Source of the DNA: Gemmatimonadales bacterium
GTDB taxonomy: Bacteria; Gemmatimonadota; Gemmatimonadetes; Gemmatimonadales; GWC2-71-9
Assembly: GCA_038321865.1 (NCBI GenBank)
Contig: JBBQFH010000031.1
Location: 1-37,074 of the forward strand
DNA: 37,074 nt
Reading direction: 5' to 3'
This document shows, one piece after another, positions 1 to 37,074 of this stretch. A program made the position numbers and the translations under genes. Under the pieces are notes generated by a model. It searched no databases. It had not been told where the DNA came from and was given only the letters and a program-made list of their open reading frames with translations. How positions within the stretch are numbered: position 1 is the stretch's first letter; every line of letters starts with the position of its first letter.

Positions 1-156
1 AGGATAGGTTCCCCGGCGCTGCATGAGGTCGGCGCGGTTGAGCGCGGCGGCGTGAACGCGGACGCGTACCTGACGTGGGCCGATCGCCGGTGTCGGCACA
101 CGGCCAAGGCCGATCACCTCGGGACCGCCCGCAGCGGCGAATATCACGGCGCGCAT
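1..156 (-). CDS. NAD(P)H-quinone oxidoreductase, MDR/PIG3 family (5' part; runs off the window)
   Basis: Manual translation MRAVIFAAAGGPEVIGLGRVPTPAIGPRQVRVRVHAAALNRADLMQRRGTYP matches the GGPEV...V.AA.LNRAD..QR.G.YP N-terminus of this family. SD GAGGAG upstream. Not in the ORF track. Confidence 0.85.
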   Translation of the reverse strand, partial: MRAVIFAAAGGPEVIGLGRVPTPAIGPRQVRVRVHAAALNRADLMQRRGTYP

Positions 157-232
157 GCTCATGTCTCCTCTCCAGTCTTGCCGGAAGTATACCGGGTGGC
201 ATACTTCACGGAATTCTCTCTCCAGGTGCTCC

Positions 233-1411
233 ATGGCGATCCTGAGCTCGGTCACGACGGTGGGATGTACGGCGCTGCTGCTGGCGGTACGGGCCTGCGG
301 CTCGGGCGAGACCGCGGGCGGACCGGCGGCGGTGCTACCGCCCGCGACCGAGAGTGTGGGGCTTCGTGAGGTGGCCAGCGGCCTCGGCAGCCCGCTCTAT
401 CTCACGGCACCCCCGGGCGATCCGCGCCTGTTCATCGTCGAGCAGGCCGGCCGCATCCGCATCGTGAAGAACGGCCTGCTCCTGCCGACACCATTTCTCG
501 ACATCTCCGACGCAATTGCCAGCGGCGGCGAGCGGGGTCTCCTGGGGCTGGCCTTCGATCCGCACTACGCGATGACGGGCCGCTTCTACGTCGACTACAC
601 CGATCCGAACGGCGATACCCACGTCGCGCGGTTCGTGGTGGGCCGGAACCCCGACGTGGCTGATCGTGCGAGCGAACAGGTGCTCCTCACGGTGGACCAG
701 CCCTACGCCAATCACAACGGCGGCGAGGTCACCTTCGGCCCCGACGGGTACCTCTATGTCGGCATGGGAGACGGCGGTTCCGGTGGCGATCCACAGGGGC
801 ACGGCCAGAACGCGAACGATCTGCTCGGTTCGCTGCTGCGGCTGGACGTGAGCGGCGCCGCCTACACCATCCCGCCGACCAATCCGTTTGTCGGACGGAG
901 CGGCGCACGGGGCGAGCTCTGGAACATCGGTATGCGGAATCCGTGGCGATTCAGCTTCGACCGAAGCACGGGCGATCTGTACATCGCCGACGTCGGGCAG
1001 AACGTGCGGGAGGAGGTCAACGTCTCGACAGCCGCCAGCGGCGGCGGACGGGGACTCAACTACGGATGGAACCGGATGGAGGGCACCGCCTGTTACGACG
1101 CGTCCACCTGCGACCAGCAGGGACTGACACTCCCGGTGACCGACTACACCCATGCTGATGGCTGCTCGATCACCGGGGGCTACGTCTATCGCGGTGCCGC
1201 GATGCCCGCGCTCCGCGGATTCTACTTCTACTCCGACTACTGCAATGGCTGGGTCCGAAGCTTCCGCTACGCCGGTGGCGCCGCCACCGCCGCACGCGAG
1301 TGGCCGATGCTCAAGGCGGGCGGGCAGGTGACGAGCTTCGGTGAAGATGCGAGCGGCGAGCTGTACATTGTGCTGGGCGACGGCAGGGTTTTCGAGATCG
1401 TGCCGAAATAG
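233..1411 (+). CDS. PQQ-dependent glucose/sorbosone dehydrogenase (GSDH, YliI-like), secreted
   Basis: GERGLLGLAFDP, NHNGG..FGPDGYLYVGMGDGG, GMRNPWRFSFD, ADVGQ, SFGED motifs. Signal-like N-terminus from ATG 233 (track start 155). Confidence 0.88.
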   Translation: MAILSSVTTVGCTALLLAVRACGSGETAGGPAAVLPPATESVGLREVASGLGSPLYLTAPPGDPRLFIVEQAGRIRIVKNGLLLPTPFLDISDAIASGGERGLLGLAFDPHYAMTGRFYVDYTDPNGDTHVARFVVGRNPDVADRASEQVLLTVDQPYANHNGGEVTFGPDGYLYVGMGDGGSGGDPQGHGQNANDLLGSLLRLDVSGAAYTIPPTNPFVGRSGARGELWNIGMRNPWRFSFDRSTGDLYIADVGQNVREEVNVSTAASGGGRGLNYGWNRMEGTACYDASTCDQQGLTLPVTDYTHADGCSITGGYVYRGAAMPALRGFYFYSDYCNGWVRSFRYAGGAATAAREWPMLKAGGQVTSFGEDASGELYIVLGDGRVFEIVPK

Positions 1412-1421
1412 GCATCGTCGT

Positions 1422-2411
1422 TCATCGAAGACCGTCCTCCTGATCGGCGTCGCCCGGCAACCACACATCGAAGCCCCACAACCGCTCCTCGTCCGGCTCG
1501 AGCAGCTGCGCGGTTCGCCACTCGTACACCGCCTGATCCAGGCGATCGGGCGCCCCGATGCAGGGCTCGAGCGCCAGATTGTAATACGGCGTCAGCCCCG
1601 CGGGCGCCCACCCGCCACAGTTGATCCACACCCCGATCTGAGGGACCAGAACAGGGTCCATCCGGAACTCGAGCCGCTCGCCTCGGCGCGGATCGGTCAC
1701 GATCGCTCGGCCGGTGGGCCCGATGTCGGCGAAGAGCTTCATCGCCCACGGGGCGCCGGCGGCGTCGCCGAAAACGAGCCCGTCCTGGGCGCCGGTAATC
1801 TCGCGCGGCCAGTCGAGCGTGTCGCCGTGCCGGACGTCGGGCCGCCCGTGCGCCGCGTCCACCCGCACGCGCCGCACTCCCGGCAGCTCCAGCACCGAGC
1901 CCGGCTGAATATTGAGTAGCGGATGTGACGACCAGATCCAGGGGAACGACTCGCCGCCGAGATGGCGAAGCCGGTAGCGCACGCGAAGTACCGGCTCGGT
2001 CGCGTCCAGCGAGAGCTGCCGCTGGAATTCGTAGGGATAGCGCGAACCAAGGACCGTCCCGGTGAGCGTTGTTCCGCCGGCGGTGTCGGCGACGGCGCTG
2101 TCCCAGGGTGCGCTCCAGAGCTCGCCATGGTCGGGCAGCAACGGCGCGTCGGGGGCGCCGGGCGCGGCGCACGGGGCCACCGTCGGGAAGCACTCGTCCC
2201 ATCCGCCGCTGTCGGCGGTTTCCACGTAGGACGCACCTGGAACGGCCACCGACAGCGGCAGCTGGTCGTTGCGCCACAGCCATTCGCGGCCGCGGAGGCG
2301 CCGCAGATTGGTGAGCTTCATGCCCAGGCCGGGCACGACGACGGCCTCGAGCTCGGCGGACCGGAGCGCGATGGCGGGAAAACCGGACACCTGCACCTGG
2401 CGGAACGACAT
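1422..2411 (-). CDS. Galactose mutarotase/aldose-1-epimerase-like protein
   Basis: GGWDECFPTV...DHGELWS..W, W..HP and C-terminal ALEP motifs. Start overlaps the ispH stop by 1 nt. Confidence 0.7.
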   Translation of the reverse strand: MSFRQVQVSGFPAIALRSAELEAVVVPGLGMKLTNLRRLRGREWLWRNDQLPLSVAVPGASYVETADSGGWDECFPTVAPCAAPGAPDAPLLPDHGELWSAPWDSAVADTAGGTTLTGTVLGSRYPYEFQRQLSLDATEPVLRVRYRLRHLGGESFPWIWSSHPLLNIQPGSVLELPGVRRVRVDAAHGRPDVRHGDTLDWPREITGAQDGLVFGDAAGAPWAMKLFADIGPTGRAIVTDPRRGERLEFRMDPVLVPQIGVWINCGGWAPAGLTPYYNLALEPCIGAPDRLDQAVYEWRTAQLLEPDEERLWGFDVWLPGDADQEDGLR

Positions 2412-3625
2412 CAGCCCGCGACGAGCGCCTCGAGCTGCGGCAGAATCCCCGCCGTCGCACAGACGCGGGCGATCGTTTCACCGATCTTGTTGTTCGGCGT
2501 CGAGGCGCCGGCGGTGATGCCGATGGTGCGTGAGGCTCCGAGCCAGCCGGCATCCGTGGCCTCCTCGCTCCCCCTCGCCGGCTGGTGCCGGATCGTCCCG
2601 GCCACGGGGTCGATGCCCTCCGCATCCTCGATGTGGAAGGTGCGAATCCCCTTCGAGCGGCAGAGCTCGGCCAGATGATAGGTGTTGCTCGAGTTGTAAC
2701 CGCCCACCACCAGCATCAGGTCGAGTGGCTCCGACAGCAGCTGCTCGACTGCATCCTGCCGTTCCTGCGTCGCGGAGCAGATCGTGTCGAAGCTCCTGAA
2801 GTGCTCGGTGATCGCCGCTTCGCCATGCCGGCGCGCCATGCTCCGGCGAAACTCGCCGGCGATCGCCAGCGATTCGCCCGAGAGCATCGTCGTCTGATTG
2901 GCGATACCCACCCGGGCCAGGTCGCGCGCGAAATCGAACCCGGGGGAGATCGCCCGCGCGAATTTCGCCTCCAGGGCCGCGGTGTCGCCGCCCTGCTCGA
3001 TGTAGTCGAGCACCAGGCGGGCCTCGGCCATGTCGAGCACCACCAGGTAGCGGCCGGCCGGATGCCGGGTCACCTGACTGGCCGTCGCCTTGGTCTCCTC
3101 GTGCCAGTGCTTCCCGTGGATGACCGCGGTATACCCGTCGCGCGCGTAGGACTCGACCCGCTTCCAGACATTGAGCACCGAGCCGCAGGTGGTGTCCACC
3201 AGCAGGCAGCCGAGGGCGCGGAGCCGCTCGAAATCAGCGATCGTCACGCCAAACGCCGGCATGATGACGACGTCCTCCGGCGTCAGTGCCGAAAAATCGA
3301 ACTCGTGGTCGGGACGGTGGGCCAGGATCTGGATGCCCATCTCGCGGAGCTTCCGGTTGACATGGGGGTTGTGAATGATCTCGCCCACCAGGAACAGCCT
3401 ACGGTCGGGAAACTTCAGGCGGGTTTCGTAGGCATAATCCACGGCGCGATCGACGCCGTAGCAGAAGCCGAATTCACGGGCGAGCCGGAAGGTCAGCGAA
3501 CCCACGGCCAGCCGGTAATCGTTGGCCCGGAGCGCATCCACCACCCCGCTGTGATAGTCGGCGGTGAGCTGGCCTTCGATCGCCTGCTTGAGCCCGAATC
3601 CCTTCCGGAAGTACGTGCTTTCCAT
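2411..3625 (-). CDS. ispH: 4-hydroxy-3-methylbut-2-enyl diphosphate reductase (long form)
   Basis: FGFCYGVDRA, IIHN, DTTC, HEET, NQTTM, DTICSATQERQ, GGYNSSNT, GITAGASTP; three Fe-S cysteines. Confidence 0.96.
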   Translation of the reverse strand: MESTYFRKGFGLKQAIEGQLTADYHSGVVDALRANDYRLAVGSLTFRLAREFGFCYGVDRAVDYAYETRLKFPDRRLFLVGEIIHNPHVNRKLREMGIQILAHRPDHEFDFSALTPEDVVIMPAFGVTIADFERLRALGCLLVDTTCGSVLNVWKRVESYARDGYTAVIHGKHWHEETKATASQVTRHPAGRYLVVLDMAEARLVLDYIEQGGDTAALEAKFARAISPGFDFARDLARVGIANQTTMLSGESLAIAGEFRRSMARRHGEAAITEHFRSFDTICSATQERQDAVEQLLSEPLDLMLVVGGYNSSNTYHLAELCRSKGIRTFHIEDAEGIDPVAGTIRHQPARGSEEATDAGWLGASRTIGITAGASTPNNKIGETIARVCATAGILPQLEALVAG

Positions 3626-3628
3626 TCC

Positions 3629-4147
3629 CTAATCTACACCGGAATACCCGGCGCAGTCGGGGCCACCGCGGCTCAGCGGAACACCTGAAAAGCTTCCCTC
3701 CAGCGACACCTGCGCGGTCGTCGTGACCCCCTCGGCGTGGGTCGAGAAGCGGCCGGTGACCGCCCCCGCTGTCGGTTGCAGCGTGAGCCGGCCGCTCGTG
3801 CCCCGCAGATCGGACATGACGAGACGCCGGATCCAGCGCGCAGCCACCGCGGCGCCGGGACGGATCACACCGGCCGCGGGATCGGCGATCGGAAAGTTCC
3901 CCGCCATCAGCGAGTCGGCCGGATACGCGGCGATCGCGATGCCGGTATCGCCGCTCATGGCAAAGAGCAGGAGCGGGCCACTCCGGCCGCACCAGGCCGC
4001 CCGCGCGGGAAGCACGGCGCTCCCGGTATCGGCGCCGGACCACCGTGCGGTCATCGACGGTATGCGCGAGCAGCCGCCGACGCAGATCGCAAGCGCGGCC
4101 AGCACGGCGGCGGCTCGCAGCCGGCGTGGCGCGGCAGGGGGCCTCAT
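3629..4147 (-). CDS. Hypothetical protein, probable lipoprotein
   Basis: ATG 4147 forms an ATGA overlap with the upstream stop. Basic N-region, hydrophobic stretch and VGGC lipobox-like motif. Confidence 0.55.
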   Translation of the reverse strand: MRPPAAPRRLRAAAVLAALAICVGGCSRIPSMTARWSGADTGSAVLPARAAWCGRSGPLLLFAMSGDTGIAIAAYPADSLMAGNFPIADPAAGVIRPGAAVAARWIRRLVMSDLRGTSGRLTLQPTAGAVTGRFSTHAEGVTTTAQVSLEGSFSGVPLSRGGPDCAGYSGVD

Positions 4148-6357
4148 CGCACGGCCTGCATGACGATGTCGAAGCGCCATCGCGCTCCGGTATCCGGGCT
4201 GATCGAGTGGCTGAGGTCGAGGCGGAACAGCGTGCTCCGGAGCAGCGGACTGTAGATCGACACGCCGAGGCCGCCGCCCACGAGCGCCCTGCTCGCGAAC
4301 AGATCGCGTGCCTCAGCCGCCTGCCCCGCATCGATGAACAGAATCGGCCTGACGTTGCTGTGGAGGGGCGAGACATCGAGCTGTGCCGACCAGAATGCCG
4401 GTCCGCGCAAGGTACCGTATTCGAAGCCGCGGACCGTCTGCAGTCCGCCCAGCCGGAAAAGCAGCTGGGGCACGGGGCTCACGACGTAGCCGGCCTTGAC
4501 CCGCACGGTCGCGCCGCGGACGCCGCCGATTCCCCGTTGGACCTGGCCCATCACCCGGCCGGCCAGTTCATGCCCGCCGCCGAACCCCTCAACGCCGAGG
4601 CTCCAGCGCCACCGGCCGAAACGCTCGAGCCGGGCACCGACGTCCCCGTAATCGCCGTCTGCGATCGCCGGGTTCGACGGAAACGTACCGGTGCCGCCGA
4701 GGAAATCGTTCACGCCCGAGTGGGCACGCTGGATCACGCTGCGCTGGCGCTCGCCGCGGGCGGTCACGACCAGATCGAGCCCCCTGGTCAGGGAGGTCTG
4801 GAAAGTGAGCGCGGCGCCCGTTGCGAGATAGTAGTCGGCATAGTCGTGCGCCGTGAAGAGCGCGTTGACGGTGTTGAACAGCGTTCGTCCCGGAGAGAAC
4901 GGATCGACGTCGGCCAGGTCACGATAGGCACTCAGCACCAGGCGGCCGGCCGGCGCGTCACGCACCATGCTGAGCCGGCCCGTGACTCGCCGGTCGCTGA
5001 AGCCGTACCGCGCCGTCGCGTAGAGGTCAGTGAAGCCGGAAGCCCGCTGGCGAAAGCCCGCGCCCAGCGAGAAGCCCTGCACCCGATTGTACTGCAGCGC
5101 ATCGGAGAGGCTCTCATATCCGAAGGCCCGCGGCTTCCGGAGCGTGATATCGTCCGGCAGCTGTTCGACTAGCGCCGCCAGATCGGACTGCACGTTGCGC
5201 AGCCGGCTGTCGTCGGCCGCCGGCGTATCGAAGGTGAGCGAGTCGGTCCAGCCGGTGTAGCGCGCCAGCGAGTCGTTCGACGGGCGGTGCACTTCGTAGC
5301 GGCCTCCGGTCCACCGGCCCGCGCGTTCCCAGCTTCTGGCATCGGCGCTGTCGCCACATTCCCGCTGCCGCGCCGTCCGGACCGAATCGCGCTGCGCCCG
5401 CCGGAGCGCGCGTGCGGAGTCGGTGACCAGTGTGTCGGGCAGCAGCAGGGTGAACGCGATCGGATGCCCGGTGTTGATGGCATAATCATCGAAGGTCGTG
5501 AGCACCTGAAACGGCACCACCAGGTCCACGATCGGCACCCGCACCTGCCCGGCGATACTCTGGCGGAACGGCATCCAGAACCGGTTCTCCTGCAGTCCGT
5601 ACTCGAGGTCGGCATCGATGCTGACGATTCCGTTCGCCAGCCGGTTGAGGCGCCGGGCGCTGCTGGAATCGTTCCCATCCTCCCCCGGCCGGGCCCAGAG
5701 CTCGGTGCCGACGTAGCGGAAGGTGAAGCGGACCACCTCCGCGGTGGCGGCGTCGAGCCACAGCCGTCCCACCACCAGGGCCGGCGCCGGCCGCCTGGGC
5801 GTGAACTGCAGCGCGTACAGGCGGATGCGGCGTCCACCCGGGAGCTGGGCCATCAGGCTGTCGGTGAGATCGTAGTGATACCACGCGGGCGCCTGCGCCG
5901 AGAGCGGATGCAGGGCGCCGGTCGCGGGAAAGTCGTTGCTGAAGATGCGGACCGAATCCCCGACGGATCGGGGAACGAACCACGGATGATCGAAGACGCT
6001 CGAGGTGGGCGGCGCGCCGTTGCGGGTCTTCACCCGGCGGCCGATCACGTCCACCCGCAGATCGTTGGGCAGCTGCCAGGCAATCGTCGCTTCCTGCTCC
6101 TCGACCGTCCCGATGGGGAAGCGTCCCCAGCGCCGGCGGCCGACTGACGCGGTGAGGCGATACCGAATTCTGGCGTGGTAGTCCGCTACCGCCGAATCCT
6201 GCTGCTGATGGCGCGCGATGCCCCGCAGCACGAGCGCGCGGGCGGCGGGGCTGCCGTAGGTGAGGAGCGTGTCGGGTTGTTGGGGTGGGGACTGCGGCGG
6301 CGGCGGCGCGTCGAGCGCGTGCGCGATGACGAAAAGCCCTACGAGGATTGCGCCCAT
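4144..6357 (-). CDS. Secreted/outer-membrane protein with C-terminal beta-barrel (DUF5686/BamA-TamA-like)
   Basis: Signal peptide; YNRVQG motif; amphipathic beta-strands with LGGLQTVRGF and LFIDAG motifs typical of Omp85-type barrels. Confidence 0.65.
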   Translation of the reverse strand: MGAILVGLFVIAHALDAPPPPQSPPQQPDTLLTYGSPAARALVLRGIARHQQQDSAVADYHARIRYRLTASVGRRRWGRFPIGTVEEQEATIAWQLPNDLRVDVIGRRVKTRNGAPPTSSVFDHPWFVPRSVGDSVRIFSNDFPATGALHPLSAQAPAWYHYDLTDSLMAQLPGGRRIRLYALQFTPRRPAPALVVGRLWLDAATAEVVRFTFRYVGTELWARPGEDGNDSSSARRLNRLANGIVSIDADLEYGLQENRFWMPFRQSIAGQVRVPIVDLVVPFQVLTTFDDYAINTGHPIAFTLLLPDTLVTDSARALRRAQRDSVRTARQRECGDSADARSWERAGRWTGGRYEVHRPSNDSLARYTGWTDSLTFDTPAADDSRLRNVQSDLAALVEQLPDDITLRKPRAFGYESLSDALQYNRVQGFSLGAGFRQRASGFTDLYATARYGFSDRRVTGRLSMVRDAPAGRLVLSAYRDLADVDPFSPGRTLFNTVNALFTAHDYADYYLATGAALTFQTSLTRGLDLVVTARGERQRSVIQRAHSGVNDFLGGTGTFPSNPAIADGDYGDVGARLERFGRWRWSLGVEGFGGGHELAGRVMGQVQRGIGGVRGATVRVKAGYVVSPVPQLLFRLGGLQTVRGFEYGTLRGPAFWSAQLDVSPLHSNVRPILFIDAGQAAEARDLFASRALVGGGLGVSIYSPLLRSTLFRLDLSHSISPDTGARWRFDIVMQAVR

Positions 6358-6794
6358 TTACTCCGGCCGTCCCGGTGAAGCCCGTACGCCTTGAGGCGAC
6401 GCCAGAGTGTCGTGCGGCTGATCCCGAGCTCCTTGGCCGTCTCCGCCAGCTTCCAGCTGTTCTGGTCCAGGGTGCGAACGATAGCGTCTTTCTCCCGCGC
6501 CGCGAGGGTCGTCGCGCCGTCGATTCCGGGAATGAACATGGCCTCTCCCACTTCCAGGGCGCCGGCGCGCAGCGGACGGAGCCGTCCGCCCACCGCTGCC
6601 AGCCGAGGCATCAGGTCGCCGGAGCCTTCCGAGAGGTCCATATCGGTCAGCGCCGCGCGAGCTTGCTGGTTGGCATACAACACCTTGCCCTCGACGTCGA
6701 AGACCACGACGCCTTCACTGAACCCGTCGAGCAGGGCCTTGGCGAGTGGCGAGAATACGGAGGGCATGCTGTTGAGTGGGAGCGCGTCTGGCAT
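6339..6794 (-). CDS. PAS-fold plus Fis-type HTH (HTH_8) regulator, no AAA+ domain
   Basis: LLDGFSEGVVVFD.EG.VLYANQQA (PAS N-terminus) followed by EKDAIVRTL..N.W...ETAKELGISRTTLWRRLKAYGL. Start uncertain (6830, 6794 or about 6768). Confidence 0.8.
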   Translation of the reverse strand: MPDALPLNSMPSVFSPLAKALLDGFSEGVVVFDVEGKVLYANQQARAALTDMDLSEGSGDLMPRLAAVGGRLRPLRAGALEVGEAMFIPGIDGATTLAAREKDAIVRTLDQNSWKLAETAKELGISRTTLWRRLKAYGLHRDGRSKWAQSS

Positions 6795-6873
6795 GGCCGA
6801 ATATACGTCGAAAAAGGGTGAAAGTTTCACTTGGGGACGTCCGGCGCCGTTGGGCCGGGGCTCCCCGATTCAT

Positions 6874-7785
6874 CTAGGAGTCGTTCCGAACGGGCTTTTC
6901 GTGCACAGTCCGTCCTGCCCGCTCGCCGTGGAGCACCAGCGCCAGCCCGCCGAAGATCGTGAGGGCCGCCACGATCGTCCGGGGGGTCACCGCCTCGCCC
7001 TGCAGCACCAGCGGCGCCACCGCCAGGGCAAAGAGCGGCTGGAGGTAGATATAGACGGCCACCGTACTTGAAGACACCCTGCGCAGCGCCCAGAGGTTCA
7101 GCAGGTAGGCCAGCAGCGTCGGGAAGACGACGATGTACGCCACCCACAGCCAGGTCAGGGTATGAATCCGCCCGGGCTCGATCGAGAGCACCGACGGAAT
7201 GCCGAACGGCAGCGTGCCGACCGCACCGAACAGCATCGCATACGTCGTGACGGTCAGCGGCCGGTACAGCGCGATGATGCGCTTCGACAGGACGAAGTAC
7301 GCCGAGTAGCACGCCATGCCCACGACGATCATGGCATTGCCCAGCGCCACGTCGGGCCTGACCGAGATCCGGTCGGGTCCGATCAGGTAGACCACGCCCG
7401 CCGCCGCCAGCGCGACCCCGCCGAGCTTCAGCGCGCTGAGCGGCTCGCGTCCGCCGATCGCCGACCAGATGACGGTGAAGACCGGTACGGTCGTGGTCAG
7501 GATGGTCGCATTGATCGCGGTCGTGTGGCGGAGGGCGAAAACGTAGAGCCCCTGGTTGATCGCGACCCCGAGCATGCCGAGGAGGGCGAGGAAGAGGAGG
7601 TGGCGGCGGTTCCGGATGGCCCGGCCGCCGGCAAGCGCGTGGATCACGAGCAGGGCCGCCGCCGCGCCGACGACCCGGAACAGCACGAGGGCACCGGCGG
7701 GAAATTCGCGCAGGACGTAGCGGCCCGCGATGGCGAGGCTCGCGAAAAACACCTGGACCAGGATCAGCGCGACGTGGACCAGCAC
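6874..7785 (-). CDS. DMT/EamA family transporter
   Basis: About 10 hydrophobic helices in two repeats; ALRHTTAINATILTTTVPVFT and YLQPLFA motifs. Confidence 0.9.
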   Translation of the reverse strand: MLVHVALILVQVFFASLAIAGRYVLREFPAGALVLFRVVGAAAALLVIHALAGGRAIRNRRHLLFLALLGMLGVAINQGLYVFALRHTTAINATILTTTVPVFTVIWSAIGGREPLSALKLGGVALAAAGVVYLIGPDRISVRPDVALGNAMIVVGMACYSAYFVLSKRIIALYRPLTVTTYAMLFGAVGTLPFGIPSVLSIEPGRIHTLTWLWVAYIVVFPTLLAYLLNLWALRRVSSSTVAVYIYLQPLFALAVAPLVLQGEAVTPRTIVAALTIFGGLALVLHGERAGRTVHEKPVRNDS

Positions 7786-7792
7786 GCCGCGT

Positions 7793-10399
7793 TCAGCGCC
7801 CCCGCTTGCCGCGGCCGCGGGGGCCGCCGCCCTGGTGACGCTGCCGGTGGCCGCCCCCGCGGCGGGGACGGTCGTCGTCCCGCTCCGGGGCGGGTTGCCG
7901 GCGAAGCAGCGCCTGCAGTCCCTCGAGCGTGTCCGCCACCAGCGGCGGATGTGATCCGCGCCGGGCCGCGAAGACGACCGGTCGGTCGAGCGGCGGCAGC
8001 TCGCCGGCCCGAATGCGCCGGGCCTGGCCCTCTCGCATGGTCAGTCGCACCACCCCCTGGCCGCCGCGAATCTCGTAGTCGAGCGGCACGGCATCGCCCT
8101 TGATCCGGACGCTGGCGGGAAGCGCATCCAGTGGCTCGGCGATGGCAGGAGCCACCAGGGCGGACGGATCGAGTGCGATCCGAGCCCGGATGAAGCTCTC
8201 CCATCCGTTCACCCCCTCCGCCGCGAGCTGGCTGCGAACGAGCGCCCGCATCGCTCCCGATGCCGCGACCTCGAGCGTTCCGCCGGAGCGCCGCCACCAT
8301 TCGTCGAGACGCTCGAGCGAGCGGCGGAGCCGCCCCTGGTCGGGATGCACCGTCTCACCGGCGAGCAGCGCGTCGGTCAGTGCATCGAGCGCCGCTGGTA
8401 CCAGCGGTTCCGGGACTCGCCCCTCGACCACCTCCGTGTCACCGTCGAGCTCGAAGCCGAAATAGCTCAGCGTGCGGGTGATCGTGATCCGCTGGTGCTT
8501 GCGCGGCCCGCCGACTGCGAGACTGGCCGCGCCCCATTGCGCGTGCTCCCGGATGAGGTCGTAGGAGAGCGTCGTGCCCTCGATCGCCGCGCGCGGCGTC
8601 CCGAACCGGTCGGCGAAGAAGCGAAGATTCCCCGCGACCGCCCCCCAGCTGCCCGCGACCGACGTCTTCGAGACCCGCGCCTCCTGGCCCTCGGCGGTGT
8701 GCTCGTCGATCACGAGGTCGAACGGCATGTACTGCGCGAGCAGGTCGGCAAACAGCTTCCGGACCTCCTTGCCGGCGTAGGGCAGTGTCTTGGGCAGTGC
8801 CAGCTCCAGCGAGCGGTACACCGAGGCCAGGCCCAGCGCGGTGTCCTCGATCGCCTTGACCAGCACTCCGCGCCGCTCGGCCCATTCGGCCAGACCGTCC
8901 TCGAAAAGGTGCCGCGGCAGCCCGTAGACCGTGCCCAGGAATCCATGCTGGTTCACGGCTTCGGCGTACACGTTGTAAGCCGTAAGGTGATCGCTGCCGT
9001 TCACGATCAGCCCGTGCAGATCCCGCTCCTCGCGCGTCATGCGATGGAGCGAATCGATATTCGAGCAGACCGCAACCATGGGCACCAGGTCCGCCGAGGC
9101 GTGCACCAGGAGCTCTCCCCACTGCCGATCCACCGGCAGCGCCTCGACCTCACGCCCGTAGGGTGTCAGTCGCCCGTCCTCGACCAGTCCCCGCCGGGCC
9201 AGGGTGTCCACGGCCCGTCGGTACGCTATCCGGTCGAGGGGAACCGGCAGCTCGAGGTCCCGCGCGTCCACCCCGAGGGCCGCGCAGGTGATCGCCACCC
9301 GCTCCGCGTCGCCGGCAAGCTGGAACTCCGGCGGTGTCGGCCGCAGCTGCTCGAATACCAGCTCCCGGTCGCTGAGGATATACACCTCACCGCCCGCGAC
9401 GCGGCCATGCACCCGGCCGGCCATCTGGAGAATTTCGTTGGCGCCCAGGTAGAGTCGGTGCAGGACGTTCCGTCCCCGGTCCACCACGTTGCCGTACCGC
9501 GCGTCGTAGATGACGACCGTATCCAGGCCGCGCACATTCAGCGCCGATTGTCCGGCGGCCGTCATCGCGAGCAGCCAGGGGCGCTCGACCTCGCCCTCGA
9601 GAAAGGGACGGATGACACGAATCGGCTCGCCGCCGTGATAGAATGCGGTGGTCAGGCGCTTCCACTGCTCCCCCAGCGCGATGGCGAGCTTCTCCACTTC
9701 GGCGCGCGTCGGCACGAACACCGCAACGCCTCGTTTTTCCTTGATGATCTTGCGCATGAACTTTTCATCGAGAAACTCTTCCGGCCGCTGGGTCAGCACC
9801 TCGACCCGGGCCCGCAGCGCGGGATCGAACACCCGGGTCTCCAGCACCTCCGCACTGCCCAGGTACCGGGCGTAGAACGCGGGGTCCACGGTGGCGCTGA
9901 GCCAGATGAAGCGGCACCCGGCACGCTTGCCGAGCGCGAGGCAGAGCTCGAGCTCGGCCGAGGTCTGGTGGATCTCGTCCACGATGATCGTATCGCGGCC
10001 GGTGATGAGGTCGTCCTGGAACCAGCGGCGGGCGATTCCGGTCGTCACGATGACCACGTTCCACGTGGGCGTGTCCGGCGTTGCCTCCCGCTCACGATTG
10101 ACCACACCGACCCGCAGCGGCTCGCGCAGTATGGTCTCCGCGATCGGCCGGATGCCGAGGGTCTTGCCGGTGCCGGTGCCGGCCACGATGCCGAACGCCT
10201 TGCCCGCCGCGGCCCACTCCCGCAATTCGATCCCGTGCTCCCGTTCCAGTACGGTCTCCACGCGGAGGCCGAGCGCCAGCTCGATCGTCTCGCACGCCGC
10301 GCGGGTCGGGGCGATGACGATGATACGCCCTCTGGGAGGGGCGGCGTGACGGAAGGCGTCGGGATCGGGTGGGAGATGGTGGTCGCGGGACGGATGCAT
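7793..10399 (-). CDS. DEAH/RHA-like (HrpA/HrpB-related) SF2 helicase
   Basis: Walker A GTGTGKT, DEIH, SAT, VFVPTRAEV, QMAGRVHGR, HA2-like GRLTPYGR; basic C-terminal tail. Confidence 0.82.
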   Translation of the reverse strand: MHPSRDHHLPPDPDAFRHAAPPRGRIIVIAPTRAACETIELALGLRVETVLEREHGIELREWAAAGKAFGIVAGTGTGKTLGIRPIAETILREPLRVGVVNREREATPDTPTWNVVIVTTGIARRWFQDDLITGRDTIIVDEIHQTSAELELCLALGKRAGCRFIWLSATVDPAFYARYLGSAEVLETRVFDPALRARVEVLTQRPEEFLDEKFMRKIIKEKRGVAVFVPTRAEVEKLAIALGEQWKRLTTAFYHGGEPIRVIRPFLEGEVERPWLLAMTAAGQSALNVRGLDTVVIYDARYGNVVDRGRNVLHRLYLGANEILQMAGRVHGRVAGGEVYILSDRELVFEQLRPTPPEFQLAGDAERVAITCAALGVDARDLELPVPLDRIAYRRAVDTLARRGLVEDGRLTPYGREVEALPVDRQWGELLVHASADLVPMVAVCSNIDSLHRMTREERDLHGLIVNGSDHLTAYNVYAEAVNQHGFLGTVYGLPRHLFEDGLAEWAERRGVLVKAIEDTALGLASVYRSLELALPKTLPYAGKEVRKLFADLLAQYMPFDLVIDEHTAEGQEARVSKTSVAGSWGAVAGNLRFFADRFGTPRAAIEGTTLSYDLIREHAQWGAASLAVGGPRKHQRITITRTLSYFGFELDGDTEVVEGRVPEPLVPAALDALTDALLAGETVHPDQGRLRRSLERLDEWWRRSGGTLEVAASGAMRALVRSQLAAEGVNGWESFIRARIALDPSALVAPAIAEPLDALPASVRIKGDAVPLDYEIRGGQGVVRLTMREGQARRIRAGELPPLDRPVVFAARRGSHPPLVADTLEGLQALLRRQPAPERDDDRPRRGGGHRQRHQGGGPRGRGKRGR

Positions 10400-10432
10400 G
10401 GGGGGAATGAAGGAAGAACCCGGGGGAAACGC

Positions 10433-10469
10433 AAACGACCGGCCCCGCAGCGATTGCGGGGCCGGTCGT
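10433..10469 (-). terminator. Intrinsic terminator of the 10482-11081 gene
   Basis: 15-bp perfect stem ACGACCGGCCCCGCA / TGCGGGGCCGGTCGT with a 5-nt loop, followed on the - strand by a broken U-rich run. Confidence 0.75.
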
Positions 10470-10481
10470 CACCGGTGCGGC

Positions 10482-11081
10482 TCAACGATCGCGATAGTCT
10501 CGCTCGTCCCGCCGATCTCGATCATCGCGCCGATCGCGATCATCGCGGCCCCGGCGGTCATCTCCGCCGTTGCGGTCGTCCCGATCGCCGTAGCGGCCGC
10601 GGCCGTCGTCGTACCCACGGTCATCGCGGGAATACCGGTCGTCGCGGGAATACCGGTCGTCGCGACCGTAGCGGTTGTCGTTGTCATCCCAGTCGCGGTA
10701 GAGGCGCCCGCCCCGCTCGTAGACCACCACCTGCCTCACGTTGCGGCCGCGGTAGCGGTCATCCCAGCGGTCGTAGTAGCGGCCGTCCACGTTATAGACC
10801 GTGACCGGGCGATAGCCGTTGGACCGCCACCAGCCGTCGCTCATGCGGCCGTAGGCGTGGCCCCGGCCCCGGCCCTGGTTGCCGACGTTGATCCGGGCGA
10901 TCGCGACGACGCGCGGCCAGCTGCGCGTGGCCGCGGCGGCGCGGGCAGGCGTCATGTAGCTGATTGCGTAACGGCTGGGCGCGATCGGATTGCCCAGGAC
11001 AATGCGTTGAGCCTGCACGGAGGTCGGCATGGTGCCGAGCACGAGCGCAACGGCTGAGCCGACAAGAAATGAGGAGCGCAT
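10482..11081 (-). CDS. Secreted hypothetical protein with Arg/Asp-rich repetitive C-terminus
   Basis: GAGG SD then ATG 11081 (MRSSFLVGSAVALVLG...VQAQ signal peptide). The track start 11312 would cross the promoter and the adjacent gene. Confidence 0.72.
   Translation of the reverse strand: MRSSFLVGSAVALVLGTMPTSVQAQRIVLGNPIAPSRYAISYMTPARAAAATRSWPRVVAIARINVGNQGRGRGHAYGRMSDGWWRSNGYRPVTVYNVDGRYYDRWDDRYRGRNVRQVVVYERGGRLYRDWDDNDNRYGRDDRYSRDDRYSRDDRGYDDGRGRYGDRDDRNGGDDRRGRDDRDRRDDRDRRDERDYRDR
10485..10690 (-). repeat. Coding tandem repeats (18-bp RYSRDD units and RDDRDR units)
   Basis: gtcatcgcgggaataccg / gtcgtcgcgggaataccg / gtcgtcgcgaccgtagcg, plus degenerate copies. Confidence 0.75.
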
Positions 11082-11130
11082 ACGAACCTCGACGGAAAAG
11101 GAACACTGCGAGTGGTGCGCGTCTCGGCAT

Positions 11131-11146
11131 TGCGAACCGCGTGCCA
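11131..11146 (-). promoter_or_regulatory. sigma54 -24/-12 promoter
   Basis: TGGCACGCGGTTCGCA: GG-N10-GC, close to consensus TGGCACG-N4-TTGCW, 50 nt upstream of ATG 11081. Confidence 0.78.
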
Positions 11147-11197
11147 AATTGCTAAGTCCTTGCAAAATCAGGCCGATGCGGTGGGAGAGCCGGCGCG

Positions 11198-11249
11198 GTG
11201 TTCCAAAAACGGGACGTGCGAAGGCAGATGTGTTCCGAATTCGGAACAC
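11198..11249. promoter_or_regulatory. Two tandem enhancer-binding-protein sites (UAS)
   Basis: Perfect 20-bp palindrome GTGTTCCGAATTCGGAACAC (11230-11249) and degenerate copy GTGTTCCAAAAACGGGACGT (11198-11217), starts 32 bp apart. Confidence 0.62.
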
Positions 11250-11259
11250 TTGGCCGGTG

Positions 11260-11835
11260 CTATGCGCGGTACACGCCGGCTTCGGTGACGATGGCGTGAA
11301 CCGGGACGTCACTCGCGGTCATCGGGACCCCCTCGACCAGTTGGCACTCGAAGGCGAGCGCGATGAACGGTGTCCCAGGCCGGCTCGCGGCCAGCAGCCG
11401 GTCGTAGAACCCGCGGCCGTGGCCAAGGCGTCCGCCCTGCCGGTCGAAGGCGACGCCGGGTACGAGAAACAGGTCGATATCGGACGGCGCCACGTTCCGG
11501 GTGGCGTCTTCACGGATCACGGCCGGCGGCTCGAGCAACCCGAACGGCGCCGGCGCCAGCTCGGCCGGAGTCTCCAGCGCAAAGAGCCGAAGATCGGCTC
11601 CTGCGACCCACGGCACGGCGACCCGCTTGCCGTCGGCGAGCGCCGCCTCGAGGAGCGGGAGGGTCTCGACCTCGCTGCGGACACCGACGAACAGTGCGAT
11701 CGTGCGGGCACCGCCATACTCGGGCAGGCGGCGGACTCCCTCGGCGATTGCCCTCGAGCGCGTGGTGCGATCCGCCAGCGCATCGCGTCGCGCGAGCACC
11801 TCCGCACGCAACCGTGTCTTTTCCGGCACAGGCAC
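11260..11835 (-). CDS. fau: 5-formyltetrahydrofolate cyclo-ligase
   Basis: EVET, G.LEP, D..LVPGVAFDRQGGRLGHGRGFYDRLL and C-terminal DVPV..IVTE motifs. Confidence 0.93.
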   Translation of the reverse strand: MPVPEKTRLRAEVLARRDALADRTTRSRAIAEGVRRLPEYGGARTIALFVGVRSEVETLPLLEAALADGKRVAVPWVAGADLRLFALETPAELAPAPFGLLEPPAVIREDATRNVAPSDIDLFLVPGVAFDRQGGRLGHGRGFYDRLLAASRPGTPFIALAFECQLVEGVPMTASDVPVHAIVTEAGVYRA

Positions 11836-11869
11836 CTACCTTTCTGGCGACTTCGCGAGGAGCAGCCGC

Positions 11870-12361
11870 GTGCAGACGTTCCGGGTCTCGGTCAGCAAGG
11901 ACTATCTGGTCTTCGCCTCGGCCCATTTCATCACCTTCAAGGGCCACCACTGCGAGACGCTGCACGGTCACAATTACCGTGTCGGCATCGCGGTCGAAGG
12001 GGCGCTGGACGACGAAGTGCACTTCGTCGTGGACTTCAGCGTGCTGAAGCAGATCGTGCGCCGGCTGGTCGATGCCATCGACCACAAGGTGCTGCTCCCG
12101 CTGCGCAATCCCAAGCTGGAGATCACAGAAGGCGGCGGACTGGTGCACGTCGCCGTGCATGGCGAACCCCGATACGCGTTCCCGCGCGGCGACTGCGCGC
12201 TGCTCCCGATCCCGAACAGCACGGCCGAGCTCCTCGCGGAGTATCTCGGCGTGCAGGTACGTGAGGAGCTGGCCCAGCGCGGGATCTCGCAGCTCTCGCT
12301 GCTCGAGCTCGAGGTCGAGGAAAGTCCGGGCCAGGCGGCCATATTCCGGATCACGCTCTAA
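11870..12361 (+). CDS. 6-pyruvoyl-tetrahydropterin synthase family, CExxHGH (PTPS-I/III) type
   Basis: SD GAGGAG then GTG 11870. F.SAHF, CETLHGHNY, VVDF..LK, IDH, NSTAE.LA and VEE motifs. Confidence 0.9.
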   Translation: MQTFRVSVSKDYLVFASAHFITFKGHHCETLHGHNYRVGIAVEGALDDEVHFVVDFSVLKQIVRRLVDAIDHKVLLPLRNPKLEITEGGGLVHVAVHGEPRYAFPRGDCALLPIPNSTAELLAEYLGVQVREELAQRGISQLSLLELEVEESPGQAAIFRITL

Positions 12362-12391
12362 CACGCCCGTTCAAAGATAGGCTGGCGCATT

Positions 12392-12754
12392 ATGCCGAAG
12401 CCCGAAACGACCTATGCCGGCGCCGAGCTCTCGAAGCGGCTCAGCGCACTCGGCGGATGGACGGAGTCGACCGGCGCCATTCAGCGCACTTACGCCACCG
12501 ATGGTTGGCCGACGACGCTGATGCTGGTGAACGCCATTGGCTTTCTGGCCGAGGCGGCCGATCATCATCCTGATCTCGCGGTGAGCTGGGGCAAGGTGGT
12601 CGTCCGCCTCAACACGCACTCGGCCGGCGGGATCACCGACAAGGATCTCGAGCTCGCGCGCCTGATCGAGGATCGAGCGCTGTGGCGCGCCCACGGCGGC
12701 GCGCTGGCCGGCACGACCAAGAAGTGGGTCACCGCGGAGCCATCGGCGCCGTGA
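12392..12754 (+). CDS. Pterin-4-alpha-carbinolamine dehydratase (PCD/PcbD)
   Basis: Catalytic signature EAADHHPDLAVSW...THSAGGITDKD. Confidence 0.92.
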   Translation: MPKPETTYAGAELSKRLSALGGWTESTGAIQRTYATDGWPTTLMLVNAIGFLAEAADHHPDLAVSWGKVVVRLNTHSAGGITDKDLELARLIEDRALWRAHGGALAGTTKKWVTAEPSAP

Positions 12755-14181
12755 GGCCGGCGACGCCGCTCGCCAGGCGGCTCGCGACGGTGCCGGATCC
12801 ATTGGAGACCTACGCCCGCGTTTCCGGTCTTCCCTTCCCCATTCTGCTCGACAGCGCGGCCCGCGGGCCGATCGGTCGATACTCGTTCGTCACCGCTGAT
12901 CCCATCGCCGTCTTCCGGAGCCGCGGCGTGCGCACCGAGCGCCGTGCGCGCGGCACGACGGGGTGGCTGGACGTGCCCGGAGATGTTCTCACCGCCGTGG
13001 CCCGCGAGATCGGCGGATTCACCGCTGCCGCCCTGCCCGGCGTGCCGCCGTTCCAGGGTGGCGCTGCGGGGTATGTCGGATATGAATGGGGTGGCACTCT
13101 CGAACGGGTGCCGCTGCCGGGCTACGACGATCTCCAGCTCCCGGACGTCGTGCTCGGGTGCTATGACTGGGTCATCGCATGGGATCACGAACTCGCCACG
13201 GCGTGGATCGTCTCGGCCGGGTTCGGGCAAGGGGACGCGGCCGCCCGTCTGGCCGAAGTGCATGCCCTCCTCTCACACTCCGCACCGACCCCGCGCGCGT
13301 CGCCCCCCGGCGGCAGCGCGCCGCGCCCAGCGTCGCACGCCGTTCCCGCCTTCGCTCCGCTGCCGGTGCAGTCCACATTCACGCCCGACGGGTATCGTGC
13401 TGCGGTCGAGCGTGTCCGGCAGTACATCCTGGCCGGCGACGTATTCCAGGTAAACGTGTCCCAGCGGTTCGAGTTGCGGGTCACCATGCCCGCGCTGGAG
13501 CTGTACCGGCGCATTCGTGCACGCCACCCCGCGCCGTTCGCAGCACTAATGGAAACTGAGGAGTGCGCGATCCTGAGTGCGTCCCCCGAAAGATTTCTCC
13601 GGCTCGACGGCCGGCGGGTGGAGGCGCGTCCCATCAAGGGGACCCGGCCCCGCGGCCACCGCCCCGCGGCGGACGACGCGCTCGCCGCCGAACTGCTCGC
13701 GAGCGGGAAGGACCGCGCCGAGAACGTGATGATCGTGGATCTGCTGCGGAACGACCTGTCGCGCGTCTGTCGCGCCGGTTCGGTGACCGTTCCGGAGCTC
13801 TGTGTCCTCGAGCGTCATCCGACGGTGCACCACCTGGTGTCCACCGTGACCGGCGAGCTGCGGGAAGGCGTCAACGGCACGGATCTCCTGCGCGCCGCAT
13901 TTCCCGGCGGATCGATCACCGGCGCCCCGAAGGTGCGGGCCATGCAGATCATCGCAGAGCTGGAACCGGTGCGCCGAGGCGTCTACTGCGGCGCCATCGG
14001 CTATCTCAGCGCGACCGGCGCGATGGACACCAGCATCGCCATCAGGACGGTGGTGCTGCAGGGCGACCGGGCCTGCCTCTCGGCCGGAGGCGGTGTCACG
14101 GCGCAGTCGGATCCGGCCGCCGAGTACCTGGAGACGCTGGACAAGGCGCGGGGACTGATCGCCGCGATGGGCGGCGCATGA
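12751..14181 (+). CDS. pabB: Aminodeoxychorismate synthase component I
   Basis: LLDSA..GRYS, GDVFQVN, SPERF, PIKGTRPR, KDRAENVMIVDLLRND, FPGGSITGAPK. GTGA overlap with the PCD stop. Confidence 0.9.
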   Translation: MRPATPLARRLATVPDPLETYARVSGLPFPILLDSAARGPIGRYSFVTADPIAVFRSRGVRTERRARGTTGWLDVPGDVLTAVAREIGGFTAAALPGVPPFQGGAAGYVGYEWGGTLERVPLPGYDDLQLPDVVLGCYDWVIAWDHELATAWIVSAGFGQGDAAARLAEVHALLSHSAPTPRASPPGGSAPRPASHAVPAFAPLPVQSTFTPDGYRAAVERVRQYILAGDVFQVNVSQRFELRVTMPALELYRRIRARHPAPFAALMETEECAILSASPERFLRLDGRRVEARPIKGTRPRGHRPAADDALAAELLASGKDRAENVMIVDLLRNDLSRVCRAGSVTVPELCVLERHPTVHHLVSTVTGELREGVNGTDLLRAAFPGGSITGAPKVRAMQIIAELEPVRRGVYCGAIGYLSATGAMDTSIAIRTVVLQGDRACLSAGGGVTAQSDPAAEYLETLDKARGLIAAMGGA

Positions 14182-14753
14182 TTCTACTAATCGACAACTA
14201 CGACTCGTTCGTGCACACGCTCGCGGCGTACGTGCGGGAGCTGGGCGGCGAGCCGCTGGTTCGCCGGCACGATGCCATCACGCTGGACGAGATCGCCGCG
14301 CTCGGACCGTCGCACATCATCATTTCACCCGGGCCGGGCGCTCCTGCCGATGCGGGGATCTCCACACCGGCGGTGCGGCGCTTCGGGGCCACCATCCCGA
14401 TGCTCGGCGTCTGCCTGGGGCACCAGTGCATCGCCGCCGCCTACGGCGGCCGGATCGTGCGCGGCCTCCAGCCGATGCACGGGCGCGCCTCGGCGATCAC
14501 GCATGACGGCACCGGGATCCTGGCCGGGCTGCCGGATCCGTTTCAGGCCGCACGCTATCACTCACTGGTGGTGGAGCGGGCCTCGTTGCCGGCGGAACTG
14601 CGGGTGACGGCGACAGCGGGCGACGGGGAAGTCATGGCCATCGCGCACGACCGCCATCCGGTCACCGGCGTGCAGTTTCATCCCGAGTCGGTGTTGAGCG
14701 ACCATGGCCACCAGCTGTTGCGGCAGTTCCTGTCGCTTTCCAGCCCGGTGTGA
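14178..14753 (+). CDS. pabA: Aminodeoxychorismate/anthranilate synthase component II (glutamine amidotransferase)
   Basis: MILLIDNYDSF, ISPGPG, GVCLGHQ, RYHSL, QFHPES. ATGA overlap with pabB. Confidence 0.92.
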   Translation: MILLIDNYDSFVHTLAAYVRELGGEPLVRRHDAITLDEIAALGPSHIIISPGPGAPADAGISTPAVRRFGATIPMLGVCLGHQCIAAAYGGRIVRGLQPMHGRASAITHDGTGILAGLPDPFQAARYHSLVVERASLPAELRVTATAGDGEVMAIAHDRHPVTGVQFHPESVLSDHGHQLLRQFLSLSSPV

Positions 14754-15375
14754 ATTCGGCTCTGCCCTGCTTCCCGCTCTCATAGATCGCGACACAGAGG
14801 GCGGCGATCCCGCCGCCGAGGAGCCAGCCGGCAAGCACGTCGGCGGCCCAATGACGGTCGAGGTACGACCGGCTCACGCCAACCATCAGCGGCACGCCGG
14901 CCGCGGCCGGAACAACCGCGCGCGGAGCGCCGAGCTGCTCGCGGAGCAGCACGTAGCCGATCATGAGCGACACCGCGGTGGCGCCGGTGGTATGTCCGCT
15001 GGGAAAGGCCGGCTGGTGGCGCCCGAAGACGGCTGCGCCCGGACGGCGCCGGCTGTGAAACACTGACTTGATGGCGTGATGCGCCACGAATGCCGCCACC
15101 GACGAGAGCGCGAGTGGCATCGCCGGCCCGAAACCGCGTCGCCGGTGCACCCACGTGGCGGCCAGCAGGGCGCCTGGCAGGTGGACGGGAGGAACGCCGG
15201 CCCAGGTGATCGCGCTGAACGCCGCTGTCGCCGGCGCCGACTGATGGCGCCGCATCCACCGGCGCGCCCGCCGGTCCATCTGCCAGGTGCGCCCGGACCG
15301 CACCGCGATGGAGAGCGCCGTCAGCGCGGCAAAGGCCGCGAGGCCACCGGCAAGCGCGGCGCGCCCACGCGTCAT
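14662..15375 (-). CDS. PAP2 family phosphatase (membrane)
   Basis: K....RRP, FPSGH and SRSYLDRHW..DV motifs. ATG 15375 in an ATGA overlap with the POP stop. Confidence 0.85.
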   Translation of the reverse strand: MTRGRAALAGGLAAFAALTALSIAVRSGRTWQMDRRARRWMRRHQSAPATAAFSAITWAGVPPVHLPGALLAATWVHRRRGFGPAMPLALSSVAAFVAHHAIKSVFHSRRRPGAAVFGRHQPAFPSGHTTGATAVSLMIGYVLLREQLGAPRAVVPAAAGVPLMVGVSRSYLDRHWAADVLAGWLLGGGIAALCVAIYESGKQGRAEFTPGWKATGTAATAGGHGRSTPTRDETARR

Positions 15376-17414
15376 GCCGGCACGCCCAGTTCGTGGAAGA
15401 CGAAGCTCCAGCTGTCGGTGAGCTCGTCGAGCAGCTTCGACAGCGGCTTGCCCGCGCCGTGTCCCGCCTTTGCCTCGAGCCGGAGCAGGATCGGCCGGTC
15501 CGATCCCGTCGCCGCCTGGAGGCGGGCCGCCATCTTCCGCGCGTGCATCGGATCCACTCGCGTATCCGACTCCGCCGTGGCCAGCAGCACCGCCGGGTAC
15601 TTCGCTCCGGCCCGCACATGATGATAGGGCGAGTAGGCGCGGAGCCAGCCGAACTGCTCTGCGTCCTCCGCCGAACCGTATTCCGGAATCCACAGGCGTG
15701 CGATCAGAAACAGATGGTACCGGAGCATGTCGAGCAGCGGCACCTGGATGATCACCGCGTGGAACAGATCGGGGCGCTGAGTGAGCAGCGCACCGGTGAG
15801 CAGCCCGCCATTCGACCCGCCCGCCACGGCGAGGCGCTCGGGCCTGGTGTAGCCCTCCGCGATCAGCCACTCTGCGGCGGCGATGCAGTCGTCGAACGTG
15901 TTCTGCTTGGCGCCCAGCATGCCGCCCTGGTGCCAGGTCTCCCCGTACTCGCCGCCGCCCCGGAGGTTGGGGACCGCGAGCACGCCGCCGTGCTCCAGCC
16001 AGAGCAGGAGCGAGCGCGAGAAGCCCGGCGTCATGCTGATGTTGAAGCCGCCGTACCCCGTGAGGTAGACCGGATTGTTCCCGTCGAGCACGATCCCGCT
16101 CGGCTGCACGACGAACATCGTCACCGGGGTCCCGTCGCGCGATGCGTAGGTCACCTGCCGCACCTCGAATCGCTCCGGCGCCACGTCCGCCTCCACGCGG
16201 CGCCAGAGGGTCTGCTTCCCCGACGGAAGCGCGACCCGATAAATGCTCGGCGGGACCGCATAGGATGAGAAGCCGTACAGGAGCTCGTCGCCGTCGGGTT
16301 CGGAGCCGACCCCGAAGACGCTGCCGATGGCGGGAAGCGGAATGTCCCGAGCGGTGCCGCCGTCGAGATCGGCCAGCACCAGCCGCGACGTCGCGCGCTC
16401 GAGGTAGTTGAGCACCAGCGCGGTCCGGGTGACGGAGACGCCTTCGAGAACCGCGTCGGTGCGGGGCGGCACCAGCGTGCGCCAGCCCGCGCGGCCGGGC
16501 TGCTCCGGATCTGTGACATACAGGCCGTGCGTCGGCGCGTCGAAGTTGCTGCGGATGTACAATCGCCCGCCCACCACCTGCCCCTCGAAGAACGCGGGTT
16601 CATCGCGGGCGACGGCGACGAGCGGACCGTCCGCCGCCAGGTCGCGGACATACAAGTCGGTCTCGTCGAAGGTGCGGGATACGACGATGAGCATCCAGCG
16701 GCCGTCCGAGGAGACGCTTACGCCGGGCCAGTGCTCCTTGGCCTCCGGCCGGAACACCAGCGGATCCACGGAGGGATCGTCGCCCAGGCGGTGGAAGTAA
16801 ATGGTGCGGCCATACTGCTCGTCGCCATCGGGGACGGTGCCGGCAGCGGGATAGCGCGTATAGTAGAAGCCGCTGGAGTCGGGCAGCCAGGCGAGATCGG
16901 CGGCGCGGGTGTCGGGAATGCGGTCGGAAAGGAGTTCGAGCGTATCCAGATCGAGGATTTGGAGCACGCTTCGTTCACTTCCGTCCTCCGACAGGCCGTA
17001 GGCCAGCAGCCGGCCATCCTCGCTCGGATAGTACCAGTCGAGTGCCGTGGTGCCATCGGGGTTGATGACGTTGGGATCGATCGCGACACGGTCGGCGCCG
17101 CCCAGGCCATCGCGAACGTAGAGGACCGGCTGGTTCTGGGTGCCTTCGCGAAGCAGATAGAGGTACCGGCCGCGCGCCGGTGTGGGTACGCCGAGGCTGC
17201 CGATGGCGAGCAGCTCCTCGAGCCGCCGACGGATGCGGGGCCTGGCGTCGATCGCCGCGAAGAAAGCCTCGGTCTCCGCGTTCTGCTCCGCCGTCCATTG
17301 CGCCACGGCGGGATCGTCCGAATCCTCCAGCCAGCGGTAGGGATCGGCCACCGCTTCGCCATGGAGGATGTCCACCGCGTCCGACACCAGCGTCCCGCGG
17401 CGGTCAGTCGCCAA
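15372..17414 (-). CDS. Prolyl oligopeptidase (S9A)
   Basis: DPYRWLED, GYGGFN, NLRGGGEYG, GGSNGGLL (catalytic Ser), DTRV, GHGAGK. TTG start overlaps the pfkA stop. Confidence 0.94.
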   Translation of the reverse strand: MATDRRGTLVSDAVDILHGEAVADPYRWLEDSDDPAVAQWTAEQNAETEAFFAAIDARPRIRRRLEELLAIGSLGVPTPARGRYLYLLREGTQNQPVLYVRDGLGGADRVAIDPNVINPDGTTALDWYYPSEDGRLLAYGLSEDGSERSVLQILDLDTLELLSDRIPDTRAADLAWLPDSSGFYYTRYPAAGTVPDGDEQYGRTIYFHRLGDDPSVDPLVFRPEAKEHWPGVSVSSDGRWMLIVVSRTFDETDLYVRDLAADGPLVAVARDEPAFFEGQVVGGRLYIRSNFDAPTHGLYVTDPEQPGRAGWRTLVPPRTDAVLEGVSVTRTALVLNYLERATSRLVLADLDGGTARDIPLPAIGSVFGVGSEPDGDELLYGFSSYAVPPSIYRVALPSGKQTLWRRVEADVAPERFEVRQVTYASRDGTPVTMFVVQPSGIVLDGNNPVYLTGYGGFNISMTPGFSRSLLLWLEHGGVLAVPNLRGGGEYGETWHQGGMLGAKQNTFDDCIAAAEWLIAEGYTRPERLAVAGGSNGGLLTGALLTQRPDLFHAVIIQVPLLDMLRYHLFLIARLWIPEYGSAEDAEQFGWLRAYSPYHHVRAGAKYPAVLLATAESDTRVDPMHARKMAARLQAATGSDRPILLRLEAKAGHGAGKPLSKLLDELTDSWSFVFHELGVPA

Positions 17415-18483
17415 GGCTGATTCCGAGCTCCCGCGCGGTCATGATCGTATCGGAATCGAGCGGGACGTTCTTGGTGCGGCCGATGACGTCGGCGATCGGC
17501 ACCCGGGTGATCGTCGGCCCGTTGAGGCCGACCATGCACCCGAAGGCGCCGTCGGCGATCGCCCGGACGGCCGCCGCCCCGAAGCGGAGCGCGAGCAGGC
17601 GATCGTAGGTGGTGGGCGAGCCGCCGCGCTGCAGATGGCCGAGGACCAGCGTCCGGACCTCCTTGCCGGTCACCTCGCCGATCGCGCGAGCCACCTGGCT
17701 GCCGATCCCGCCGAGCCGGTCCACCGTCCCCATGCCGCGGCGCTCGACCAGCGCGACCGTGCCGTCCTTCGGCACCGCGCCCTCCGCCACGACCACGATA
17801 CTGAAGCGGCGGCCCGCCGCCTCCCGCTCGAGAATCTTCGCGCTCACGCGCGCCAGATCGAACGGAATCTCCGGAATCAGGATGACGTCGGCACTTCCTG
17901 AGATGCCGCTGTTGAGCGCGATCCAGCCGGCGTGACGTCCCATGAGCTCGACGACCATCACCCGGTCGTGGCTCTCGGCGGTGGAGTGCAGGCGGTCGAG
18001 CGCTTCGGTCGCGGTGCCGACGGCGGTGTCGAATCCGAATGTGCGCTGAGTACCGAACACGTCGTTGTCGATCGTCTTGGGCACGCAGACGACGGGCATG
18101 CCCTTGAGCGACAGCTGGTGGGCAATCTGCAGGCTGCCATCACCGCCGATCGAGACCAGCGCGTCGAAACCGGACGCGTGGAAGGCACCGACCAGGTCGT
18201 CCGACCGGTCGCACTCGTACTCCGCGCCCGACTCGTCGCGCCGGACGTAGCGGAACGGATTGCCGCGGTTGGTCGTCCCGAGTATGGTGCCGCCCAGGTG
18301 GGTAATCCCGCGCACCTCGGCCGGCCCGAGCGGGACGACCCCATCGAAGCTGAGCAGCCCTTCGAATCCGCGCTGGATTCCGTACGAGCGCCAGCCACGC
18401 TGGTGGGCCGAGAGCACCACGGCCCGGATGACGGCATTGAGACCCGGCGCGTCGCCGCCGCCGGTGGAGATCGCGATTCGCGT
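17404..18483 (-). CDS. pfkA: 6-phosphofructokinase (PfkA family, GGDG/PKTIDND type), apparent ACG start
   Basis: The conserved N-terminus RIAISTGGGDAPGLNAVIRA lies upstream of the track start (18420). The codon at the Met position is ACG (18483-18481), 6 nt after GAGGAG; in-frame TGA at 18507-18505. GGTILGT, GGDG, PKTIDND, MGR and LGHLQRGG motifs. Confidence 0.92.
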   Translation of the reverse strand, partial: TRIAISTGGGDAPGLNAVIRAVVLSAHQRGWRSYGIQRGFEGLLSFDGVVPLGPAEVRGITHLGGTILGTTNRGNPFRYVRRDESGAEYECDRSDDLVGAFHASGFDALVSIGGDGSLQIAHQLSLKGMPVVCVPKTIDNDVFGTQRTFGFDTAVGTATEALDRLHSTAESHDRVMVVELMGRHAGWIALNSGISGSADVILIPEIPFDLARVSAKILEREAAGRRFSIVVVAEGAVPKDGTVALVERRGMGTVDRLGGIGSQVARAIGEVTGKEVRTLVLGHLQRGGSPTTYDRLLALRFGAAAVRAIADGAFGCMVGLNGPTITRVPIADVIGRTKNVPLDSDTIMTARELGISLGD

Positions 18484-18484
18484 G

Positions 18485-18715
18485 TTACGCTCCTCTTTCC
18501 CTGATCAATCTGACGATTTCGCCGGGGGCCGCATGACGCCCGGCGGTTTTTTTTGAAAAGATGGGCACGTCGTCCACCGCCACATCGAACCGGCCGCCCG
18601 AGGCCGGAATCAGCTGGACGGTGACGCCCGGAAAAGCCTGCTCCAGCTCAGCCGCCAGACCGGCGGCTCGGGGCTGGTAGTTTCAAACGACGCAGTATTG
18701 TACGCGCACCCGCAT
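18485..18715 (-). CDS. Rdx family (SelW/SelT/SelH-like) selenoprotein, CxxU, 76 aa
   Basis: Manual translation MRVRVQYCVV(U)NYQPRAAGLAAELEQAFPGVTVQLIPASGGRFDVAVDDVPIFSKKTAGRHAAPGEIVRLIRERGA*. In-frame TGA at codon 11 (18685-18683); GG.F.V and IFSK Rdx motifs; GAGG SD upstream. Confidence 0.9.
18643..18677 (-). promoter_or_regulatory. Bacterial SECIS element
   Basis: mRNA CCAGC-CCCG-AGCCGCC-GGUCU-GGCGGCU-GA-GCUGG. Two-part stem; the G-led apical loop GGUCU begins 21 nt after the UGA and resembles the E. coli fdhF SECIS apex. Confidence 0.8.
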
Positions 18716-18830
18716 GATGACCGCCTCGCTCGTGTGAATGCCGCTCTCGATGCGAATCGTACTGCGCCCGGTTGGTGCTGCCAAGTGCGCGCCTTGTCAG
18801 CCCGCCGTGCGCCACGTATCTATTGAAACC

Positions 18831-20240
18831 ATGCGAACCTGCCTGCAACGAAGCCTGCTCGTGCTCGGCGCCGTGGCCGCCCTCGCGACCCGGGGCGAAG
18901 CCCAGCGCCGCCGCTACCTGCTCGAGGCGAGCGCGGGCGGCACCTACATGTCGTTCGACAACGCGACCAACCTCCATTCCGCCTTCGGCGGGGTCGGCCG
19001 GCTGGGGTTGTGGCTCCCCCTGCACCTGTCGGTCGAAGGCGAAGCGCTGCTCACGAGCCCCCGCACGACGATCAACGGTTTCGCCTGGACCGCGCGGTTC
19101 TTCACCGGTTCGCTTCTGGCCAACATCCCGGTCGGCAACACCAGCTCGTTCTTTCTCCGGGCCGGCTACGGCACCTCCAAGTACGACTCCGACCGCTGCT
19201 CGGCCGGAATCTCGTTCGTGGACATCGGCCCCTGCGGAAGCACGCCGGTGCTGATCGGGGGGCTCGGCTTTCGCGCCGGCATTTCACAGACGCTGATGCT
19301 CCGGATGGAGGGCGCGGCCAACCACAGCACATCGAAGAGTCTCACGAATTTCGGCGGCTCGGTCGGGCTCAGCGTGATGCTCGGCAGCAAGTCGGCCACG
19401 GACGTGGATCACGACGGCGTCTACGATACCGACGACCGGTGCCCCAACACGCCGCGCGGCGTGCTCACGGATCGCCGTGGCTGCCCGACCGACACCGATC
19501 ACGACGGCGTCCCCGACGGGCTGGATCGCTGCCCGACGTCGGCGCCGGGCACGGTGGTCGATACAGCGGGCTGCCCCCGTGATACCGACCGCGACGGCGT
19601 GGCCGATGGCCTCGACCGCTGCCCGAATACGCCGGCGGGTGCCGCTGTGGATGCTGCCGGCTGCTCGATCGACAGCGACAAGGATGGTGTCGCCGACGGC
19701 CTCGACCGCTGCCCCGATACCCCCGCCGGCGCGAGCGTCGATCAGCTCGGATGCCCGGGTGACGAGGATGGCGACGGCGTGTTCGACGGGCTCGACCGCT
19801 GCCCGCACACGCCGCAGGGACAGACCGTCAACTCGCTCGGTTGCCCGCCGTCGGGCGGCGCGTCCGGCGGTCCGACCACCGCCCCTCTGGAAACGACCAT
19901 CCTCCACGGCGTGGTCTTCGCCCCCGGCAGCGCGCGCCTGGGCCCGGAGTCGCAGCCCGTGCTCGACTCGCTCGCCCGAACATTGCTGGACAATCCCGCG
20001 CTGATGGTGGAGATCGGTGGGCACACCGACAACACCGGCAACGCGGCCGCCAACCTGAATATTTCGCGGCTGCGGGCGGAAGCGGTGCGCAACTATCTGA
20101 TCGCGCGAAAGGTGCCGTTCACGCGGCTGGTGGCGAAGGGCTACGGATCCGCCATGCCGCTGTCGACCGCGAACACCGACGCGGCACGCTCGGCGAACCG
20201 ACGCGTCGAGATCAAGCCGCTGCCGACCACTCCGCCATGA
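18831..20240 (+). CDS. OmpA family protein: N-terminal OMP beta-barrel, thrombospondin type 3 repeats, C-terminal peptidoglycan-binding domain
   Basis: Signal peptide from ATG 18831; DxDxDGVxDxxDRCP repeats; GHTD..G....N..IS..RA..V, GYG...P, NRRVEI. Confidence 0.92.
   Translation: MRTCLQRSLLVLGAVAALATRGEAQRRRYLLEASAGGTYMSFDNATNLHSAFGGVGRLGLWLPLHLSVEGEALLTSPRTTINGFAWTARFFTGSLLANIPVGNTSSFFLRAGYGTSKYDSDRCSAGISFVDIGPCGSTPVLIGGLGFRAGISQTLMLRMEGAANHSTSKSLTNFGGSVGLSVMLGSKSATDVDHDGVYDTDDRCPNTPRGVLTDRRGCPTDTDHDGVPDGLDRCPTSAPGTVVDTAGCPRDTDRDGVADGLDRCPNTPAGAAVDAAGCSIDSDKDGVADGLDRCPDTPAGASVDQLGCPGDEDGDGVFDGLDRCPHTPQGQTVNSLGCPPSGGASGGPTTAPLETTILHGVVFAPGSARLGPESQPVLDSLARTLLDNPALMVEIGGHTDNTGNAAANLNISRLRAEAVRNYLIARKVPFTRLVAKGYGSAMPLSTANTDAARSANRRVEIKPLPTTPP
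19401..19847 (+). repeat. Five coding repeats of about 87 bp (29 aa), TSP type 3 Ca-binding
   Basis: D.D.DGV.D..DRCP.TP.G..VD..GC repeated five times. Confidence 0.85.
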
Positions 20241-21148
20241 GCTCCTCGGCCGGCGTGCGCCTCGCGCTCGCCGGTTTGCTCGCCTCCGCCCCGCTCGCCG
20301 CCCAGGCGAGCTGGCGCTATGATCAGCCGGTCCGTGCCGTCCGCACCGCCTACTTCGCCAATCGCCGGGTCAACGAGAGCTCGGGCGTGGCCGTCAGCCG
20401 CACCCAGCCGGGCGTCCTGTGGACGCACAATGATTCGGGCAACGACCCGATGCTCTACGCGACCGATACGCTGGGCCACGATCTCGGGACGTTCCGCGTC
20501 GTCGGTGCGACAAACAATGACTGGGAAGCGATCCGCGTCGGCGCCTGCGGCAGCGGAAGCTGCCTCTACATCGGCGATATCGGGGACAACGCCGAGCGCC
20601 GTGGCGACATCGTGATCTACCGGATACCGGAACCGCGGGTGCGCGGAGACTCGCTCGGACCGATCGCCACCGCTCGCGCCGTCGCCTTGCACGTGCGCTA
20701 TCCCGACCGGCCGCATGACGCGGAAGCGATGCTCATGACTCCGATCGGCGACCTGCTCCTGGTCACCAAGGGAATCGGCGGCGTGCGGCTCTATCGCATC
20801 TCGCTCGCGGCCTGGGACAGTGACGCGCCGGCGACGGCCAGCGCCACGGGCACGCTGCCCATCCCGGCCGACACGGCGTCGTTCCGCCTGGTCACCGACG
20901 GAGCCGTCGCGCCGGACGGCGTGCACGCCGTCATTCGCACCTATCGCGATCTCTATTTCTTCCGGCTCACCGCGGACAACCTCGTGCCCGATTCGCCGGC
21001 CCGCGCCTGCAACATCCTCGGCCTGGAGGTGCAGGGCGAAGGCGTGGACTGGCTGGACCAGCACCACCTCGTGCTCACCGGCGAGCAGGCGTTCGCCCTG
21101 GCCGGGTCCATCGCCGTCGTCACCTGCCCGAGCATGGAGCAACCCTGA
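20237..21148 (+). CDS. Secreted hypothetical protein (ESSG..HNDSG / DWE / IGDIGDN / DAEA family, probable beta-propeller)
   Basis: ATGA overlap with the ompA stop; signal peptide; conserved acidic motifs and QGEG near the C-terminus. Confidence 0.72.
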   Translation: MSSSAGVRLALAGLLASAPLAAQASWRYDQPVRAVRTAYFANRRVNESSGVAVSRTQPGVLWTHNDSGNDPMLYATDTLGHDLGTFRVVGATNNDWEAIRVGACGSGSCLYIGDIGDNAERRGDIVIYRIPEPRVRGDSLGPIATARAVALHVRYPDRPHDAEAMLMTPIGDLLLVTKGIGGVRLYRISLAAWDSDAPATASATGTLPIPADTASFRLVTDGAVAPDGVHAVIRTYRDLYFFRLTADNLVPDSPARACNILGLEVQGEGVDWLDQHHLVLTGEQAFALAGSIAVVTCPSMEQP

Positions 21149-21183
21149 TGCAGCCGTATCCACCCCTCCGATCCGGATTTCGC

Positions 21184-22833
21184 ATGCGATACGCAGTGCT
21201 CGGCATTTTCGGCATTTTCGGCCTTCTCGGCTGCGTGTCGGCTCCGCTCGCGGCGCAGCGTCCGGCGGCGGCGTCCGATGCGCGGGTCGCAACGTCCGCG
21301 AGCGCGGAGGTGCTTCGCGCGCACCTCGAGTTCCTGGCGGATGACGCCCTGGAAGGCCGGGCCCCGGGCACCAGGGGCGGGCTGCTGGCCGCGAAGTACA
21401 TCCGCAGCCAGTTCCAGCGGCTCGGGCTGCAGCCCGCCGGCGAGGACGGGAGCTACTACCATCGGGTCCCGATCGTGTCGCTGACGCCGGCACCAACGCT
21501 GGCGCTGCGCATCGGTGGGGCGGCGCGCGCCCTCAGATACCGCGACGACTTCGTCCTGTGGTCCATGCGGAACGACTCCCTCGTCCGGTTCTCGAACGAT
21601 GCGGTCTTCGTCGGCTACGGCATCGTCGCGCCCGAGTACGGCTGGGACGACTACAAGGGGCTCGACGTGAAGGGAAAGATCGTAGTCACGCTGGCCAACG
21701 ATCCCGGCCTTCGCGATTCCACCATCTTCCGGGGCAGGATTCTCACCTATTACGGACGCTGGACCTACAAGATCGAGGAAGCCGAGCGGCAGGGCGCGGC
21801 CGGCATCATCATGATCCACACGACCGAAAGCGCCACCTATCCCTGGAGCACGGTGGCGTCGTCATGGACCGGCGCGCAGGTCCGGGTCGAACGTCCGGCG
21901 ACGTCGCTCCTCGTCGCCGGGTGGGTGACGGAGCGCATCGCTGCGGGGCTCTTTCCTGCGGGCACCGACCTGCCGGCCCTGATGCAGCGGGCGGCGGTGC
22001 GGGGGTTCAGGCCAGTGCCGCTCGCCGGTGCCCTCGAAGGGGACGTGCGGAGTGCGATGGTCAGATCGGAAACGTTCAACGTGCTCGCACGGCTGCCCGG
22101 ACACGGCCCTCACGCCGACGAAGCGGTGCTGATCGGGGCCCATTACGACCATCTGGGCGTCGGCGTGCCCGTGAACGGCGACTCGATCTACAACGGCGCC
22201 CTCGATAACGCGTCCGGCACCGCGGCCATGCTGGCGTCGGCCGAGGCGTTCGTGCGGGCGGGCGTTCGTCCGGCGCGCTCGATGGTCTTCATCGCCTTCG
22301 CCGCCGAAGAATCGGGGTTGCTGGGCTCGACGGCGTTCGCCGCCCGGCCGACCATCCCGCTGAAGCGCATCGCCGCGGTGCTGAACATGGACGTGATGAA
22401 CCTGTCCGGCCGGACGCGTGACGTCGCCGCGCTGGGCGTGGACCAGTCCTCCCTCGGTGCGGTGTTTACCCGCGCGGCCAGAGCGGAAGGGCTCAGGGTC
22501 ACGGTCAACCAGGATGCGCTGATCAAGGGGAGCTTCTTCCGTTCGGACCACTTCCCGTTTGCCCGGGGCGGAGTTCCCGCCCTCTCGCTCGAGAGCGGCA
22601 CCGACTATCCGGGCCACCCGGCCGACTGGGGAACCAAGCAGCAGGACGACTATACCGAGCATCGGTACCACCAGCCCAGCGACGAGATCCTGGAATCGTT
22701 CTCGTATGATGGTGCGCTGCAACAGCTTCGGGTCGTGCTCCGCACCGCCGTGGCGGTGGCGGATGCCGCGGCGCAGCCCGCCTGGAACGCCGGTTCCGAG
22801 TTCCGGCAGGCTGGAGAAGCCCGCGTGCGCTAG
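21184..22833 (+). CDS. M28 family metallopeptidase with PA domain
   Basis: FLADDALEGR, VFVGYGI.APE..WDDY, GAHYDHLG, NGALDNASG, AEESGLLGS, RSDH, YHQPSD. Start 21184 or 21148. Confidence 0.92.
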   Translation: MRYAVLGIFGIFGLLGCVSAPLAAQRPAAASDARVATSASAEVLRAHLEFLADDALEGRAPGTRGGLLAAKYIRSQFQRLGLQPAGEDGSYYHRVPIVSLTPAPTLALRIGGAARALRYRDDFVLWSMRNDSLVRFSNDAVFVGYGIVAPEYGWDDYKGLDVKGKIVVTLANDPGLRDSTIFRGRILTYYGRWTYKIEEAERQGAAGIIMIHTTESATYPWSTVASSWTGAQVRVERPATSLLVAGWVTERIAAGLFPAGTDLPALMQRAAVRGFRPVPLAGALEGDVRSAMVRSETFNVLARLPGHGPHADEAVLIGAHYDHLGVGVPVNGDSIYNGALDNASGTAAMLASAEAFVRAGVRPARSMVFIAFAAEESGLLGSTAFAARPTIPLKRIAAVLNMDVMNLSGRTRDVAALGVDQSSLGAVFTRAARAEGLRVTVNQDALIKGSFFRSDHFPFARGGVPALSLESGTDYPGHPADWGTKQQDDYTEHRYHQPSDEILESFSYDGALQQLRVVLRTAVAVADAAAQPAWNAGSEFRQAGEARVR

Positions 22834-22900
22834 CACAACTCGCTGTGCCGTGGTATCTTGCGCGCGTTTCGCGCAGGCCCACCAGCGTAAGGGAGCCCAT

Positions 22901-24007
22901 CTGGAACTGCCCACACAGCACCGGATTCCCATTACCTGGCTGCTCGCCAACGCCGGGGAGTCGATTCGGTACCGCACCCTGTCCGAGCTCGCACCGGCCG
23001 GCGCCGTGGATCAGGCCACGCTCGAGGCCGCCCAGCATGCGGTCACGCAGTCCAAGACCGCCCTCGCCGTCGTGAAGAAGCAAAAGGAGTCGGGGGTCTG
23101 GGGTGGCAATCTCCTCGGACTCGCCCCGTCTCCCGCCCACGGAATCAGGGACGTGGGGACGATTCCCCAGTATCGCCGGTTGCTCCAGCTCGCCTGGCCA
23201 CGAGGCACCCGCCCGTTCAAGCTCGCCGACCGGCTCCTGTTCCGGCTGCTGTCGCGCGACGAAGACCCCGCCCTCATGTTCGAGTTCCAGAAGCTGGCGA
23301 AGATCGCGCCGGCCGCGGTGCCGTGGGCGCGTGACACCATCCGGGAAGCGGCCAGCGCCGCGCTCGCGGAGGCGGGCTACGGCGAAGATCCGCGCCTCCG
23401 GGGCGCCGGGCACAAGATCGCCAATTCGGTCTCCCAGTTTCTCCGGAGCCCGCTTGCGGAAAAGCCGTTCGTGAAGGCGGGGAAGCAGATCGCGCTGCAT
23501 GCCGACGCACACCCCCCCAGCTGGTACTCGGTCACCATGCTCGCGATGATGCCGAATCTCCGGCGTGAGCGCGCAGGCTTCACCGAACGCCTCGGCCATT
23601 ACCTGGCCCAGCCGGCGCCGAAAAAGTCGTTCGTCGTCGCCGTGGGCAGGAAGACCGTGAAGCCGCAGCATCTCCTGCTCGGCGACCCGATCGAGGCCGA
23701 TTCCAAGGGATGCCCAAAGGATATTCCGGTCGCCCTGCACTACATCGAATTGCTCGCGCGACTCGGGGCCCTGCAGTGGGCGCCCGTGGCGACGAAGGTG
23801 CTGGGCTGGCTGCTCCGCGACTGCGACGAGCAGGGCGTCTGGCGCCCAAAGAATTTGCGTTCGACGCCGAAGGCCACCAACAAGATCAGTTATCACTACT
23901 TCCCGCTGCAGCCCGACGGCAAGACCGTCGAGGGCCGCGAAGCCGACGTGACGTTCCGCCTGGCGCTCATCGCCAAACTGCTCGGCTGGGAGTTGCAATA
24001 CCGCTAG
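22901..24007 (+). CDS. Hypothetical alpha-helical protein, prenyltransferase/squalene-cyclase-repeat-like; probable CTG start
   Basis: WLL...IRY.TL.EL, QKESGVWG and DEQGVW (QW-like) motifs. SD AAGGGAG precedes in-frame CTG 22901. Confidence 0.65.
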   Translation: MELPTQHRIPITWLLANAGESIRYRTLSELAPAGAVDQATLEAAQHAVTQSKTALAVVKKQKESGVWGGNLLGLAPSPAHGIRDVGTIPQYRRLLQLAWPRGTRPFKLADRLLFRLLSRDEDPALMFEFQKLAKIAPAAVPWARDTIREAASAALAEAGYGEDPRLRGAGHKIANSVSQFLRSPLAEKPFVKAGKQIALHADAHPPSWYSVTMLAMMPNLRRERAGFTERLGHYLAQPAPKKSFVVAVGRKTVKPQHLLLGDPIEADSKGCPKDIPVALHYIELLARLGALQWAPVATKVLGWLLRDCDEQGVWRPKNLRSTPKATNKISYHYFPLQPDGKTVEGREADVTFRLALIAKLLGWELQYR

Positions 24008-24028
24008 CCGTCTTGCGTTACCGCGCAA

Positions 24029-24044
24029 AGTAGTTCACACTACT
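24029..24044. promoter_or_regulatory. Putative operator palindrome overlapping a leaderless promoter of the TrmB gene
   Basis: AGTAGT-TCAC-ACTACT; TTGCGT-N17-CACACT-N6-ATG. Confidence 0.55.
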
Positions 24045-24047
24045 ACC

Positions 24048-24737
24048 ATGACGGACCTCGATCTCACCGCGTTCGGATTCACGCCGACGGAGGGCCTGAT
24101 CTATCAGGTGCTCCTGACCAGCGGCCCCGGCACCGGCTACAGCATCGCACGGACGGCGGGACTCGCGCGCGCTAACGCCTACAGCGCGCTCGAGGGTCTG
24201 GTTACGAAGGGAGCGGCCCGCGCCGACGCCGGCCGCCCGCGCCGCTATCGTCCGGAATCTCCAACCGCACTGATCGCTCGCATCACCAACGATCACGGGA
24301 TGGCCATCGACCGGCTGGGGGTCGACCTGGCCGCCATCGCCGTACCCAGCTCGCCCACGCTGGTGGAAATCGACACGCCGAGGGCGGCGCTGCAGCTGCT
24401 CGGTCATGAAATCGCCCGGGCCCAGCGGTCGGTCACCCTGCTCGCACCGGCCGAGGCGTATCCGGTACTTGCTCCGTCACTCCGACGGCCGCTCTCGGCC
24501 GGCGCCCGGCTCACGCTGCTTGCGTTCGAGCCGGTCGCCCTCCCATTCGTCGAAGTCGAGCAACTCGATCGCGGAGCCCTCGACTGGCCGGGGGCTCCGC
24601 TGATCGCGCTGGTGGACGACCACAGCGCGCTGATCGCCGCGCGCGACGGCGCCGGCGTTTCCGGCCACTGGAGCACGTCTGCCGTCTTCGTGGCATCGGC
24701 CCGGCTCCTCATCGATCACTTCCGGCGTCCCGGCTGA
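24048..24737 (+). CDS. TrmB family transcriptional regulator
   Basis: FGFTPTE..IY..LL..GP.TGY.IA...GL.RANAY..L..LV.KG wHTH, followed by an effector-like domain (IARAQRSV...LVDD). Confidence 0.85.
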   Translation: MTDLDLTAFGFTPTEGLIYQVLLTSGPGTGYSIARTAGLARANAYSALEGLVTKGAARADAGRPRRYRPESPTALIARITNDHGMAIDRLGVDLAAIAVPSSPTLVEIDTPRAALQLLGHEIARAQRSVTLLAPAEAYPVLAPSLRRPLSAGARLTLLAFEPVALPFVEVEQLDRGALDWPGAPLIALVDDHSALIAARDGAGVSGHWSTSAVFVASARLLIDHFRRPG

Positions 24738-24746
24738 CGCGCAGGC

Positions 24747-24793
24747 GCACGAAAAAGCGCCGCGGCGTGAGGCCGCGGCGCTTTTTTTCGTGC
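24747..24793. terminator. Bidirectional intrinsic terminator between trmB and lon
   Basis: AAAAA-GCGCCGCGGC-GTGAG-GCCGCGGCGC-TTTTTTT between convergent stops. Confidence 0.9.
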
Positions 24794-24797
24794 GGTG

Positions 24798-27368
24798 CTA
24801 GTGGTGGTACTCGGCGACGATCTGCCCGATCTCCGCCTTGCCCTCTTCCCCGAAGGAGAGCCGTCCTTCGCGGAACGATCCGCGCAGGGTGAGGGCGAGC
24901 ACCTCGCCCAGGTCCTGCACCGGGAAGACCTCGATCCGGTCGCGGACTTCCTTCGGCAAGTCCACGAGATCCGGCTCGTTGTCCTTGGGCATGATGATGG
25001 TCGTGATGCCGGCCCGCACCGCACCGAGCACCTTTTCCTTCAGCCCACCGATCGGAAGCACCCGCCCGCGGAGCGTAATCTCCCCGGTCATGGCGATATC
25101 GTGGCGCGCCGGCCGGCCCGACAGCGCCGACACCACGGCGGTCGCCATGGTCACGCCGGCGGATGGGCCGTCTTTCGGAATGGCGCCGGCCGGCACGTGG
25201 ATGTGCAGGTCACGGTCGAACATCTCATCGGTGATCTGCAGTGATGTCGCGTGCGAGCGGGCATAGGTCCACGCCGCACGCGCCGATTCCTTCATGACGT
25301 CACCCAGCTGTCCGGTGAGCACCAGCTCGCCCTTGCCGCGCATGGTCGAGGCCTCGACGAACATGATGTCCCCGCCGGTCGGCGTGTAATACATGCCGGT
25401 GGCGACGCCGATTTCGTCGGTGCGCGCCATCTTCTCCGGATGCACCTTGGGACGGCCGAGCAGGTCGTCGACCATGTCGCGGTCGACGGTGGTCCGCTCG
25501 ACTTCCCTGGCGGCGAGCTTGCGGGCCACCTTCCGCGCCAGCCGGCCGATCTCGCGCTCCAGCTGTCGCACGCCCGATTCGCGCGTATACCCGGTGATGA
25601 CCTCGCTGAGCGCCTCGTCGGAGATCTCGAGCTGCTCCGGGCTCACCCCGTTTTCCTGGAACTGGCGCGGAATCAGGTACTGCCGGGCGATCTGCCGCTT
25701 CTCGCGCTCGGTGTAGCCGGCGAAATCCACCACCTCCATCCGGTCCAGCAGCGGGCCGGGGATGTTCTGGATGAAATTCGCGGTCGCGATGAACAGCACC
25801 TCGCTCAGGTCGAACGGCACGCCGAGGTAGTGGTCCACGAAGCTGTCGTTCTGCGCCGGATCGAGCACCTCGAGCAGCGCGCTCGCCGGGTCGCCCTGGA
25901 AGGAGACGCCGAGCTTGTCCACCTCGTCGAGGAGGAAGACAGGATTCTTGGCTCCCGCCTGCTTCATGCCCTGGATGATGCGGCCGGGCATGGCGCCGAC
26001 GTAGGTGCGCCGGTGGCCGCGGATGTCGGCCTCGTCGCGTGCGCCGCCGAGCGAGATGCGGACGTACTTCCGTCCCATCGAGCGGGCGATGGACTTGGCG
26101 ATGGACGTCTTGCCGACGCCCGGCGGCCCGACGAAAAGCAGGATCGGGCCGCGTGCCCCCTTGTCGTCGTCGTTGCCGAGGACGGGCTTGTTGGGCTCGG
26201 GCACCGTGGCGGTGGCCACCGGCGCATCGGTGGACTCGCCGGAAGCCGGATCCACGCTGCGCGTGTCGGCCGCGGTCTCTGTCGCGGGCTCCGCCGCCGC
26301 CTGGTCGGCCCGGGCCGCGGCACGCTCCCGCGCGTCCGCTTCGGTCCGCAGCTGGCGCACGGCCAGGAACTCGAGCACCCGGTCCTTGACGTCGCCGAGC
26401 GCGTAGTGGTCCTCGTCGAGGATGCGGGCCGACTCCTGCAGATCCAGGTGCTCCGACGTCCGCTCGTTCCACGGCAGCTCGGCGATATTCTCCAGATAGG
26501 TGCGGATCACCTGCGACTCCATCGACTCGCGGCCGATGCGGCCGAGCCGGGCGAGCTCGCGATCCACTTCCTTGCGGGTCTCCGCCGGGAGCTCGAGTGC
26601 CTCGAGCTTGGCCCGGAGCTCGTCACCGTCATCGCCGGATTCATCCTCACCCAGCTCGCGGCGGATGGTCTTGAGCTGCTCGCGGAGAAACATCTCCCGC
26701 TGCCGCTCGCCCAGCTCCTCCTGCACCTGCGACTTGATGTCCTCCTGCGCGTCCAGCACGCCGATCTGCCGCTGCACGTGCACCAGCACGCGGCGAAGCC
26801 GCTCCTCGACCGACAGCGTCTCGAGAAGGGCCTGGCGCTGACCCGGAGTGATGTCGATGTAGCCCGCGACCAGATCGGCGAACCGGCCCGCTTCATTTAC
26901 GCCCGCGAGCACCTGGTTCACGACCTCTTCGGGCAATCCGGACTTCTGCCCCAGTTCGGCCGCGCGCGCCCGCGCCTCGCGGTGCAGCGCGACGAACGCC
27001 GCATCCTCGGTGCTGATGGGCTCCATCTCCTCGGCCTGGCGAACGACCGCCTGGAGATAACCGTCCTTCTCGGTGTAGTGGATGGCGATGCCGCGATGCT
27101 CGCCGTGGAGCAGGAGCTGCATCCCGGCCAGGCCCCGCTGCAGCTGGCCGATGCGCGCCACCGTACCGATGGTGTAGAGCGCCTCGGGAGTGACCGCGTC
27201 GAGATTCTGCCGCTGGGAGACCGCAAACACCAGCTTGTCCGGGGTGGCCAGCGCAGCTTCAATCGCTCGCAGCGTGGCGGGGCGGCCGGCACCGATCGGC
27301 GCGGTCACCCCGGGGAACAGCACTACCTCGCGCAACGGCAGCACGGGCAGCATGAGTCGTTCGGACAT
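24798..27368 (-). CDS. lon: ATP-dependent protease La
   Basis: LPVLPLR..VLFP N-domain, GPPGVGKTS, LLDEVDK, PKDGPSAG, GGLKEK. SD AAGGAG before ATG 27368. Confidence 0.96.
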   Translation of the reverse strand: MSERLMLPVLPLREVVLFPGVTAPIGAGRPATLRAIEAALATPDKLVFAVSQRQNLDAVTPEALYTIGTVARIGQLQRGLAGMQLLLHGEHRGIAIHYTEKDGYLQAVVRQAEEMEPISTEDAAFVALHREARARAAELGQKSGLPEEVVNQVLAGVNEAGRFADLVAGYIDITPGQRQALLETLSVEERLRRVLVHVQRQIGVLDAQEDIKSQVQEELGERQREMFLREQLKTIRRELGEDESGDDGDELRAKLEALELPAETRKEVDRELARLGRIGRESMESQVIRTYLENIAELPWNERTSEHLDLQESARILDEDHYALGDVKDRVLEFLAVRQLRTEADARERAAARADQAAAEPATETAADTRSVDPASGESTDAPVATATVPEPNKPVLGNDDDKGARGPILLFVGPPGVGKTSIAKSIARSMGRKYVRISLGGARDEADIRGHRRTYVGAMPGRIIQGMKQAGAKNPVFLLDEVDKLGVSFQGDPASALLEVLDPAQNDSFVDHYLGVPFDLSEVLFIATANFIQNIPGPLLDRMEVVDFAGYTEREKRQIARQYLIPRQFQENGVSPEQLEISDEALSEVITGYTRESGVRQLEREIGRLARKVARKLAAREVERTTVDRDMVDDLLGRPKVHPEKMARTDEIGVATGMYYTPTGGDIMFVEASTMRGKGELVLTGQLGDVMKESARAAWTYARSHATSLQITDEMFDRDLHIHVPAGAIPKDGPSAGVTMATAVVSALSGRPARHDIAMTGEITLRGRVLPIGGLKEKVLGAVRAGITTIIMPKDNEPDLVDLPKEVRDRIEVFPVQDLGEVLALTLRGSFREGRLSFGEEGKAEIGQIVAEYHH

Positions 27369-27434
27369 CGTTGCTCCTTGGCCCCTGGTGATCGGGGCGA
27401 AATGACGAGCGAAAAAACCAATCTGCCTTTGCTT

Positions 27435-27450
27435 TGCACCTGCCATGCCA
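27435..27450 (-). promoter_or_regulatory. Putative sigma54 promoter of lon
   Basis: TGGCATGGCAGGTGCA, GG-N10-GC, about 67 nt upstream of the ATG. Confidence 0.55.
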
Positions 27451-27676
27451 CCCGTGAGCAGTCAAAGCCTGCTCATGCGGCGGGTTCGCGCTTAAATTGG
27501 CGGTCGCGCTAACGGCTGACTGCCAATATGGCTCCGCGACGTTCTAATCTGAATCCGTGGGGCGGTCGCGCCGTAGGGGGCTGCCGGATGTCACGTGTTG
27601 CCCGGCGCGCGTGGTGAGCGCAAATTGATGCGACCCATGCGACTGCCTCCCCGACTCCCCCAAGGCGAGCGTCCTG

Positions 27677-29599
27677 ATGACCGATTCGAGCGATAGGCCG
27701 TTGCCGGCTCGCCTCGCCGAGGCGCTGGGTGACGCCTATACGATCGAAGGTGAGATCGGCCGGGGCGGCATGGGCGTGGTCTATCGCGCGCGCGACGAGC
27801 GCCTGCAGCGTCGCGTGGCAATCAAGGTCCTGCCACCCGAGCTCGCCTTCCAGTCGGAAATCCGGCAGCGCTTCACCCGCGAAGCGCAGACTGCCGCCAA
27901 GCTCTCACATCCGAACATCGTGCCGATCCATACGGTCGGCGAGGGCCAGGGGCTGGTCTACTTCGTGATGGGGTACGTCGACGGCGAGAGCGTGGGCGGA
28001 CGGATCAAGCGGCGAGGGCGCCTGCCGGTCGAGGAAGCGCGCCGCATCATGAAGGAGACGGCCGACGCGCTGAGCGCCGCGCACAACCTGTCGATCATCC
28101 ACCGCGACATCAAGCCGGACAATATCCTGCTCGAAGGCACCCGGGGCCGGGTGATGGTCACCGACTTCGGCATCGCCAAGGCGCTCTCGGCCAGCTCGGG
28201 TGCGACGCTGACCGGCGTCGGCGTGGCGATCGGCACCCCGTCGTTCATGAGTCCCGAGCAGGCGGCCGGCGAGCGCGAGATCGACGGACGCTCCGACCTC
28301 TACAGCCTCGGTATCGTCGCCTACCAGATGCTGTCGGGCGAGCTGCCGTTCCTGGCGCCGACCGTTGCCGGCATCCTGATGAAGCAGATCACCGAGCCCG
28401 CCCCGGACCTCAGGGCCCGGCGGCCGGACGTGCCGGAAGATCTCGCGCTGGCGGTCGCGCGCTGCCTGGAGAAGGATCCGGAAAACCGCTGGCCGACCGC
28501 CGACGCGCTCCGCCGTTCGCTGGAGAGCCGGGTCGTCACCGGCTATCAGCCGACCGGTCTCGGCTGGAAGGCAGGCCGGGGTGGCCCCGGCGCCTCGGCG
28601 CGGCCGGCCACCGGCGCGCAGCGGCCGCTGCGCGACCGCACCAGGCCCCCAGCGCTCGGTGATCCACGAAGCGTGCGAGGCCTTCCCGCCCCGCGGGCCG
28701 CGATGGACCGGCTGGACCGGCTGGACCGCGTCCGCCACTGGGACTCGCCGAGGCGGGGCCGCGAGGACACCCCGTTGCCCGATACCGGCGAGCCGAAGAT
28801 CGTGCAGAAGGTGCGGGCGCAGTTCGCCCGCTGGGCGGCGGTGAGCGGCGGCCTCTTTCTAGTGAACCTCGCCGCCGGCGGGATTACCCACCCGTGGTTC
28901 GTGTTCCCCGCGGCCGCGATGGGCTTCGGCGTGCTGAACAACTATGCCAAGCTGTGGCAGGCGGGCTATACCTGGCGCGACGTGCTGAGCCGGCCGCCGG
29001 CGCACGATGCGATCGAGACGACCAAGCTGGGGAAGGATGGCAGGCTGCCCCGCATGCTTCCGGCGCCGAAGCCCGACGAGTTCGGCGCGCAGTACGCCAA
29101 CGTGCTCCAGATACACGGCGACCGGCAGGCGATTCTGCGGGCGCTGGACCGGATGGATCCGACGGAACGGAAGCAGCTGCCGGGGGAGATCCAGGAGACG
29201 GCGGATGGGCTCTACAACAAGGCGATCGACCTGGCCCGCACGCTGCATTCGATCGACAGCGACACCAACGCCGAGGCGGTGACGAAGCTCGACGAGCGGA
29301 TCGCGGCGCTCAACAAGGAACCGGACGACCCGGAGCGGGCGCGCCGGCTGAATCTGCTGGAGCGCCAGCGGAGCACCTATTCAGAGCTCCTGACGCGGCG
29401 GGGGCAGGTGGCCACCCGCCTCGATGAGTGCGTGCTGGCGATGCAGAACATGCGGCTCGACCTGATGCGGCTTCGTTCCGCCGGCATCGCCAACGTGCTG
29501 GGCGATCTCACCATGGCCACGCAGCAGGCCAAGGCGCTCTCCCGCGACGTGGACAACGCCATCAGCGCCGCGGCGGAGATCCGCGAAGCGCTGAGGTAG
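27677..29599 (+). CDS. Hanks-type Ser/Thr kinase with a 2TM hairpin and C-terminal coiled-coil domain
   Basis: GRGGMG.VY, VAIK, HRDIKPDN, DFGIA, GTP.FMSPEQ, SDLYSLG; two hydrophobic segments; heptad-rich C-terminus. Confidence 0.92.
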   Translation: MTDSSDRPLPARLAEALGDAYTIEGEIGRGGMGVVYRARDERLQRRVAIKVLPPELAFQSEIRQRFTREAQTAAKLSHPNIVPIHTVGEGQGLVYFVMGYVDGESVGGRIKRRGRLPVEEARRIMKETADALSAAHNLSIIHRDIKPDNILLEGTRGRVMVTDFGIAKALSASSGATLTGVGVAIGTPSFMSPEQAAGEREIDGRSDLYSLGIVAYQMLSGELPFLAPTVAGILMKQITEPAPDLRARRPDVPEDLALAVARCLEKDPENRWPTADALRRSLESRVVTGYQPTGLGWKAGRGGPGASARPATGAQRPLRDRTRPPALGDPRSVRGLPAPRAAMDRLDRLDRVRHWDSPRRGREDTPLPDTGEPKIVQKVRAQFARWAAVSGGLFLVNLAAGGITHPWFVFPAAAMGFGVLNNYAKLWQAGYTWRDVLSRPPAHDAIETTKLGKDGRLPRMLPAPKPDEFGAQYANVLQIHGDRQAILRALDRMDPTERKQLPGEIQETADGLYNKAIDLARTLHSIDSDTNAEAVTKLDERIAALNKEPDDPERARRLNLLERQRSTYSELLTRRGQVATRLDECVLAMQNMRLDLMRLRSAGIANVLGDLTMATQQAKALSRDVDNAISAAAEIREALR

Positions 29600-29606
29600 C
29601 ACCGCC

Positions 29607-31739
29607 CTAAAAGGCGGCGAGCTCCTCCATGGCCCGGAGGATGCTTTCCGCCTGGGGCAGGATGACGTCCTCCAGCTCCGGAGCGTAGGCCACGAAGGTA
29701 TCGGTGGCCGCGATGCGCTTCACCGGCGCATCGAGAAAGGCGAAGGTCTCGTCGGCCACGCGCGCCGCGATCTCCGCTCCATACCCCCAGCTAAGCGAGT
29801 CCTCGTAGGCTACGAGCACCCGGCTGGTCTTCCGCACCGAGTTGTAGATCGTCTCGTAGTCCACCGGACTCAGCGAGCGCAGGTCGATCACCTCGACGCT
29901 CACGCCATGCCGTTCCTCCATCTCCCTGGCCGCCACCAGCGTGCGCTGCACCACGGCGCCGTAGGTGACGACGGTGAGATCGGTGCCCTCGCGCACCACC
30001 TTCGCCTTCCCCAGCGGGATCATGAAGTTCGGCCCCGGATTGGGCGCCTTGTTGTAGGTCTGGCGGTAGAGGTGCTTGTGCTCGAGGAAGAGCACCGGGT
30101 CGTCACAGCGGATGGCGGTCCGGAGAAGGCCGTTGGCATCGAGCGCGGTGGACGGGCAGACCACGCGCAGACCGGGGATGCCGGTGAAGACGGCGGCACC
30201 GGTTTGCGAGTGATAGACCGAGCCGCCCCTGAGGTAGCCGCCGTAGGTGGTGCGAATGACGATCGGCGAGCTGAAGGCGTTGTTCGACCGCCACCGCATG
30301 AGCGCCAGCTCGTTGCGGATCTGCATGTAGGCCGGCCAGATGTAGTCGAAGAACTGGATCTCGACCACCGGCTTGAGGCCGCGGGTGGCGAGGCCAATGG
30401 CGCGGCCGACGATGTTGGCTTCCGCCAGCGGGGAGTTGTAGACCCGGTTGGAGCCGAAGGCTTTCTGCAGTCCCCACGTGACCTTGAAGACGCCGCCCTT
30501 CCCCTTCACCGTGCCGAGATTCTCTTCGCGGCTGCAGTCGGCCACGTCCTCACCGAACATGACGATGCGCGGATCGCGGGCCATCTCCTCCCTGAGGCAG
30601 GAGTTCAGCAGGTCCACCATCGTGGTCGGCTCGCCGGTGAAGTGCGGGTCGTCCTCGGTATCGAACTGCTCGCTGGTGGGATCGACGTCGGGCGAATAGA
30701 CGTACTGGTAGATCGTGCTCGTCGCCGGCTGCGGCGCGGCGAGCGCCACGTCGGTCGCCACCATCACCTCGTCATCGACGGCGGCCTTGATCGCGTCGAT
30801 CTCCGCCGCGCTCGCGATGCCCTGCTCGAGGAGATACGCCGGGAACCGGACCAGCGGATCCCGCGCGGCATCGGCCTCGCGCTCGGCGGCGGGGCGATAG
30901 AACACCTCGTCGTCCGACAGCGAATGGCTGTAGGGGCGGATGACCTTGGCGTGCACCAGCGCCGGACCCTTCCGCTGGCGGCAGTAGTCCACGGCGCGCG
31001 CGAGCGTGTCGTAGGACTCGAGCACGTCGCAGCCGTCGCACTCCTGGATGTAGAGACCGGGAAAGCCGGTGAGCAGCCTGGAGATCGATCCGCCAGGTGT
31101 ATTGACCTCGACCGGCACCGAGATGGCGTAGCCGTTGTCCTCGACGACGAAGACGACCGGGAGCTTGAGATTGGTGGCGCTGCTGATCGCCTCCCAGAAC
31201 TCGCCCTCGCTGGTGGTGCCGTCGCCGGTCGAGCAGAAGACGACCTCGTCGCCCCTGATCAGCGCATCCTTGTCCGCAATGCCGTCGTTGCGGGAGACCC
31301 GCAGCCAGGTTTCGGCGCAGCCGACGGCCTGGAGGAACTGGGTGCCGGTGGGGCTCGAGGCGCTCACGATATTGAGCTCCTTGTGGCCCCAGTGCGACGG
31401 CATCTGCCGGCCGCCGGAATTCGGGTCGTCCGCGGCGGCGACGGCGCTCAGCAGCTGCTCGGTGGCGGTCATGCCGAGACCGAGGCAGAGCGCGCGATCG
31501 CGATAGTAGGTGTAGAACCAGTCGTAGCCGGCGCGGAAGACCTTCGAGGCGGCAACCAGCACCGCTTCGTGGCCGGCGCCGGAGATCTGGAAGAAGATCT
31601 TGTTCTGCCGCTTGAGCTGGATCTCCTTGTCGTCGATCCGGCGCGACAGGAGCATCAGGCGGTACAGTTCCAGCAGCTCGCCCTTGTCGAGCTTGGTGGA
31701 GGCGGGTGCCTTGGCGCGGCTGGGGGTGCGAGTGGCCAT
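29607..31739 (-). CDS. 2-oxoacid (probably branched-chain) dehydrogenase E1, fused alpha/beta
   Basis: [23 protein letters not shown]...NGYAIS (ThDP motif), HS.SDD, GEDV, EIQF.DY, FLEHK.LY. Confidence 0.92.
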
Positions 31740-31820
31740 GGTCTCGGGAGCTGGAGGAACGACTCGACGCTGGGGTGACGGGAGAAAGATAGCCCGGCGG
31801 ACCGAGGGGCGGGAAGCAGG

Positions 31821-33368
31821 CTAGGTGCCCGCGAGGAGCTCCTTGAGGCGGCTGAAGCAGCCGACCGCGGCGCGCACATCCGGGTCGCTGTGCAGCAGGA
31901 GCTCGCCGCCGGCATCCGGCGGCCAGCGCACGAACGCCACCCGTGCCGCAAGCCGGCGCGCCATCTCCGCCGAGACGGCGCTGTCGGGCTGCGCCGCCAG
32001 TCTCAGCCGGGAGCGTACGCGCGCGAGGAACGGGGCCACGAGCCGGCCCTGCCACTGGCCGGACGCGCCGATCCACGCCGCCCGGCTCGTGGCATCGGCA
32101 CCGAGCAGCTGCGCCACGCTATCGGCGACGGCGCTGTCAAACCCGCTGTCCACCGCCACGCTCCACCATGCCGGGAGCGCCGGGCCACCGGGCAGCACCA
32201 CGTCGGGGGCGATGCCGCCGCCGCCTCGCACCGGGCGCCGATGATCGGTCAGGAAGACCTTCAGCGTGTCCTCGGCGATTCCCCCGGTGCCGGCAAAGGC
32301 GAAGTACTGCTGGATCGCGAGGCCCTGATACCGCCGCTGGATGAACCGGCCGCTCGGCGTGAGGACGTGTCCGACCGTGAGCTCGATGAAGCCCGAGGGA
32401 ACCATAAAACCGGTCTGCATCAGCGCCTTGCCGAAGCTGCGACGGCCGAGAATGAGCGCGCGATCGTGATCCTGCAGTGATCCGGCAAGCGCTTCGGACG
32501 CGCTCGCACTTCCTTCATCGATCAGCACGATGAGCGGCAGGTCGGTGTAGTGTCCCCGGTGCGAGGTGCGGAAATCCTCGTCCACGCTCTTCTTGCGCCC
32601 GCGGGTACTGAACACGAGCACCCCGGCCTGGAGGAACTCCGAGGCGAGATCCACGGCCTCGGTGACGATCCCTCCGGGGTTGCCGCGGAGATCGAGAATC
32701 ACCTGCCTGGCCTTCATCCCCTGGAGCCGCCCGATCGCGGCCGCGACGTCATCGGCTGCCTTCGGACCGAACTCGTCGAGCTTCACATACCCGGTCTGCC
32801 CGTCAACCATCCGAATGCTGGACACGGCGCCGGTCGCGCGCGGCGTTCCGCGCTTCACCGAAACGGTAAAGGTGTCGGGTTCGAGGCGGGGTCCGCGCTC
32901 CACCGCGATGACGACCCGCGAGCCCTTGGCTCCGGCGAGCCTGAGCGTCACCGCCTTCTCCGTGAGCCCCGCCACCGGCTGGCCATCGAGCCGCCGGATC
33001 CGGTCGCCCGGCAGGATGCCGGCCCGGGCCGCCGGTCCGTCCACAGCGTATGATGCCACGGTCGGGGCGCCGTCCACGAGCTCGATCTCGAGCCCAACGA
33101 CGGCCAGCTCGCCGCGATCGAGCGCGGAGAGCTTTTCGTAATCCTCCATGGACGCGAACCAGCTGTGCGGATCGAGGGAGCGCAGCATGCCGTCGATCGC
33201 CGCGCGCACCAATCCGTTGTAGGTGACCGAATCCACGTAGTTGCTGCGGATCTGGTTGAGCACCGCCGAGAAGCGCTGGAGCTCTTCGTACGACGAGGCC
33301 TGCGCCCCGGCCGGCTGCGCCAGCGTGAGCGTGGCCGCGAGTGCCGCGGCCGCGACGCGTCGGATCAT
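31821..33368 (-). CDS. S41 carboxyl-terminal processing protease with PDZ domain
   Basis: Signal peptide from ATG 33368; GML.SLDPHS, PDZ, DLRGNPGG, SASASE, SFGK, GGI.PD. Confidence 0.9.
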   Translation of the reverse strand: MIRRVAAAALAATLTLAQPAGAQASSYEELQRFSAVLNQIRSNYVDSVTYNGLVRAAIDGMLRSLDPHSWFASMEDYEKLSALDRGELAVVGLEIELVDGAPTVASYAVDGPAARAGILPGDRIRRLDGQPVAGLTEKAVTLRLAGAKGSRVVIAVERGPRLEPDTFTVSVKRGTPRATGAVSSIRMVDGQTGYVKLDEFGPKAADDVAAAIGRLQGMKARQVILDLRGNPGGIVTEAVDLASEFLQAGVLVFSTRGRKKSVDEDFRTSHRGHYTDLPLIVLIDEGSASASEALAGSLQDHDRALILGRRSFGKALMQTGFMVPSGFIELTVGHVLTPSGRFIQRRYQGLAIQQYFAFAGTGGIAEDTLKVFLTDHRRPVRGGGGIAPDVVLPGGPALPAWWSVAVDSGFDSAVADSVAQLLGADATSRAAWIGASGQWQGRLVAPFLARVRSRLRLAAQPDSAVSAEMARRLAARVAFVRWPPDAGGELLLHSDPDVRAAVGCFSRLKELLAGT

Positions 33369-33408
33369 CTTCCCGTCTCTCGGGTGAAGTGGATGACGAC
33401 GCCCGCCG

Positions 33409-34602
33409 CTACGGCGGCGTCGCCAGGGTCTGCCTGACTTCCCTGAGCTGATCATCGAAGCGGCTGGGGGCGATGGCGACGAAGCGCCGAAACGACTCCG
33501 CCGCCCCGGCACGATCACCCAGGAGCAGCTGCACCTTGCCCAGGACGTACGGAATCCGGGCGTTGAGCTGGTTGAGCCGCTCGGCCTGCACGAGCGCATC
33601 GCGCGCCTCCGGCAGCCGCTGCGCCTGCGCCAGCGTATACCCCAGGTCATACACGAGGCCCGCGTCTTCGGGATTGGTCTCGATGGCGCGGCGCCGTTCG
33701 CCCACCGCGCTGTCCCACTGCTGGCGAAACTCGTAGATGCTCGCCATGCGCGCGTGGGCCATGTACTGGCCCAGATCGTTGGTGAGCACCTGTTGGTACC
33801 CGGCGAGCGCGCTGTCCCGCTTGCCCGCGCCCTGGTCCAGCACGGCGAGCACGTATCGCAGCTCGGTGGACTCAAGCATACCGAACCGGCGGACCGAGTC
33901 GCTCTTCTCGCGCGCGAGCGCCCGGTCGAGCAGCTGCCGGAAATCGCTCGTCGCGACCTCGTATCGCCCGGTGTGGGCGGCGGCAAGGCCGTGATACCAG
34001 AGCAGCCCGAGCGGCGGATGCTTCTCGCGCTCCCGCGGCGAGATCGATCGGAGCACGAAATCGAAGCATTCGAAGGCCGCATCGTACTGTCCGCCGAAGA
34101 AGCCGTAGAACCCCTGCGCGGCGGCCTGGCCGGTACGGCTGGCCGATCCGAACATGAGCGGCGGAAGGATCAGTCCGTAGATCCGGAGATCCACCAGCGG
34201 GTCCACCATGAACGCGCGGTGAAAGAAGCGCGCCGACTCCTCCAGCCTCGGCTTCAGCTCCGGCGGCACCCGCCTGCGGTCGATCTCCTCCCAGAGTCGC
34301 GGCCGGCGCGCATACGGCAGAAAACTGAGCGCGAGCCAGGACGTGGCCGTCCTGGGCTCGATGGCGACCGAGCGGCGCAGCGCGCGCTCGGCGTCGTCCC
34401 ACCGCGACGCCGTCCAGTAGCCGATGCCGAGCTCGTACTTCGCGATGGGATCGAGCGAGTCGCGCGTCGCGTGCGCGACGAGCGTGTCCAGGCTCACGGT
34501 CAGCCGTGCCCACTGCGCGTCGGCGGGGCCGGCGAGCGCCACCACCAGCGCCACGATCAGTGCCCAACAGCGGGCGCCGATCGATACCAACGGACGTTTC
34601 AC
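33409..34602 (-). CDS. Secreted tetratricopeptide-repeat protein
   Basis: SD GAGGAG plus GTG; signal peptide ending ADA; multiple TPR helices (e.g. YDLGYTLAQ..R..EA...L..A..LN). Confidence 0.82.
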   Translation of the reverse strand: MKRPLVSIGARCWALIVALVVALAGPADAQWARLTVSLDTLVAHATRDSLDPIAKYELGIGYWTASRWDDAERALRRSVAIEPRTATSWLALSFLPYARRPRLWEEIDRRRVPPELKPRLEESARFFHRAFMVDPLVDLRIYGLILPPLMFGSASRTGQAAAQGFYGFFGGQYDAAFECFDFVLRSISPREREKHPPLGLLWYHGLAAAHTGRYEVATSDFRQLLDRALAREKSDSVRRFGMLESTELRYVLAVLDQGAGKRDSALAGYQQVLTNDLGQYMAHARMASIYEFRQQWDSAVGERRRAIETNPEDAGLVYDLGYTLAQAQRLPEARDALVQAERLNQLNARIPYVLGKVQLLLGDRAGAAESFRRFVAIAPSRFDDQLREVRQTLATPP

Positions 34603-34615
34603 GGCACTCCTCGCG

Positions 34616-36298
34616 CTACTGCGCCGAAAACACGACCTTGCCGCCCACCACCGTCATCCGCACCTTCACCTGCTCGAGCGCTTCCGGGCGGATGGTCGTC
34701 AGGTCCTGGTCGAGCACCACCAGGTCGGCCTTCTGGCCGGCCCGAAGCACCCCGCGCTTGCCTTCGGCGAACGCGGCGTAGGCATCACCGGCGGTGTAGG
34801 CGCGGAGCGCCTCGTCCACGCTGATCTTCTCCTCGGGCAGCCAGCCCCCCGGATTCTTGTCGTCGAGCGTGCGCCGGGTGACCGCGGCGTAGATCCCCAG
34901 CAGCGGATCCATCGGCGCGAAGGTCCAGTCGGAACCGAAGGCGAGGTGCGCGCGATTGTCGAGCAGCGTCCGGAAGACGTACATATTCCGGATCCTCGCC
35001 GGCCCGACCCGCTTCTCGGCCCAGCGGCCGTCATCGATCGCGTGGTACGGCTGCATCGAGGCGACGATCCCGAGCCGCGCCAGGCGGATCACGTCGGCGG
35101 GGCGGAGGTGCTGGGCGTGCTCGATGCGGAACCGGCGGTCGCGCGCGCCGTGCGCCCTGGCCACGCTGTCGTAGATGTCGAGCACGAGCCCATTGGCCCG
35201 CTCGCCGATGGCGTGCACCGCCACCTGGAGCCCGGCCGAATCGGCGGCGCCGATCCAGCGGCGGAGTGAATCCTCCGGCGTGGTGAGCAGCCCCGACGTG
35301 CTCGGGTCATCGGCGTACGGCTCGTAGAAGAGGGCCGTGCCCGAGCCGAGCGAGCCGTCCACGAATCCCTTCACGCCGGCGATCCGGAGAAAATCGTCGC
35401 CCGGACCGTTGGCCCTGAGCGAGTCGGCGGCGCGCCGCCAGCTGCCCAGCGGCACGTAGGCCGAGACGCGGGTGTGGAGGGTGCCGCTCCGGTAGGCGCG
35501 CTTGAGGGCGGCCAGCTCGCTGGCACCGACCGACACCGCGGAAATGCCGGTGACGCCCTTGGACGCGGCCCACGCGGTGGCGCGCACCAGCGCCGAATCG
35601 TACTGGGCCGGCGAGGGATCAGGCATCACGCGGTACACCAGGTCCGCCGCGTCGTCCTTGAGCACGCCGGTCGGGTTGCCGGCGGAGTCGCGGACGATCG
35701 TGCCGCCCGCCATGTCCGGCGTGCTCCGGCTCACGTGCGCCAGCTTCAGCGCCAGACTGTTGGCCACCGCCATGTGGCCGTCGAGCCGGTTGACGAATAC
35801 GGGATTGTTGGGAGTGACCGAGTCGATCCAGTCGCGCCGCGGCAGCGGCGCGCCGGCCCAGCGCTCGTGGTCCCAGTCACCGCCGGTGATCCACTCACCG
35901 GGCTTGAGCTTCGCGGCATAGGCCTTGAGCCTCGCCGTGAACTCCTCCGGGGTGGCCGCGCTCCTGAGGTCGACGCTGGCGAGCTGGAAGCCACCGCTGA
36001 GAAAATGCGCATGGGCGTCGTTGAAGCCCGGCGCCACCATCGCGCGGCCGTTGGCGACGATTCGCGTGCGCGGCCCGGCGTAGGCGCCGACCGTCGCGCT
36101 GTCGCCCACCGCGAGAATCGTGTCGCCGGCGACCGCGACGGCGTCGGCCCACGGCCGCACCGAATCACCGGTCCACACGCGGCCGTACACGATGAGCGCG
36201 GCCACCGGCGCGGCGCTGCCGGTCGCGGCGGGCGAGCCGTTCGGCTGGCAGCCGGCCAGCAGGAGGGAGACGACGAGTGCGGCACGGGCGAGCGGCAT
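34616..36298 (-). CDS. Amidohydrolase 3 (YtcJ-like), lipoprotein
   Basis: LLAGC lipobox; PGFNDAHAH, DGH, KGFVDGSLG, HAIGE, RIEHAQH, FGSDW. Confidence 0.9.
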   Translation of the reverse strand: MPLARAALVVSLLLAGCQPNGSPAATGSAAPVAALIVYGRVWTGDSVRPWADAVAVAGDTILAVGDSATVGAYAGPRTRIVANGRAMVAPGFNDAHAHFLSGGFQLASVDLRSAATPEEFTARLKAYAAKLKPGEWITGGDWDHERWAGAPLPRRDWIDSVTPNNPVFVNRLDGHMAVANSLALKLAHVSRSTPDMAGGTIVRDSAGNPTGVLKDDAADLVYRVMPDPSPAQYDSALVRATAWAASKGVTGISAVSVGASELAALKRAYRSGTLHTRVSAYVPLGSWRRAADSLRANGPGDDFLRIAGVKGFVDGSLGSGTALFYEPYADDPSTSGLLTTPEDSLRRWIGAADSAGLQVAVHAIGERANGLVLDIYDSVARAHGARDRRFRIEHAQHLRPADVIRLARLGIVASMQPYHAIDDGRWAEKRVGPARIRNMYVFRTLLDNRAHLAFGSDWTFAPMDPLLGIYAAVTRRTLDDKNPGGWLPEEKISVDEALRAYTAGDAYAAFAEGKRGVLRAGQKADLVVLDQDLTTIRPEALEQVKVRMTVVGGKVVFSAQ

Positions 36299-36309
36299 CC
36301 GGAACCCTT

Positions 36310-36552
36310 TCAGCGGAGTTTGGTGAGGCGGCGCAGCGACTCGAGACGCTCGAGAGCGCTCCCGCCGGACGCGGCCGGCGCGACCGAGAAGAGGTCGCGA
36401 ATGTCGAGCAGGATCTCCAGCATCAGCTGGTCGCGCATGTAGGAATTCTCGAGATCAGCCATCCGACCGGCGGCGCTTTCGGTCTTTGCGCGGTCGTAGG
36501 TTTCGCGGTAGATGCTCTCGAGATTGGCGAGAATCCGGTCCCGGGGTCGCAT
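36310..36552 (-). CDS. Small hypothetical helical protein (80 aa)
   Basis: MRPRDRILANLESIYRE...DQLMLEILLDIRDL...LERLESLRRLTKLR; coding-like codon usage; 11 nt upstream of the amidohydrolase. Confidence 0.7.
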   Translation of the reverse strand: MRPRDRILANLESIYRETYDRAKTESAAGRMADLENSYMRDQLMLEILLDIRDLFSVAPAASGGSALERLESLRRLTKLR

Positions 36553-36670
36553 GGGCGCTCTGGGCTGACGGCTATGGGCTGAACGTGCGGGCACCGCTAA
36601 TGTACGTTCGTGGTGACGGCACCAACAGGCGCACGGTGCGCCGGACAACTCACCTCCACCGCTCCCGCCG

Positions 36671-36982
36671 ATGAACAACATGCAGACCCGTGTCGACGCC
36701 TGGATCAGCCAGTTCGAGGAAGGCTATTTCGATCCGCTCACCAACATGGCGCGCCTGGCGGAGGAAGTCGGCGAGCTGGCCCGCGAAGTGAACCACCGCT
36801 TCGGCCAGAAGACCAGGAAGCCCGGCGAACCGGATGCCGATCTTGCGATGGAGATGGCCGACGTGCTCTTCGTCCTGATCTGCATGGCCAATCGTGAAGG
36901 GATCGACCTGGACGACGCCTTCGACCGGATGATGCGGAAGGTGGAGGCCAGGGACGCGTCCCGCTGGACCCGCAAGGGTTAA
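36671..36982 (+). CDS. MazG-like nucleotide pyrophosphohydrolase (YpjD type)
   Basis: YF.PLTNMARLAEEVGELAREVNH..G.K..K, EMADVLFVL.C.AN, RD..RW. Confidence 0.9.
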   Translation: MNNMQTRVDAWISQFEEGYFDPLTNMARLAEEVGELAREVNHRFGQKTRKPGEPDADLAMEMADVLFVLICMANREGIDLDDAFDRMMRKVEARDASRWTRKG

Positions 36983-37004
36983 CGCACGCGCCGAGTCGGC
37001 CGCC

Positions 37005-37074
37005 CTACTCCCAGTGCGCCGGGGCGGTTTCCAGCTCCTCCAGCAGCGCCCGATAACTCTCGTAGCGGTCGGTC
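37005..37074 (-). CDS. 3' end of a gene entering the window, possibly ribosome small subunit-dependent GTPase A
   Basis: TDRYESYRALLEELETAPAHWE* resembles the RsgA C-terminal RY.SY..L..E helix. Only 22 residues are visible. Confidence 0.5.
   Translation of the reverse strand, partial: TDRYESYRALLEELETAPAHWE

Follow-up and report, generated by a model that had tools for sequence, protein, structure and literature searches.

In the genome of a Gemmatimonadales bacterium, a SelW-like selenoprotein gene (Rdx) with its SECIS hairpin heads a gene string and is directly followed by pfkA. The layout of this junction suggests that pfkA may be translated mainly by ribosomes that complete the selenoprotein and reinitiate at a near-cognate ACG, so that PfkA output would drop when Sec insertion fails, probably as a by-product of ordinary coupling rather than through a purpose-built leader; we regard this reading as about evenly balanced between right and wrong. 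The window (the whole stretch of 37,074 nt that was analysed) carries all four genes of the string on its minus strand (Table 1). As an earlier note on this DNA had described, the Rdx TAA (18487-18485) is separated from the pfkA ACG (18483-18481) by a single C, the pfkA SD lies inside the last Rdx codons, the TTG of the prolyl oligopeptidase (POP) gene at 17414 overlaps the pfkA stop (an overlap of 11 nt), and the PAP2 gene starts at an ATGA overlap with POP at 15375.

Table 1. Features of the Rdx-pfkA gene string, with positions in the window
Feature	Position	Strand	Remarks
Rdx selenoprotein gene (SelW/SelT/SelH)	18485..18715	-	76 codons / 76 aa, CVVU; profile matches
pfkA, mixed-substrate-type 6-phosphofructokinase	17404..18483	-	inferred ACG start
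Prolyl oligopeptidase gene (POP, S9)	15372..17414	-	inferred TTG start
PAP2-family phosphatase gene	14662..15375	-	ATGA overlap with POP; lineage-specific addition
Candidate sigma-70-like promoter (TTGGCA, 17 nt, TACGAT)	18756..18784	-	function inferred
SD-like GAGGCGG of Rdx	18721..18727	-	seen in sequence; function inferred
UGA Sec codon (Rdx codon 11)	18683..18685	-	in-frame TGA in CVV-TGA
Bacterial SECIS hairpin (7-bp stem, GGUCU loop, 21 nt after UGA)	18650..18668	-	fold and covariation
pfkA SD-like AGGAG within last Rdx codons	18490..18494	-	sequence; 6 nt before ACG

Judged from its sequence, Rdx is a real SelW/Rdx selenoprotein gene, as had been proposed. With U read as C, its product scores 78.4 bits against PF10262 (cut-off 22.6), 64.4 against TIGR02174 (34.2) and 91.2 against NF041051 (88). 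The C-V-V-TGA stretch (codons 8-11) aligns with the CxxC of 2fa8 and of two Cys-type Rdx loci, and solved structures exist for relatives of the protein. Among the Rdx matches listed for the phylum 148 of 150 hold one in-frame TGA, and the TGA stands at the codon-11 position in 112 of 114 loci. The outer pair of the SECIS stem is Watson-Crick in 83 of 112 loci with four pair types (mean 46 and maximum 61 in shuffles, which ignore kinship), and across these 112 loci the stem shows compensatory changes at third codon positions. The hairpin fits the bacterial consensus given in PMC13188914, with a G early in a small loop, a position 16-37 nt after the UGA and a stem of 4-16 bp. The genome also encodes tRNA-Sec, selA, selB and selD; our wider selB survey (E 1e-80) misses true genes and served for tallies only, with five genomes rechecked. 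SelW-like Rdx (PF10262 / TIGR02174) is listed among the predicted selenoprotein families of prokaryotes, and its Cys forms are few in organisms that use Sec (PMC13188914, PMC1794560); the window gene resembles this family in its CxxU, size, profile scores and SECIS. Whereas the linkage here is to pfkA, PMC13188914, a review from 2026, mentions clustering with peroxiredoxins, and its main text contains neither the word "phosphofructokinase" nor "Gemmatimonad".

The start of pfkA can only be the ACG, which aligns with Met1 of PfkA relatives, because no in-frame ATG, GTG or TTG lies upstream of it before an in-frame TGA 7 codons up, and the next canonical start, the GTG at 18420 (codon 22), would drop the GGGDAPG motif. 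A standard ORF call overlooks the selenoprotein and begins pfkA at codon 22, minus its first catalytic motif. Assembly error was ruled out as the source of the ACG: one contig of run X1, which may be the source sample, covers 18061-18779 with 0 differences, so the codon is not an artefact of one assembler. A related contig from run X2 crosses the locus with 104 differences in about 1590 letters. The product is the only PFK-family protein found to be encoded in the assembly (89.85% complete), scoring 429.3 bits against TIGR02483 (cut-off 430.55) and 367 against PRK03202 (253). Its GGDG and PKTIDND motifs, present in 104 and 111 of 112 homologs respectively, are ones that we take to mark the ATP type.

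Would such a codon be used without help from upstream ribosomes? The pfkA AGGAG forms a duplex of -7.2 kcal/mol with the anti-SD, an energy computed with an assumed anti-SD motif since the search gave no 16S 3' end, and the start opens at 9.1 kcal/mol as against background medians of 12.3-14.7. With a good SD and an easy-to-open start, weak independent initiation of pfkA is possible. Selenium might then have no meaningful influence on PfkA, either because pfkA self-initiates at its ACG at a low constitutive level or because the UGA is often misread, the genes merely sharing a promoter. The 6-nt spacing and weak local structure in the window genome are in keeping with this idea, as are the tight junctions common in that genome and the finding that pfkA itself comes first after the same promoter motif in genomes that gave no Rdx and no Sec machinery. 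We nevertheless think it unlikely, since near-cognate pfkA starts were seen only where the gap is -4 to +2 nt (5 of 5) and since E. coli initiates de novo at ACG very poorly, which would ill suit the only PFK found. In that species most non-canonical codons reach 0.1-1% of the initiation at AUG, and CUG reaches 1-2% (10.1101/063800). Forced near-cognate starts were seen in none of 38 anchored control genes of the window genome, a small sample.

The weak start and the tight junction together point to translational coupling in the clade of the window genome. Coupling by termination-reinitiation (TeRe) is described for gaps of about -8 to +10 nt with an SD inside the upstream coding region (PMC6728339, PMC10666635, PMC12548453), and the window pair is alike in both, with a gap of +1 nt; what sets it apart is the conditional stop in the upstream gene and the near-cognate start of the downstream one. 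The string "selen" occurs 0 times in the main text of a 2025 review of coupling. In our preferred reading, one transcript would run from the promoter upstream of Rdx, Sec would be inserted at UGA11, and ribosomes finishing Rdx would reinitiate at the pfkA ACG. Were Sec insertion to fail, ribosomes would stop 199 nt upstream of the ACG and reinitiation there would be lost; in E. coli, reinitiation falls steeply with distance and is almost gone by about 20 nt (PMC10666635). Tight junctions may have relaxed selection on the pfkA start codon, giving rise to CTG and ACG in one clade, and relatives with long gaps and ATG would have weak or no translational dependence.

The distribution of gaps and start codons among relatives bears on this proposal. 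Rdx-pfkA gaps range from -10 to +100 nt, 20 of 77 exceeding 20 nt and nearly all of these preceding ATG, and the PfkA tree implies at least 17 changes of gap class; the idea of a conserved spacing thus falls away. Non-ATG pfkA starts occur in 29 of 55 loci at gaps up to 6 nt versus 1 of 34 at longer gaps. The ACG, four CTG and one TTG starts all lie within one supported clade of eight genomes, of which the member with a 30-nt gap starts pfkA with ATG. The ACG is unique to the window genome and near-cognate starts are confined to this clade, so the weak start is not conserved either. On independent pairs the tie between tight gap and weak start is not significant (9 pairs, on average 4.5 the same way and 0.1 opposite, median p 0.125), overlaps of -4 force an NTG start by geometry, and GTG needs no coupling, since it is retained in seven Rdx-less genomes of genus g36. 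An Rdx-PfkA frameshift fusion was rejected, as the gaps occupy all three frames (40/20/17). A search of longer proteins with the post-UGA part of Rdx found no fusion, which is weak evidence, and an ORF bypassing from near the UGA to the pfkA start was found in 5 of 77 loci, the window genome not among them.

Short pairings that might mask the pfkA start had also been pointed out. They do exist, but occur at or below chance and are not conserved: junction folds gave z = +1.0 and +0.43, 9 of 76 pfkA starts are covered by a hairpin of at least 4 pairs, versus 234 of 760 random coding positions, and GGAG and CTCC occur together in 3 of 76. A scan of the window against Rfam gave 0 matches. Nor does Rdx look like a dedicated translational leader, as had been suggested, for it encodes a full folded domain, and from end to end its invariant residues are the same in the 77 linked as in the 35 unlinked copies. 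Its position as first gene, in contrast, stands. The site at 18756..18784 is the sole promoter-like one in 18300-19000 (0.1 expected), and in two families 38 of 58 loci have a similar pair ahead of Rdx, versus 2.0 in shuffles, the pattern having been chosen after the loci had been seen. Of 75 scorable linked loci, 64 have Rdx in first place, and in families f1 and f3 all 56 scorable loci have a divergently oriented upstream gene. A pfkA promoter internal to Rdx was rejected, no promoter-like site being seen in the Rdx of the window genome and none being conserved in relatives (a promoter-like pair inside Rdx in 1 of the 58 loci).

Conservation of the pair itself is much stronger. Rdx and pfkA are adjacent in all 122 genomes of the order in which both were located (74/74 fetched loci, 14/14 further loci and 34/34 read from listed match coordinates), versus 0 of 28 Rdx loci in five other families. 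Flanking genes, clustered with a codon model because of antisense ORFs, change often, the linkage being conserved far better than either flank. The pair is probably kept for co-expression. Either gene can also occur alone: an Rdx carrying the same UGA and hairpin is found in 7 genomes of the order lacking a pfkA match and in 19 of 19 loci of other groups with no adjoining pfkA. Such strong linkage, along with the enrichment of overlapping pairs for complex subunits (PMC10666635), might suggest that Rdx acts on PfkA, by redox control or in a complex, and that coupling serves stoichiometry. We hold this to be improbable, since each gene can stand alone and no PfkA Cys tracks the linkage, the commonest, found in 68 of the 76 linked copies and 32 of the 36 unlinked ones, being Ser in the window genome.

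Could the arrangement instead be a selected selenium gate? Under this scheme low selenium would cut PfkA and steer glucose-6-phosphate into the pentose phosphate pathway, and so to NADPH, at times when the cell is unable to produce its antioxidant selenoproteins, by coupling in tight lineages and Rho polarity in loose ones. The UGA is early in the first gene, the pair is never separated where both were located, no PFK besides pfkA and no Edd/IlvD-family gene was found, and the genome (90% complete) has both zwf and rho. In addition, two other candidate selenoproteins checked in the genome each end their gene strings, and opening a pfkA start costs more at tight junctions than in Rdx-less loci (12.5 vs 9.7 kcal/mol, kin not being independent). 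Against this stand the shifting gaps, the masking structure that is not conserved, the persistence of Rdx without pfkA, and an untranslated stretch that is G-rich (median C/G 0.81), unlike typical Rho sites. The selenium-dependent polarity shown for fdhF of Treponema primitia speaks for a gate, and the lack of such polarity reported for E. coli fdhF speaks against it (PMC3892789). On this evidence we consider a selected gate doubtful. Likewise, it seems a rather long shot that the selenoprotein serves Gemmatimonadales as a selenium sensor for central metabolism, in which UGA codon 11 would gate the only phosphofructokinase, scarcity would throttle glycolysis and send carbon to NADPH, and the clade would have sharpened the gate via CTG and ACG.

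Ordinary coupling is the more probable source of any selenium dependence. Gaps of 10 nt or less make up 51 of 77 linked loci, resembling the 1091 of 1825 near co-directional gene pairs of the window genome (rough gene caller), and the Sec-free pfkA-POP junction has equally weak starts, the same POP start position (TTG or GTG) being used in 5 of 5 genus members with the locus. As a counterpoint, the adjacency is far steadier than chance synteny suggests, and no Cys version of Rdx was found in front of pfkA; the two Cys-type copies are a longer, different form located elsewhere. The proposed four-gene operon is present as an order in the window but is a local one: POP comes after pfkA in 18 of the 77 linked loci, and PAP2 was observed in the window genome alone, with none at 20 longer loci of relatives and only about 30%-identical paralogs on other contigs in five genus members.

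In trpL-type leader-peptide attenuators and regulatory uORFs, the first ORF carries a codon whose decoding depends on a nutrient. Rdx is alike in its UGA11, but is a conserved enzyme rather than a disposable peptide, and has neither a conserved alternative structure nor fixed spacing. With T. primitia fdhF-Sec (PMC3892789) the locus shares the idea that failed UGA decoding lowers downstream expression; there the effect is transcriptional and measured within the selenoprotein gene, whereas here it is predicted on an unrelated glycolytic gene, mainly via reinitiation. In E. coli selAB, with its 5' SECIS-like element (10.64898/2026.03.03.709296), Sec-tRNA supply likewise controls operon translation, but SelB on an untranslated element represses at high selenium, without UGA decoding, and the target is the Sec machinery. 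The locus offers a clean case for asking if recoding of a stop codon in the leading gene can govern a housekeeping gene unrelated to it, and the order supplies natural variants in its tight and loose junctions, its ACG, CTG, GTG and ATG starts, and its Rdx-less and pfkA-less genomes. In addition, the strong Rdx-pfkA linkage may help in finding out what bacterial SelW-like proteins do.

All four genes of the string, Rdx (SelW-like small redox selenoprotein), pfkA, POP (prolyl oligopeptidase) and PAP2 (phosphatase), lie on the minus strand of the window, and its junctions proved to be as the earlier note had described them. The window sequence and a contig from sequencing run X1 both place the Rdx TAA one nucleotide (C) ahead of the pfkA ACG; POP begins at a TTG in an 11-nt overlap with the pfkA stop and PAP2 at an ATGA overlap with POP. 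The ACG aligns with the initiator codon of relatives' pfkA; no canonical in-frame start was found upstream of it, and the nearest one downstream would lose the GGGDAPG motif. The X1 contig shows 0 differences from the window across the junction, which excludes an assembler slip behind the ACG, and is not independent biology because X1 may be the source sample. The PAP2 reading frame shares 92 nt with a convergent pabA/trpG-like gene, part of a string converging on the operon that includes pabB/pabA-like genes and others we take to be PTPS/QueD-like and pterin dehydratase-like.

Coordinates of the features discussed (window positions unless a contig or locus is named; G000 is the genome holding the window)
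Feature	Position	Strand	Remark
Rdx ORF	18715..18485	minus	76 residues if codon-11 TGA is read through
pfkA ACG	18483	minus	
Segment compared with X1 contig	18061-18779		
PAP2 overlap with pabA/trpG-like gene	14662-14753		
Gene string converging on operon	11870-14753	plus	
Window helicase	7793-10399	minus	
Helicase in L099	L099:2608-4899		Relative's locus
Site of Rdx with apparent pfkA fragment behind it	G035 C23:40073-40518		Relative's genome
rho-like genes	G000 C43:15416; C23:19592		
Further likely selenoproteins	G000 C10:29639; C27:39358; C53:11757	plus	In-frame TGA

The Rdx protein scores above the cut-offs of PF10262, TIGR02174 and NF041051. G000 encodes tRNA-Sec, selA, selB and selD, and selA exceeds its cut-off in 39/41 relatives searched. 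In the phylum, 185 of 301 genomes match TIGR02174, and among the matches listed 148/150 carry one TGA; the phylum tallies of Rdx, pfkA and selB matches take in one unpublished genome, G177, of which other claims are independent. Starting 15 nt past the UGA, a hairpin of 7 bp whose loop reads GGUCU agrees with the bacterial SECIS consensus as outlined in PMC13188914. Its outer pair joins two third codon positions and is Watson-Crick in 83 of 112 fetched loci, with four pair types, as against a maximum of 61 in shuffles, which ignore kinship. Judged by these features, Rdx is a real selenoprotein. In two relatives the Rdx copy looks damaged (an internal deletion in G071, L148; a changed C-terminus in G101, L150) with TGA, hairpin and adjoining pfkA intact; these could be assembly errors, or a reading frame outliving its protein. 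G000 also holds three further likely selenoproteins, presumably two that resemble peroxiredoxins (TKGU, TPGU) and a CooC-like P-loop ATPase (GAGUMC), the last closing an apparent hydrogenase-maturation cluster.

Among the fetched loci, sorted into families f1-f9, pfkA directly follows TGA-Rdx in 50/56 of f1, 16/17 of f2, 8/8 of f3 and 3/3 of f4 (of the same class), and in 0/28 of f5-f9. Adjacency held in 14/14 more loci and, read by eye from coordinates, in 34/34 more genomes among the matches listed, giving 122/122 for the order among those matches, with the window counted and G170 and G206 (pfk match without position) omitted. A search with this pfkA at E 1e-60 matched nothing in the genomes of the seven unlinked TGA-Rdx loci in the order, and in 12 genomes of f5 and f6 both genes could be placed, away from each other. 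Named Gemmatimonad loci show the adjacency in 8/10 cases; in other groups, mostly Acidobacteriota and Desulfobacterota, it occurs in 0/19 loci, some of them short, with TGA and a similar hairpin kept in 19/19. The flanks vary, with OmpA, chemoreceptor, DUF4015 or other genes upstream and, behind pfkA, a helicase in 26/77 and POP in 18/77 linked loci; PAP2 behind POP was found in the window genome only, among the relatives' loci checked. By gene order, the conserved unit is Rdx-pfkA and not the four-gene string. The window's own helicase lies 4 kb further down, separated from the operon by the opposite-strand pabB/pabA-like genes, and the helicase gene directly follows Rdx in five genomes lacking pfkA. 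In the ancestor, the helicase may have held third place. G035 retains only an apparent pfkA fragment after Rdx, with no full match among the matches listed, possibly pfkA decay under way.

The earlier note had proposed checking whether spacing and weak start hold across relatives; neither is conserved. Over 77 linked loci the gap ranges from -10 to +100 nt (51 at ≤10, 6 at 11-20 and 20 at >20 nt), and pfkA starts with ATG in 46, GTG in 20, TTG in 6, CTG in 3 and ACG in 1, one being unresolved. With 14 genomes added, and leaving out the unresolved locus and another that is cut off, non-ATG starts number 29/55 at gaps ≤6 nt versus 1/34 at longer gaps (9/26 versus 1/34 with overlaps removed); over independent pairs the trend is one-sided and not significant (median p 0.125). 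The ACG, four CTG and one TTG all fall within a single supported 8-member clade around G000, in which the member whose gap is 30 nt starts pfkA with ATG. Among 38 anchored control genes of G000, the codon at the aligned start is canonical in 31, a canonical one lies within 7 codons upstream in 5, 2 are unresolved, and none (0/38) showed a forced near-cognate start. The start-codon pattern at tight gaps fits reinitiation supplying the ribosome. Tight junctions make up about 60% of near co-directional pairs in G000 by a rough gene caller. In 5/5 genus members POP, at its Sec-free junction with pfkA, likewise starts with TTG or GTG. The suggested masking of the pfkA start by short pairings fails: the window junction folds no better than shuffles, masking-type hairpins occur less often over pfkA starts than over random positions, and the G000 start opens more easily than background.

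The upstream neighbour is divergent in 64/75 scorable linked loci, including 56/56 of f1 and f3. A TTGGCA-N17-TACGAT site precedes Rdx in the window, and because a similar motif pair precedes Rdx in 38/58 loci (2.0 in shuffles) and lies within it in 1/58, these motifs argue against a pfkA promoter inside Rdx. In Rdx-less genomes such as G252 and G131, pfkA itself has this motif in front of it. selA and selB were not found in 4/4 Rdx-less genomes rechecked (92-98% complete), and the one Rdx-bearing member of their genus has selA, selB and tRNA-Sec; Sec-dropping lineages appear to delete Rdx rather than change it to Cys. In L015-L017, L025-L027, L093, L105 and L111 a conserved -10-like hexamer lies merely 12-15 nt ahead of the Rdx start, which suggests a leaderless Rdx mRNA in that clade; its pfkA mostly has a 4-nt overlap and GTG or TTG.

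Most likely, a single transcript would begin ahead of Rdx. With selenium, SelB would place Sec at UGA11 and the ribosome completing Rdx would reinitiate at the ACG via the embedded SD. When selenium is lacking, most ribosomes would halt 199 nt upstream, beyond the reinitiation distances reported for E. coli and Haloferax (PMC10666635), leaving only de novo ACG initiation, described as weak (10.1101/063800). Beyond the anatomy these steps are conjectural, and we put about even weight on a passive selenium dependence of pfkA with no selected switch. A selected gate we think unlikely. In its favour, pfkA is the sole PFK found in G000 and no Edd-family gene was found there (assembly 89.85% complete), the genome has both zwf and rho, and two further candidate selenoproteins stand last in their gene strings; against it, gap class shifts no fewer than 17 times across the tree, invariant Rdx residues are the same in unlinked copies, and Rdx and pfkA each persist alone. 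As a dedicated leader for pfkA, Rdx fails on the tests made, and the earlier interpretation is supported in part. Of the two rho-like genes in G000, one scores above and one below the TIGR00767 cut-off. That pfkA has no real selenium dependence is as improbable as the selected gate, and a protein-level Rdx-PfkA partnership more doubtful still.

Translational coupling is reported as ubiquitous (PMC6728339, PMC10666635, PMC12548453). Downstream transcript is lost without selenium within T. primitia fdhF, and that source reports no such loss in E. coli (PMC3892789); E. coli selAB repression via a SECIS-like leader is cited second-hand in 10.64898/2026.03.03.709296. By title and abstract start we found no description of a SelW-pfkA operon or of a glycolytic gene gated by a selenoprotein; most subscription journals and supplements lay outside this search, and a gene-neighbourhood table there could include the pair. 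As a conserved unit whose near-cognate starts are clade-specific, Rdx(Sec)-pfkA looks new, and it is cheap to test.

Follow-up and report, generated by a model that had tools for sequence, protein, structure and literature searches.

We analysed a stretch of 37,074 nucleotides (the window) from the assembly of a Gemmatimonadales bacterium (G000; 3.40 Mb, 89.85% complete, 68.7% GC) and identified on its minus strand a short gene of the Rdx/SelW type (rdx), with pfkA downstream on the same strand and a divergent gene with OmpA-domain, TSP3 and beta-barrel sequence upstream (Table 1). The rdx frame runs from an ATG at 18715 to a TAA at 18487-18485 and comprises 77 codons (76 residues and the stop), of which the sole internal TGA is codon 11, as a preliminary description of this DNA had it; that description did not give the strand, which is minus. 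A plus-strand reading of 18485-18715 was rejected, its product not being Rdx-like. The TGA lies, as had been described, at the second redox residue of the motif YCVV-U-NY, which is the fourth position of CxxU, and the Rdx-like motifs quoted earlier for the sequence 3' of it are all present. The list of open reading frames does not contain the gene, which had indeed been missed.

Table 1. Positions of the features discussed (coordinates of the window, except for the two peroxiredoxin-like genes, which are given by assembly and contig)
Feature	Position	Strand	Remarks
Rdx/SelW-like selenoprotein gene (rdx)	18485..18715	minus	76 aa, CVVU motif, TAA stop
In-frame TGA, codon 11, putative selenocysteine	18683..18685	minus	TGA in 101/101 copies from the order
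SECIS upper stem-loop, 7 bp, loop GGUCU at 18661-18657	18650..18668	minus	covariation, G in loop
Shine-Dalgarno-like GAGGAG in the 3' end of rdx	18490..18495	minus	6 nt before the pfkA start
pfkA, ATP-dependent 6-phosphofructokinase	17404..18483	minus	only PFK match in the assembly
Sigma-70-like promoter match TTGGCA-17-TACGAT	18756..18784	minus	41 nt upstream of the ATG
Peroxiredoxin-like (AhpC-TSA) genes L101/L104, TGA at TxxU (TKGU, TPGU)	G000:C10:29639; G000:C27:39358	plus	

A TGC or TGT in place of the TGA, which in raw reads would have refuted the preliminary description by its own account, is not seen in run X1, possibly the source sample, as assembled independently: the Logan contig of this run, an assembled sequence rather than raw reads, has 0 differences from the window over 18200-18779, and the TGA is therefore not confined to the assembly studied here. 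A contig from run X2 of another study also spans this stretch, with 48 differences (~7% divergence), and among the 40 of these that were listed both the TGA and the ACG with which pfkA probably starts are untouched. The divergent neighbour (18832-20240, plus strand) encodes an outer-membrane beta-barrel together with TSP3 repeats and a domain of the OmpA type, and has a weak match, far below the cut-off, to a model of the outer-membrane-exchange protein TraB. It is not conserved beside rdx, being matched at only 1 of 49 other loci under low-complexity filtering; the apparent matches obtained without the filter were rejected as low-complexity noise.

With the TGA translated as U, the protein matches the Pfam family Rdx (PF10262) end to end (positions 1-74 of 74, 78.4 bits against a cut-off of 22.6, E = 4.8 × 10−22), and the similarity on which the preliminary description had staked its case thus persists 3' of the TGA. 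Scores also exceed the curated cut-offs for TIGR02174 (CXXU_selWTH; 64.4 vs. 34.2) and NF041051 (SelTWH_Campy; 91.2 vs. 88). Both redox positions of C8-V-V-U11 are invariant in 32 aligned sequences. An AF2 model built with this 32-sequence alignment (pLDDT 94.9) has the elements E2-8, H14-27, E32-38, E43-47, E50-54, H55-58 and H66-73, in thioredoxin-like order, and sequence comparison finds 7 relatives in the PDB (E values from 8 × 10−10 to 1 × 10−4), namely Atu0228 (2FA8), SAV_2001 (3DEX), 2OBK, 2OJL, 2P0G, 2OKA and human C17orf37 (2LJK). These are proteins of 103-117 residues with the same predicted thioredoxin-like topology, and in the best 2 of the 7 alignments (2FA8 and 3DEX) Cys stands at the U position, giving CxxC. 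The model and the solved relatives predict a thioredoxin-like fold, and fold and motif together suggest that CxxU is likely a thiol-disulfide redox switch acting on protein targets; our literature search found no substrate for any bacterial SelW-like protein.

Comparison with relatives shows that the TGA is conserved. In the same order, all 101 rdx copies cut from the genomes carry TGA and none carries Cys, which answers the earlier question of whether homologues have Cys or Sec at position 11. The gene was found in 56 of 61 relatives, with TGA in every copy, and in 78 of 121 genomes drawn across the phylum, each with 1 TGA; distant homologues in Acidobacteriota and Desulfobacterota likewise have TGA (29 of 29 loci). 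Matches flagged with 2 TGA in three genomes (G042, G054 and G048) were discarded as candidates for a second Sec, the second TGA being the terminal stop.

We further compared the distribution of rdx to that of selA. Use of Sec is normal for this order and seems to be so across the phylum, with selA in 71 of 88 and 97 of 121 genomes, respectively. In the phylum sample, 77 of the 78 rdx genomes have selA, and of the 24 genomes that lack selA a single one has rdx. Of the 88 genomes of the order (G000 excluded), 68 have both Rdx and selA and 16 lack both, selA occurs alone in 3 and Rdx alone in 1; the losses are spread over several genera, kin not being independent. No Cys-type Rdx from a Sec-less relative occurs among the 78 phylum matches; in lineages without selA, rdx was lost and not changed to a Cys form, and pfkA was kept. 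The exception is G040 (95% complete, ~240 contigs), which has the TGA gene, no selA above the cut-off and no tRNA-Sec match, and G035 (91% complete) is in the same state; both assemblies are probably incomplete. In the window's own assembly, selA, selB and selD score above their cut-offs and there is a single tRNA-Sec, whose anticodon is UCA; this is the full set that the preliminary description had suggested looking for. The SelD of this assembly is the Cys form, and no tRNA other than tRNA-Sec was found with a UCA anticodon.

These data bear on the reading of the TGA as a true stop, in a pseudogene or through a sequencing error, or as Trp or Cys, which we consider extremely improbable. Such a reading would accord with the default meaning of TGA and with two relatives that have damaged copies, but all 101 copies have this codon, the protein downstream of it is conserved while synonymous sites are free outside the SECIS, and the only tRNA with a UCA anticodon is that for Sec. 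Because TGA is also a normal stop of rdx in many relatives, it is not reassigned genome-wide. One of the damaged copies (L078; G036:C1, near 1104087-1104242) encodes a 51-residue Rdx with an internal in-frame deletion of the core strands, for which either recent decay or a misassembly could account. The copy still has the -4 overlap with pfkA, the SECIS stem and CVVU, and its genome is 99% complete and has selA and tRNA-Sec. In the other (L174; G107:C3), the C-terminus is frameshifted after about residue 50.

The hairpin with a GGUCU apex that had been noted close 3' of the UGA is present (AGCCGCC-GGUCU-GGCGGCU), and its loop begins 22 nt past the UGA, where the distance rule of bSECISearch is 16-37 nt. 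Folding z-scores were set aside as proof of a SECIS, as they depend on the window folded (−3.49 for 46 nt, −0.88 for 61 nt and −0.65 for 101 nt, significant for 46 nt only). That the hairpin is more than chance is shown by covariation, not by energy. Across 56 distinct sequences, 95.9% of the stem cells are paired, and 37 cells, in three pairs, have double changes; slid registers were 17-61% paired, and 0 of 500 shuffles reached as high a value, a control that ignores relatedness. To allow for relatedness, we compared every one of the 20,100 possible column pairs across 99 genes from the order (the 101 minus the 2 damaged copies): pair 18-36, with both members at third codon positions, had the highest corrected mutual information (0.91), the next value being 0.42. 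In codons 18-20, third positions do not vary among genes that keep the commonest residue, whereas elsewhere third positions vary. The loop is GGUCU in 61 of 95 cases, AGUUU in 22 and AGUCU in 9, and the second loop base is G in all 95. At stem pair 22-32, 14 of the 95 have A opposite C, a mismatch.

Taken together, the family match, the sel genes, the conservation of the TGA, the covariation of the hairpin and the joint loss of rdx and selA support the earlier proposal that UGA is recoded as selenocysteine here, and we are highly confident that this is a gene of the Rdx/SelW family whose UGA is very likely read as Sec and whose CxxU likely serves as a thiol-disulfide redox switch. Insertion of Sec at codon 11 is very likely by analogy with the established SelA/SelB/SelC/SelD pathway, as outlined in the main text of two surveys (PMC1794560, PMC9312934): SelB with the UCA-anticodon Sec-tRNA would bind the G-containing loop at its distance of 22 nt from the UGA, and Sec would be inserted. 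Cys8 and Sec11, placed at the predicted turn between strand 1 and helix 1, would then cycle between a selenolate/thiol and a selenenylsulfide form.

The start of pfkA is probably an ACG (18483-18481), 1 nt past the rdx stop. This codon aligns with the ATG, GTG, TTG or CTG starts of homologues, and between it and an in-frame TGA 7 codons upstream there is no ATG, GTG or TTG. A start at the first GTG (18420) would cost pfkA 21 residues, including the N-terminal GGGDAPG motif; with these residues, the TIGR02483 score rises from 387.6 to 429.3 and the match begins at position 1. Among 95 rdx-linked pfkA genes, this is the sole ACG start, and CTG occurs in 2. The ACG letters are identical in the X1 contig. 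A literature search on natural ACG starts in bacteria gave nothing useful. For the GAGGAG in the 3' end of rdx, we calculated a duplex energy of −8.1 kcal/mol with an anti-Shine-Dalgarno motif.

Across the order, pfkA lies at most 100 nt downstream of rdx in 95 of 101 copies, and 6 copies have no adjoining pfkA. The gap is 5 nt or less in 66 of the 95, with overlap in 37, and is longer, up to 100 nt, in 29. The pfkA start is ATG in 26 of the 66 tight cases vs. 25 of the 29 loose cases, and ACG and CTG occur in tight cases only; the Fisher p of 0.0005 for starts, obtained from the first 56 loci, is inflated by kinship. These counts omit 17 pfkA genes from other orders because 8 of them carry N-terminal extensions. 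In a control set from the same order, pfkA genes without an upstream rdx have a non-ATG start in 7 of 15 cases, and we therefore rejected weak pfkA starts as a feature specific to rdx. In other orders, rdx and pfkA lie apart in 6 of 8 Rdx-positive genomes, and the other 2 have no pfkA match.

Upstream of rdx, the pattern TTG-N-TAnnnT, to which the promoter match in Table 1 conforms, was found in 35 of 99 homologues, compared to a mean of 1.44 (maximum 5) in shuffled sequences, and no terminator-like site was found between rdx and pfkA. In 8 family members compared, TTGGC(A)-17-TACGAT is nearly letter-identical, and it may represent a consensus of housekeeping promoters in this lineage. The end of pfkA is overlapped by a prolyl oligopeptidase (S9) gene (17414-15372, minus strand), and is possibly a third cistron. 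Of 49 other loci, many of them too short to tell, 12 have an S9 gene after pfkA.

Besides encoding a redox protein, rdx could control pfkA, such that PfkA output falls with selenium; this proposal is compatible with the selenoprotein reading, and we regard it as unlikely. If Sec-tRNA were scarce, ribosomes would halt at codon 11 and miss the coupled and often weak pfkA start, and polarity of transcription may follow. Consistent with such control are the tight spacing, the rarity of ATG in tight compared to loose cases, the conserved promoter-like site before rdx with no terminator-like site after it, and the truncated Rdx of G036, which in this one genome keeps CVVU with its UGA, the stem and the overlap. 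Precedent comes from Treponema primitia, in which a UGA with a SECIS is reported to make downstream expression selenium-dependent within fdhF(Sec) (PMC3892789), as the proposed control would; that polarity, however, is reported to act inside the selenoprotein gene itself, whereas the control proposed here would be of a downstream non-selenoprotein enzyme, and the same paper reports none in E. coli fdhF. Several further observations argue the other way: weak starts are as described not specific to the pairing, overlapping gene pairs are described as common and generic (PMC6728339), the Shine-Dalgarno-like sequence before pfkA would permit de novo initiation, 29 of the 95 gaps are longer than 5 nt, the two genes are not adjacent in other orders, and the related genomes that supply the counts are not independent. 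Nor is there an obvious benefit in making the sole PFK dependent on a trace element. The stronger form of this proposal, in which Gemmatimonadales gate their only phosphofructokinase by a selenoprotein leader and PfkA comes mainly from ribosomes that, having placed Sec at codon 11, begin anew at a weak start codon (ACG in this genome and, in relatives, CTG, TTG or GTG), is in our estimate decidedly unlikely. Were it true, a UGA/SECIS element would control a downstream enzyme that contains no selenium, entry into glycolysis would track selenium supply, and a trace element would be linked through readthrough to central carbon flux.

A second proposal, that Rdx is a dedicated redox partner of PfkA that reduces a regulatory cysteine, we consider very improbable. 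The adjacency of the two genes is conserved in the order and 51 of 56 aligned PFKs have a cysteine at position 214, but the PfkA encoded here has Ser at this position, all 3 Sec-less genomes aligned keep Cys 214, and no further Cys column exceeds 15 of 56. The conserved cysteine thus does not track with rdx, and we rejected it as the target of Rdx. Moreover, pfkA outlives rdx in the selA-less lineages, which have no Cys-type substitute, and 6 of 101 rdx copies have no adjoining pfkA. We prefer the reading in which the pairing is, most simply, an inherited operon arrangement and not an enzyme-substrate pair: rdx would likely head an mRNA that it shares with pfkA and the S9 peptidase gene, and pfkA would likely be translated by ordinary termination-reinitiation.

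Bacterial SelW-like CxxU selenoproteins have been known since 2005-06, and the annotation problem that they pose has long been known too. In a survey of the Sargasso Sea they are reported as the most abundant selenoprotein family, with 48 genes (PMC1088965); few or no Cys homologues are described in Sec-using organisms (PMC1794560), and a 2022 review tabulates the family with Pfam Rdx (PMC9312934). The protein described here resembles them in its length, full-length profile match, CxxU, in-frame UGA and 3' SECIS with an apical G, and differs from those catalogued in its host lineage and in its conserved place before pfkA. This fixed place just upstream of a phosphofructokinase gene is the only unusual feature. 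The string 'Gemmatimon' is absent from the main text of the surveys PMC1794560 and PMC9312934. Our search of paper listings, few of them from subscription journals, found no description of selenoproteins of Gemmatimonadota and none of a bacterial SelW-like gene paired with phosphofructokinase; survey supplements may list such genes. A close parallel is selW (CJnc60) of Campylobacter jejuni, which likewise encodes about 80 residues and was missed by annotation, and for which UGA readthrough is reported from Ribo-seq and MS/proteomics (PMC11955535); that gene is reported to be carried by a small transcript which was at first mistaken for an sRNA, whereas rdx here precedes and abuts pfkA. The present data correct the annotation of a routinely missed rdx gene and of a mis-called pfkA start, and the locus gives a clean, covariation-supported set of SECIS elements; if it yielded a substrate, this would be the first for bacterial SelW-like proteins.

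A heuristic scan for in-frame TGA codons in the window's own genome gave at least 3 selenoprotein candidates, including rdx. Of the 11 AhpC-TSA matches, 2 have one in-frame TGA at TxxU, with a hairpin 3' of each (Table 1), and these two genes likely encode further selenoproteins. Two Molybdop_Fe4S4 matches in the same genome have no internal TGA. The AhpC-TSA candidate on contig C10 has an N-terminus that resembles a signal peptide.
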